64,000 nucleotides of DNA, from NCBI GenBank assembly GCA_951406725.2, contig OX597824.1, positions 45,446,001-45,510,000 on the forward strand, in the 5' to 3' direction. Source of the DNA: Octopus vulgaris (lineage: Eukaryota). A program made the position numbers and the translations under genes. The notes under the pieces were generated by a model. That model did not search any database, was not told the DNA's origin, and worked only from the letters and a program-made list of their open reading frames with translations. This document shows, piece after piece, positions 1-64,000 of this stretch; position 1 is the first letter of the stretch, and each line of letters opens with the position of its first letter.

Positions 1-119
1 CATATTCCCTATGCTAATGTGGGCTGGATGTTTCTACAAAGTACACACCCTAACAAGATTGATACACAGAAATATAAGTATTCATTTCTTCAATCAACTA
101 AACTGAAGTACCTGCTCAC

Positions 120-392
120 TAAATAAATGGTTGAGTATTCAACAGACATGCGAATCCTCAGGTAGAATCAGTATGACACCATGTGTGATAAAGCTGGAAC
201 TTTGAATTACTGGTACAAACCACCCAGTGTATCTTCCAAATAGTTTCTGTCTAGTCAGTTTCAATCATGAGGTTTAAGTTGACCTGAGGTTATGACATAT
301 GACACTTGCCCAAAGGCCATATGGTGGGGATTGAACCCAGAGCCTTGTGATTGAGAAGCAAGCTTCTTAACTGTATGTCCAAGCTATGAGTA
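120..392. mobile_element. Two adjacent decayed SINE fragments (one +, one -)
   Basis: 120-220 matches the tggctgagtattc...tgtgacaaggctg motif repeated at ~56640-56730. 240-392 (gacacttgcccaa...gggattgaaccc...aagcaagcttcttaac) is the reverse complement of the SINE head at 25648. Confidence 0.7.
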
Positions 393-834
393 GTCTGACT
401 GAAGTTATAAGGGAACACACCTTTCTAAAGGACAATGTAACATATGTAACAAGTTGCTGGAAATAGCAATATCAGCAACCACCAACACTGCTTATTTCTT
501 ATATTCTGAAGTTTAATCTATCAGTTAATAAAACAAGTTTGAAAGTTTTGTAGTAGATATAAATTTTAACCATCCAACCATGATGAGCTATTTTTCAACT
601 ATGGCAACCTGTTTCCTAAACATTTTATTATAAAAAAGTATATCAATAAGTACAATAAGTACAAAGAAATTTATAACAGCTGTGATATGATGGTGGACTG
701 CTGCAGGTATTACAATGTGACAAGGTAGATTCTACTAACGTACACAGTCTACTTAACTGACTAAAAGTTATCACATCTGAACATCAAGAAGTAATAAATC
801 TTTGTCAATTTTCACAAATGATTGTCTGGAAAAG

Positions 835-855
835 ACACACACACACACACACACA
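835..855. repeat. (CA)n microsatellite
   Basis: Directly visible acacac run. Confidence 0.95.
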
Positions 856-940
856 AAGCTAAAAGAACATAGGATTAAGACAACTTATTTAACTCATGTG
901 ATATCAACTAGTCACAAACAGCTTCTGTGTTTGTATTTAA

Positions 941-992
941 CCCTTTAGCATTCAGGTTACTTTGTCAAATGTAATGCTTATTTATTCACACT
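941..992. mobile_element. Truncated end of piggyBac-type (TTAA) MITE
   Basis: ttaa|ccctttagcattcag...aaatgtaatgcttatttattcac is the reverse complement of the right end of the full copy at 32682-32901. Confidence 0.8.
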
Positions 993-2329
993 GTGCTCCT
1001 AACACTAGCTTCATAAAAAAAGTTAGCTATTTTACTAAAACCCTCCAAATTCTTGATTATTTCCAAAACTAGAGCAAACAGAGTGTGTTTCAATAGAAAT
1101 ATTAAACTAACATTTTGCATCTGAAATTCATACAATAGCAATTGGTAGAAAATGATGAATTTTAATGACTTTACAAAGTAGCTGAATCTTTGTAGCAAGT
1201 AAAAATATGGACTCAGAAAAGAAACAGAGCAGGAATTATATGCTGGTTATTGATAATAGCAACAATTTAGGTAAATGAATTTGGAATATAGGAATATAAC
1301 TATAATAAAAGATGGATAGAAGTAGAGAATCATGAAGAGAAGTGGGAGGATACAAAGCTGATCTGACACAAATCGGTGAGACAGTTAGTGGGAGAAGTGG
1401 TTATAAACAGGTAGTGATTGAGACTGGTAGTTTAACCCCACCCCAATAAGAAAACAAAAAACCCTCAAATATCAGTTGATGTCCCAATGGCAAACTAGTT
1501 GTCACTAGTTACATATATAAAAAAAGATAAAAATCATTGCCATTAACAAACAAGTTGTAATACATTATAGCCAATTAAAATTAGAGATCCACTGATAGCA
1601 CCAATCACTTATCTATCCAACAAGAAAGAGCAAGTTATTAAGCTGCATTATCAATTAACAGTCTCAAAATTAACATAAGATTGTTAAGATCAAGAATAAA
1701 TTGCATGCAAAAAAGGGAAGATAGTTGTAAAGCAACTAGAACATGTTTAAGATTGATAATTAAGCTTATAGGCATAATTTATTCCTCAGGTTTTCTATAA
1801 CAAACCTGTTTGTAAACTAGCTGAGTGACAAAAAAATTGAGGGCTAAGTTTATCATAAAGATAAATAATGGAACACAGATGAGGTGGTGGTGGAGGGGCT
1901 ATGTAAATACAGCTTAAAGTAACCAAGTGATTCAACTTATCATCACTTCCTCTCAGAGGTCCCAAGCCAAAGTTTTAGCATCTTGTATCCTGCAGCTAAT
2001 GAAAGGATAAACCATTAAAGTGTAATTTTATCTATTTTTAGCTATCAAGGGAATTAAGGAAAACTTGCTGTAGTAAAATCCATATTAATGCTTGAGTATC
2101 TTGAAAAATATCATTGATAATGTTGTTATACACGAGTATGATTAATAAAACAAAGTAAGCATAGTTGTCTATATTTTTTCTTCAATTTCTAATGTTAAAA
2201 CATTTTTAAAAAACTCTCCATCTAAAGAACTTCAGTAAATTTTTTTTTTGATTTCCAGAGCATCATGAAGTTAAAGGGAATGAGAACCAAAAGAAGGGCC
2301 TCAGATCAGCTATGAAACATCTAAAATAT

Positions 2330-3290
2330 TGATCATCTTTTGCATCATCTCTTCAGACCCGTCTTCTTTAGTACTCACTTCTCCTCCACAGCTACATTCA
2401 CCTTGTTAAGTGTCATCAAAGCCTTTTCCATCAAGACTGTCCTTCAGTGAACTGCACAAGTGAAAGGAGGAGGGCACTAGATCTGGGTTGTACAGTGGAT
2501 GGGGAACTAGTGATCAACCAAATTTACTGATTGCCTGATTTTCTGCCAAAAATGTGTACTGTCATGATATATGCAGACTGATTTCAGATTCTTGTTTGGT
2601 CTCTTCCTTCAAATGGCTTCTCTAACGTTATTGAGTGTCTCAATGTACTGCTTGCTGTGCATGGTACAATGACACTCCAGAAAAGCCAAGAGAATGATGA
2701 TCAACAAAAATAGTCACCATAACTTTCTGTGCCAGCTTGAACTTTTTAGGCTATGGAGAAGAGGTGTGATGCTGTTCTATGGACTGAGGCTTCATTTTAG
2801 TATCATCAAGATATGTCCAAGTTCCATCAGATCAAGACAAAAAAAACCCTATCTTCATTGGCTTCAAATGCTTCCAGCAGATCAGATTTCTACACTTTTC
2901 TTTCAAATTGGTCATCAGTTGCTAAGGTATCCATTTTGCACACTTTCTAATATCCAGGTTTTCTACCTTCTTTTGTAATGCATTTTAACCACAGTCCAGT
3001 TGTGCAGCAAGCTCAGAGACTGTGACTTGTCTGCCTGGGTGAATTAGTTTACCTACTCACCAATAATTAATGTCAATAGTCACAGTCGATGGTCTTCAAT
3101 GGTGGTTTCTTCTTTAAACTTCATCCATCTGTGCACATTGCTCTTGCCATTTGAGTCATCTCTGTAACTGTCTGTGGATGTTGGACAGCATTTACTCTTG
3201 CATCATCAAAGAGCAATAATGTTTAGCAGTTGAAAACTGAGTAGTGAAATGCAGAATTAGGTCAGCTGATCATGAGAATCAAATATTGAT
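2330..3290 (-). mobile_element. Decayed mariner transposase relic
   Basis: Minus strand near 2410-2505 reads HPLYNPDLVPSSFHLCSSLKDSLDGKGF, matching the mariner HPPYSPDLAPSDFHLF motif. KKFK..KVMVTIF-like segment at ~2705-2750. Many stops and frameshifts. Confidence 0.8.
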
Positions 3291-3307
3291 CGCTTCGCTA
3301 AAATCTG

Positions 3308-3823
3308 CAGGTGATATAGGTTATTTCCCTTGGGTTGCTTAAATAAAATATTAGTAATATGTAGTAAATAGAAGGATCCATTGGAAGGGCCCTATTATTG
3401 ATTTTTTTTTTAACAATCTAAGCATGTCACTAGGTTCCCAGACATGAGTTCTACTCAGGTGTCTAAGTATAAAAGTTACATTGTCTGCAAAAATTAGAAA
3501 TAGGACACAAAAAATCAATATTCAAAGTAATCGAACATAAACAATGAAACAGGTTATTTCCCTTGAGTGTTTAAAAAACATTGTACAGGTGCTATGGGTT
3601 ATTTCCCTTGGGTGTTTAAAAAATTATTATATGAGGTAGATATAAAGGTCCCTTCAAAGAGCCGTATTATTGATTTTTTCAACAATCTAAGTATGTCACG
3701 AGGTTTCCAGACACGAGTTCTACTCATATGCCAAGTTTCATCAAAATCAATAAAACGATGTAGGAGGAGTTAGCTAACAACTCCACAAACAAACACACAC
3801 CAATTTTCCACATATGTAGTAGA
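3308..3823 (-). mobile_element. Probable non-autonomous Helitron-like element with internal duplication
   Basis: Minus strand begins A|TCTACTACATAT followed by a gtgtgtttgtttgt tract and ...gattttgatgaaacttggca, a layout typical of short Helitron 5' ends. A ~140-150 bp unit is duplicated (3308-3457, 3586-3726). Confidence 0.5.
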
Positions 3824-4024
3824 TTATTATTAGCATCATTTGTTGTGACTCAAACTTGGGCTCTGTTTACTTGCCAGTAAATATGCTATTTTGCAGTCAA
3901 CTAGTTTGAATTACAAATAGCATCTGTTAAGTATTGTTTTGACAATCCACATGAATAATTATACATTATTAAGGAGCATCTTACTGCATTTTGTATGTTT
4001 TATGACCTGAGTGAAACAGATTAT

Positions 4025-4185
4025 TGTTTAGTTCCAGGTCAATTCTGACTGAACAAAGCTTTGATCAAGCTGTTCCAGCCAGGACAATCCCATCTTATTT
4101 ATATCTAAGGTGTCTTTTCTTCAGACAGTAGGGTGTGACTTAAAGATTTGGCTACTGTTACTTGAACACCAAGTAGTCACAAAGC
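4025..4185 (+). mobile_element. Interspersed repeat (gttgtttag..ccaggtcagccct family)
   Basis: Related copies at ~14930, 37915, 39300 and 48350 share ccaggtca/gatcaa/ccatcc and gatttggcta motifs. Confidence 0.6.
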
Positions 4186-4839
4186 TGGTCCCATTTTGGC
4201 TTACAGTAAAAATAGGTATCAGTGGAATTTGACAGAAGAAAATTTGGGGTATATAACTTGATCATTAAAAAAAACCAAAAAAAAAACCAGGAAATGTTTG
4301 GTACACACTTTCAAAAAGGAACCAAAAATTACCAGAAGTGCAATCCAATCATTGGAGGAAAAAAACTTCTTTAATTTTGAAACAATTTATCTGAAGAATT
4401 AGTAATTTTTAAAAAAATAGTAGTAGTAGTAGTAGTGATTTTGACCCATTCTGGTAATGTATGTTAATTGTAACAAAGCTATGATAATTATTAGGAAAAG
4501 CTTCTATTAAAAATAAAATAGCAAATTGCTTACAGAAGGCAAGCAAAATAGATCTAAACTCCTATTCTCTCTTTAGACTACCATGACAAACTGATATGCA
4601 TAATTATAGAAGTTCTACTGCTAGTTCTGTATGATTGGTATAATTAATACTGTTATTATAACATATATGAGTCTTTTAACAGGAAGAGGAAATTATCTGA
4701 AATTTTCTAAATTTCATTGCATGAGAAGCACCAGAATAAATAAAAATTAAATGACCCACCAATAGATAAACTGGATTTTATAGAACTATTTGATTCTCAT
4801 GATATATGTGTATATATCATGCATACACACATAAAACAG

Positions 4840-4995
4840 ATTCCTTTCCCTTTCCACCTATCAAACCCACTCATAAGCATTTGGTTGGCTTGGGCTGTAG
4901 TAGAATACACTTGTCTAAGGCGCCATGCAGTAGGAATAAGCCTGAAACCATGTGGTTGGGAAGAAAACTTCTTAACTACACAGCCATACCTGTGT
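4840..4995 (-). mobile_element. SINE family A, 5' part
   Basis: Reverse complement of the head ggcatggctgtgtggtaagaagcttg..cccaaccaca seen at 25648. Confidence 0.8.
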
Positions 4996-5089
4996 GCATG
5001 CACACACATACACACTAGTTCATTAACTATCAATTACTACAAGGACTATATAACAAACTCATTAATAGTCCTTCTTTTACTTGATATAA

Positions 5090-5285
5090 AAACTAAGCAC
5101 AAGGCTACAAATGTGGGAACAGTTTATTGTATTGCCTGCAATTCTTGACTTTTACAGTTATTTTATTGAGGCTGGAAGGATGAATGGCAATGTTGATCTC
5201 AGTGAGATTTGAACTTTGAGACAAAAGCTGCAATGAAATATCACAATGCGTTTTGTTTGTCATTCTGACAATTCTGCCAGTCTAA
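5090..5285 (-). mobile_element. SINE family B, decayed
   Basis: gaaggatgaatggcaatgttgatctcagtgagatttgaact...acaattctgccag is the reverse complement of the copy at 46034-46247. Confidence 0.7.
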
Positions 5286-5314
5286 TGTCCCAAGAAGCCT
5301 ATTAATGAGAATAC

Positions 5315-5530
5315 AGGGTGGTGAATTAAGTGAACCATTAGCATGTTGGATGAAATACCTCTCTGTGCATAATTGCAATCCTATATATTCCGAGCTTAAA
5401 TCACACCTAAGTCAACATCACCTTTCTCTTCTTTGAGGAGTGGGGTCAATAAATTATAAGTCAAACACTATAGGCATTTCACATGACTAAAGTACCCTGA
5501 AAAGTTTTGGCCTTGTGCCAATATTAGAAA
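5315..5530 (+). mobile_element. SINE family B, decayed
   Basis: ttagcatgttggatgaaatac...gtcaacatcacctttc...ggggtcaataaatt...ttttggccttgtgcc aligns by eye with 46034-46247. Confidence 0.65.
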
Positions 5531-8504
5531 TCTGGTAACTGTTGTAAAGTTAGAGGTAAATTCCTTCCAGACTAAGTTTGGGATCCAAGTTTTTATTTCA
5601 CCCATTTAATAATATTGATTCAAAAGGAAGGTATCTTGTAATTTCAGTTACCCAACCCCTAAAATAAAAGGTTGAAAGAAAAAAAATTCAACAATAATAT
5701 GAAGAAGGAATTGACTTTCTATTCCAGGTTTTCTACAAATTCAAAGTTTCATACTTAACTGGTAAAAAAAGAATAATATCAATCCATATATATACCAAAG
5801 GGAGGGAGAAATAGAGCAACAAAATAAAAGAAAATCCAGGCACTTTCCACAAGCAAACATCAAGTGAGATAAGTAAAGCATGTGTTAAACCAGACTGAGT
5901 TATGACACCTTATGTATGGATTTATGATTTACTGGCAACTTCCCTGAATAAGTAATCTAGCTTCTGTAGAGATTCTTGCAAACTTCATCATAAACACTGA
6001 ATGCCTTCACTTAAACTTAGCCACTGACATCACAGACCTAAATATATACATAAATTATTATTTCAAATGAGAGACGTAATGGCTAAACTTACATCAGAGT
6101 TGGGTTTTTAGTTTTAATTAGCCCTACTAACAGAATAATTATGAGCATGACATAGTTATTTATTTGATATTTCCAATTAAGTGTCAATATTTTTTTTAAA
6201 TTTGAGTGCTTCACTTTCAATTTATTTTTAAATGTCAGTTATGTACTTCTGTAGATGACTTAATTATGCCTAGTAATATATAAGGATTTGTTACTATAGA
6301 ATGTAAATAGATATAGACACTCAAAACAGACAGAAACCAATAGTATCAACTATAATTGAAAATAATTTAAAATCATCTGCTGCAATCTACTACTTAGTGA
6401 GTGAACTAAAAATTTAAATGAACAAAAAAAAAATTCTATATACATTTAATTTAGAGAGTAGTGCTCGGCCAATAAGAAACCTTATAAAGTAAAATGTAAT
6501 AAGAATTGAAACAATAAAGATAAAATCAAAGAAAAATATAAATCAATAACAACAAATAAGAGCAAACAGAAACAACTTTATTTCAAATTGTCAAATCAAG
6601 TTTTCCAGGTCAGTAAACTTGCTAAATATAGATCAATAGATTTCTTGTTTGAAAATAAAGATTAACTCTCAAGAGTATTAATTGTAAAAGTGTAGGAGGA
6701 TAAACTGGAAGTAAAAAGAAATTTTATCAAATAATTTCAAGAATTTGAAAAAACAAAACAAAATAAATCAGAACCACCTAAATATTGTTAGGTACAATGG
6801 TACAGTGTTTTGGCTTGGAAAAGTAATCTCATGAGAAGTTAAGGAATTGGCTGTTAAAGTTAGTTTGAGTATGTTATCACAAGACAGATTATCAGCAGGT
6901 TTGTTGCATTAAAGGAATAAAATTTTTATCCAGAACAAGGATTAAAAAAATAACAAAAAACTCCCAAAAACTTTACTTCTAACAAATGATTACTCACTGT
7001 GTTATAGGTCTCACCACCTCCAGTTATCGTATATGATGTACTGAAACTAGGGATGAAGTTCAGAGAAATATTTAAAACCTGAATTACTTTAAGGATTTGT
7101 AAATTTGATAAGCATATCATTTTAATCATGGCAGGCAAATTAGCTGCAATAGAGAGGGAAAAAAAAGAAAAAAAAAAACTTTATATAGTGCAAAAGAGAA
7201 GCAACACTGCCTGATTTTTTTTTTTTAGGAACTCTACTACATAACAAGGGACATTTATAGACTTGCTTTAAAATTATCTTGGACTGATAATAGTGTCAAA
7301 GGAAGGAAGTACTTTAATATGTAAAACACTCAAGATTAGAGGAGTAGATGATACCCCAACACCACACAGCTCCACCATCATTTTATTATTACTAAAGAGA
7401 ATATCATGTCCACTCTTACTCAATGCAGTAATTTTTATGACATTACGAATAAAACAATTTTTAAAAAAATGAATAATTATATACTAACAATGTCATACAT
7501 TCTGGGGACTATTTAAATAATCTATCAAATTATCTCAACTATATTATTAAAACCAGGCTGAACAAATATTAATAATAATAATAAAAGCAAAGTAATGAAG
7601 GTGTTAAATTTGATTGACTTTGTGGGCCAGATAAAAGCATAAGCCAGATGTTGTGGGCTCAGATTAAAGTATACACTAGGTTTTGAGGGTCAGATAGCAA
7701 CAATTATTCATAACACCCTATTCATTATGCAAGTCATAGTAGATGAATATACATTATAACACTTTTATTAACAATAAAGAAAGGAATTAATGTAAAGCGT
7801 TAGTAAAGTTTATGAGCAGAAATGTGGAAGAAAAGCTCATCCACATGATATATATATAGCCCTATTAAGTAAAAGTTCTTAGAGTAAGAATGGAGATAGA
7901 ATCTGTGCAAATGAATATAAATAGTTCTTGGGAAAAACCAAATGCTTGATAGAAAGCTTGCATTGTTTCAATTGCAAAACCTTTCGATATCATTCATATC
8001 ACTAGAATCCATTTGGACAAACATGAGAGTAAACATGAAGGAAAAAACAAAACCAAAAAAATCTTGTTTGGCACATTATGTAAAGACAAAATAAAGGAGA
8101 AAGATGTCACTTCTTTTAATATATGTATTCATAAGCATTTTGTTTTTCGCTGGTCAAGGTAGCAAAAGATTTTCTAGAATGCACTGATTCTGAACATATA
8201 CTGGTGATATTTTAGAGAATATTTTAAAATTAAAACACTAAAAACATTTTGTGTTTTTTTTTTTATAAAACTGAGCTGGAGGCCAGAGTAAACATTGCTA
8301 TGGGCTAGATCTGATGCAGATTGGTGATAAAGATAGAAAACTCTTGTCAACAATGGGACTAGGGAAAAACAAACAAAAATAAATCTTAATATAACAAATA
8401 AAATAAGTGAAACAAAACCTAAATATAACAAAATTAGAGTTATGGGTATGCTATACAGCTATTAACAAATAATAGGTTGAATCTCCAAATATTTATCAAA
8501 TATA

Positions 8505-9764
8505 TTAGGTTGTTTCACATGAAATGTCGTATTTGAAAGGTAACAATAGAATGTTTCAGAAGTGTTAGAGAACTGATTCTTTAAAATCAAAATATGATCT
8601 ATGTTCATTTATGATGTTTACCCAATGTTTCTCTATGTCATATATTCCATCTTTAAAAAAAATTCATCTTTTTCCTGTGATAAACTGTCCGAATGCTTCA
8701 ATTACTTCTTTATTTAAGAATGTTTTATTACTTATGAAAAGTTCAAAATATTTTAAAAAGTGATGATCACTAGGAGCGATATCAGGGAAATAGGGAGGAT
8801 GTTGCAAAATATCAATTCAGGTTTTGCTACTTTTGGACCGTAGCTTGAAGAATGTGAGGACATGCATTGTTGTGGAGCAAAATTGGGCCATCACTATTTA
8901 CTAGCCTGGGTTGCTTCTTTTTCAAAGTCTCATGCATATAATCAATTTCCTGGCAATACAATGTTGCTGTTACAGTTTTTCCTTGTTGCAAAAATGAATA
9001 ATGAATAACTCCCTTCGCAGACCACTATACAATGACTACTAACTTTTTAGGGTGCAATGGTGGGTTTGGGTAGTGTTTAGGTGACTCTCCTGCATCTAAT
9101 CGTGGTCCTGTTTTGCTGTTGTCAAAGAGTATCCATTTCTCATCACAAGTAATGATTTGATGCAAAAATGGTCTTTTTCCAATCGAGAAAGCAATAAGGA
9201 GCACACTTCAAGGCATCTGTTTTTTTGAATCTCGTTCATCGATATGGAAGAAACCTATCCGTTTTCTTGACTTCTCCAATTTTTTACAGGTGTCCAAAAA
9301 TAGTTGTGCGAGATGTTTGGAGTTCTGATCAAAGTTTTTGAACCTTTGTTCAACCAAAGCATTCAATCCATCATGATGAATAACTTATTTTGGCCTAGCC
9401 TCCGGTTTATTTTCAAGGCTATCATCTCCTGAACAAGAACTTTGGAATCCTCTCTGAACAGTTCTGATGTCAACAAAACCATTACCAAAGGCCCGCTTGA
9501 TATTCCATAGAACTTCTGCAACAGAGTGACCCAGTTTGTACTCATACGAGAAAATTACTCAACATAGCTTGGTTGTTATTCCAGCATTAGATCACAATGT
9601 GTGTGGTTAAATTGTGTGTATGCTTAACCCTCTTTCAAGGAAATCAGGCTGTCCTGCCATCAAAATGTAATATAAATTAGTAAGGTAATGGTCTAAAACA
9701 GAGCAGAGTAATTTGAATTTTCTTATAGGGCCTACGGGAAGAAACTAATTACATGGCAATCTAA
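8505..9764 (-). mobile_element. Near full-length decayed mariner (~1.26 kb)
   Basis: Minus-strand PPYFPDIAPSDHHF (~8760-8800) and C-terminal FFKDGI..EKHWVNII...YFD. Imperfect ends ttaggttg.. / ..caatctaa. Length is typical of mariner. Confidence 0.8.
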
Positions 9765-11429
9765 ACTAAGTTTAATCAGCTGTCACATTCCATTATTTTA
9801 TTTCTGCATATTTTATTAATTCCACAGAGATAGTTAGGTTGGTATTGAATCTAAGTTACAATATAAGCAAATGCATTTATCAAACAACCCACATCTTTTT
9901 ATTCACCATGTATGCTTAAGGATCTTGATCTGTTCAGATTAGGACATTACATTTTTATGTCCTACTTTGATTAAGTATTGGAATTTAAAGGCAATATATG
10001 AGGTAGTTTAAGTTACAATAATTTGTGGTGTAGCTGTTACTGATTTTATACACTTCATTCTTACCTTCCTTCTTTTTATACTCTTATTAATTAACCCAAA
10101 TAGGTTTGTATTAAAAACTGATATCTTAATTCAAGCTATAACAAATTATCTTTATTTAATACCTCTCTCTTTCTCTCTCTCTCACACACACACAATTCAG
10201 CTGAAATGTAATTTTACTTTAAATGTCATGAACAATAAACCTTTCATGACAAAAAAAAAAAAAAAAAAGATCTGTACATCTTTCATTCATTATTTATTCA
10301 CAATGGCTGCTTGCTATTAGTTTAGTTTAGAATCCTACATATGTTCCAAGATCAGCATCGAGTAGTCTTTGTAATGGTATGTCTCTTTCTCTCTCTCTGT
10401 AGATATGCTAATTCAGATTTCATGTAGCAAAACAAAAATCAAACGTGTGCTTGTGTGTGAGAAATAATTTGGAACATAAACTCAAATGAAATTTCTGAAG
10501 TAGTTGATGCAACACTCAAAGATTTAGATGGTTTCAATGAATGGCTAGGAATCCAGTGATGCATTTATGATAAGTGTTAATACTCAGATTAAAAACCGAC
10601 CCAAATTTTCTTGCATGCCCACTCCCCTTAACTACATCAAAACAGCTGATTCAGGAAGACCACTCAGGCATTACGTATTCCTTTTTACATATGTACTCAA
10701 CAAAAGACATTACTCAAGTCCATATATAGGTTTGCCTAATTTGCTTTCTGATAACAGAATTTCAGTGAATATACCCAACTTCATTGGACTTTCTATTGCA
10801 TATAACCAATATTGCTCTGACACATTTTGATTATTAAAACCATTGGTAACTTAAGGATTATAAATAAAAAATTAAATCTATTTAGCAGAAAATAAGCAGA
10901 CAATGGTTTATTCTACTTGGAAGTAATCACTCATTTGTATGTTCTACAGTCAGTCAGGCAATATAGATTAGTTTGGTTATCAATTGCTTAACTATATCTA
11001 TGTGTATTGGTTAAATTGATTTGAGCAAATGCATAAGTAGGCATATGAATTTACAGATGATTCAGAAAGTAAAGAACAGTGACTGAAATGGGGAGGTGGA
11101 AAAGGATGGAAAATACTTGGAAAGAGGATGGTCAAATAATTTGAATAAGACATAATGGTTGGCTCTGATATATATTTTATATTTGATGACATCATGAAAA
11201 GAGCCCAGTTAGATACTAGAACTCAAAGAGAAATCCAACTGAGTCAATAGTTTTGAAAATTTGTAACATAAACTAAAGGTGAAATTCCAAGGTTCTTAAA
11301 ACTTTATATAATTTTTGCTTCTTTTGTGTGAGAACCATAGAAAGACAAAATGAGATGTATACACGCACACATATCTACACTGACACACCCATACATTATA
11401 CATTTTACACAGTTTATTTCTGTAGTTCA

Positions 11430-12720
11430 ATGTGGAAACAGTTGCCAGTCTATCATTTTTAATTCCAATATTGCTAACTTTTGTTTTAATTGTATTTTTG
11501 ATTTAGTCTTTTCTATATGATCCAACTCAAATATAATATCTATAAACCTACAAAGAGTGGTTATACCCAACAATACTTCAATGTTTTAATGCCACACTTT
11601 TAATGAAATGGTGATCTTTGGTAGCTCTCCTTGAAACCAGAATCCATAATTCTAATTTAAAAAACAGCTTCTCTTTCATAATGGTAATGAAATAGTAAGC
11701 AATTAATGTGTCCTTGAAATAATTTGTTAATTCTTCTAGCTTAGGAAGGATAACATCTTGCTGAGATTCAATTACTTAAAACAAAAGTTAAGGCTGGTAA
11801 ATATCCTTCAATGTTATATCCTTAAATGAGGTTGAATTATAGATATTTTGAATATTCATCCATTCTTCTTTTGGCTGAGGTGAAAGAAGGACCCCACTTT
11901 TTGAATGTCCCCCAAAACAGTTGGAAACACATTTTGGAGTGCTTTTTCAAATTCAGTGAGCAGAGTATCTGGCTTAAAATTAAATTATTTCATTAGTAAT
12001 CTTTCACATGAATCTTGTTTTATTTTGCAATGTGTATGTCTGTACATATAACAGTGGAAATACATAACCTTCAAAAACCATATGAATTACATGGTTTATA
12101 GAAAAGGTAAGGGGTTAGAGACTATTTTAAATGTATTATCTGCAAGGCAGTGTCAGTATTCTTTAAGGAGTTCAATATTTTTGATGCACATAAAATACAA
12201 ACAATCTCATGCTATTGTTGGCTTCAACACTGTGCGCAACTAAATATTCAGATAATAAAATACCACATTATCAGACGCTGGATTTGGCTTACCATCTGCT
12301 TTTCTATGATGCTGAACAGTTTGTTGTAATGAAGCATATTGCTGAAGTAGAATCTTTGCTTTATCTGGCAAAGAGGCTTCTATCTGTTGGATAACTCTCC
12401 CTATTATATTATTAGATGCTCCAGTCCTCTCATGAATATTTGAAAGTGTCTATTTCATTGGTGATATTGCTGGCTGCAGTACATGGCCATGATCCATGAC
12501 ATTTTTCAATAAACTTCCATTAATGTAGATGTGGCCTTTGCATTTCTCTTCAACACAATGCCAAGACTTTTTTCTATTTCCAATTTTTCTATCTAAACAG
12601 TAGTAAAATTCATTTAGCAGAATGCGATTTTGCCTTTTGTCTGATATAATCCATTCCACAAGGTTAATTAAAACTTTTGCAATGGATGTTAAGATTAGAA
12701 AAATATTGTTAATGACAAAA
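11430..12720 (-). mobile_element. MULE (Mutator-like) transposase relic with FLYWCH finger
   Basis: ORF 12450-12743 contains W.C..EKCKG...DHGH (FLYWCH-like). Downstream minus-strand fragments LADNTFK (cf. DGTF), GYVFPLLY, LLTEFEKAL (cf. DFE.A) and GSFFHLSQ (cf. GC.FH..Q) occur in MULE order. Confidence 0.75.
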
Positions 12721-15039
12721 AGTTCAGAAAAATACAAAAGCAAAGCTGTGGAGTTGGAATTAATTATGGGGTTACTGGAATTGAAGTCAGTAAATATGTT
12801 TTGACTGATTAAATGTTAAATGTAATACATGCATTATAATCAAATGAAGGAGGATCTGGTAGAAGCAAATCTAAGAGTAAGATGTTAGTAAATTTTGGAT
12901 CTGGATTTTCTGATTCAACCTCTGTTCAGCGGATACAATGTTTCTATAATTTTGTAGAGATAAACTTTTCAATCCTTTACAATATTTTAATTTCATCTCA
13001 TGTATTATTTCATGCATCATTCACTTAAATTTTATATTCAAACAATACTTTAATCTGGGAAAGAAAAGATTGTGTACTTCGTCAAAGCTTTAACAGATTA
13101 GAGTGGTAAAAAATGACAGGATGGATCATGTTGGTCATGTAATTTGTATACTTTCAATTAATGTAAGAAATTATTAGCTTAATCACAGAGGAGTTGTAAT
13201 TGAAGATCTTGAGTGCCGACTCTACAGCCTCACTTTAGAGATAAAATTAAATGAAAGTCATTTAATGAAACCTGCAAAACATGCAGAGTTGTGCACTGAA
13301 TTGTCCTGTGCAGAAGTGTCAGATCATGGATGTGTGTGTGCGTAGAGAGAGAGAGAGAGATGGAGGTAGAGAAATAAAGTGATAGACAGAGATAGAAAGA
13401 TTGGTTAGCTAGATGAGAGAGGATGGGGAGACAGTAAGAAAGAGAGTGAAAAGTGTTATTCAATTCCTGTATGAAAAGGCAATGATATTTCCTCCACTAT
13501 CCTTAATATATAGCGTGCATATGTACCCATTTTAGAGTCATATGGTAGTCTTTCCCCTTTATGGTTTTGCTTTAGTGTGTAGAGTTTATATTTTTGAAAG
13601 TTATATTGTGATAACATATTGTTTTAACTTGGTTGATTATCAAATAGCTTGGGCCTAAATTCTGTGTTCACATGTATGTATACATATGTGGGTGTGAGTT
13701 AATGGAAGTGAGATATATTTTGTATTCAAAAACTGAATGCTATGCAGTAAGTGAAAAGTAGTATATTTTGATAAATGTGTAAAAGTGTAATGAAGACAGA
13801 TACAAAATGTTATACATTGAGAAAGTAAACAGCAGCAAATATTGGAAAGTGGTGTCATATGGAACATAATGTGGAAATATCTTGCAGTGCTGTTTCTGCT
13901 GAAGCAGATATTGACTTATAGATGAATTACTAATGAAAGATAACTGATGGCTGGCCAAATGGCTGGTTGGTTGGTATTTTCCATTCCTTAAAACCAGACC
14001 AATCAACACATAGCAAAGCTAAGGTTGTATTTTTCACTTACACAGAGGTCATCAAATACCATGAAATACAAAAATGAAAGTAGTGTTTAAATGTTGAATA
14101 TAATTTTAACATTTTGGAGTTATACTTTTATATTAGTAAACAACATAAGAAAAATTAAATTTAAAAAAAAATTGAAATCAGGTTGCTACTATATTACATT
14201 CTTAATATGGCTCTCACCATCAAATGCTTTTATATTGAACCAGCTGAAACAATAACTTTGCAGCATTTTAAGCATTTCGTGAATAATTGAATGGCTGCAA
14301 ATAGTATATTTGGTGTTTCTGAGTGATGTATGAGAATAAGAAAAAGATTATGCCTATATGATATTAACAATTTGACCTTTACAGTAAGAGACTAAAAATC
14401 AAAATAATGCAATTTTAAGACAAAGTCTTAACACAATGTTACTATATCATTCATAGAGACTGAACTATTTTTAAACTAAAATAATAGACATTACTGTTCT
14501 ATATTGGTTGGTGGTGAGAAATTAAATAATTTTTAAGTGTAGTATTATGTGCACGTTGACTAGAGTAACAATATCTAATCATTTCAAGGTAAAGGACTGT
14601 TTTCAAAAACACCATCCTTAACCTCAAAAACTTGCTCCAAATGAGATAATTTCTTGGGGAGTATTTTTGAAAAACATTTTTTAAGGCATTTGATGCACAA
14701 GCATAATGAATCTGTATACACTGACACATATACACAAACTTCAAAAAATAAACTTGTGCAGTACACAAAAATATGGCTGGAAAATTGTCTTCAGGATATG
14801 GAGCCTAGTGAGGCTTAGTAACATTAGAAATGATGAACAGCAGGCATGGAGTAGATACTATCAATTCTAATGCTCACTGGATAGCAGCCATAAACATAAA
14901 CACAACCATATTTGGAACAGGATAATTTCTGTTTAGTCAAAGGTCAGCCTTGATTGAGCAGACCTATGATAAAAGGCATTTTCTTGATATGAGCAGTTAC
15001 CATGACTTTGTGCTGTTAAAGGCGGTAATATTATCATGT

Positions 15040-16090
15040 CACCATAAGAGAATGTGAAACAAAGTTTGTGTTTATGGAGTTAATACAAATTTGAAGTGAG
15101 GTGTGTAGGTAGTATATGGAAGACACCTTTGTGCTGAAGCACTGAAGAGAGGTATCATTTGTATAAGAGTGAGTGTTATTAGAGGTGATAGCAAATGAGT
15201 GGTTAATGCATAGGAAGAACAGTGTAGTGGGGTCACAACCAAACCTTGTAGTACACCATAGTCGATCAGGTTTGGGTTGCAGAGAAAGTCCTATTAAGAC
15301 GAGCTGTGATGGTGTGGTATGAACTCAATTTTTGAACCCAAGTGATCACTAAAGTCCATAGATGAATCGTTTAATCAGAAGAATCATATGCCAGACTACC
15401 AAATGCTTTGTTGATGTTAATAGTAGCATTGCTGAATTTCTTATGGGAACACTGGTGACAGACATATGCCAGCAGGTATCCAGTGAGGAAGGAGAGGGAT
15501 GTCAGGGTATGGTAAAGGAAATTGTTAAAGCTGCTTATGAAGTCATCATGGTTGAAAAGTGGTGGGCCAGAAGATTCTATAAAGTTGTTACAGATCTTTT
15601 TCAGCAAAGGATCTTGCAGGTTGCACAAAGTGTCTTTTGCTTTACAGATGGTAATCTTCCAGTTGTGGTCATGCATAAAAGCCATCAAGATGGTAAAGAT
15701 GGATAATTTTTATAAGGCAATGTAAATAATGCTTTTCAACTGTACTGCTGCAGCACAGCTCCATGTGAACCACTTGTGGGATTTGTTTGTGTGAGGGATG
15801 TTAAAGGACATGCCTAGGATGATGGCTTAAGTTACCCACTGGTTTGCCTTGAGTAGATCAGTCAGGAGTAAAGTACAGATGTTCCAGGGATAATTAGTGT
15901 AAAACTGGCAGAAATCCGACAAGTTAGCTGATGTGAAGAGATACAGAGTAAGTATGTCAATGTGTGGTGAGGTAGCCATGGTTATTAGACAGTGGTCAGA
16001 GGATGCAACAGGTGTAGAAATAATTGTAATTTGGTAAAGGCTGGGTTTGGTGGTTAGAAAGAGATCAAGGATGTGTATGCATGATGAGAC
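15040..16090 (-). mobile_element. CR1/L2/Jockey-group LINE relic (endonuclease end + RT fragments)
   Basis: Minus-strand ILDLFLTT...SSDHCLI (APE C-terminus), ININKAFG (cf. LDISKAFD), GVLQG (cf. GVPQG) and HSYTNDTS (cf. YADD), in the correct order. Confidence 0.75.
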
Positions 16091-18761
16091 AAGTGTGCCA
16101 AAAGCTTAATATTATTATATAATAATTTTGAGAGTACAACTACTCTAGAATAGGCTTTGTACATTGTATCTAAGGATTGTGAATCAATCTTAAGCTGTTA
16201 TGTTTGACAATAACAGACTTAGGCTGTGTAAGAGGAGTGGTGGTTATCAAACATGATGATGAACGTCATGGAAGAAAACCAAGAGATAGGGAAGGGAAAA
16301 ATAAGGAATGTAATTTTCGTAAAAACTTCCTATGAGCAACTAATAAAAGAAAATGGACATATGCCAAATAATAAAGATGAATTGATGAAATATAAAGATT
16401 GGTTCAAATACATAAGAATATTAGCTAAGAACTGACAGTATTTGAGGAAGAGGGTTTGTTTCAAATTGCTTTGTGCTATTTCAGTAGAAATACTTATAAC
16501 GAAACAATAGTAACATAATTTGCTGAGATTCGAATTACACATTTCAGCTAGGATTATTGAAAGGTTTTAGTGTATTTGTACAAATCAATATTCTAAGGAT
16601 TGGAATATAGATGAATGAAGGAAGTAAGAATCAAGCCATAATTGCTTGAGAAATAATAGTTCTTGGCTAAAACATTAGAATAGAAGCATTCCATGTTAAC
16701 ACTGATGAATGCTTCTGAAAAACAGATATCTATATAAATTTTGCTGAAAATATTTGATAAGTGTATCATTCTTCCAACAAAAAGATAGCTCTTCTGAAGC
16801 TTTTCTTTCAACCTTAGTAAAGAAAACATATGGCATGTAGATAGCTGCGTGACTAAATGCAGTCCTAAGACCCAGCACTCCAGGTATATTCCATTTTGGC
16901 CTGGATGAAGAACACTGCATGCTGACATGTGTTGTGTTGGGTGCAGCCAGGAAGTCTAGATGTACTGAATTGCTGTTAGTATGTTGTTGTTGTGCATCCC
17001 TACACAGTATTGGAGTGGGGTCTACTGAAATTATTGATGCTGCAGCTATTTTGCTAAATATATGTTTTTAATTTTTGCCTAGCTAAGTGGAAAAAATAGA
17101 GTTCTTAGGATGGTTTGTAGTAGTATTATTGTTCTGTTGCAGATGTGCAAACATTTGAAAGTGAATGAACACGCAGAGGCAGATGGTCTGTAGGTATAGT
17201 CAGTGATGATGCTAATTGTGCTACTTTTAATCTATTACAGCCACTGTCTTAAAAAGACGTCCTCACTTTCAAAAAGAACATGGGAAATAACTTTTTTTGT
17301 TTATTTTTAATAGGCTAAGGCACAAAACAAATGTCTCTGAAAATTTAACTTGTAAACCAATAGCTTAATATGCTAACCACTTGGTCACTATATAGTCAGT
17401 CTTTAGTGAAACCACTTATAATAACAGGAACTTAAAACAAAGAAAAGAAAGACCAACAACAAAAATCCCAATTCATTTATTTTTTTAGTAGGAAATGCAT
17501 GGAAATAAAGAGAGAGGAAGGAGGGGAAAATTTTAGAAAGGATGGAGAAGAAAGTACCTCATTAGTACACTCCTATTGGTGAACAGCAATATACAAAGAT
17601 ATATGAAAAATACAATGTTGTCATTATGAATAGTGAAAAAACAACAGGATATCAAGCTTTAATTGCTAATGAGAGAGAGAGAGCACAAACAATTAAAACA
17701 GAGTATTTAAATGCCATCAGATAGGAATCAGCTGATCTACAAACAATTTGAGTCTGCCAATAATAGTTTTAAAGGATAACAGCAGTAATGTCACAACACT
17801 GGCCTTCTCATCAGACCAATTCATATAAGAGAGTCAAGACCACATGGAAATAGTAAATGTATTAAGTTTATTTAGTAGTACTGGAGAAGGGAAATAGCTG
17901 ATCTGGTTTCACAAAGTACAGGAAGTCTGACCTTTCCCAAGTGTAGTTCTGGCTCTCATCTGGTACAATATTTACAATTGCTAAACATTTTTCTTTATAA
18001 GTAATAAACTTGCTGGCTTCAAATTAAGTTACTTATTAATAAGTAAATTATTTAGTTAATGTTAATATGTTTAATGGAGCATAAAAGGATACTTAAAAAT
18101 AATTAAGCAACAAGAAAAAACAAACAATAAAATAATAATCAATGACTTAATTCTTTAGCAAATAGATGAGACAGTACTGGACATTTGTGTTGTTATAGAC
18201 CTCATCAGTATACATCACTTTATTGTTTAAACTATATTTTGAGAAATGTTCAAAGTGTGGTTCAGTCACTTTGATAGCAAGAGGCCTAACTAACTACTGC
18301 ACTGCTTTAATTGTTCTTATTTTGCTGAGATCATAAGTAATCAAGCTGAACCTGGCTGAGTTTTTGGTTGTAGAACTATAAATATTTTCTATTAGTAATT
18401 TGTTAAATCTAACAAACATCATGTTTAATACCTTTTTTTTACATACCTAATTCATAGAAATTATTTAACCCTAGTGACTGAATGCTAACTAATTCTTTCA
18501 ATGTTCAACCAGCCATATATTAGTCTAACAACTGAATTAGGTAGATGTTTTCTCAATAAAACAAACTATTTGATCCACCAAAACTTTCTGGATATAGTCA
18601 TGTATGAAACAAATTACACTATTTTATTGAGTAATTTGGGGTACAACAAAAGCCAAGCATCAAATGGGAGTGTTGTTTAAGACATAATATCACTTAGTTA
18701 TATGGGCATGATAGTATATTCTTGTTATGTCTCAATCTGACATTCTCTTATGAGTGTTATA

Positions 18762-18893
18762 CAGGGTGATTCAAAAGTCTCCATACGTAGGAAAAATTTA
18801 TTTTTTCCTAAGAAACAGTTTATAAGGCCTCCTAGATCTTCTGATCTGACCCCTCTTATTGTTCCTATGTATGGCGACTTTTGAATCACCCTG
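18762..18893. mobile_element. 132-bp Tc1/mariner-superfamily miniature element
   Basis: TA flanks. TIR CAGGGTGATTCAAAAGTC(T/G)CCATAC(G/A)TAGG matches at 28/30. Interior encodes PPRSSDLTPL (cf. WPPRSPDLTP). Confidence 0.9.
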
Positions 18894-19755
18894 TATATTG
18901 TGCCTTGCTTTGGACATCTAGAAAGAGTAGCTATTGTAAAATAGATGCTACATTGATATACATATCTCTGTACAGCTGACATACTGTGCATAATGAACAT
19001 AAAGTAAAAGCGGCTTCTGGGAGCAACTATAAAGTTGTGGTAATGCATTGTAACATTCCATAGGAGATCTAATTTCTCATTTAGTAGCCAGTCCTTTGCT
19101 CATGCCAATTCTAGGTGGATATAGTAAAGGCAGTTCCAGTAAAAGATAGAAACCTACTGGACAATGGAGAAAGCGGAACATTCCTATACTACTACACTAC
19201 ACCATATACAATTAACAACTGCATACCACTGTATAATATCGTTCCCCACCGGACAGAAATATGGCATGTCCAGAGCTATGGATTTGTAAATCATGCTTAG
19301 TCACTCAGTTGAAAATCTATGTGACATAAATATGCTTGGTCAAGGCCTAACCTAGAGCAACAAAGCTTTCAAGAAAACTGTGCTGACTTCTCTCTATTGA
19401 TAGCAACATTTCTAAGTTTGGCATTTAACTTCAAGCCATGTTTCTCAGCTGAGCCCTGATTCATTTCAGGAGTCCAAAGGAAAGGTGAAGTTGAAAGGGG
19501 TCACTGTTATAATACAGTTTGTACAGGTGTACTTATACAACATATACTGTAGTATATTTTCTTTGTGATTATAGATACACACAAAACAAATCAGAAGAGT
19601 TATGAGAATATTTGAATAAAGAGAAATATATAAAGAACTAATTCATATTGTATCAATGTGAAATTATTTCAAAAGGAGAAAAATTGGTCTGTGGTCAGAG
19701 TTAAGTATTATCAAAGCAAAATTGATGATATTTCAAAAGAAATAGGTACAGATTT

Positions 19756-20050
19756 GGCACCTTGGGCTAGTGACTTTTATAGCCTCAGGCTGACCAAAGC
19801 CTTGTAAGTGGATGTGGTAGATGGAAACTGAAAGAACCCCATTTGCATGTGGGTGTGCATGAGTGTGTGTGCACTTGCATATATCCCTGCCCCATAACTT
19901 AGCAGTTCAGCAAAAGAGACTGATAGAATAAGTATCAGGCTTAAAAAAATATATATATACAGGGGTGAATTAGTTCAACTAAAATTCTTTAAAATAGTGC
20001 CCCAGCATGGTCACAGTTTAATGACTGAAACAAACGATAAAAGATAAACT
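19756..20050 (+). mobile_element. SINE family A, 5'-truncated
   Basis: gcctcaggctgaccaaagccttg..ggaaactgaaagaa..(GT)n..gatagaataagtatc..gtgccccagcatgg..aatgactgaaacaaa, colinear with 25641-26035. Confidence 0.85.
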
Positions 20051-23000
20051 CAAATAAAAGTGACATACTTTGACTAGGTGAAAAAGTGATAACAAAATGT
20101 AAGTGCTTCCAGCTGAAAGCTCCACATACCTGATGCAAGCAGGCTTATGTGGTCATCAGGAGAGAATGCATGCTGTTTCTAGGTTGTCTTTTTGATGGCA
20201 TTATTGTGCAGTCCCCCACCACCCCACTGAGAGGAGGCCCTGTTTGCTAGATCAACTGGTTACTAGGCCTCACTCAGTATTCTCCTAGCCATTGCTTCTT
20301 TTTAACCAAATCTAGTGGTTTGACCTCTCCACTGTAGCGTAGATATCACTTATGATGATATTTGTTTTACGATGAAAATAAAAATACATATTTTGAATCA
20401 TATACCAAACTTACTTTTAAGAGAAATTAGTCTTTATATTCCCTATAAAATAAAGTGATAATTGTTTTTCACTGGGAAAAGATGGTGGAGAAACAAAATT
20501 CCCTGAAACATATCTAACTTTGATTAGATTGGAACCTTCCCTATATGGCTTTACATTGAACAATAATTAGTTTTACGAGGCACACACAAATCCCCCCAAA
20601 ATTTATTTCTACTAGATGGTAAACAATAAAAGAAAAATAACATGCCACATGTATAAAAAATATAGGATGATCTTAATCTTAAAAATAGTGCAAAAAAGCA
20701 GGGAGAGAGAGAGAGAACATCCATAAGCAGAAACTGACAAAGTGTAACTTGATCCTAGACATAGTATAAACTAATTTTCTGTTGTTGAAAATTTCAAATG
20801 CAAAACTGTAGATGTGTTGCTTCTTACGCAATGCTTGTTGCAGCTTTGTGTGGGAAATTATGCACATTTGAAACCATTTTTACTGTCTCATCAAACTACA
20901 TAGTTTTTTTATATTTTACTTTCAGAATTTTGTCTTTATTTTAAAATTAAAATGTCTCTCACATACATATAGAGAGAATGTGAAACCATTCCATATTTCA
21001 ACTATAGTTCTTTTCTATTTTTCTTCAACACCCTCAGTTATTACATAATTTTCACTAAGTTTTATCAAATATTACTTAACCAAACAATATTGTTTTCATA
21101 TATAAAGATAATCTAACTGCAAAACTAAATAAAAACATCACCATGAAAATATATTAAAAAAATGTAATTCTGAAAGAAAAAAAATGAAATTATAATTACA
21201 TCAAATCACTTTTTCTTTACATGCATTATTTTTCTATATTGTTATAGTTCATTCAAAGTTTTAGTAGGGTGGAGAGAGTAAATGTGTTGGTCATAATGTA
21301 ATACATAATATTCTTAAAAGTGACACATTTCAGTTCTCTGTGCAACTGTCTAGTGGTAAATGTAAGGCATATTGTATGTGATACCATTAGATAGGTAAAA
21401 AGTTTGTAGAAATAGAAGATTGATGCTGAGTAAGCTTTAAAGATGTTACATAAATTATATTGCTCTTTCAAAAATTTTTCCACATATGTTTGATCTTAAT
21501 TTGTTTAACAAAACAGTTTTAAAAAACCTTAAAAAAAACAACAAAAGACCACCACTTCAATAAAATACAAAACAAAAACAGAGACCATCTTAAACAGTTT
21601 AACTGCTTAACAATGAATAAGTAAAGAAAAACCTAGCTTTTGAAGAATGATATCTGTAACTCCAAATGTGTGTGAATAAGAAAATAAAGACAATGTAAAG
21701 CAACTGCACTTGTTTGTAGCACTTACCAATGTAGACATATGGTGGTGAACAACACCATCTAAAAATCTTAATATATACTGTAGATAATGTTGTAATTAGA
21801 TAAAAAGAAATGACCAATTAAGCTGGAAATTATATATTTCTTTCATCTAGTTTTAAATTCCTGTATCCCATACACCCCCATAAAAGTTTGCTGATTTAGA
21901 GAACTGATACTGTCTTTTTTTATATATATGTACATTTGTGTGCGCATATAAGTATACATGTATGTACATCAACAAACAAATGTACATGTATATTTTTCAA
22001 ACAAGTTTTTTTTTGTGTCTGTGCAAGTTTTACAAAACAAGAATGCTGATAACATACTACTTTGTGTAAAAACTATTTCTATATCATCTGGACTCACCCA
22101 AGAGCAATCAAGTTGCAATTTCTAACAGGTGCTGAATAGGACTTATGTAATCAGAAAAAGAAAATAATTGTTGACATTGTTGCAAAGTAACATGCTGTGG
22201 CTATATTTAATTTGAAAGAAATTAGTGTAAACATACAGAGTCAATAATATGATTATATAAAGAAAAATGCATAATGTGTATAAAGTCTAAAAGAAACAGA
22301 GAAAAACACCCTTTCTACTATACACAGTATTGGTACATTGACTAGACTACAACTAATATGGCTAGGAGCTCATTATGTAGTAACTAAAGCACTACTTTAA
22401 TTATGCAACTGATAAAAGATAGCAGTTTAACTTTGTAACTGAAAAGATATAAAAATTGTTGCCAAAAGTTCATCACAAAGATTAGGATTAATTCAGCCCT
22501 GATCAGCTGCTGATTTTTCTACAAGACTCAAGGATAAAGTCCAATCTTGAAGAACTGCTCACATGTATGGTTCTGTATTGCTACTGTTGCACATGCACAA
22601 AGACCCAAAGCCATATCCAAAAGATAGCCGATTGACTGTCACCAATAAAGTGATTCAATCATCAGCACACATACATGCAGTTTCCTCTCTTTGCTGCTAA
22701 CAATTTCTCTTCCCCTGAAATAGTTAACAGCATACCCTCTTCATCTAGGTTCACTTGTCTCTCATTGTTTCATATCCAGGATACTGCACAAAATAATTCT
22801 TTCCTTCCTTCCACCTTTTGCCCACCCCCTTTACAATTTTCTCAGCAAATACTATCCCGCTAATGTCAAAGCTGACCATCAACTGCACCAAGCTTACCAG
22901 TTAGAGAAAGGATGTAAAGGTCATAGACATACTTTTCTGATTAACTTATGGAATACACAAACAAACAAACAAAAGTTTTAAAGGCATTTAGTTGTTTTTA

Positions 23001-25640
23001 AAATAAAATATCTAAACTGGTGAAACTGTAACCATTACATTGAGAATAATTCCCCAGATGGTCATTAAAGAGCAATTTCCAAGAAAATGACAAATACCAA
23101 CTAAACCAGCATTCATCATGGGAAACAAGGTTAAGACACTTGCAGGATGGTTGTGAGAATTGAAAAGGATGGGAGTAGATGAATTGCTATGTTTAATAAA
23201 ATTAAAGAGGTTTTAAATAGGCCCAACTCCATGACAAAGAAAGCATTGATGAAAACTCCATTGTCTTCTCATTAATAAAGGAGTGAGTAAAAAAATCACT
23301 AATAACTTGAGGGGAGGAATTGGTATTTGTCAGTTTGAGAGTCAGTATACTAAGAGATATGATTCCCCAAGTATTTTAATTGTTGGTTCAAGAATCTCAC
23401 TTGATAGTGCATCTTAACCAGTTGGAGCCTTTCCTTTTGAAGCTAACTTCATGTGGGAATTTCAGCCGACTATTTGAGGCTAACAGTGGGAGAAAAGGAT
23501 ATAAAAAAAACAACAAAAAAAACCCCCACTCTTCAAGTATATAATACTGTTCTTACAATAGATGTTGTACCTTCTCATAATAGTTATTTACAACTTGGAG
23601 GATTGGGCCATTGAGAGTTAAGTGTTTTGACCAAGGATGCATTATTTACACCAGTGAAAAACTGTTGACTTTTCAGCAAGAAGGCTGACATAATGTTGAT
23701 TTTAGCCTTCTGCAACCTACTTGAGCCAAAACAAATTTGGCATAGGGGAGGGAGGAGGAGATGAATAAAATAAATGAAAACAGGAATTCCAAAATATTCA
23801 TATTATCACTTAAGAATATTTGTGACACTTTTACACACACACACACACAGATAGGAGGATAGGCGACTGCTTCCATTACTGGTCTAGCATGTTCATCCTT
23901 CTATCCAGTTCAAACATCTGGAAAATTCATGATAGCACTGATAAGTTATCAGTAGGAAGCTCACTTGCAATTTTAAGCACTCCTTTTTGAGTATACACAA
24001 CTTTAGATCCCACCACACAACCCAAACCAAATTTACAATATGGAAAGAAAATACAAATTAAAAGTTTATAAGTAGATAAATCAAAGAAAATATTAAAAAA
24101 ACCCCAAATAAAATAAAGAATTAAATAAAATACCAAAACTCATGTACGGGCAATGTAATTGTGAGTGTTTTAAGGTATTAAATCTTGATCATACCATGCA
24201 GCAGTGGTATAAAAGAGTGTTGCGATTAACAAGTGTGATGACATAGGATAAGTGGCATGGTAATGTATATTTACAAGTGACAAAAATGAGTTAATAATAG
24301 ATAGACATCAGGCTGGCATTCCAAATTCTAGCTGCAATAGATATCAAACTAAAGCTCTTAAATCTTGTGACAAACACCAAGCTGATGTTCTAAATTCTAA
24401 TGATAGACTGGCACTAATGTTCAAATGCTATGAAGAAGTCTGTAGTACTTTTAAGATTAAATTCACAATCATACACAAGATAAAATTCCACCTCAATTCT
24501 CAAAAGTCTAAATATAAATAACCATTCAAGAATATGAGCTTTTTTTCCCCCCCCTTAAAAAGAGAAGTAAAAATATTTAAATACATTTAATCTAAAAACA
24601 ACCCTACAAATAGACAAGTCAATATTCTGATGTAATCATCAGTCCACTATAGTCTTTAATGGAGGAATATTACCTCAAGTGCCACACTAGTTGCCTTTAG
24701 GTTTCTGCACTTATATACACAAACAACCCATCAACAACACAAGAATCTGCATTCGTTCCTTCATCATATCAATGCACAGCACAATGAAACAATATTTTTA
24801 GAATGCTCTGTCCAGACAGAATTAAAAGCTATCTCCAACCTCTCAATACTGTATCAGTCTTAACACAATACCAGTTTTATTTTCTATGCTATTATGGAAT
24901 TGAATGGATTTTAAATTCAAAGATTTATAAGTACTGTCACAAAAAGTATTTAAAAATGGAATTTTTTTCTTAGGTTAATATCCAGACTATGAGGTGGGAA
25001 TAGTCTACACAGGATATACAGAATATGTAAAGCTTGTAATACATTTATAGTTATTCCATTTGTTCTAAGTTATGCTAATGGTAAATCTTGTCAAAGAGAT
25101 AACAGCTGATGGCAGCATTGTGTAATGGCTGCTACTACTATTAAACTATTTTAACTATAAATTCTGTAACCAAGCTATTTAGAGCTACTCGTGTAATGGG
25201 TTTCTACATTTTTCTCTTCTGTAAATCATGTTAATAAATTAAAACTTAAATATTTTCAATTAAGTCTTTGGCAATTTTGGTAGCTGCTAATTAGACAGAT
25301 TAAGATTTGTAAGAATGGTACAGAGGAAGACTGTGGTATGCAGAAAACTCTATCCCACCATTGACCACATTGTAATATTCATAACACTTCAAGAAAAATT
25401 CTTTAAGACTGTCTTTGTCTCAGCTTAAGGCTTGAAAAAGATTCTAAGAAGACAATTTATGGTACCTTGACACATACATTCTAAACACTGGCTTCTAATA
25501 TTGGCACAAAGCCACACACATTTTGAAGAAAAGGTAAGAATCAATTAAAATCAACTCCAGAAAAACATACTGAACTTAGATCCATAATTATTGTGCTGCA
25601 TGGAACATTGGAATAATTTATATTATAGGCTTTATATCAT

Positions 25641-26035
25641 AGGTACAGGCATGGCTGTGTGGTAAGAAGCTTGTTTCCCAACCACATAATTCTCGGCAAG
25701 CATCTTCTGCTAGAGCCTCAGGCCAACATAACCTTGTGAGTTGATTTGGGAGGCGGAAACTGAAAGAAGCCCATTGTGCGTGTGAGTGTGTGTGTGTGTG
25801 CGTGTGCGCACGTGTCTTTGCATGTGTTTGTCCCCTGCCACTGCTTGGCAACCAAAGTTGGTGTGTCTACAGCCCTGTAACTTAGCAGTTTGATAAAATA
25901 AACTGATAGAATAAGTATCAAGCTTAAAAAATATAACTACTGGGGCTGATTTATTTGACTAAAAAATTCTTCAAGGCAGTGCCCCAGCATGGCTTAAGCC
26001 TAATGACTGAAACAAATAAAAGATAAAAAGATAAA
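25641..26035 (+). mobile_element. SINE family A with internal (GT)n and (aaagat)n tail
   Basis: tRNA-like head ggcatggctgtgtggtaagaagc, internal microsatellite and gataaaa-repeat tail. Several other copies in the window. Confidence 0.85.
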
Positions 26036-26447
26036 GATTAAATATTCTGCATGTGAGAAAAATTTTAAGATGGGGCCAGAAGTTTAGGAATGGCCATTTT
26101 GGATTTAAATCTTCAACTGAGACTAGATGTTATGCTTTTAAACCTCTTTAAACCAGAGGACTGTCAAATAAGAATTGGTCAAGAAAGTAATTGTATTTGA
26201 CATTTAGTAGCAAAAGCCTGATATAATGTAAATCTATAGAAATGGTTGCTAAATCAGGAATGGTCAACATATAGTGTTGTGCCAAAAGTGCATTGTTTTC
26301 ACTTTATCCATCACAGTGCAAACAAAAAGCAGAAAGTACACACTAATTCAATGAACAGTAAGACAATAAGGTCTTATTCATAGAAAGTTTTTCAGAAAAC
26401 CCACTGAAAGTTGTTTCTGAAAAAACAATTTCTTACAAAACAGTATA

Positions 26448-26950
26448 CAAGGGTGGGCTGAAAAGTTCATAGGCTGACTAAGGAGTTATCATACAGTAAT
26501 TAAACTTGGCATGCATTAAATTCAACTGTAACTGATATTAACTGCACTTTTTATTTCCAGAAAACTGATGAAGGGTGTTATGCTTCACCAGGGCGATGCT
26601 CTTACACACAAATCTGTGGTTGCAATTGCAGCTGTGACAGTGGTTTTAAACTGGTTGATCACCCTCCATATTTTCCTGATTTGGCACCATCTGGCTATTT
26701 TCTGTTCCCCAATGTGAAAAAACACTTGGCTGGCAAGTAGTATTGGACTAATGATGAGGTCATATCTGCTGTTGAGAACTATTTTTGAGGGTCACGATGA
26801 GAACTTCTATACCACAGGAATCCAAGCACTGCAACACTGATGGAAGAAGTGTAGGGACTGCAGGGGAGACTATGTTGAAAAATAAAACACATTTGGTCAA
26901 GTTCAACCACTGCGTCATGGTCAGCCTATGAACTTTTCAGCCCACCCTTG
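26448..26950 (+). mobile_element. 503-bp internally deleted mariner (irritans-like)
   Basis: TA flanks and perfect 31-bp TIR CAAGGGTGGGCTGAAAAGTTCATAGGCTGAC. Interior encodes DHPPYFPDLAPSGYFLFPNVKKHLAG...WKKC...GDYVEK* with stops. Confidence 0.93.
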
Positions 26951-28990
26951 TAGATGATCATATAAATACTACAAAACGCACCATCAGAACAAAATGGGAG
27001 AATTGAAACTAGTGTTGAAGCCTTTCTCTGATACAAAAGAAATGCCATTTTCTATAACCTTGTAAGTAAAATTGGGATGATGATGGAAATTGTATAGAAG
27101 CCTGTCGGTTGAATTTTTAACTGTTATTAAAAAAAAGGTACAGCCTTGTCATGTAATGTCACACAGATTTTGCTGGGAACTATGTTAATATCTGTGGAAT
27201 AGTCAGCCACTTATATATATAAATTCAGAAACAGGCTATTAATTGATAGAACTATTGAACCTTTTTTGTTGAACAACAGAGATCCATCACCACCAATTCG
27301 AGAGTCACTGTAAACAAAAACTTCAAACTTGCAACATGTTATGTTACTGGTTGTGAAATGTGTGACTAAAATTGGAGCAAATGCATCAAACAAATGCAAA
27401 TTCAAGTAATATTGTGAAATATCAGGTTTGGAATATGGCAATCTAATCCTCCATTGTGAGTTGTGCTAGCTTTCTCAAACTTGTTCTGAACAGATTTTGG
27501 AAACTGAAATATACTGTTCATAATTTTCTAGGAGAGAACAAAGAGTGCCCTGAAGGAAGAACCCTTTTATGTTTTAACAATTAGTTATTTAGCATTTTTA
27601 GTTGATGTAAATAGCCATCTCAAGAATCTAAATTGAAACTGCAGGGAAAAGAACAAACTGTTTCTTAGTATATGATTTCAAAGCATTCAAGATGAAATTA
27701 AAATTATCCATCACTCATGTAGATAATGAAGATTTGAACCAGTTCCACATATAGAACAAAGTGCTGAGGATAATACCATCTGGATTACATTGGAATTGTT
27801 TTATTTGCATTTATAAACCCATTTTCATTTAATATATTTTTTACTTGGTTTTTCTAACAAGAGAAGTTCAAATAGCAGTTTTTTCTATTTAGTATTACCA
27901 GTAATGAACCAATCAGTGATCTCAACAGTTTGGTAGTGAAGGTTTACTAACTAAACCACAACTAAAAGCAAACCTTCATGCTAAGAGGATTTTGTTTAAC
28001 CCTTTAGATAGCAACCCACCTGGGACACCTTTAGTTCTATGCATTGGACCATGTCAAATGTACAAAATATAGCAAATGCGTAATACATGCTGCAATGTAG
28101 CAATGTTAATCTACATACTGAAAGGTGGCATTTCACTTTGTCTGTATTCTAAGAGTCACATTTGACAAATCACATGCATAAACCTATGTACTGCAAGTTT
28201 TTCTGGGTTTTTCTTCACTTACCATTTTTAGATTAGCCAGTAGCAAATCAGTTTTATGTATTCCAGTGCAGCATAGCAAGCAAGCTTGCTAACTGGTTAA
28301 CTATGATAACTCTCAATACTAGAATTTTTGCAAAGGGAATACCCAAGAAATATCTTGTTTTTAGTGATCATACTCACTCAAATTAAACAGTTCTTTGAGA
28401 GTTGGTACAATTCACTTCAAGCAAATTTACATATTTCTGTAAATCACTTAAAACATCCTGGGTATAGTCTTTATACCACATTTAGTTAATTCATAAGAAT
28501 TTTATTTTTAGAAACTATACTTTGTTGTTACCTCCCATGCCAACATGGAAAATGTATGTTGAATGTTGTTGTTGATGATTTTTGTAACTCAATATATTTT
28601 AAGCAGTTGAACTCCAAGCCCCAGTTCTATAGTCTCCATGTATAGTATTCCTGCAGTAAGGCTACACTAGGTTCAAAGTTAAGATAGCTATTATTTATAT
28701 ATCAACAATACTAACAAGAAATAGCTCCTAGTTCTAATCTTAAGAATTTTTGACACCTTTAAGATAATTTTGCTCATATCTGTTATATCTATTTGTATTA
28801 ATAAGAAACCCTTTTGTTAAGACTTGTGTAAATATTAAACTTCTTGACTTCAAAATGACGTTAAAAAAAAAAGTCCTATAAAGTATATTCTGATATTCTA
28901 AGAATAAGTATAAATTATAATACATCAAAAATTACTAATTAGTTACAGTTATCTAACATACAAATGAAAAATAAATGACAAAATGAATTT

Positions 28991-29012
28991 TATATATATA
29001 TATATATATATA
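28991..29012. repeat. (TA)n microsatellite
   Basis: Directly visible. Confidence 0.95.
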
Positions 29013-30450
29013 GTGATGGTTTGTTGCCAACTTAATGTGGCAGTCCCAGGAAAGGGAACAAACCACTTTATCATGTTGCTACTGTATAACCCTCTGAGAG
29101 ATTTAGAAATGCAGTGTTTCTTATATATATATAGTAATTACCACATTTAACCTTTTTCCTTCAATATACAACATTTCTATTTATTTTCTTAAATATCCAA
29201 TTACATAATGAATGTAGTTCCCGGTCAGTTTTTAGAAAGAGTACAATGCATTATTATGTAAAGAGAAAAGACCTATTCAGTGGAGAAGACAAAAGTATTC
29301 TAAATAAAAAAGAAGTCGAATATTCTTTAACAATAGAAAAGTTTCCCAAAAGCAGAGAGAATGGAGAATCTATAGTATTGAAACAATTACCCCTCCTCAA
29401 AAAAAAAAAAAAAAAAAAAAAATCATAATATCGGTAAAAATCAATCAATACTGACTTCATATGAAATATTTCACATGGAAAAAAAAATGAAAATACTATT
29501 ATTATTACTGCTGTTTCTGTTGTTTCAAAAACAATCAGTCAAATATCCAGCTTTATGTCTCTAAATCTTCCTTTTTTTATCCATACTATAGACAAAATAT
29601 ATAAATTCCTGAAGTATGTAATTCAATCAAGTAAGAAAAATCTATAAAATAGATGTGATTTCTTTTTTCAGAGATGTCAGAATTTCTAAAGTGATGATTT
29701 GTCCCAGTAAAAATATGTAAGCAATACAACTGACTTAACCTTAGCAACTGAGAGTTCAAGTAAACTGATCTGCATTAAGGAATGGAAGAATTAACCAACT
29801 CACTGACTTGCTTAGGTTTATCACCAGTTTCTTCAATTTAAGTAATCTGTGCATATTATAATGGCATAATAAAAGCCTAGTTTGTCTCATACAATTATCA
29901 CAAATCCACATCATTGCTAATTTATTTAGAACAGCAGCAATAAGAAATTCCATTTGACTAGTGATCCTGAATCTGTACAACTGATACCGTCTTACTGCTT
30001 ACATCATCACTATCATCACCAAGCAATATTTCTTCTAAATTCAGCTTCATAAAGACATGAAATTTCTAAAACAAATACAAAATTGATGTCAACTTTAGTT
30101 TGTCTTCCAAGCATATCTACTTTGTGAGAACAGCTTTTTTTAAAAAAAAAACCCTTTTATCTTGTTCCTTTGTCAAAGTTCAGTTTAAAAGGGCATTTGG
30201 GTACCTTGAGGTTTTGTATAATTACATAACTTCCTTTGTGCCTTTTCGTTTTTCAAATATGTAGCTAAGAGGAAACAAGATATATTTTACTTTTAACAGA
30301 CACATTCATAAATAAATAAGAAAATTTAAGTTACATGGACAAATATGTTTTTATGTTTGATGTTCACCAGCAGTTGATGGTTGTCAAGTATTATAAAAAC
30401 AAATATGCTAAAAGTTCACTAGAACAACTGACTCTTCGCTATGATATATA

Positions 30451-30707
30451 TCTATAATAATACAAATCAATGTGTTAATGTTTGACTATTGATTTTCGTA
30501 AAATATTCATCTAATAGAATTACTGAAAATCCTCCAAGCTACAAAACTCATACATACTAATCTAATGTCAAGAGATACACGAACAGTGAATAAACTGTCC
30601 TATAGAAATAGCTTTCCAATATGGAATTATAATTTATTTGAAGGGTGCCTAGACAAATAATGGTCATGAATAATCCATGGAAACAGGGAAAACTTGGACA
30701 ATTCTAG
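30451..30707 (+). mobile_element. Possible short non-autonomous Helitron
   Basis: A|TCTATAATAATA start and ...acagggaaaacttggacaattCTAG|T end fit the Helitron A-TC...CTAG-T pattern. The subterminal hairpin is decayed. Confidence 0.4.
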
Positions 30708-30939
30708 TAAGTTAGTCACTGTCTGTCTGTCTGTATCTATCTATCTCTGCATGTATATATATTGAGGTGCCTGTGTAACAACATCTATAAAACTAAGTCA
30801 TGAGGAGCAGAGTCAAACTGCTATTAAATACATGTAATTCCAAATGTGTTCAGCGCTACTATCTTTTGTTTATTCACTAATTCGAGTGTGTGTGTGTGTC
30901 TTTTACCTTTATCTTTTACTTGTTACAGTCACTAGACTG

Positions 30940-31450
30940 ACAATGGATTCCAATTTTGGGAAGAGAAAGCAACTAATAGAAAAGGATGGAAGGTATTACT
31001 AGCTTTGAGGTAGCCAAAAGGAGGCATGCATAGTTAAGACCTACTTTGAGAGATGTGGGTATCATGGATGCACCTGATGAAATTAAGAGTTGGAAATGCA
31101 GTCTTTGTGATGGAAATTTCCCTCTAAAAGCTGCTTATGTAAGCCACATAAAATTATTATGCTAACAATACCTATGTAATACATGGCAAAATCAGTTAGA
31201 GTAACTGTTGTTTCAAAAGGCACATGAGATTAACATACCTCACATATGTATGCAAAAAAAAAAAAAAAAAAAAAAATGAAATAAAGTACATAAACTCCCA
31301 AAAAGTTTTGAATCTTATCTGTCACGTATATTCGAAACCTTGCGGCTCAACTGTAGATCTTAAGAGTCACCTCAGAGCACATAAATGTAATAGAGATCAC
31401 TGGAAAGATGTAGGTTGAGATGGTTATCATTAGCCAAGATGAAGCAATCA
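30940..31450 (+). mobile_element. RTE-like LINE 3' end relic
   Basis: FWEEKATNRKGWK (cf. WE..A.DR..WR), then WKCSLCDGNFPLKAAYVSHIK and ICHVYSKPCGSTVDLKSHLRAH (C2H2-like). Confidence 0.6.
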
Positions 31451-31634
31451 TCATGTATATAGCTACATTTATTAACCTATCTGTATCTACCTATCTTTAA
31501 GGGAAGCCTTATATTTCCTCTTCAACAAGACACTGTTCCTCTTTCATACTTTAACTTCTTAAACATCTGTTGTCAAGCCGCCTCCCTCTATACGATATTG
31601 CTACTCAGTTGAAGGGACCTCCCATGTGAATTAG

Positions 31635-31845
31635 TTGTTGAGCTCACTAATGCTAGTGCCATGAAAAAGAAAAAAGAATGTACCCAACACACACTCCTAC
31701 AATGGTTGACATTAGTAAGGGGTTCAATTGTAGACACCATACCAAAACAGACATTGGAGTCAAGTGCAATACTCTGGGATGTTGAATGCACACTGAACCA
31801 TTCAATCCATGCAAACATACAAAACAAATGCTAAATGATGCTAAC
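31635..31845 (+). mobile_element. SINE family C 3' part
   Basis: tggttgacattagtaagggg..tgtagacaccataccaaaacagac..ccattcaatccatgc..taaatgatg is the reverse complement of 31851-32030. Confidence 0.7.
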
Positions 31846-31850
31846 GATAT

Positions 31851-32480
31851 ATCATCGTCGTCGTCATTTAACGTCTGCTTTCCATGCTGGCATGGGTTGG
31901 ACGGTTTGATTGAGGACTAGTGAGCCAGAAGGCTGCACCAGGTTCAATCTGATCTGGCAAAGTTTCTACAGCTGGATGCCCTACCTACCGCCAACTACTC
32001 CGAGAGTGTAGTGGGTGCTTTTACATGCCAATGGCACGAGGGCCAGTCAGGCAGTTCTGGCAATGACCATGCTCAAAAGGTGCTTTTTACGTGCTACCTG
32101 CATGGGAGCCAGTCTGGCGGAACTGGCAACGACCACACTCGAATGTTGTTTTCATGTACCACCGGTACATGTGCTGGTAAGGCGATGCTGGCAACGATCA
32201 TGCTCGAATAGTGCTTTTTACGTGCCACCAGCACAGGAGCCAATCTGTGGCCCCCACAATGATCACACTCAGATGTGCTTTTAATGTTCCACTGGTACGA
32301 GTGCTAATCAGGCAGTAGTGTCATCGGCTAAGTCAGCGATTTCGATTTGATTTCACTTGCCTCAATAGGTCTTCACAAGCAAAGTTTATTGTTCAATGAA
32401 TGAAGGGTACTCATAAGTGGGCTGGTTACACCCAATGCTTGGATGTTCTTTTAACATTCCACCGGCACGAAGACAGGTGG
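31851..32480 (-). mobile_element. SINE family C copy carrying a tandem array
   Basis: (tca/tcg)n tail then tttaacgtctgctttccatgctggcatgggttggacgg..gtttctacagctggatgccc. Other copies at ~1, 36380, 46535 and 52865. Confidence 0.8.
32015..32330. repeat. ~65-bp minisatellite, 5 units
   Basis: Units start at 32015, 32080, 32145, 32211 and 32275 (gtgcttttta..gcca..ggca..ctggcaacga.ca..ctc). Confidence 0.9.
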
Positions 32481-32681
32481 TGTAGACACACACACACACA
32501 CATATATATATACAAGTCATACAAGCAGTTCTGATTCAGTGAACATATGTCTGAGCATGAGGAAATATTACCTTACTTGGAAGCAGGTTGAAGATAGTAA
32601 CAGCAAAGACATTTGACTGCAGTCAACGAATTCTGTTGAACCCATGAATGCATGGAAAAGTGGACATTAAAATAATGTTAA

Positions 32682-32901
32682 CTCTTTAGCATTTAAACCA
32701 GCCATATCCAGCCCAAATATTCTGTCTGTTTTGTGTTCAAACCAGTCAGATTTGGGCTATCACACCTAACCTAAAATGTTATTCTAAAAATAAGCAATCA
32801 CATCATTGAAATCTTAAAGCTATGAGATAATGCATGATTAATTCAAAACAAGGTGAATAAATAAGCATTACATTTGATGGAATAATCTGAATGCTAAAGG
32901 G
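32682..32901. mobile_element. 220-bp piggyBac-type MITE
   Basis: TTAA on both sides; TIR c(t/c)ctttagcatt ... aatgctaaaggg. Sits in the aatgatg tail of a SINE (32520-32680). Confidence 0.9.
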
Positions 32902-33912
32902 TTAATGATGTAGTAGTACCATAGCATGACTGGAATGTGTGCTGAATAAGAAAAAAGATAAAAAAAAAAGTTTAAATAAAATTAAGAAAACTCCAAATTA
33001 ACTTTCAAATGAAGACTTGAAAGGCACTCCCAAAAGCTGGAAGGTTTAGTCAAACAAGTGGGTGTTGACCAGTTTACATCTCTTTTTGTTGTTCTTGTAT
33101 CTATGATGGTGATACAAGAATAATAGTAATCACACTTAAAACAGCAGATATACCATTATTACTAAAACCAGTAGTTCACTTGCCTGGTAAAGAATTCTTC
33201 TGAAGACTCACCCTACTGCCAAACCTTGATAGATCATTTTATCTTAAACAGACTCACCAAGTAAAATATAATTCAGACTATTTTTGTTTAGTGATAAGCT
33301 GCTAGCTAAATGAGTTCCACTCCCAAACAAATAATGCATAGTGAATCATAAAGGTAGAGACAGTCAGGATTTGAAACTTCACCTCAGGGTATTAAATAAA
33401 CCAATAATACCCTCTAAAGCTGCTATTATAATACAGTCACTAAAAATATCGTTTCTTTTTGTTGTAGCCATTTCTCAATTGGTGTCAACTTTGCCTTTCA
33501 CTCCCTGATTTTAATAAAATAAATTACCATCAAATACTAGAGCTAATGTTATTGACTGAACACCTTGTCCTAAAATTATCACTTATTATTATTTTTCAGT
33601 AGCCTTTGTGTGTGCAGTGCATAGTAGTTACTATTTACTCTAGGCTGTGTCTAAGTCCCTGGGTTTAGATTATATATTTGCATATTTTTAAAGTCATTTT
33701 CAATGCACCCATTATTACAGGATTGTTTTTATCTTCAGCCTCCACATTCAGGTGATCTCTGTTTCTTTATATTTGAGTAATTATCCCACCTCTTTGGGAG
33801 ATACAATATCACTTAATGAGATTGATACTTTGATTAGGAGGTGCTTCCCTTCCTAGTTGTTCTTAATAATGAACAGTCAATTAGCCTTAATCTCCACCTG
33901 TATGGATAAGTA

Positions 33913-35202
33913 TTGGGTTGGCAACTGAGTTCCCGCTGTTTTATTTTAAACTTTGGAATTTATTACATTTTTAAATTTTGGAATCTATTTTTATTGAGAA
34001 GTCTATTTTTGAATAATTTTGGAATCTATTTTGGTTCTTTTTTTCGAGTTAATTTTAGTTAATTTTTGTTTATTTTCAGATAATTAAAATGGAATGTCAA
34101 CTTAAGAAAAACGAGCATTTTCGACATCTTTTTGCTTTTAATCAAGGTTCTAAGACCACAAAAGATGCTTGCAACATTTGTGCTGTGTAAGGAGACGGTG
34201 CCATAGCTGAAAGAACCACTCGTGATTGGTATGCGAAGTTCAAAAACGAAATTTTGACCTCAAAGGCATACCATGTTCTGGCTGTCCAGCTGAGTTCAAT
34301 GAAGAACGATTAAACCAACTTTTGCATGAGAATTCTCAAATGACAAGGGAACTGGCAGAGAAAATGGAATGCTCCCACACTGCTATAGAGAAGCATCTTC
34401 ACTCAATGGGAAAGGTTCAGAAGTATGGAGCATGGGTTTCGCATGCTTTAAGTGACAACAACAAAAATCAACGAGTCAGAATCTCTGCTGGTTTGTTTGC
34501 TTGTCACTGCTCAACTCATGGACACAAGCAACGATTTCTTTACCGAATCGTTACTGGTGACGAAAAATGGTGCCTGTACATCAATATGAAGCAGCGTAAG
34601 GAATGGCTTAGCCCCAGTAAACAAGCGACACTGCACGTGAAACAAGATTTTCATCCCCATAAAACAATGCTGTGCATATGGTAGGACTGGGAAGGGATTA
34701 TCCATTACGAATTGCTTGAACAGAACCAAACAGTCAATGCAGAACTCTATGTTCCACAGATAGAACGACTCAACATGGCTATTCAAGAGAAAAGACCTAA
34801 TCGGCAGCATGGAGTTCTTCTGCTGCATAACAATGCCCACCCTAATATATCGTCAATATGACCAAGGAAGCCATTCAAGTGCATGGCTGGGAAGTGCTGC
34901 CACACCCACCGTGCTCTCCTGATTTGGCACCAACAGATTTCCATTTCTTTCGATATCTTTCAAATGCTATGCGTGGAGTTTCGTTCAATACTGATGCAGA
35001 ATTGAGAGCTTGGTTGGATCAATTTTTCAAGTCGAAATCGGGTGGTTTCTACCAAGGTATGGAAAATCTTGCTGAACGTTGGGAAGAAGTTGTAAACAAC
35101 AACGGTGAATACATTATTGATTAATTAGTTGTTAATTTTTATTAAACCTTTTAAAAAATTTAAATTAAAAAAAAAATGGCGGGAACTTAGTTGCCAACCC
35201 AA
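33913..35202 (+). mobile_element. Full-length (1290 bp) mariner, mellifera-subfamily-like
   Basis: TA flanks; TIR TTGGGTTGGCAACT(G/A)AGTTCCCGC at both ends. Confidence 0.97.
34089..35124 (+). pseudogene. Mariner transposase pseudogene
   Basis: MECQLKKNEHFRH..., WVSHAL (cf. WVPHEL), IVTGDEKW, LLHNNAHP, HPPCSPDLAPTDFH, ...NGEYIID*. Two in-frame stops and several frameshifts. Confidence 0.95.
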
Positions 35203-38047
35203 TATATCCAAGAGTATGGTTGCTTTGCTATTCCCTGAAACCTTTTCTGGCATATATCAGCTATTTTCTATAGATACTTCATAATGCTGGAATAACTGCC
35301 AGTAAGGAACACCCTAAATCTGTCATGCCTGTAAATGTACTCTTTCTTGGTTAAAGCTCCATCACATGCTTCTAGTGGTTTTTGGTGGAAAGGCTTTGAT
35401 TTTGTGTCTCAATTAGAAACTGTTCAAGCTTCAGCTTAGTCCAGCTATTCTCAGCTGGTGTTGCAAACTATCTTTGTCAATTTCTATATACTGCCCATCT
35501 CTTTTTACTTTTTAGGATACTGGCCATGTAGGAGTTTTCTTGCTACCACTTTAACACACATAGTATCCTATAGTCTTATTTGTAGTCATTTCAGCTTCTG
35601 TTTTTTGTATTCATTGGCATTATTGAAGACAGGTGAAAAAAAAATTGTTTCATTTGTTTGTTTTGTAGTTGTTTCCATTAATATTTATTAGATATTTTTG
35701 CAGTCCTATGGTGGATATTTTGTAATATTTCTCTAGTTAACTAAGTCTCCTATCCACTTATATTCACAGCAAATACTATTTTGTTTAATTTTGGGTGGTG
35801 TATTCTAAACTTTTATTGTTTTTCTGTCTTGTCTTGATAGTTTATTTAGCATCCAACTGAGAATGTTCTAATTATAACATTCCCAAAATAGCTAGTGTAT
35901 TGGTGCTAACTACCATTTCTCTTTAATGTTTTAGTTCTGTTTTAAGTATTAATTAAATGTGTCTCTGATATTCCATGTTCACCTTTTCTTTCTTTCATCT
36001 ACATTGTACACTTTCAAGTGCATTAATTCATATTCTTAATTTTTTCTCTCCTCAAGGTTGTCTTGACACAGTTTTCTGATTCAAATTTCATCAATTCTTC
36101 TTGTATATCCATATACTATCTGCAGCAATATTTCTAGTAGTTTATCATTGTAACGAACTACTTGGAGTTATCCATATGCAAAAGGTGGTTCTGCCATAGC
36201 ATTTGTATCCGAGTTCAGTCCCGTCTTAACATGTTGGTCAAAAAGACGCTCATGCCAACCAGAAAAGGAATGGAGGGAGGGTCTCCTTCTGGAGTATTCT
36301 GTTTCTAATGGAGTTGGAATTATAAATGTAACCTTCTCTAGTTCTATATCTACAAAATTGTTTACCATTTACTCATGATGTGTTTAATCACCATCAACAC
36401 TGTATTAACATCTACTTTTCCATGTATGCATAGGTCAGACAAGACTATATTGGGGCAGAATTTTCTATGGTTAGATACCCTTCCTGACAATAATCTTCAT
36501 CTGTTTCTAAGCAAGGTAATCATCACTCAGTCCACCAAACAATGAACAATCAAGATATGGTTACACAGAGAACTAAACACAAACAGCACTATCTGAACAA
36601 ACCTTTTGTTTTTACAGATAACGAAACATACCAAGATGTGTCAAGAAGGCTTTTTAGCATTCCACCTCCTCTTCTGGAAGTATCCCCCACCCACTGATTG
36701 CAGAAAGGCAAGTTATGAGCCTACAAGTTTTAAGGTTTCCTGTTTATTAGACTGGTATAAACATAATAATCCAATGTTTCTTTCTTCTTTGTTTTTTTTT
36801 AAAACAAGAATATGATTGAAGGCAATTTGATTACTATTTGTAGTAAGTTGGGTAACAATATAGGAGGCCCATTACCAGCTCATAAGGTGGGTTACCATCA
36901 ATAGAAACAATAATATGACCAAAAGGAAATGGAGTTTGTTATTCAAAGGTGAGAGAGAGAAGCATTTGTTGCCACAGAGTTGGGTGAGTAGGTGGGGGAA
37001 CAGGACAGGTGACATTTGTCATTGATTTGTCATTTGTTTCCTGTCAATAGGAGTGTTGTTATAGATAGGGGTGTTTCGGTGGAGGTATTGTTATTGATAG
37101 TAGTGTTGTGATGGTGTTACTATTATTTTTATGAATAAGGTGTTGCATAATTATTGGTGGTTATCACCAATGCCTATATTCTGTGACACCATCAATGATA
37201 ATAGATGACATAGATAATAATGAAGTTAGCACTGTCATCCTTGATGGTAAGAAAGTAGTATATTATTTAGATGCTTTACAGCAATTAATAGTGGAAATAG
37301 CCTGAATTAAACTGAAGCAATAATGTTTTGAATCTAATGCTTTAATAGTTCTGATGTATTGTTAAGGTGTCTAAATGTCTACAGATGGCTGCACAAATAT
37401 TTGCTGTCTTTTGATGTCCTTTTAGTTTCAATTTTATTGTTTTGGCAAGTGTGTAAATGTGACAATTTGAGTGTGTTATTTTAGATATTGGTGGTGGTGC
37501 AGGGTGGTACTGGAGGCCCAGGCAACTATAGCAAAGTGTAAAATAAATCATACATTGTTTTGTTGTTTCATTGTTACTGATGTTGCAGACTAGTTCCGGT
37601 TAGCTCTACCTGAATAGACGTAAACATCAAAGAGTAAGCAACCTGACATTTCTGAACAATAGATCTGTGGGTTGCACCTATTTATCTGGCTGGCTGGCTA
37701 CCTATGTGCTTTAAGTCTGCTCAATCAAAGTTGATCTGGTGTTACACAACAATTATAGATCCACTACCTCAGATATACAGTTAGATGCACAGAGAACTGA
37801 AAGTCAGAATCTATTTTTCCTTCTTAAAGACTGCTGTGCATGTCACTGGAAATTTAGCTGCTACATTGAAGAAAGAAAAAAAATTCATGTAAGCTATTTT
37901 TATTTGTTGCTGTTGTTTAGCTCCAGGCTGATACTAATTCAACAAACCTATAATTCAAAATAAAATCCAACTATGACCAACTAGTCTTTTTTTCAGACAG
38001 TGCATCAAGGACAATACTTTCTGATGTATTTTCCCACTTTTAAATAA

Positions 38048-39125
38048 CTAGTCTTGAAGCTGCCCTTTGGGTGGCATTCAGCCTAGCACCTGCGGAGGGC
38101 ACCTTTGAGGCCTTCGGCCCCACTATTGGACCATTTCACGGCCCTCTACCCTTGTGTAATATAATGGGCTCAAACACATTCATTGTATATGTATCTCCTG
38201 GTATTAATTATCCGATACCCCATTCTAAACTCCCTACCCAACATATATCCACACTCAAACCCATACACTCAATACCTATACTTCACTTGCACTCATACCT
38301 AAACCCCATGTCCCATTAACTTCTTGTTCATTCAATATGTAACATGAATTCCATCTCTGTAACTGTCTGTGTATGAACCCTTGGTCTGCTTTCTGCCAGC
38401 TTTGCTGATAGACATACCGCTAGTTTCTAGTTTGACTTACAGCTAAGTTTCTAGCCTTGAAGCCACCCATTAGGTGGCATTCAGGCTAGCTGGGAATTTT
38501 GTTGGGTATTCAGGTAAAAAAAAAATTTAAAAAACCCAAAAAACTATAGAACTCTGGGGCTGATGGTCCAAGCATCAATATGTAACCAGAACAGGAAGAT
38601 TAGTTTTCCACCTAGATAAGTTTCATAAACAACAAAATATAAATATCCACACTACCACACTTGAAATGTACCTGTAATAACTCTTTTATCTCTATTTGAA
38701 TGTACATGAAGGTATTTAGAATGCCCAAATTTAGTGCTTAGCACTGATGCTGATCATAGTTTAATCAGTAAGAGTAGGAGCAAGGTAAATACAGTAAATA
38801 TAGATGGGTGGGGGTCAGTGGGGCCATATTTAAACAGCCCTTCAGAAATTGAACCTCTTTACGATACTCCCTGGGAGCTCATGGTATGAAACTCATTCTT
38901 ATAACTCTGATGTGGTTGCCAATGCCTTGTATTTAGTTTCAAATGCAGTAAAAATTGAAGGTGTGGGGGGAGTCAGTGAGTCCCCAATTAGGCAGCCCTT
39001 AAGACGTTCCTTGAGATTAGTGGAGTTGCTGGTTTGAGTTTTGTTGACCTTGCATAAACAGTCTAGGAGGAGTTAACGAACATAAAAACGTAATGGACAG
39101 AGAAACATCACTCAAATTTACATTA
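38048..39125 (-). mobile_element. Possible Helitron-like element(s) with duplicated palindromic end
   Basis: Hairpin followed by CTAG on the minus strand at 38048-38086 and again at 38451-38489. aggaggagttaacgaaca..gacagagaaac near 39065-39105 resembles the end of the 3308-3823 element. Confidence 0.4.
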
Positions 39126-40423
39126 AGAAAATAGGGTATGACTAAAAGGTGATTTGGTTATTTCTAACAAGTGTATAGGCTTTACTGTTTTGCTCGTTGT
39201 TGTTGATAACATTAGTGTACATGTTGCTTTTAGATGACTTTTTGTTGTTTGTCAACAAAGTTGAGACAGCTGAGTCAGTAACACTAAACTGGGCAGTTTG
39301 TTGTTAACTTTACACCAGCTCTTATTGAGTAGATCCATGATAAAAATTATTATAGCCATGACCATCCTGCCTTTTTCCTATTTTTTTTGGTGGTGGTGGT
39401 GGTGGTGATGGTGGAGAGCAGTGTATCTAGGATTAAATTATTCAATGTGTCCTGTTTTAAAATGGTGGAGTGTCGTTTGAGGGAAATTTGGCTACTACTT
39501 CCAGCAAGTCAAGAAACAATATAAAGGTTTCTTTGCTGAAGATAATGATGTTGAACAACCCATTCATCCAACTGAGCTAATCTATGATACAGAGGTAGCC
39601 AATCAAAATATTGAAGTAAAACTGTTAAGACCACGTTCCCGGATATGACATGTGTACAGGATATCTGACATGTGTAAATTCAATTTCCTTCACATTATCT
39701 CATATTTATTGATATTTAAAGGATGCTATCTCATTAACTGTGGCCATGCTGTCCTAAGATTCAAGACTGAAAATGTAGTTTCTGTTTTTAACATAGGAAG
39801 TCTGCTGCAGAAAATTTTGCTGCTACACTGAGCAAGTCAAGTTATAATATAGAAGCTGTCTTGGCTTATGCTGTAGTTGGTAGTGAAAGTAGCTTTTGAG
39901 AGTATCTATGAATGAAGATTTAATCAGAAAACTCAAGCTATGTGCTTTTTAAAATGGTTTTAATGAAATTGCTGTACTTTTTCTGTTTTGAGAAAATATA
40001 GTGCTTTAATTTAAAGTTAATATTAAAATACATGAGCATAAAGCATGGTGGGTTTCAGAAATATATTGATAATAATGTTGAAAGAGTCAAGATTTTCCTA
40101 AAATAAAGTAGAATACTTAACTAGAATATGAAATAATGCAAAAATTATAGATTAGAAAAAGGAGATAACACTTTAAAACTACAATCTGGATGAGTGTTTT
40201 TGAAAAATGAGGTATGCAAGTTTGAAAAAGATATCCACAGAAATATATAACTGACTTTATAACAAGAGTTGCCGGTACATAAACATAACTACTATAGTTG
40301 ACCACAGTAACATCATCTTCCGACATATCTTTATAATGCAATGGAAACAAAGAAAAGAGGAAGAATGATAAAGGAAAGCAGTCAAACAAAGAGAGGAGAA
40401 GGAAAAGTATTAGTACTACTTAC

Positions 40424-40532
40424 CTATCTGTCTCTGGTTCCTTGGGTCCATTGACATTAATGTGTTGATATATTGATGATGGCTGAGGTGGCTGAGGTGG
40501 AGGTGCCACAGGAGGTGGGGTCCTGTACATAC
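40424..40532 (-). CDS. Internal coding exon (109 nt), proline-rich; tentatively Ena/VASP (enabled) post-EVH1 exon
   Basis: Acceptor tattttgttgtgacag|GT, donor AG|gtaagt, open frame xMYRTPPPVAPPPQPPQPSSIYQHINVNGPKEPETD(R/S), phase 1 to phase 2. From recall, ENAH/VASP exon 4 (G..P-rich..NGPS.EE...R) has the same phases and NGP motif. The exon call is fairly firm; gene identity is tentative. Confidence 0.7.
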
Positions 40533-40767
40533 CTGTCACAACAAAATACACACATTCTGTTACTTTTTTAGTGCAAGCAACCATTTTCACTGAGTCACAA
40601 GTCATTTAACTAATGTGTGAGCTTTCGTGCAAGCTGACACTATGCAAGTTACAAAGGCATAAAATTAGACTGTTAATTTTTTTGAATTAAAAATAAAAGT
40701 GTCTTTTTTCCACATATATTTCAACATGAAGGCAGAGAGAATTTTTCAAACTCCATTTCTGACTGAC

Positions 40768-40779
40768 AATTCCCATTTG
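40768..40779 (-). CDS. Candidate 12-nt microexon
   Basis: gtcttccctgctcgctcttcctctgtctcag|CAAATGGGAATT|gtcagt. Frame-preserving in phase 1 with the exon at 40532. Confidence 0.35.
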
Positions 40780-41029
40780 CTGAGACAGAGGAAGAGCGAG
40801 CAGGGAAGACCACGACCAAGCCGGTATACAACGTGAAATAGTAGCAGCTACCAGCCAACCGCATGCAATCAATACTTCATTCCATACAATCCATGCCGAT
40901 CAAGAGATGTACACAATAATGGTAAAATAACATGGGAAGTTTATCATTTCAAATGCCAGCTAGAGAGGGAGAACAATTGGAAATTTCTCCGACAGACATA
41001 CAAAGTTGATTTTAACATGATTTATCTTT

Positions 41030-41072
41030 ACAGAGAGAGAGAGAGATAGGGAGAGAGAGAGAGAGAGAGATA
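41030..41072. repeat. (GA)n microsatellite
   Basis: Directly visible interrupted gaga runs. Confidence 0.9.
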
Positions 41073-43509
41073 GGGGAAGTGAGTCAGTAAAAGAGACAAA
41101 TAGAAAGAGAGAGAAAAGGATAAAAAAGTAATTTTATTAATATTTATGAAAAGCAAATTTATGCAAGAGTAACAAATACAAAAACTATTAGTTTGGTTTA
41201 TATAACTTAGTATAAATTTAAAAGGATTTTATTTAGCATAAAATATCTGTGCTTAGTAGAGTTTTAAGTATAATTAAATGAACATGTGATACAGAAATAC
41301 ATAAATGTAGTGTTCAGGGTGCAACAGCTATATAGCTTTTAGCAACACCTCCACATTTCAGTTAAAGAAATAAGTCACAACTTTTATAAGGAATAATTGC
41401 TAACCAGTAGAAAATGAAAGTAACATTTTGATTATCTCTTAACAGAACACACACACACACATACATACATACGTTACACACACACATGTATACGTTCACG
41501 TGCACACACACACAATATTATTATATCTCAAGTAGTAAACCAGTCTATTCTTTATATAGCAGAATTTCATCAATATATTTTTGTCTGACTATTTCTTCGG
41601 CCATTATCAAATTGATGATCTGAGGGGGTGGAAAGCTAGCAAGCAATGATGTATAGATAAAATGCTATTCATCCAGCTTACCATTTTAACTGCAATCAAG
41701 ATGAAATGAATTATTGGCTTATTGTTCCTTCCCCACACACTTCTCATAATCTGGAGATTTACAACTTAATTTATATAATTTTACAATATTCTTAAAAAAA
41801 CCCTGAAAAACCTCAATAGCAAGTGGACTGTTGTTTTACTGAAATTGCCAATGCCTCAACAGAGTCAAATGAAGTCAATATATGGTTTCTGATTGGGTAG
41901 TTAAGAATACAGATGACAGTTCTTCCAGTTGCAGAATGTTTATATTCTCAAGTATGGTAAATCATTTTTTATCCTCTAACCTTTCTACATGAAACTAAGG
42001 TAAAGCTTTAAAAAGATATATATATATATATATAAATTTTAAAGAGTTACAAAAATTTATACAAGTGAACATTTAACCATAATGATCCCATAATGATAAA
42101 GTTTTTTTTAAAAATTTCTATTATACCATAAAATCATATAAAACTAGTTAGTAGAAAGTAAATATGACTTTTATTACTTTTTATAGAGAATTCTAACTTT
42201 AAGATATATTTACATAGTACCTGATTTTCTATCACCCTCTCTACAACACATTTTAATGATAGCTTTTTCATACTGTCAGGATTCGAATGGGTTTAAAATT
42301 CAGTACCCCTCCATGCCCGACATAACTTTTTCTTTTGAGATTTTATCAAGTCTAATTTTCTACAGATGTCTTCTACATAAAAAGTATGACACACAAGCAC
42401 ACATACCATTGCATGTACACCTGAAACCATACATATACATGACTGGTTTAGTGTGAAGGCATAGTTATGCCAGGATTGAAAAATAAAGAATGAGTAAACG
42501 AAACAGTATACATAACTGCAATATGAAAATGAATAAATAAATAAATGATGATGAACTAAAAGCATTTCTTAATAGCATGGCAGGTATAAAAATAACATAT
42601 TTTAGATAAGTTAATCTGATAGCACATATTTTGTATGAATCAATCTGAAATGTTACAGATTTTAGGAGTGAAAATATTTAGCAAATTTGAGAAGATGCAG
42701 AGCATGGGCCACATTAGGCAAATAGCATAATAGGATAGTTGAAGCAATTGTTCAGACAGGAAGCTTTGTTAGCACAAACTATTACAGAAGATTGCTTCCA
42801 TGACAGTTAAATTACATGGTGACACCAGATGGTATTGGTTAAATTATGTTTAGTTAATTGAATTGATGGTGAACTGCCACATGAAAAATGAAATATTTCT
42901 GATTTTCATTTTAAATTCCAAAAATATAATGGAAACATAAACATACACATATTTTCAATATCTGTGGCATGATTGTTTCTCACACAAGGGTGACAATGAT
43001 TAGATTTCTTGGAGGAGGAAATGAGATTATGATGTAAATACTTTTCTCAAAGACATTAGTAATGTTATAACTGGGAAACCAAAATCAACCCATGCCAAAT
43101 GTTTCTCATTATCCTGAGGCACTTACATATACAAACTGTTATAAATATTTAACTGATGAAAACTATAAGAAACAGCACACAGTTATGGGTTAAATCTATT
43201 ATGAGAGGGAGATGGAGAAAGAGAGAGAGAGAGTAAGAGAGAAAGCAAGAGAGAGAGAGCACGTAACTTCTGTTAGAATCTTTATGGCCCAAGTCCTCTG
43301 CTTTTTAAGTGAGCTAAAGTTAAAGAGAAAGAAGCAAGATAAAATAATAAAATATATATACTGAATTTAATTACTAACTGTACAATCTCTTCAGGGAAAT
43401 GTTCCACCCATCCCATTGATTATCCCTTACTCCTTACCAATGTCCAACTAGAAGGTGAGTAGGGAGGACATATTTATGAGCAGAAGAGGTGGGATTCAGA
43501 AGAGGAAGA

Positions 43510-44950
43510 ATGTGTAGTGAACAAATCTTCACATTACACACCATCAAACCAAGTTGCGAGAGCTAGCAACCACTTGTGGTCAATGTCATTTATTTCAAAA
43601 AGGCCTTTAACAGCCTGCACAAGAAGTCTCTATAGAAAATTGTCATGTTGCATGAAGTGCCCACCTACTACATCAATATTATGTGACCAGATTATCAAAA
43701 CACACCGCTAAGTTAGAACCAAAGATAAGAACATAGAAAAGGTTCGAATTGTCACAGGGGTGCTTTAAGGATGTGTACTGTTACCATTTCTTTGGTTCCT
43801 GCTGGTGGTAGATTTCAACATGAGGAAATCCACAGGCAATCAAGCATTCAGCATCAAATGGGGGACAGGGAAGATTCATAGATCTTGACTTTGCCGATAA
43901 CCCAGGACTCCTTAGTACCACATCTATAGTAATGTAAGAGATGACCAGCAATATCAATAACACCAGCTCCAATGTTGGTCTTCAGGTCAACCTTGGAGCA
44001 ATGAAAGGATCAAAGTATTGCACAGCAGCAACATCTCTGGCTGAAGGGCCAAATTCCAGAGACTATTCATTCATTCGCATATACACTTGCGTCAGAAATT
44101 AATTAGCACTTCTCAAATTTCTACATTAAATAGGTTAAATCAATTAACCTATGAGCTGTTCAAAACGTCTTACGCGATGAGAAAACTTAGTATGGTGTGA
44201 TTTCGGTCCTTGCGAGGCGCTACCTATATCTATTAAACAAAGGAAGATTTGTCTGCATCCGCACTCCAAGTTGTTGTTGCACTGCTATGTCAACATCATA
44301 AGGCTGTAGACTCTCAAACTGCTCTGCAAACAAAGTTACGTCATCGTTCTGCACAACAGTGAACTCGCAACAAAGCAATAGTTCGAGATATGGCCACTAG
44401 GTGACAGCACATACCTTGAGTGAAGAGCAAATCAAGGGTGCTAATTAATTTCTGACGGTAGTGTATAGACAGTAACGCTGCTAACAATAAAAGCTTAGGA
44501 AGTGATGTGGAAAAGAGACTCAGCAAATCTGAAGTTGTCTTCCAGGATCTGAACTGAAAGGTCCAACTCCTCCATCAAACAGAATACCAAACACTGCTTC
44601 TATAAATGTAATGTTATATTGACAGCCATTTATGCCTGTGAGACATGTAAAAGGACCAGCAGAAACAATAGGACAACAGATGTTTTCTACAGAGTTGACT
44701 TAGAACTATACTAAGAATTTCTTGGCATCCCCACATCACAAATGAAGAAGTCATGGAAAGGGCCAGGTTGAGTAACCTACAAGGTATCATCACTGAAATG
44801 GCAGAACATGCCTGGCCATGTACTACACATGCCCATGAAGGGCATAGCAGATGCAGCAGAACTGTCAAAAGCTAGTTGAAGACTGCAGAGGAAGACCTGC
44901 CTGTGTGGAGACTTCTTGCTACCCAATGCTTCAGTGGGAGTAAAAGGGAT
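43510..44950 (+). mobile_element. RTE-clade LINE relic (RT and C-terminal region), split by a MITE
   Basis: FKKAFNSLHKKSL, GCVLLPFL and DLDFADN before the MITE. DVEKRLSK, AIYACET, ISWHPHITNEEVMERA and GHVLHMP after it. Confidence 0.85.
44084..44463. mobile_element. 380-bp Tc1/mariner-type MITE
   Basis: TA flanks; TIR CACT(TG/AC)CGTCAGAAATTAATTAGCAC matches at 24/26. Confidence 0.9.
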
Positions 44951-45069
44951 TGATTTAAGACAATCATCTCTTCTGGTAAGATAATTGCTTCAATTTAGGC
45001 TACCAACAAACCAGGAACTAATCTTAGTTCTGAGAAAGGACATCTAAATTAATTGAACATTTGTAATAA

Positions 45070-45205
45070 TAACCTTGGGGACAAGGTTACATACATTGGA
45101 GAAGGGATGAAGCAACTGAGCCCAGTACTTGACTGGTGATTATTTTATTTATCACACTCAGAAAGATGGCAAGCAAAGTTTGCATGACAAGATTTGAATG
45201 CAGAA
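45070..45205 (-). mobile_element. SINE family B fragment
   Basis: cccagtacttgactggt..ttttatt..gaaagatg..gcaaagtt..gatttgaa is the reverse complement of the core of 46034-46247. Confidence 0.6.
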
Positions 45206-46033
45206 GGAAATTCCATGAAAGTAAACTTTACTATTAGTTACAGTAATAAAAAAAAAAATGATTTCTTAAGAATACAAAACCCTAGCTAAGATTAAAGTGT
45301 ATTACTAAGACTGTGATAAAACAATTTCTGAGAAGGAATCAAACAACTGGTTGTCAAAAATTTTACTTTATTTGCCCATTGAATCTCTTGACAATATATA
45401 ATTAATCAATTGGGTATTAAAAGAATGTGAAGAAACTGGGACGTTATGAAATCTAAGCTTTTCCCAAAGATAAAATAAGTGATGGTGTTCCAGCTGAGCA
45501 CAAACTAGAGAGCACTCTATTCAATATAAGCTCTTCTCATATAGCTAAGCTGCTATGAAACTGGCTATTTTTTTTTTATTTTACAATCATCTCCTTTATT
45601 GCTCACAAGCATATGGATTTATTTAAAAACATTTCCCTAGAGAACACAATCTGGAAGAGTCTCCTGCTAAGAATATCTAACATCCTAGTTAGAACAACTC
45701 CAGTTTCTTCAACTCTTTTCCCCCTTATCCTCATCCCAATTATGGCAACCAAACTGGCTTTGAAGTAAAATTCCAAGTGAGTTATTTTATAAAATTTAAC
45801 TTGGTAACTGTAACTTACTGTTTCTGTAGAGTTTGATTTTTACCTGACATTCACCTTAGACTCAATTATATAAGTATCAGTAATATACTAGATTTGATTG
45901 AAGAAACCATACTTCTACAAAAATTGTCTTAATCAAAATAGATCATTAACATTATTATTTCTAACCAAGCACAATCATAGTCTATTTGTCAAGTATATCA
46001 CTTATGATCACTATTATCATTATTAGTAGCACT

Positions 46034-46247
46034 AAGGCAGTGAGCTGGCAGAATTGTTAGCACGCCGGGTGAAATACTTAGTATTTCATGTCTTTATGTT
46101 CTGAGTTCAAATTCCACTGAGTTCAACTTTGCCTTTCATCGTTTTGCGGGGGTTGATAAATTAAGTACCAGTTGTGTACTGGGTCGATCTAATTGACTGG
46201 CCCCCACCCCAAAATTTCAGGCCTTGTGCCTAAATTAGAAAGGATTA
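46034..46247 (+). mobile_element. SINE family B, well-preserved copy
   Basis: tRNA-like head with A-box-like tggcagaattgttag and B-box-like gagttcaaattcc; core actttgcctttcatc..ggggttgataaattaagtaccag. The motif tattagtagcactaa appears on both flanks, a probable TSD. Confidence 0.9.
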
Positions 46248-46534
46248 TTAGTAGCACTAATTTTCTTGGTAATGCCTAAAGTCTGCATTACCAAGAGAAT
46301 TGTACTAGCATGTTATTTGCAACAGTTCTGATTTCCATTTACATTGTTATTTAGAAAGGTATGAACATAATAGCCTCCTATTCTCTCCTTGTAAGTTTCA
46401 AGCCTATTAATTAATCAGTGATTGCTGTGATATGTGCTTGGCAAAGAGAAATTAACACTCAGTAAAAAATTTGAGATATGATGTTATTAGTATTCTTGAA
46501 AAAGTCATATACATTATACCATTTAACCTTGGTG

Positions 46535-46720
46535 TGTCATCATCAGCATCATCATTTAACAACCGCTTTTCATGCTGGCATAGGTTGGATGTGCCATCAG
46601 GATTCAGTTGGAGGGCTTTACTAAGCTACAATGTCTGCTGTGGTATGGTTTCTACAGCTTGATACCATTCTCAATGCCAACCACTTTATAGTGTAATGGA
46701 TGTTTTTTTTCATGGAAGCT
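46535..46720 (-). mobile_element. SINE family C 3' part
   Basis: (tca)n tail then tttaac..tttcatgctggcataggttgga..ggtttctacagct, colinear with 31851-32030. Confidence 0.8.
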
Positions 46721-46749
46721 GCATTTATAAAGAATTAATTGACAATTTG

Positions 46750-47280
46750 GGGTCAATAGTAGGTGGCTGACTTGATGGTTATTTTAATAACCATTTTCCT
46801 AGGCTGGTTTTGAATGAACTCTCTTCAGTGGAACAGGTAGTGTAATCCTATTAATTGGAGCTGATTGCTTGATGTCAGAATCCTTGATGCAACTGTCAAT
46901 AAAGTGGTATCCTTGAACATGAATGAACTACTAACTTTCAGTATCTCCACAATCCCGAGCTTCATTCGTAATAAAGTCATATCATTACCAATATCACAGT
47001 TATTAAGTTGCTCCCCCACCAACTGATATGGAATTCTTGCAGCCTAGTATGAATAAAACAAATATAAAAACAAATTCAGCACAAGTATCACTATGAAATC
47101 AACAGCCACCAGCTTCCTGGCAGTAATTGGTTACTGTCAATAAGTGGCCTTTCTGAATGGTTTTGTTTGAAAATGAATAGATTTTTGCAACTGGATTCTT
47201 TACTGGATTAATGGCACTAATATGCCTGGATTGGAAGACTAAACTACTTCAAGAATAAATTTAATGATGTCCACTACCAG
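46750..47280 (-). mobile_element. Possible Tigger/pogo relic
   Basis: Minus-strand TLLRMKLGIV and SFKTSLGKW weakly resemble the CENP-B HTH motifs (TL..KL.II, FKAS.GW). Heavily decayed. Confidence 0.35.
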
Positions 47281-48393
47281 CATGAAAAAGAAAAAAAAAA
47301 AGAGTTATATAAAATTATGAGCAATATGAATTAATATTGAAATATATCACAGAATGTTAGGACTTCTCTGAAATGAATCTATAATCATATTTTAAGTTCC
47401 AGAGTGACACCCATTTCATTTCACTCACAAATAAATTTGATCACTCATTTACATATGCAATAAAGTGACTTGTTTAAGTATCTATATTTACATACATATA
47501 TAGAATTACATGACACAACTTTATATTTTTTATTTCCAGTTGACTTCACCACATTAATCTCCTTTTCTCATGACTTTTCTTATTCAAGAGAATCTTCAGT
47601 GGTTCTGGTCAACAGCCTTCCAACTATCATGTGATATTACTTATTGCAAACACCTCTTATTTAAAGTGTTAATCAAACTTGAAAAACACTCAAAGGATAT
47701 AAAGACTCAAGATTAAATGTTTCAAATTTTATATAAATAAAAAATTTCAATAAGTCCTCAATTCAATGTTGAATTTTCACAAACTGCATTTGTCTAAACC
47801 TTTTCTCAAAGCTAAATTGTCATACAAATTATGAAAACTAAATTTAATGCTATATCGAATCAGTTTTATTTATTTTATTTATTTATAAATTTAGCTGTCA
47901 AATTATTTCCAGACTCAACAGAAACAAGACTCCTCCCACTGCTAATCTAATTTTAAAGAAAAGAGTAAGATGCAGTAAAAGAAACCAGTCACATTTCAAC
48001 TTCTTACAGAACTTGCAGTATATCAATATTGTCTACATTTCTATATTCATCACTGCCACCCTTGAGAACTCGGGCAATATCACTGTATTTTCTCAGGTTT
48101 TCCTCTGAAAGTTTATAAATATATCCCTATCAGATTAGAGGGAACTTAGATGCATCACTTTAGTAAATGAATAACATGGGAGATCTGCAATGATAGTCAC
48201 TAACAAATAATTGATTAAGATTGGTAGCCGAGTGGTTAGACTGCTCATAGAGTTTTGTATTTAAACTACTCTACAGCCATTGCAAGAAACATAATTTTAA
48301 CTATATAACCAATATGTTTCACTGCACTAATAGTCATAGTGACTTTAGTTGTTGTTTAGACCCAGGTCAGCCCTAACTGAATAATATGATTAA

Positions 48394-49473
48394 CCCTTTC
48401 GTTGCTAAACCGCCCAAAGCCGCCTGAAAAAAATTTTGGTTAATGTGACCAAACCCGCCCGTATTTACCTATTCATATTTAAATGAGAATATCAGAGCAA
48501 ATCTCTTTAGTACATTCGTGAAAACAAGTGATTATACTTCGTAAACAGTTAATCTACAGTTTTGTACAACGATCGAAGTGTAATTTTAATTCCGTGAATT
48601 TTGGGAGATTTTTTTCCGAAATTTGTTCCTATTGTATTTTCAAAATTTGTAATTCTGACAAAAAATGGATACGAATTTCATTATATCAAGCAGCGAGTCA
48701 GAATTCGAAGGATTTTCTACTGAAGACCTTCATAAATCTAAATCTATGACTGAAAAAAAAAAAAGCACGTGGTATTTGATAATGGATCTGATGTTTCATT
48801 TTCCGAAAGTGAAAACAGTGAATCCGAGAGCTCCGACAGCGATAAAGAAAATGAATTGGCACCTGAATGAAGTGAAAATTTAAAAACTGTTTCTTTCGGT
48901 GATTTTTCTGAAGAAACTGGACCAAGCCACAGACTTTCCCAGGAGAGTAAAGTGATAGACTATTTCTTTTTATTTTTTCCGATGAGTCTATTTGAACTCA
49001 TTACGGCGGAAACGAACCGTTACGCTAAATGTAAACAAAGCGAAAGAAAGCATAGTTAGTGGTTTCCCACAACCTTAAATGAAATTAAGACTATTTTGCC
49101 ATAAATATTATTATGGGTATCAGAAAGTTACCCAGAATAACAAATTCTATCGTAAAATTTTGTTGTATACCCAACTGAATATTAGCTAATAACCCATTTT
49201 CTATAGCGATGTTTGAACAAAATTTTAATAATTTTATATTTTGTTGAATTTACCTGTATCTACCTGCAATTAGAGTCACTTTGTGACAAAAATCATAGTA
49301 TAGAATTGGTTGAGAACATTTCATTAAATTATCTTCCAAAAATCACATTAATATATTGATAAATAAAAAAGTTATAGTTGTTTAATGAAACCAGACTAAA
49401 TTTATGATTATGTTAGAAATTAATTGAAACACATAAGGGGTGTATTTTGGTCAGAAATATAGTAACAAAAGGG
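48394..49473 (+). mobile_element. Internally deleted piggyBac element (1080 bp)
   Basis: TTAA on both sides; TIR CCCTTT(C/T)GTT(G/A)CTA. Acidic N-terminus from ATG 48665, then YFFLFFPMSLFELITAETNRYA...WFPTTLNEIK..INIIMGIRKLP, a piggyBac transposase N-terminal region. The catalytic core is deleted. Confidence 0.93.
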
Positions 49474-49491
49474 TTAAAGGCATTCCGACTA

Positions 49492-50340
49492 CAAGGTGTT
49501 TGAGTTAAATTTGATGATTATTATGTCTTCTTTTTTCAAGAACTGCTTGATGTATTGGTGAACAATCAACAATGTTGGAGAGTATAAAAGTTATAATTGA
49601 GAAAAAGTTAGCTGACATGAAGGACAGGAAACCATCTGAATATTGGAAAAGAGTTACTTGAATCATGATGATTTGCACTAGGTATCAAAATGCTGACATC
49701 ATGACTGCTGCTCAATGCTCTGTGAACACTGTAAAGGTTGTAAAATGTGACATAGCGGGCCATAATGGAGACTATAAAGCTGTGGCCAGCCAGCATTCAG
49801 CAGGTATTCAAACTGCATCTACACACCTGAATTCACCCAACAGGGCTTTAGGCTCAATTTAGATGGCTATGTGAAGCTACTGGATGCACAATAACTGGCT
49901 GGAGAAGGTTCCTGCAGGAATGCCATATGTGTGGCAGAAGGGTTTAGCTCCTTGCTGTACCTCTGGAAAGAATCAGCAGTAGTTGTCAGAGAATTTCTAT
50001 GACTTTACCAGTCCAAATTGCTGGCCTCCTAATTCCCTGATTATAATCCCATGGATTACTATGTGTGGAAGATGGTTGAGAAAAGCACCAACCACTCTGC
50101 CTGAAATACCAAGGCTAAGCCGGTTGCCAAGATCAAAGAGGAGTTCAAAGAACTGCCCATGGACACAGTGAGGAATGAATGCACAAGATTCTGGAGCTAT
50201 CTTGAGGCCATAGTGGAAGCTGGGGTAGCTACTTTGAATAAACTGTTATCTCTCAGCCATAATCTAGTTGATATTTTTGGATAAGATATTGTTTTTTCTC
50301 TTCCTTTTATGGAAACTGTCAAATTGAACCTGAAACCCTG
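49492..50340 (+). mobile_element. DD37D (maT)-type element relic
   Basis: PYVWQ..LAPC.TS..LSENFYDFTSPNCWPPNS..DYYVW, homologous to 60821-61695. Imperfect caaggtg../..aaccctg ends. Confidence 0.8.
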
Positions 50341-50418
50341 TGTCTAATCATTTTAAGGCTATGTAAAACCACATTACTTGTGTTTGCCATTTTATCCAAC
50401 CCAATAACCAGTATATAC

Positions 50419-50479
50419 ACAGACTAGATAAATTAAAAAATCTAAAATATACAGACTAGATAAATTAAAAAATCTAAAA
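50419..50479. repeat. 32-bp period tandem duplication
   Basis: acagactagataaattaaaaaatctaaaa occurs at 50419 and 50451. Confidence 0.95.
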
Positions 50480-53400
50480 ACACATTTTTGAAAAATATCT
50501 GTTAAATTGTATGTGCATGCATATAATAATTCTAAAAGCCACTGAATTTGGCTAGGGATGTACCATAAAACTTATTACAAGCAGGCACACTAGCTTCACC
50601 AATGCTATTTGTAATGATTTTCTTCAATGAGGAACAAGGTTAACTTTTCTAAGGAACAATAGTTGAACGAATTTACTTAAATATATAACTGGTATCTGAT
50701 TTTTTTTGACTTCATAAAAAGGTAAAGTTGGCAATGACAAGAACTGAACTTTTAGCTTAAAATGATTAAGCTAAATAAATGCAGTCGAGCATATAGTCTG
50801 GCATTTCACCATTTTTGGCAACTCCCACTGCCTCTCCTACCCCAATAACAATAAACTTTTAAGCACAAACCAAAACGATTAATCAATAGTATTTATTACT
50901 TCCTCAAGAAAGGCCAGTCTATGAAACATGAAATCAATCGTTTCTAAGAAATCCCAATAGAATGTATTGCAAGTCAAATCAAAGAATTTTCACATGCAGA
51001 TATCATTGAATAGGTGAACAGAGGGGAGTACAGTGCTACTGAAAGACTATGTTGTAAAAAGAGGCTTGAAACCATGATGTAATGGGAACAGCGAATAACT
51101 AATGGTGATCGAAGAAGGACCAATCACAAATGATTTTCTGAAGGAAGATTGGAAACGGAAATCAGACAGTATTGATTTTCTTTTCTAGACATTGGGATCT
51201 GAGCTAGCAACGGATCTACTGAACTTAGAGAAAACAATTTACATTGCAGCCAGAAACAGAAAATGTTAGTTGATATGGTAACTTAACAGCGAATGGTCTA
51301 TGAAAGACTGGAGCCATAATAACAATTAGCTCAGCTTTTCTTTCAATAGATAAACAGCAATCCTGACAAGAAATCTATACAAAACAACAACTTATAATTT
51401 GTAGATACATTATTTGTTGTCTTTATATTATCATTTAAAATTTTTTTGTCGGTTGGCTGGTTTTTTTTCACAAACGTTAATCTCTGAATTGTACTAGCAA
51501 AATTAGATGTCAGAAATTGTTTTACAAAGTGTAAAAATAATATAAAATTTGAGATTATTTATTTATATTGTTCTTTTAAATTAACATAATTACTTCATAA
51601 CCAAAATCATTCTTTATAAATGCAGATGAGAAACTGAAAACTCAAAAGGAAAAAAACTTAAATTTGAAAGTGATGAGAGAATCTGAAGAAAATACTGCTA
51701 CTAATAGAACATTCAACAAATACACTCAACTTAGAAAACTGTATTCTCCACTATTTAGTTAAATGGTTAGAGCTTGTAAGGGTTAAATTTTAGTTAGACA
51801 TAGCAAAGTGCTAGTGACAAAATACAAATCATTGTTGAAAGCATAGCATGACATAACTGCAGCTCTTGAATGGTGTACAGGTATATGGAAGGAACAAATT
51901 TTGATGTAAAATGTTTAATACTATCAATACATGGAGATGTTAAATTTTTCAGATTATTAAAGAAGGGGAGATTTAGTTCATATGTTGTTTAGATGTTTAC
52001 CTAATTCCATTTTTCAAATATAAATTAGATTACTGATCTTGCAGTTAGAGTTATGTTCTTCAATTTGAAAATAAGTGAGCATCCAATAAACATTTTAAAA
52101 AATTGAGAATAAATGAGATCATGTTGGAAAAAAAGAAATGTAATTACCTCAATCAATTTTAAGTGCATGAAATTTTGATCAATTTTTATTTATACAATAG
52201 CATTTCTCTAAACGATAAAATAGCGTGGAAATAATGCGATAAAATTATATCCTATTACAATAATGAAAAGATAGATAAAGTAAGCCTAATACTAGTTAAG
52301 ATTTTCAACAATCAGATAATGTACAACTAAAACATATGATACATGCATACACACATACATTTATACGAGGAATGCATTGGAGAAAAAGGTAACCAATAAG
52401 TAAATGGGTTCTGAAAAATGATTACAGCATTTAGTGAAGTCATGCCTTTAAAAATATTTTACCTATGGAAGAAAACATGATAGTTGCAGTTTATCTAAAG
52501 TAGTATAACATAACAGGCACTCTGCAACAATCCCAACTGGGAGTTGAGAAGCAACTTGAGCCAACATTTATATACTTAGAAAGCAAATATTTCTAAAATC
52601 TTGCTACACAACTTTTTTTCAGCTCTAACATTTGACAGTTATAAGCATATTAGTCTTCCACATTACTTATTCCTTAGTTCAGGTAAGGTTTTTTGCTACT
52701 ATAATCCTGCTTAGAATAACCTGACTTCTTTCATAGCTGTAATGTTGAGAAGTCCTTCCTTAATCTGTATCAAAACAAAACTTTAATGTAATATCCTCAG
52801 CAGAAAACTGGTGCCACAATGGAATCAACTCAAAGATTATACATTTCATTTTGTTCTCTTTTTTAAGGGTATGTAAAAAGGGCATCCAGCCACAGAAAGT
52901 CTGCTTTAAAGAACTCCATTTGACCCATGCAAGCAATGGAAAAGTGGATGCTAAATGATGAGGGCTTCACTCTGTAGTAAAGGCATTAAGTATTTAATGA
53001 AAATTAAGTTCTGGCTAGTACCTCCTACTGAGAGAAGATAGTGATATTATTAATTGTAATATATCATTACTTGGAAGCACAAAGTTTCTTTCAGGAAAAT
53101 GAAAAAAAAAAGAATAAAATTAGCTACAAACAAACATACAGGAACTATGTAAAGTTAGGAAATAGACATTGATTGTAATGTGGTTTTACTCAGACAAACA
53201 ACTAATGATTAAATTTAAAGTGGTGAGTAATGTAGAAAACAGAAAAGCTCCAAGCAGAACAATTTCATCCCATTCACATTATTAATATCCTTGGGAAGGG
53301 CATAAAGATCACATCTCTATTCCCACTTCTCTAAAGTCAATATTGCAGCATGAACACAATAAATAAAAAAAGTAAAACTAAAACAGTCATAAAACAGTAG

Positions 53401-54449
53401 TGCAATAATAGTTTCTTTTAAAAAGACCCAAACCTTTCTTATAAGATATAGTTAATTCGACCAACATTGGTACTATTATTGCCACTCAAGAAAATGCATC
53501 CTATGTGTTATTTCAACTCAGAGAATAATCTAAATAATCCAAAGCATTTGAAGTTGACAGAATAAAATGCAGATCTGAATTATCTGTACAAAAACAACAG
53601 ATATATGGATAAACAATTTATAAATATATAACTTCACTATAAACAAGAGTTGCTTAGATTTTTATAAAAAACACCCAGAATAAATGTTTTAGGATAATCT
53701 GCTTAAATATATGGACAGGACACACAAAAAAAATCCTTCAACAGATTACCAGAAATCATCTAAATGAAAATAAAACTCAGTGTACATATAATTAAATCTA
53801 AATCAAGAACAAGAATTTTACACAATATACACAAACAATGAAGATACAGAGAAGAGATATAGTGTTAGTAGGGAACATGATTTTTCAATGATAGAATATT
53901 TATCAAAGATAAGGAATAAGTTTTAGAAAGCAGGTTTGATTTTCCTGAAGCTGTTTAAAAGTAAGCAAAAATTAGAAAAGAGGAGATATTGCAGTTTTTC
54001 TAGATAAATAAGTAACTAGTTTCAAGAAATTACTGAGTTTTTCTTACAGAATCATCCCCACATTTACCAGTATGCTCACAATCAACAGTTTAAGTTTTAG
54101 CCACTTCATACATTACAGCAGATTTAATTAAAATTTAGTAAGCATCTGCTTCTACTTGCAGTTAAGATACATAGCCCAAACTTACCATTCTTCAACACCT
54201 ACCAGTAGATGAGGAGGAAGAGAGGAGGCACCCAGCTTCCCCCAAAAGAATATAAAGAGAGTTTAAATTGATAGAACAAATGACTAGGTAAAGTAGAGTG
54301 TAGCAGGATCAAACTTAAAGAGTTACAGGCTAATGTTAAGATTTGTGTATGAAAGTGCTCCTGTTTCTTTGTCTGGGTTTCATGTGATAGTTACCAAGGA
54401 GTGTCTTGTCAAACAAATACTGTCATTTCTATAGTCATACCAAATTACT

Positions 54450-55595
54450 TGACAGACTAAAGTTAATTGAAACATGCTTCAGTTTGCCAATTCTGTGAGA
54501 CATGGAGGAAGATACAATGCAAGTAACTTTCAACCTTAAATCTACTTCATTTTCATTTGCAACAGAGTTGAAAATCCTGATTTGTAAAGATAGCTTGACA
54601 CAAATGGAAGCAATGAATAGATAGCTGTTTCTGCTACTTTTAAGTAAGAATTGCACATTAACGGCCAAAATTTTGTGACTGAATTCTGATCAAATACATC
54701 TCTTGCTTGCAAATCAGTCTTTAACTCCAGGAATTCATCTTGACAGTCATCAGGAACTTTTACTATTGATAATTTGAATAGATTTTGCACTTTCAGTGCT
54801 GTCAAGTATTGCATAATTTAATTTTTTTGCAAATTATGAAAGCTCTTGGTCAGCAGCAAGAATTGATAACAGTTTCTCAAACACTGCAATATTTTTAATA
54901 TTGACCTTTCTCATCCAATTTTCCAGGTTGCACATGGCAGCTTTCTTACAAATAATTTTCTGAGGTTTGGTTTTCGTTTCAAGAGAACAACAAAGATATT
55001 CCTCTTTAAATGTACCAGGGTGAACATATCTTGCAAGCACCAGTAACTGCAAACATAATACCACATCAGTTGATTCATCAATTTGAATTGAAAATAAGCC
55101 AAATGTTACTGAATTGATCTGCACAACTTGACCTTTGATGTCAATGGCTATTTGCTGATCCTTCTTTTAAAAGTACTGTTCGATAGTGAAATAACTCCAA
55201 GTTTCTTTTTTCTCCAATCCATTTCCCAATACAATTTCTACCATTTTAATTTTGATCAAACTTTCCTCAATTATAGCAGGGATTTTTTTTTTCTGTTTTG
55301 CTACAACAGACAAAGCTCCAGTGATCTTTTGGTTCATTTCTTGTAATACTCCCGTTGAATCCAGCTTCATCTTCTTGAGAGCATTCCCTGATGCTTTTAA
55401 AGAAATAAAACTTTCATCCTTGCTCGTGTTGAGGAGGAACATTCAGTAGTTGTTGCTTTAACGCTATTGATTTCAGAGAATCATTTACCAAATGTAGGTA
55501 ACAAATAGCACATTGCATCCTTTCTTGTCTATAGATGAAAGCAAATTCATAGTAAACATATGAATCATTGTACCCTATTTTTCTTTAATACTCAT
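54450..55595 (-). mobile_element. hAT (Buster/Charlie-like) transposase relic, internally deleted
   Basis: FSIQIDESTDV..CLQLLVLARYV (first catalytic Asp motif) and FW....YLKVAETA...LLPFVSSYLYKSGFS (hAT dimerisation domain, cf. TYLCE.GFS). Confidence 0.9.
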
Positions 55596-56629
55596 GATGA
55601 GTTCCATATTCCGTGAATAACAAGACATGAAAAGTCAAAGATAAATATAATTAGAATGTTTTCACTGATAAAAAGTGAAATTATTTAATATGCAACATGG
55701 CTGGCATCAAAAATAGACATGGCCAGTGATATATACCCAAAAGATACATTTTAAAAGCATGGAGATAATGGTCCATGCTTAGCCCACAAATACTAAGGAA
55801 GCATAGCCATCATTCTGAGTACTATAACAAAAAATACACTCACTAAAACTTGAAAGCAACAGGAACTAACACCATAAATTCCTACTACCAAAGACTATTA
55901 AAGAATGTTCAGAGAGTTGGTCAGGGGTTTCAAAAACCCCCAAGGGATTTTGACCAGAGCTGAACAATAAAATAACATGGACAAAATTTTATATACATAT
56001 ACACACACATGCATATATATAGAGAGACATGCAAAAAGTAAAAGAGATATAAATAGACAGTAGATAATTGTATTTTTTTCAGCAATTTATGTTTACTTTA
56101 CTGTCATTGTTCTTGTTCAGTGTGTCCTATGGGAACTTGACTTCCTCTTCTCTCTGTACACTTATTTATTTTCTTGAATATATTGCAACCTTGTCTGTAA
56201 ATCAGCTACTTTGGACTGTATAGTTAAGGAATTTGTCATACACATTCAGATAGGCTGTTAACCCTTTTAAGAGACACAATGTTTTGGTATGTGTAGCCAA
56301 AAAGATCAAAACTTTTTTTCCTACAGAGATACATCTACTGAAAGATGATCTTTGATTAGCTGTTACACTTCAAAACCCACCATTCACAACTTTTGTTCCA
56401 TCAGGCCTATGGATTGGCTACAAAGTCCTTTCAGCTTGTATTACTTGGGCTGATCAATAGGCTGGGGTTTCCCAATAGGGTTAATCTATGATTTCAATAC
56501 CTCTGCTGGAACTTTGAAATCCCATCCTACTGGTTAACTATATCCTAAATCTGGAGGGTGAGATAATCCTGTATTGGTTTTGATGAAGAACATTCAACTA
56601 TTTGATCATCTTCATCAACTATTCATTAA

Positions 56630-56890
56630 ATTAACATGTAAGTGGCTGAGTATTCACATGTACTCATAACATAATTCTTAGGTTGAATTAGGATGATACA
56701 ATATGTGACAAGGCTGAGCATTTAAATATTAGGCACAATCTATCTGGCAGAGGGTTTTCACCTAGAATTCCTTGTACTAGCTCTACCCAAGGTCATGGTA
56801 AAAGATACCAGCAAATGGTACAATCCAGTGGGATTGAATTTGGGATTTAATAATTTCAAAGCAAACTTCTTAATTACTTGGTCATACTTA
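56630..56890. mobile_element. Composite decayed SINE fragments
   Basis: Same two motifs in the same order as 120-392. Confidence 0.6.
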
Positions 56891-58239
56891 GATTTATGAA
56901 GATAAGGAAAAATTGACTAGTTCAAAATCATATCCTGTATTTAGAAGCCACAGAAATAAACTTGTATGATAAAAGAGAAAAAGCTAAAAAAGAAGCTAAA
57001 ATGGAGGTGAATTCCATTTCATGATTCAAAGAATTGGGGAAATCAAGAGTGCTAAAAAAACAGAAAATACTTTATACAAATGTGCACATATATGTAATGT
57101 TGATGGCTTAGCTGGCTGAAACTTCAAAGTTATAGTCAGTATTATTCTTGTTAAAGAAATATATATGTATCTCCAAACTATATTAAAATGGAAGAGATGC
57201 ATGAAAAAAGATAAGAAAAAGGAAATAAAAAATGCACATACTATTGCAAACCTACTTCTGATGTGCTTCATTTTAAATTGTTATAAAAATGTAATCTTGT
57301 TTAATTCCACTGCGAGATGGTTACAAGAAAGGATTTAAAAATTATTTTTATTTCTAATCATTCAAAATCATGACTATATTTCAGTTTTATCTTAAGAATT
57401 ATGAACTTTTGAAAAGTCTTTCAATCAAAAATGTGGATGATTATTCAAAACAATTTCCTCATTGATTTCTCATTCACACACACACACACACAGTATACAT
57501 GATTTCATCTGACTAGGTACAAGTATAACTTTAAAAATGAAGGATAATAGTCAATATAATCAATGGCTGTAAATTATTGGCATAGATTTAACAATACAAA
57601 AAAAAAAAAGAATGAAAAGCTTAGTTGAATGACAAAAATTGAAATCTGAACAGCTAATTATTGAAAAATCGAGTAACAATAAACTGGTACGTTATGGCAA
57701 ACCTGAGGCACGCAAATCACTAACCAGAGAGATTTTTGCATTTTTTTCCTACACAGCTGAAACAGTTTTAAATTACTCTCTAACAAACACTACCATCACG
57801 GGGTCACTAATTTTATGTCTTTAATTTTGGAACAGTATACAAATATCTTTCAAGTCCAATGGCACTTTTAAAGGCCATTGTCACTATTAAAGATGGGATA
57901 AATTTCATTACTAGATACAATACTGGTCTATCTTATCTAGCAATCTAAAATGATCTGATATTTACTTCCAGTAGCTATGTAAAATGAGATGTTTAAAATG
58001 GTTTTAAATTACATCACTATATAACATAGAATTGCCTTATAATTGCCATATATAAAATAGAATTGCCATTCTCACCCCAGTTCAAAGTGAAGGCCACCCC
58101 AAGCTAGTACCAACTGTAACTCTCCTGAATCTCTCTCATTCATGTAACACCCATAATGTAACTTCAACATTGTCTTTCAATCTTCTCAAAATATCTGACT
58201 GTCTCTCTCAGCTTTCATTCTATACACAGCAATATCTAT

Positions 58240-59155
58240 TTCTTGTCATTTGTATGGGCCCATGCTCAACTTGTCTCCACTACCTCCTCTTAATATGGTT
58301 AATGATGTATTTTTAATTTAATCTGTAATCCACTGATAAATTTTTCTGTGTTTTGTAATTTCTAACAAGCAGTTTTCCATACTGCATTATGTTGTTTTAT
58401 GCTTCTATTCCATATTTTACCTAAATGCCTATGTCACTGCTTCAGAAGTTGCTGCTGTCATACATGAGACCTCTTACTTTTTATAACATTAATTTACCAA
58501 AAAGATAATAGAATTTGAATTCAAGTTTTTACTATCTTCAAAAGGGTTGTATTTCACTTTTACCAGCTGTCCAAAAGAATTTAGTTAGCTTGGTATCATA
58601 ATTAACTTCGATGACTTCACACTTTGCATGGCTGTTGAACAAGTTTTGTATTTTCTTCACTTTTATTTTTAGTCCTGCTATATTACTTTCTCTTCACAGT
58701 GAGGAATACGATCCCAAGGATTAGGTCTGGTTCCTGAGCCATTCATTTATGGCATGAACTTACACTTGTATGGCTTAAGCTTTGAGATAAGCATATGACT
58801 ACTAGCAGGACCGGAGTATCTCATGAGTGCTACGGGTAACATGGAATTCAGTACAACCTGTTGCATATTCAGGTCATTGGTGATTAAACCGGCACCCCTA
58901 CTAGGCTTGCTTGTCTGGTGAGGAGGTTGCTAGAAACCCAGCAGGACTAAAAATAAAACCTGTCAAAAGGACAGATGAACCTCGTGTAGGCTCAATGACT
59001 ATCTACCATTAGCACAAGCCCTCAGAAATTTCAGGTTGGTGTCTGGTGTGCTGGAAGGCCATTGGGAGTGAGATACCCCTTACATTTTGTAAAAGCATGT
59101 GTTTAGTACCTGCTTCAAATCCAGGCCATGCCTGCTCCGATAACTGACAGTGACT
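58240..59155 (-). mobile_element. Probable RTE-like LINE 5' region (UTR + decayed endonuclease start)
   Basis: GC-richer UTR-like block 58700-59155 followed on the minus strand by decayed coding-like sequence. Identification is by recall of RTE 5' ends and is weak. Confidence 0.4.
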
Positions 59156-59159
59156 TGAT

Positions 59160-59450
59160 CAGTGAATCCTCTGTAATGGGTGACAATCAACAGCAAGATG
59201 AGGTGCTACAGATAACACTATCCCAAAGTGTGAATGCATGTGACCAGGGATCACATGTGAACTAGTATTCTCATGGAAACTCCAAACATGAGCTCCACAC
59301 CTCAAGAGTGAATGACAACTACAGCTATGGCATCCATACTCCTTGACTGCAGCCGACTGTCTGATGTGGTCAGCATTTGTGAGTGATGTGGAGAACTCAT
59401 TGGTTGGAGCTGGTTCAACCCACCTCAGGTGAATGCAAGTACACGTACAT
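59160..59450 (+). mobile_element. RTE LINE 3' terminal fragment
   Basis: WSAFVSDVENSLVGAGSTHLR* then tgaatgcaagtacacgtaca, resembling RTE ends with a (caagta)n tail. Confidence 0.55.
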
Positions 59451-60820
59451 ATTACTTTCACTGTTCAGTTCATTTAACATTTGATCCAGTTTACGTGCAT
59501 AATTTTGAGAAGAGGACCATGTTGTCAGTATAGCATAAATAACTTAAAAATGCACCATTTACATTTATTTACTTTTCATATTAGTTAAACTTTTTAAAGA
59601 TGCTTTCCAGAGCAGCATTAAAGTGTTTGGGTGATATTATATCCCTTCGTCTTATTCTCCTGTCAATATAGATCTTTTCAATTTTGGCGTGAAGTCATAG
59701 ATGATGTGCCCTGCTTATAGATTTTCTTACTATTCTGTATATAAGTTTGATGTATTCCCTGATCAATAAAAGTTTAAAGCACAGCAACGATTCCAAAACT
59801 TATGGTTCAATAATTAGTGAAATAAGAGGATACGATTTTGTTTTTGTCACTAGAAAGATAGTAAAAATAACTGAAGCCTATGCATATGTGCATGCACTTA
59901 TGCAGCTATATGCATGTATTAAATCTTAGAGTATGTAATCATGATTGCACAAATATACAAGTGTATGCAAACAATTATGTTAATGTAATGTATAACCTTG
60001 TGAATGTAAAAAAAAAATCTTGATATTAAAAGCAGACATGGGATATTTTATTCCACTTAATTAAGGTATCTGAGTATTAAGGAAAAAAAATCATAGATGT
60101 GAAAATTTGAAGAAATGCAAGAAAAGAGCTCAACAGTATGTACAGAGCAGAAGACATACATGGAGACTTGACAAACACTAGATACACAGTATAACTAACT
60201 GATTTAAGAGAGGATGAAATGAAACCAGAAAACTGATGGGAGAGGCAGCATTCTAAAGCAGGAGGGAAGAAGCCAAAAGTGGTCATGAGAAACATTTAAG
60301 CTATGAACACCTTTATAATCATACATATCAAAATGGTGCTTCATGGATACATAGCAAGATACATTTCAGTCTTCTGTGAAGACAAAGGTTAAAAGATATT
60401 TTTGGTAAAAGGTCATTGTAAGTATTCAAACACTGATATTATGCTTTGATGTGAGATTACAGCAACTAATAGTACTTACTTCAATTCTACCAAACAGAGA
60501 ATAGGCATTAATCCTAATCAGCATTACATCATCTCATTCTGTGGCATATTCAGCCATCGAATGGGATGTTAAAGCATACACAACATGTGCATATGCACAC
60601 ACACACACACCAAGCCATGTATATAAAGTATACATTTATATAAAGTATACATACACACACATATATCCAGTAGTAATAACAAAAACATATAGTTTTACTC
60701 ATTTATTCAAAGTCATACAACCTACTGTTGATATGGAGTTGTTTTGTTTCTATTTTGCAGAAAACTCAGGGTAGTAATGGGTGCAAGCCTCAAAACTGAA
60801 TAAATATAAGCATAAATATA

Positions 60821-61695
60821 CAGGATGTGGTGAATAAACTGTTGTCTAAATTACACAAAAATGAAAATAATAGTGACATCTCATTTTAATGGATATATTT
60901 ACCGAAATTACATAAAAATATCTTGAAATACACAAGAGTAAATTTATTCAAAAAAATCACCATTGGCTTCAACCATGGCCTCCAGATGGCTTTGGAATCT
61001 CCTGCAACTCTTCTGGATGGTCTCCTTGTTTAAGTTGATGAATGCTGCCATAATCCTTGCCTTCAGTTCATCTTTGGTGCGTGTTACAAGGAGTTTTTTT
61101 GTTGGTCTCTTGTCCAACTGTGCCCCACACATAATAATCATGGGGGTTGCAGTCTGAGGAGTTAGATGGCCACATGTTAGGGGTGATGTAGTCGCAGAAA
61201 TTGTCTGACAGCCACGACTGGGTTTTCCTGCTTGTGTGCCAAGGTGCAGAGTTCTGTTGCCAGACATAGGGTCTCCCAGAAGCCATCCTCTTGAACCAGG
61301 GCAGCACTACCTCCTCCAGGCATTTGTTTTAGGCCTCTGTGTTGAGAATGAGGCCGTGTGGGAAGATGAATAGAGGCATAACGTCGCTGTCTCTAGTGAT
61401 CACTCCAAACATCATGGTGCTGACTGCATGTTTGATTTTTATCACTCTTGGTACATGTCCTCAGACTGACACCCAAACACTCTGAAATGTTCATATTGGA
61501 GCTTCTGGTGTGGATGCCAAGTAATACAGCATATTGTTTCCAAATTTTTGTGCAGAGTGAACTGCATCATGGTGCTCTTTTTCTCACAGACAGTGCCCAA
61601 CTGATCCTACTATACTGTGTAGTCAACAAAATCAAAAACAAACAATGCGCGAAATTAAAAATATAAAATGGTGACAATTTACCCATTTCACCCTG
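60821..61695 (-). mobile_element. DD37D (maT) element, internally deleted
   Basis: TA flanks, CAGG(A/G)TG.. imperfect TIRs. GRPYVWQQNSAPWH...WPSNSSDCNPHDYYVWG has 37 residues between the second and third catalytic positions; ends EANGDFFE*. Confidence 0.92.
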
Positions 61696-61736
61696 TATAT
61701 AGAATATATAAGTTTATTTGTAGGTATATGAGCCTA

Positions 61737-61768
<32 letters not shown>

Positions 61769-61794
61769 CACACACACACATACACATATATATT

Positions 61795-63045
61795 CAAAGA
61801 TGTTTCTGTGCAAGTAAAGAGAATATGGTCACCAGAACTCTCAGCTTACAAGAAGCACATTGCTCACAAAATCTTTGCAGTGCCTGTCCTCACACCTATG
61901 TTTAGCCTTCTGAATTGGTCACTACAAGAATTCAATCCAATGAGACAGATGCTCAAACTTGCAAGCTGCTTAGTATTACAGGAAACTTCAACATCAATGG
62001 AAATGTAGACAGGCTATACTTTTCACAAAGGATGGCAGCTGTGGTCTCAAATCTATATTGATGTTATATGAAACATGTATTGTGACATTGAAACATCTGA
62101 GGAAAGAGACCAAGTTTGAGACCATGAAGCCAACAATATAATTAGGATAGCTAATAAACTTGAGGAGAGGTATGAAAAACTTGAGGGGAGGTGTGAAAAA
62201 AGAGCTGATACAGATCTCTCCTCAAGGAACATTGGTAAAATCCATTTATTAGAACTGAATAAAACAAATGGACCAGTTCACTGAAAAGACAGTACATGGA
62301 TACTTGGCATGTAAAACACAAACCATAGAACGAACTGACCATGTCTAAAACTTGGCAATGAACACAGAAAAGTTTACGACATTCCACTTTGAAGGCTACA
62401 TCCATGTAATCCAAAAACAAGAGATCCCCACTAAGTACCTACATCATAAAAGGCAGAAAACATTGACAGACAACAAATGCAGGTTGTGCAAGACCAAGAC
62501 TGAAGACATGAACCACATTATTACCAACGGTGAGAGAATGTCTTCAAGATATTTTCTTCCTATGAGGAATGATGTAATGGCCAGAATAGTCTGGAACAGG
62601 ATAACAATAAAGAAAACACCTACAACTGAAGTTGACCATGTAGAGCCCAATGGGTCAAAAGAATATTGGTGGAACTTAAAAATTAAAACAACCACCAAGT
62701 TAAAACACAACTAGCAAGGTATCATTGCGTAGGGCCACAAAGAAAAGATATGTTCTGTTGTGGAAATCAGCTGCCCTCTGGACACCAATGTGGTTAGAAA
62801 AACACAAAAGAAAGAGAATATTTATGGACCATTGATAAGTAGTTTGCAAATCCAATACCCAAGATACACTTCCAGCTTCATTTCTATTAGTATTGGAACA
62901 ACAGGATACATACCAGCTTATCTGGAACCAAGTATGGCTGAGCTTGGGATCTTGGGGAGAAATCCAAATGCTTAATTCACATGTTACAAATGATGACAAT
63001 ATCTAGGACTATAAAAATTTCCAAGACCTTCAGATTTAAAGGATG
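61795..63045 (+). mobile_element. R4/Dong-like RLE LINE 3' relic
   Basis: FAVPVLTP..NWS, VDRLY, KCRLCK..EDMNHII (CCHC knuckle), MRND (cf. RHD), EYWWN, EISCPLD..KKENIYGPL..IGTTG (restriction-like endonuclease). Confidence 0.85.
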
Positions 63046-63239
63046 ATGGTTAAAAGAAGATACTTTCTTTCACAACCTTGCTACCAAGTAGGTGGCCAGT
63101 CAAAATTTACTCTAAATTAAATTGAGAAAGAGAACACCCACACACAAACACATGATGCTTAAAATGGGATAGCTCTTGGAGGTATGTATCGAAGATCAGA
63201 CTTGATGTAGTGTGCTGATAAGCATGCTGGAATTTTTTA

Positions 63240-63610
63240 AAAAAGGCAAAAGCTTGTATGATGATTTTCAGAAGGTGAAACTTCTAAAGAAAAACCATTT
63301 CTAGTCAGTAAAGGCTGGTTTGAAAGGTTAAGAAGTGCTTCCATTTGTACATCAAAAATGACTGGTCTACCAGTGCTGATACAGAAGCTGCTGCTGAGCA
63401 ACTGAAAGAAAGGATTTAGTTCTAAAGGAGGCTACACACCAGGACAAGTATACAATATTGACGAAACTGCACTTTTCTGGAAGCTCTTGTCTGCAAGAAC
63501 TTCCTTGAATAGAAAAAATCAACACCAAAATTTAACATTTCCAAAAACTACTTGATGCAGCTTCTGAGAGGAAATGCTGCTGGTGATATGAACAACCTAC
63601 CAAACTATCC
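63240..63610 (+). mobile_element. Tigger/pogo transposase relic
   Basis: FLVSKGWFER, SADTEAA, GGYTPGQVYNIDETALFWK and GNAAGD motifs. Confidence 0.88.
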
Positions 63611-64000
63611 AGTGAACTTTAATTTTGAAAATAGAATGTATTCTCAAGAATATAATTTCTTTGTTCTAAGAATAGTAACTAACTTCAAGGCATATTATAT
63701 GAGAACTTTTAAATTTATGCCAAAGGGTTGGAACTTATATAGGAAAGTGTATAAGTTTTCGCTTATAACAACCCTAATTGCAAACATAACATAAAAATTA
63801 TAAGGAGTTTATAATGAACTGAGTTCCTAGATTGAGCTGTAAAAAGTGATGATGCAGCATAAACAATGAAACGATTTTGGATAAGTTCTTCACCCCTCTA
63901 AGCTAGAAGAGAGTGTCCCTCATCTTCCCAGTAATTCTTATTCTATCACCACCACCACCAACACCATCCTGCACACAGTAGTCAACATCTTTTGTGGTAA

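What the first reader, a model, noticed from the sequence alone, without database searches (positions are those of the whole stretch)
40762..40900. Candidate 12-nt microexon just upstream of the Ena/VASP-like exon
Seen: on the minus strand a long pyrimidine tract containing UGC ends in CAG, followed by 12 nt (CAAATGGGAATT) and GTCAGT. It lies 235 nt before the phase-1 exon at 40532. TGCATG (40862-40867) and another GCATG lie upstream in a CpG-retaining, non-repeat block. Inclusion adds 4 codons in frame (xNGN). Known: UGC near the 3' splice site is the SRRM3/4 neural microexon signature, TGCATG is the Rbfox site, and vertebrate Mena has 4-aa (++) and 19-aa (INV) alternative exons right after EVH1. 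Inference: a cephalopod neural microexon at the equivalent position. The donor is only moderately strong.
Basis: partly seen in the sequence, partly recalled or inferred. Interest (0 to 1): 0.7.

Follow-up and report, generated by a model that had tools for sequence, protein, structure and literature searches.

The report
Conserved intron switch in octopus Ena
Two stretches at the end of a long intron in the octopus Ena/VASP actin-regulator gene are kept in a distant relative, likely a squid-type cephalopod, but the proposed 12-base mini-exon between them was never seen spliced in; they more likely serve an internal start that would make an Ena protein lacking its EVH1 targeting domain.

Summary
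The letters are as described, in the intron right after the EVH1 exons of the octopus Ena/VASP gene. The 12-nt exon is unproven. It is skipped in 169 of 169 raw junction reads (3 runs, tissue unknown), in 5 of 5 contig sets and in 12 of 12 cephalopod-type proteins. Its donor is no better than a median random GT. What is real is a conserved module. Block A (40897-40795, both GCATG sites) and block B (40605-40533) match a distant cephalopod-type sequence far above background, and two other species labels change only the spacer between them. RNA contigs join this intron end unspliced to the next exon. Block B is an in-frame, indel-free extension with two conserved ATGs. My best reading (0.35) is a hybrid internal/first exon giving an EVH1-less Ena. 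Rivals: neural 12-nt microexon (0.22), a poison upstream acceptor (0.18), splice-control elements of a late-spliced intron (0.18). The scan holds no note at this place. An earlier unchecked note proposes an EVH1-less Ena first exon in a sea-urchin-type genome.

The parts
40424..40532 (-). Constitutive 109-nt Ena/VASP exon after EVH1 (phase 1 to phase 2), proline-rich start; its acceptor has the poorest pyrimidine tract (0.50) of the 9 mapped in the gene
40533..40605 (-). Conserved block B: intron end that is also a 24-codon in-frame extension of the exon, with ATG at 40605 and ATG at 40584 (A at -3, G at +4); likely coding start of an EVH1-less isoform; read as coding in database isoform P0126
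   Evidence: 21 of 24 residues and no indel in the distant relative; 82.6 bits against background <=22.2; no change in organisms B and C
40606..40708 (-). Unconserved spacer; holds all 5 substitutions of organism C and both changes of organism B in this intron end
   Evidence: the middle part of the distant relative's frame gives no match here
40758..40767 (-). Two overlapping weak donor-like GT sites (after 12 nt: GTCAGT; after 16 nt: GTCAGA)
   Evidence: U1-match 5 and 5.5, at chance level
40768..40779 (-). Candidate 12-nt microexon (would add four residues in frame); never seen included
40780..40812 (-). Acceptor-like element: C/U-rich tract (86% pyrimidine) with TGC at -23, ending in CAG, inside a 70-nt AG-free zone
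40795..40897 (-). Conserved non-coding block A: GC- and CpG-rich, holds GCATG (40896-40892) and TGCATG (40867-40862); likely promoter/5' leader or splice-control element
   Evidence: 59.8 bits against background <=25.3 over 240 kb scanned; 51 of 57 fixed letters alike, with gaps; no stable fold; no Rfam match
40503..41020 (.). Stretch covered by unspliced RNA contigs joined to the exon; upper ends 40824, 40873, 40926, 41014 and beyond 41020 in five runs
   Evidence: contigs show neither strand nor true starts

Best explanation
The end of the 49-kb intron after the EVH1 exons of octopus Ena/VASP holds two conserved blocks and appears unspliced in RNA contigs joined to the next exon; it likely works as an internal start site, so that this exon would double as a first exon and would give an Ena protein without its EVH1 targeting domain. 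Shown: the conservation, the unspliced RNA on the upstream side with little on the downstream side, the open in-frame extension with two ATGs, and skipping of the 12 nt in every run laid. Inferred: block A is the promoter or 5' leader; translation begins at 40584 or 40605; the product keeps the proline-rich, actin-binding and tetramer parts (P0126 has VASP_tetra but no WH1) and would mix into Ena tetramers and loosen their EVH1-based targeting. On this reading the CAG/12-nt/GT is a by-stander inside a pyrimidine-rich leader, or a rarely used site.
For: Block B has 21 of 24 residues kept (16 of 17 from the second ATG), at least 4 letter changes in 72, and no indel. That is as well kept as the exon, which has 3 changes and a 2-residue gap. 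The local match starts exactly at the ATG, and organism C's nearest changes are at 40610 and 40611, just outside it. Only the exon's frame of the three is stop-free. The 40532 acceptor has the worst pyrimidine tract in the gene, as expected under a coding constraint. A database isoform of this genome (P0126) reads it so. In 5 of 5 contig runs an unspliced contig runs up from the exon at depth 5.4-12.7 against 33-106 for the spliced form, and none continues into the downstream intron; 3 of 5 end at 40824-40926, in or beside block A. The region is 50% GC with 6 CpG in a 33% GC window. Human hybrid first exons lie below GC/CpG-rich DNA and are used mostly in brain, testis and colon (10.1101/2021.05.27.446076).
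Against: Contigs cannot show starts or strand. The five runs were found because they hold this intron, so their cover is by choice. Two of five run on to the CT repeat near 41020. Separate downstream-intron contigs exist at depth 3.6 (X6) and 2 (X9), so pre-mRNA background is present. In the 3 unselected raw runs of organism C, cover of 40545-40650 is depth 1 in X21 and 0 in X22 and X23. Several upstream ATGs lie in the would-be leader. A non-coding block changing at block A's rate would look this coding-like in 11% of simulations, and at a 5% rate in 52%. The distant records are gene-called frames, so they are stop-free by construction. About 7% of YAG sites have such an in-frame ATG by chance. 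A deeply conserved block directly above a good acceptor points to splicing. The basis of the P0126 model is unknown.
Confidence: 0.35

Rival explanations
1. One reading: a 12-nt microexon included in some neurons under an Srrm234/eMIC-type factor, with Rbfox sites upstream, adding four residues after EVH1 as Mena ++ does.
For: TGC near the acceptor, a C/U-rich tract, a 70-nt AG-free zone and a weak donor match the fly eMIC code (PMC8797185 section 10). Block A lies directly above and is deeply conserved. There is no change in 40709-40873 in organism C and none above 40671 in B. An SRRM_C family match lies in this genome, 32.6 bits against a cut-off of 27. Abalone models have two cassette-like inserts at this junction, one starting I-S-D-G. 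Mouse ++ was rare in ESTs (2 of 224).
Against: 0 of 169 raw junction reads (95% upper bound 1.8% pooled), 0 of 5 contig sets, 0 of 12 proteins, although the same protein sets do show other short alternative inserts. The donor is at chance level. The tract abuts the AG and no CUAAY branch point lies within 120 nt. In the distant relative the L-S-R-W register excludes GT after 12 nt; the only 12-nt option, in another register, has a GTTYAC donor.
Confidence: 0.22
2. The upstream CAG is a real but unproductive acceptor. It is used without a donor (a 247-nt extension) or with the 16-nt donor, which brings a premature stop and likely decay, so it tunes Ena level as the upstream acceptor of SYNGAP1 exon 11 does.
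For: Both outcomes give a premature stop: after 19 residues for acceptor-only use, after 30 for the 16-nt form. The acceptor is stronger in pyrimidines (0.86) than the normal one (0.50) while the donor is poor. Decay would explain the absence from RNA and proteins. Both blocks flank the two competing acceptors. Precedent: PMC10164156 (passages).
Against: No loose end or break at 40779 in any of 8 runs; the contigs pass straight through it (1 and 8 lower-ranked loose-end rows were not shown).
Confidence: 0.18
3. Both blocks are RNA elements that control the weak normal acceptor at 40532; the 49-kb intron is removed late, so polyadenylated RNA keeps its last few hundred bases, and neither the upstream AG nor the ATGs are used.
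For: Contig ends vary from 40824 to beyond 41020, as cover tailing off would. Block B holds the branch and tract region of the acceptor. Non-coding change explains block B with probability 0.11-0.52.
Against: Block A lies 260-360 nt from that acceptor and directly above another good AG. Conservation of block B starts at an ATG and keeps a run of six A without an indel.
Confidence: 0.18

Closest known systems
Hybrid first-internal exons (HIT index; 10.1101/2021.05.27.446076, abstract and section 9 read)
   Same: Internal exon with long flanking introns (about 49 kb and 48 kb), GC/CpG-rich DNA just above it, RNA reaching upstream of the acceptor
   Different: No capped starts shown here; described in human data; here the extension also carries a conserved open frame that would replace EVH1
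Mouse/human Enah (Mena) exons 3a (INV/+++, 19 aa) and 3b (++, 4 aa) (PMC2898656 and PMC3728509, passages)
   Same: Same region of the protein, next to EVH1; the candidate has the size of 3b; 3b is rare in ESTs
   Different: 3a and 3b are shown by RT-PCR, with forms carrying both found in most tissues rather than only in brain; the octopus 12 nt is not shown to be included; no sequence homology tested
Srrm234/eMIC (SRRM3/4)-dependent neural microexons (PMC8797185 section 10; 10.1101/2024.09.17.613571 passages and section 10)
   Same: Short in-frame size, UGC near the AG, long AG-free zone, C/U-rich tract, weak donor as in fly
   Different: Tract runs up to the AG instead of standing back; no CUAAY branch point; vertebrate targets have strong donors; upstream intron is 49 kb whereas fly targets have short introns; no inclusion seen
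SYNGAP1 exon 11 alternative 3' splice site coupled to decay (PMC10164156, passages)
   Same: Upstream acceptor in a pyrimidine-rich region a short way above the normal one; its use would bring a premature stop
   Different: No junction to the upstream acceptor seen here; PTBP binding untested
Database models of octopus Ena/VASP: P0001, P0123 (full length) and P0126 (EVH1-less, starts at 40605)
   Same: P0126 already reads block B as a coding start
   Different: Listed as a hypothetical protein; no model holds the 12 nt; block A and the deep conservation are not part of these records

Membership tests
eMIC/SRRM3-4 neural microexon | 3-27 nt and frame-preserving | tested here: met
   12 nt, frame stays open in silico
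eMIC/SRRM3-4 neural microexon | UGC near the AG, long AG-free zone, C/U-rich tract | tested here: met
   TGC at -23, 70-nt zone, 86% pyrimidine
eMIC/SRRM3-4 neural microexon | Tract and branch point set back from the AG (weak 3' context), strong CUAAY branch point | tested here: not met
   Tract abuts the AG; only TTCAC at -58 and TTGAT at -93; criteria
eMIC/SRRM3-4 neural microexon | Usable donor (strong in vertebrates, weak in fly) | tested here: inconclusive
   U1-match 5, reached by 57% of all GT; below all 8 mapped donors of the gene; simple count, not a trained model
eMIC/SRRM3-4 neural microexon | Included in neural RNA, skipped elsewhere | tested here: inconclusive
   0 of 169 reads, 0 of 5 contig sets, 0 of 12 proteins, but tissues unknown
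eMIC/SRRM3-4 neural microexon | AG, GT and length conserved in relatives | tested here: inconclusive
   Unchanged in organisms B and C; ends cannot be fixed in the distant relative, where the best register excludes 12 nt plus GT
eMIC/SRRM3-4 neural microexon | Inclusion depends on the eMIC domain | not testable with these tools
   Only an SRRM_C family match in the genome; that this Pfam model marks the eMIC domain is recalled, not shown
Hybrid first-internal exon | Used as an internal exon | tested here: met
   Spliced on both sides in 8 of 8 runs
Hybrid first-internal exon | RNA extends upstream of the acceptor without an upstream junction | tested here: inconclusive
   5 of 5 selected contig runs show it; depth 1, 0, 0 in 3 unselected raw runs; intron retention not excluded
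Hybrid first-internal exon | GC/CpG-rich DNA upstream | tested here: met
   50% GC, 6 CpG in 121 nt, top 0.6%; a formal 200-nt CpG island was not tested
Hybrid first-internal exon | Capped 5' ends at the site | not testable with these tools
   Contigs cannot show starts; raw reads had almost no cover there
Alternative 3' splice site coupled to decay (SYNGAP1 type) | Use of the upstream acceptor gives a premature stop | tested here: met
Alternative 3' splice site coupled to decay (SYNGAP1 type) | Junction to the upstream acceptor present, raised when decay is blocked | tested here: inconclusive
   None in 8 steady-state runs; blocked-decay data not available
Mena ++ (exon 3b) orthologue | Same intron position and homologous sequence | not tested
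   Only the general place next to EVH1 is shared; no vertebrate exon sequence was fetched

The most novel reading that the evidence does not exclude
Coleoid cephalopods have kept a switch at the EVH1 junction of their Ena gene: an internal start that swaps the EVH1 targeting domain for a short conserved cysteine-rich N-terminus (perhaps lipid-anchored), possibly beside a neural microexon that arose in parallel with vertebrate Mena ++. This would give neurons a second way to place or block an actin elongation factor.
Probability: 0.3. Interest if true: 0.6.

Novelty: new member of a known kind. Interest (0 to 1): 0.38.

Why it matters
Ena/VASP proteins steer actin growth in neurites, and the junction after EVH1 is a repeated site of isoform change (mouse 3a/3b; abalone and snail models). 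Octopus shows one VASP-tetramer gene in this search, so a conserved way to drop EVH1, add four residues or destroy the message would be its main lever for tuning Ena. All four readings are known kinds of regulation, so the value is a precise and cheaply testable conserved element in a cephalopod, not a new mechanism. As a microexon call it is unproven.

Tried and rejected
RNA structure: no stable fold (z 0.44 and 0.54) and no Rfam match, so an editing or structure element has no support. Repeat origin: both blocks are single-copy in the own-genome search. DNA of the distant relative: two scans of metagenome contigs gave no relative, so its letters are known only through the translation of P0156/P0165. 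The representative search added only P0156, P0004 and an unrelated-looking hit, P0178. Runs: no listed holder is on record as RNA, which is no evidence either way. I laid 5 of the 14 'RNA?' holder runs and 3 of 3 raw runs; none of the 6 DNA-like runs was laid, so there is no neutral-intron yardstick for organisms B and C beyond the spacer. About 6 in 100 of each raw run was read. Cluster listings showed 7 of 8 and 15 of 21 members. An initiator-like TCAGTY at 40766 (motif recalled) is expected by chance and the contigs run past it. The 42-nt insert of the distant relative and the abalone inserts have no match in 120 kb of this gene. Literature: searches for microexon + octopus, microexon + enabled + Srrm234 (14), octopus + VASP + splicing (65, 0 papers) and cephalopod conserved non-coding elements (63) listed nothing on this locus; of these I saw the listings, plus passages of 10.64898/2026.09.05.749416 (no Enah or VASP mention). 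PMC9699675 (passages) has no mention of microexons in its main text. Its long-read isoform file (annotation.gtf) was too large to be read and its supplementary PDF was not searched; the isoform file may already hold the answer. Supplements of the bioRxiv preprints were not seen.

Full report
Host gene. The window is G000:C11:45446001-45510000. WH1 matches lie about 26 and 51 kb beyond its upper end on the minus strand, and the only VASP_tetra match lies 28 kb below it. The matching protein P0001 (WH1 + VASP_tetra) is named Octopus vulgaris by its source. One coding exon lies in the window, 40532-40424. The last EVH1 exon ends in phase 1, about 49 kb upstream, and the next exon is about 48 kb downstream.

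Observation. Every stated letter and distance holds. The acceptor side is uncommon: 3 sense and 0 antisense sites in 120 kb combine >=80% pyrimidine, TGC and a 60-nt AG-free zone. The donor is not. Its U1-match count of 5 is reached by 57% of all GT, 23% of YAG sites have such an in-frame donor within 27 nt, and the gene's own 8 mapped donors score 6-9.5. The tract also runs up to the AG and no CUAAY lies within 120 nt. SRRM3/4 targets have tract and branch point set back from the AG (10.1101/2024.09.17.613571), and fly targets have strong branch points and short introns (PMC8797185).

Is it spliced in? In three raw RNA runs of organism C (tissue unknown, about 6 in 100 of each read), 60, 58 and 51 reads leave the exon at 40532. 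All continue into the EVH1 exon (agreement 1) and no joint is listed; one lower-ranked loose-end row was not shown. The pooled 95% upper bound is 1.8%. In five contig runs (X6, X1, X13 of organism A, X9 of B, X14 of C; 5 of the 14 RNA-like holders) each has a long skipping contig and none has an inclusion contig. Contigs drop rare forms, so this speaks only against dominant inclusion. Twelve of 12 cephalopod-type proteins have the same length between EVH1 and the exon, although these sets do show other short inserts of 7-14 residues. This does not refute a neuron-restricted exon: tissues are unknown, and the true 12-nt mouse Enah 3b was found in 2 of 224 ESTs (PMC2898656).

Conservation. In organism C all 5 substitutions fall in 40610-40708, with none in 40503-40609 or 40709-40873. 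In organism B the one substitution and one 2-nt deletion fall in the same spacer. The after-the-fact probability for the five is 0.002. A deeper view came from two unnamed gene-called frames, P0156 and P0165, that read through this intron in a relative whose Ena is 81% identical over the junction region; that it is a squid-type cephalopod is my inference. Back-translated as a profile, they match two places in the 120-kb gene region. Block A, 40897-40795, scores 59.8 bits against a background of at most 25.3, with 51 of 57 fixed letters alike and both GCATG sites compatible. Block B, 40605-40533, scores 82.6 bits against at most 22.2. The middle part matches nothing here. The exon ends in the relative cannot be fixed. 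In the register L-S-K-W against L-S-R-W a GT after 12 nt is impossible; in-frame options of 3, 15 or 18 nt exist, and strong donors would fall at 13-20 nt, out of frame. Other acceptor positions allow 3, 6 or 9 nt with a strong donor, or 12 nt with a poor one (my reading of the offsets).

What the RNA does show. Each of the five contig runs has an unspliced contig from the exon up to 40824, 40873, 40926, 41014 or beyond 41020, at depth 5.4-12.7 against 33-106 for the spliced form. None continues from the exon into the downstream intron, though separate contigs at depth 3.6 and 2 lie there in two runs. These runs were found through this very sequence, and the unselected raw runs show depth 1, 0 and 0. 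Nascent RNA would be richer at the start of the downstream intron than at the end of the upstream one (established knowledge), so the pattern fits an internal start or late removal of the long intron.

Mechanism. I favour an internal start (0.35). Block B is open only in the exon's frame, begins at an ATG where the match to the relative also begins, has a second ATG in good context, and keeps 21 of 24 residues with no indel. It would explain why this acceptor has the poorest tract of the gene. A database isoform, P0126, already starts there and lacks WH1. Block A is GC/CpG-rich like the DNA above human hybrid first exons. The product would keep the proline-rich, actin-binding and tetramer parts but lose EVH1 targeting; lipid anchoring through its cysteines is speculation. 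The case is not strong: non-coding change reproduces block B's look in 11-52% of simulations, the relative's frames are stop-free by construction, and several upstream ATGs lie in the leader. The rivals are the 12-nt neural microexon (0.22; an SRRM_C match exists in the genome, and abalone models have inserts at this junction), a poison use of the upstream acceptor (0.18; premature stops, precedent PMC10164156), and splice-control elements of a late-spliced intron (0.18). They are not mutually exclusive.

Comparison and verdict. All readings are known kinds. I do not file the 12 nt as an eMIC microexon: one defining feature was not met and inclusion was not seen. My paper searches listed nothing on this locus, but the long-read isoform file of PMC9699675 could not be read. 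The scan has no note near this place. One earlier unchecked note (e1-7811747) proposes an EVH1-less first exon in a sea-urchin-type Ena; I did not test it, and it raised my attention to that reading. The result is a real, deeply conserved regulatory module with an unproven microexon. Interest 0.38.

Noticed in passing
L009:5832-5834 (G000:C11:45525832-45525834), minus strand, same 49-kb intron: A second candidate, 3 nt long, with TGC at -8 and a strong GTAAGC donor: a more textbook eMIC layout than the finding. It is also absent from the 169 junction reads.
   Followed up: partly
G000:C11 near 45422274 (in L011), below the window: A 24-nt alternative exon near the C-terminus separates isoforms X1 and X2; the argonaut and the distant relative have inserts of 7-8 residues at the same place.
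   Followed up: partly
P0134, P0138, P0139, P0140: The distant relative has a 14-residue insert right after the 109-nt exon; no match was found in 120 kb of the octopus gene.
   Followed up: partly
P0061, P0066, P0151, P0152, P0098, P0150, P0050: Gastropod Ena models vary at the same post-EVH1 junction: 11- and 37-residue inserts in Haliotis, a 6-residue shorter form in Littorina, 2 extra residues in Bradybaena.
   Followed up: partly
L014 (G000:C25:37317492-37317626): SRRM_C family match at the end of an Arg/Ser-rich exon, a likely Srrm234 gene.
   Followed up: partly
window 33900-35200: Broken frames (34226-34684, 34846-35124) with mariner-transposase-like motifs (family recalled, not tested). 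Similar pieces at 26504-26740 and 60944-61392.
   Followed up: no
window 39457-39525: A short repeated element hit by many unrelated RNA contigs.
   Followed up: no
window 40523-40527: A TACAG 10 nt inside the exon could act as a second acceptor and would give an immediate stop; it was not seen used.
   Followed up: partly
cluster of P0004: The cluster lists unrelated 40-47 residue peptides among its members, probably a clustering artefact.
   Followed up: no
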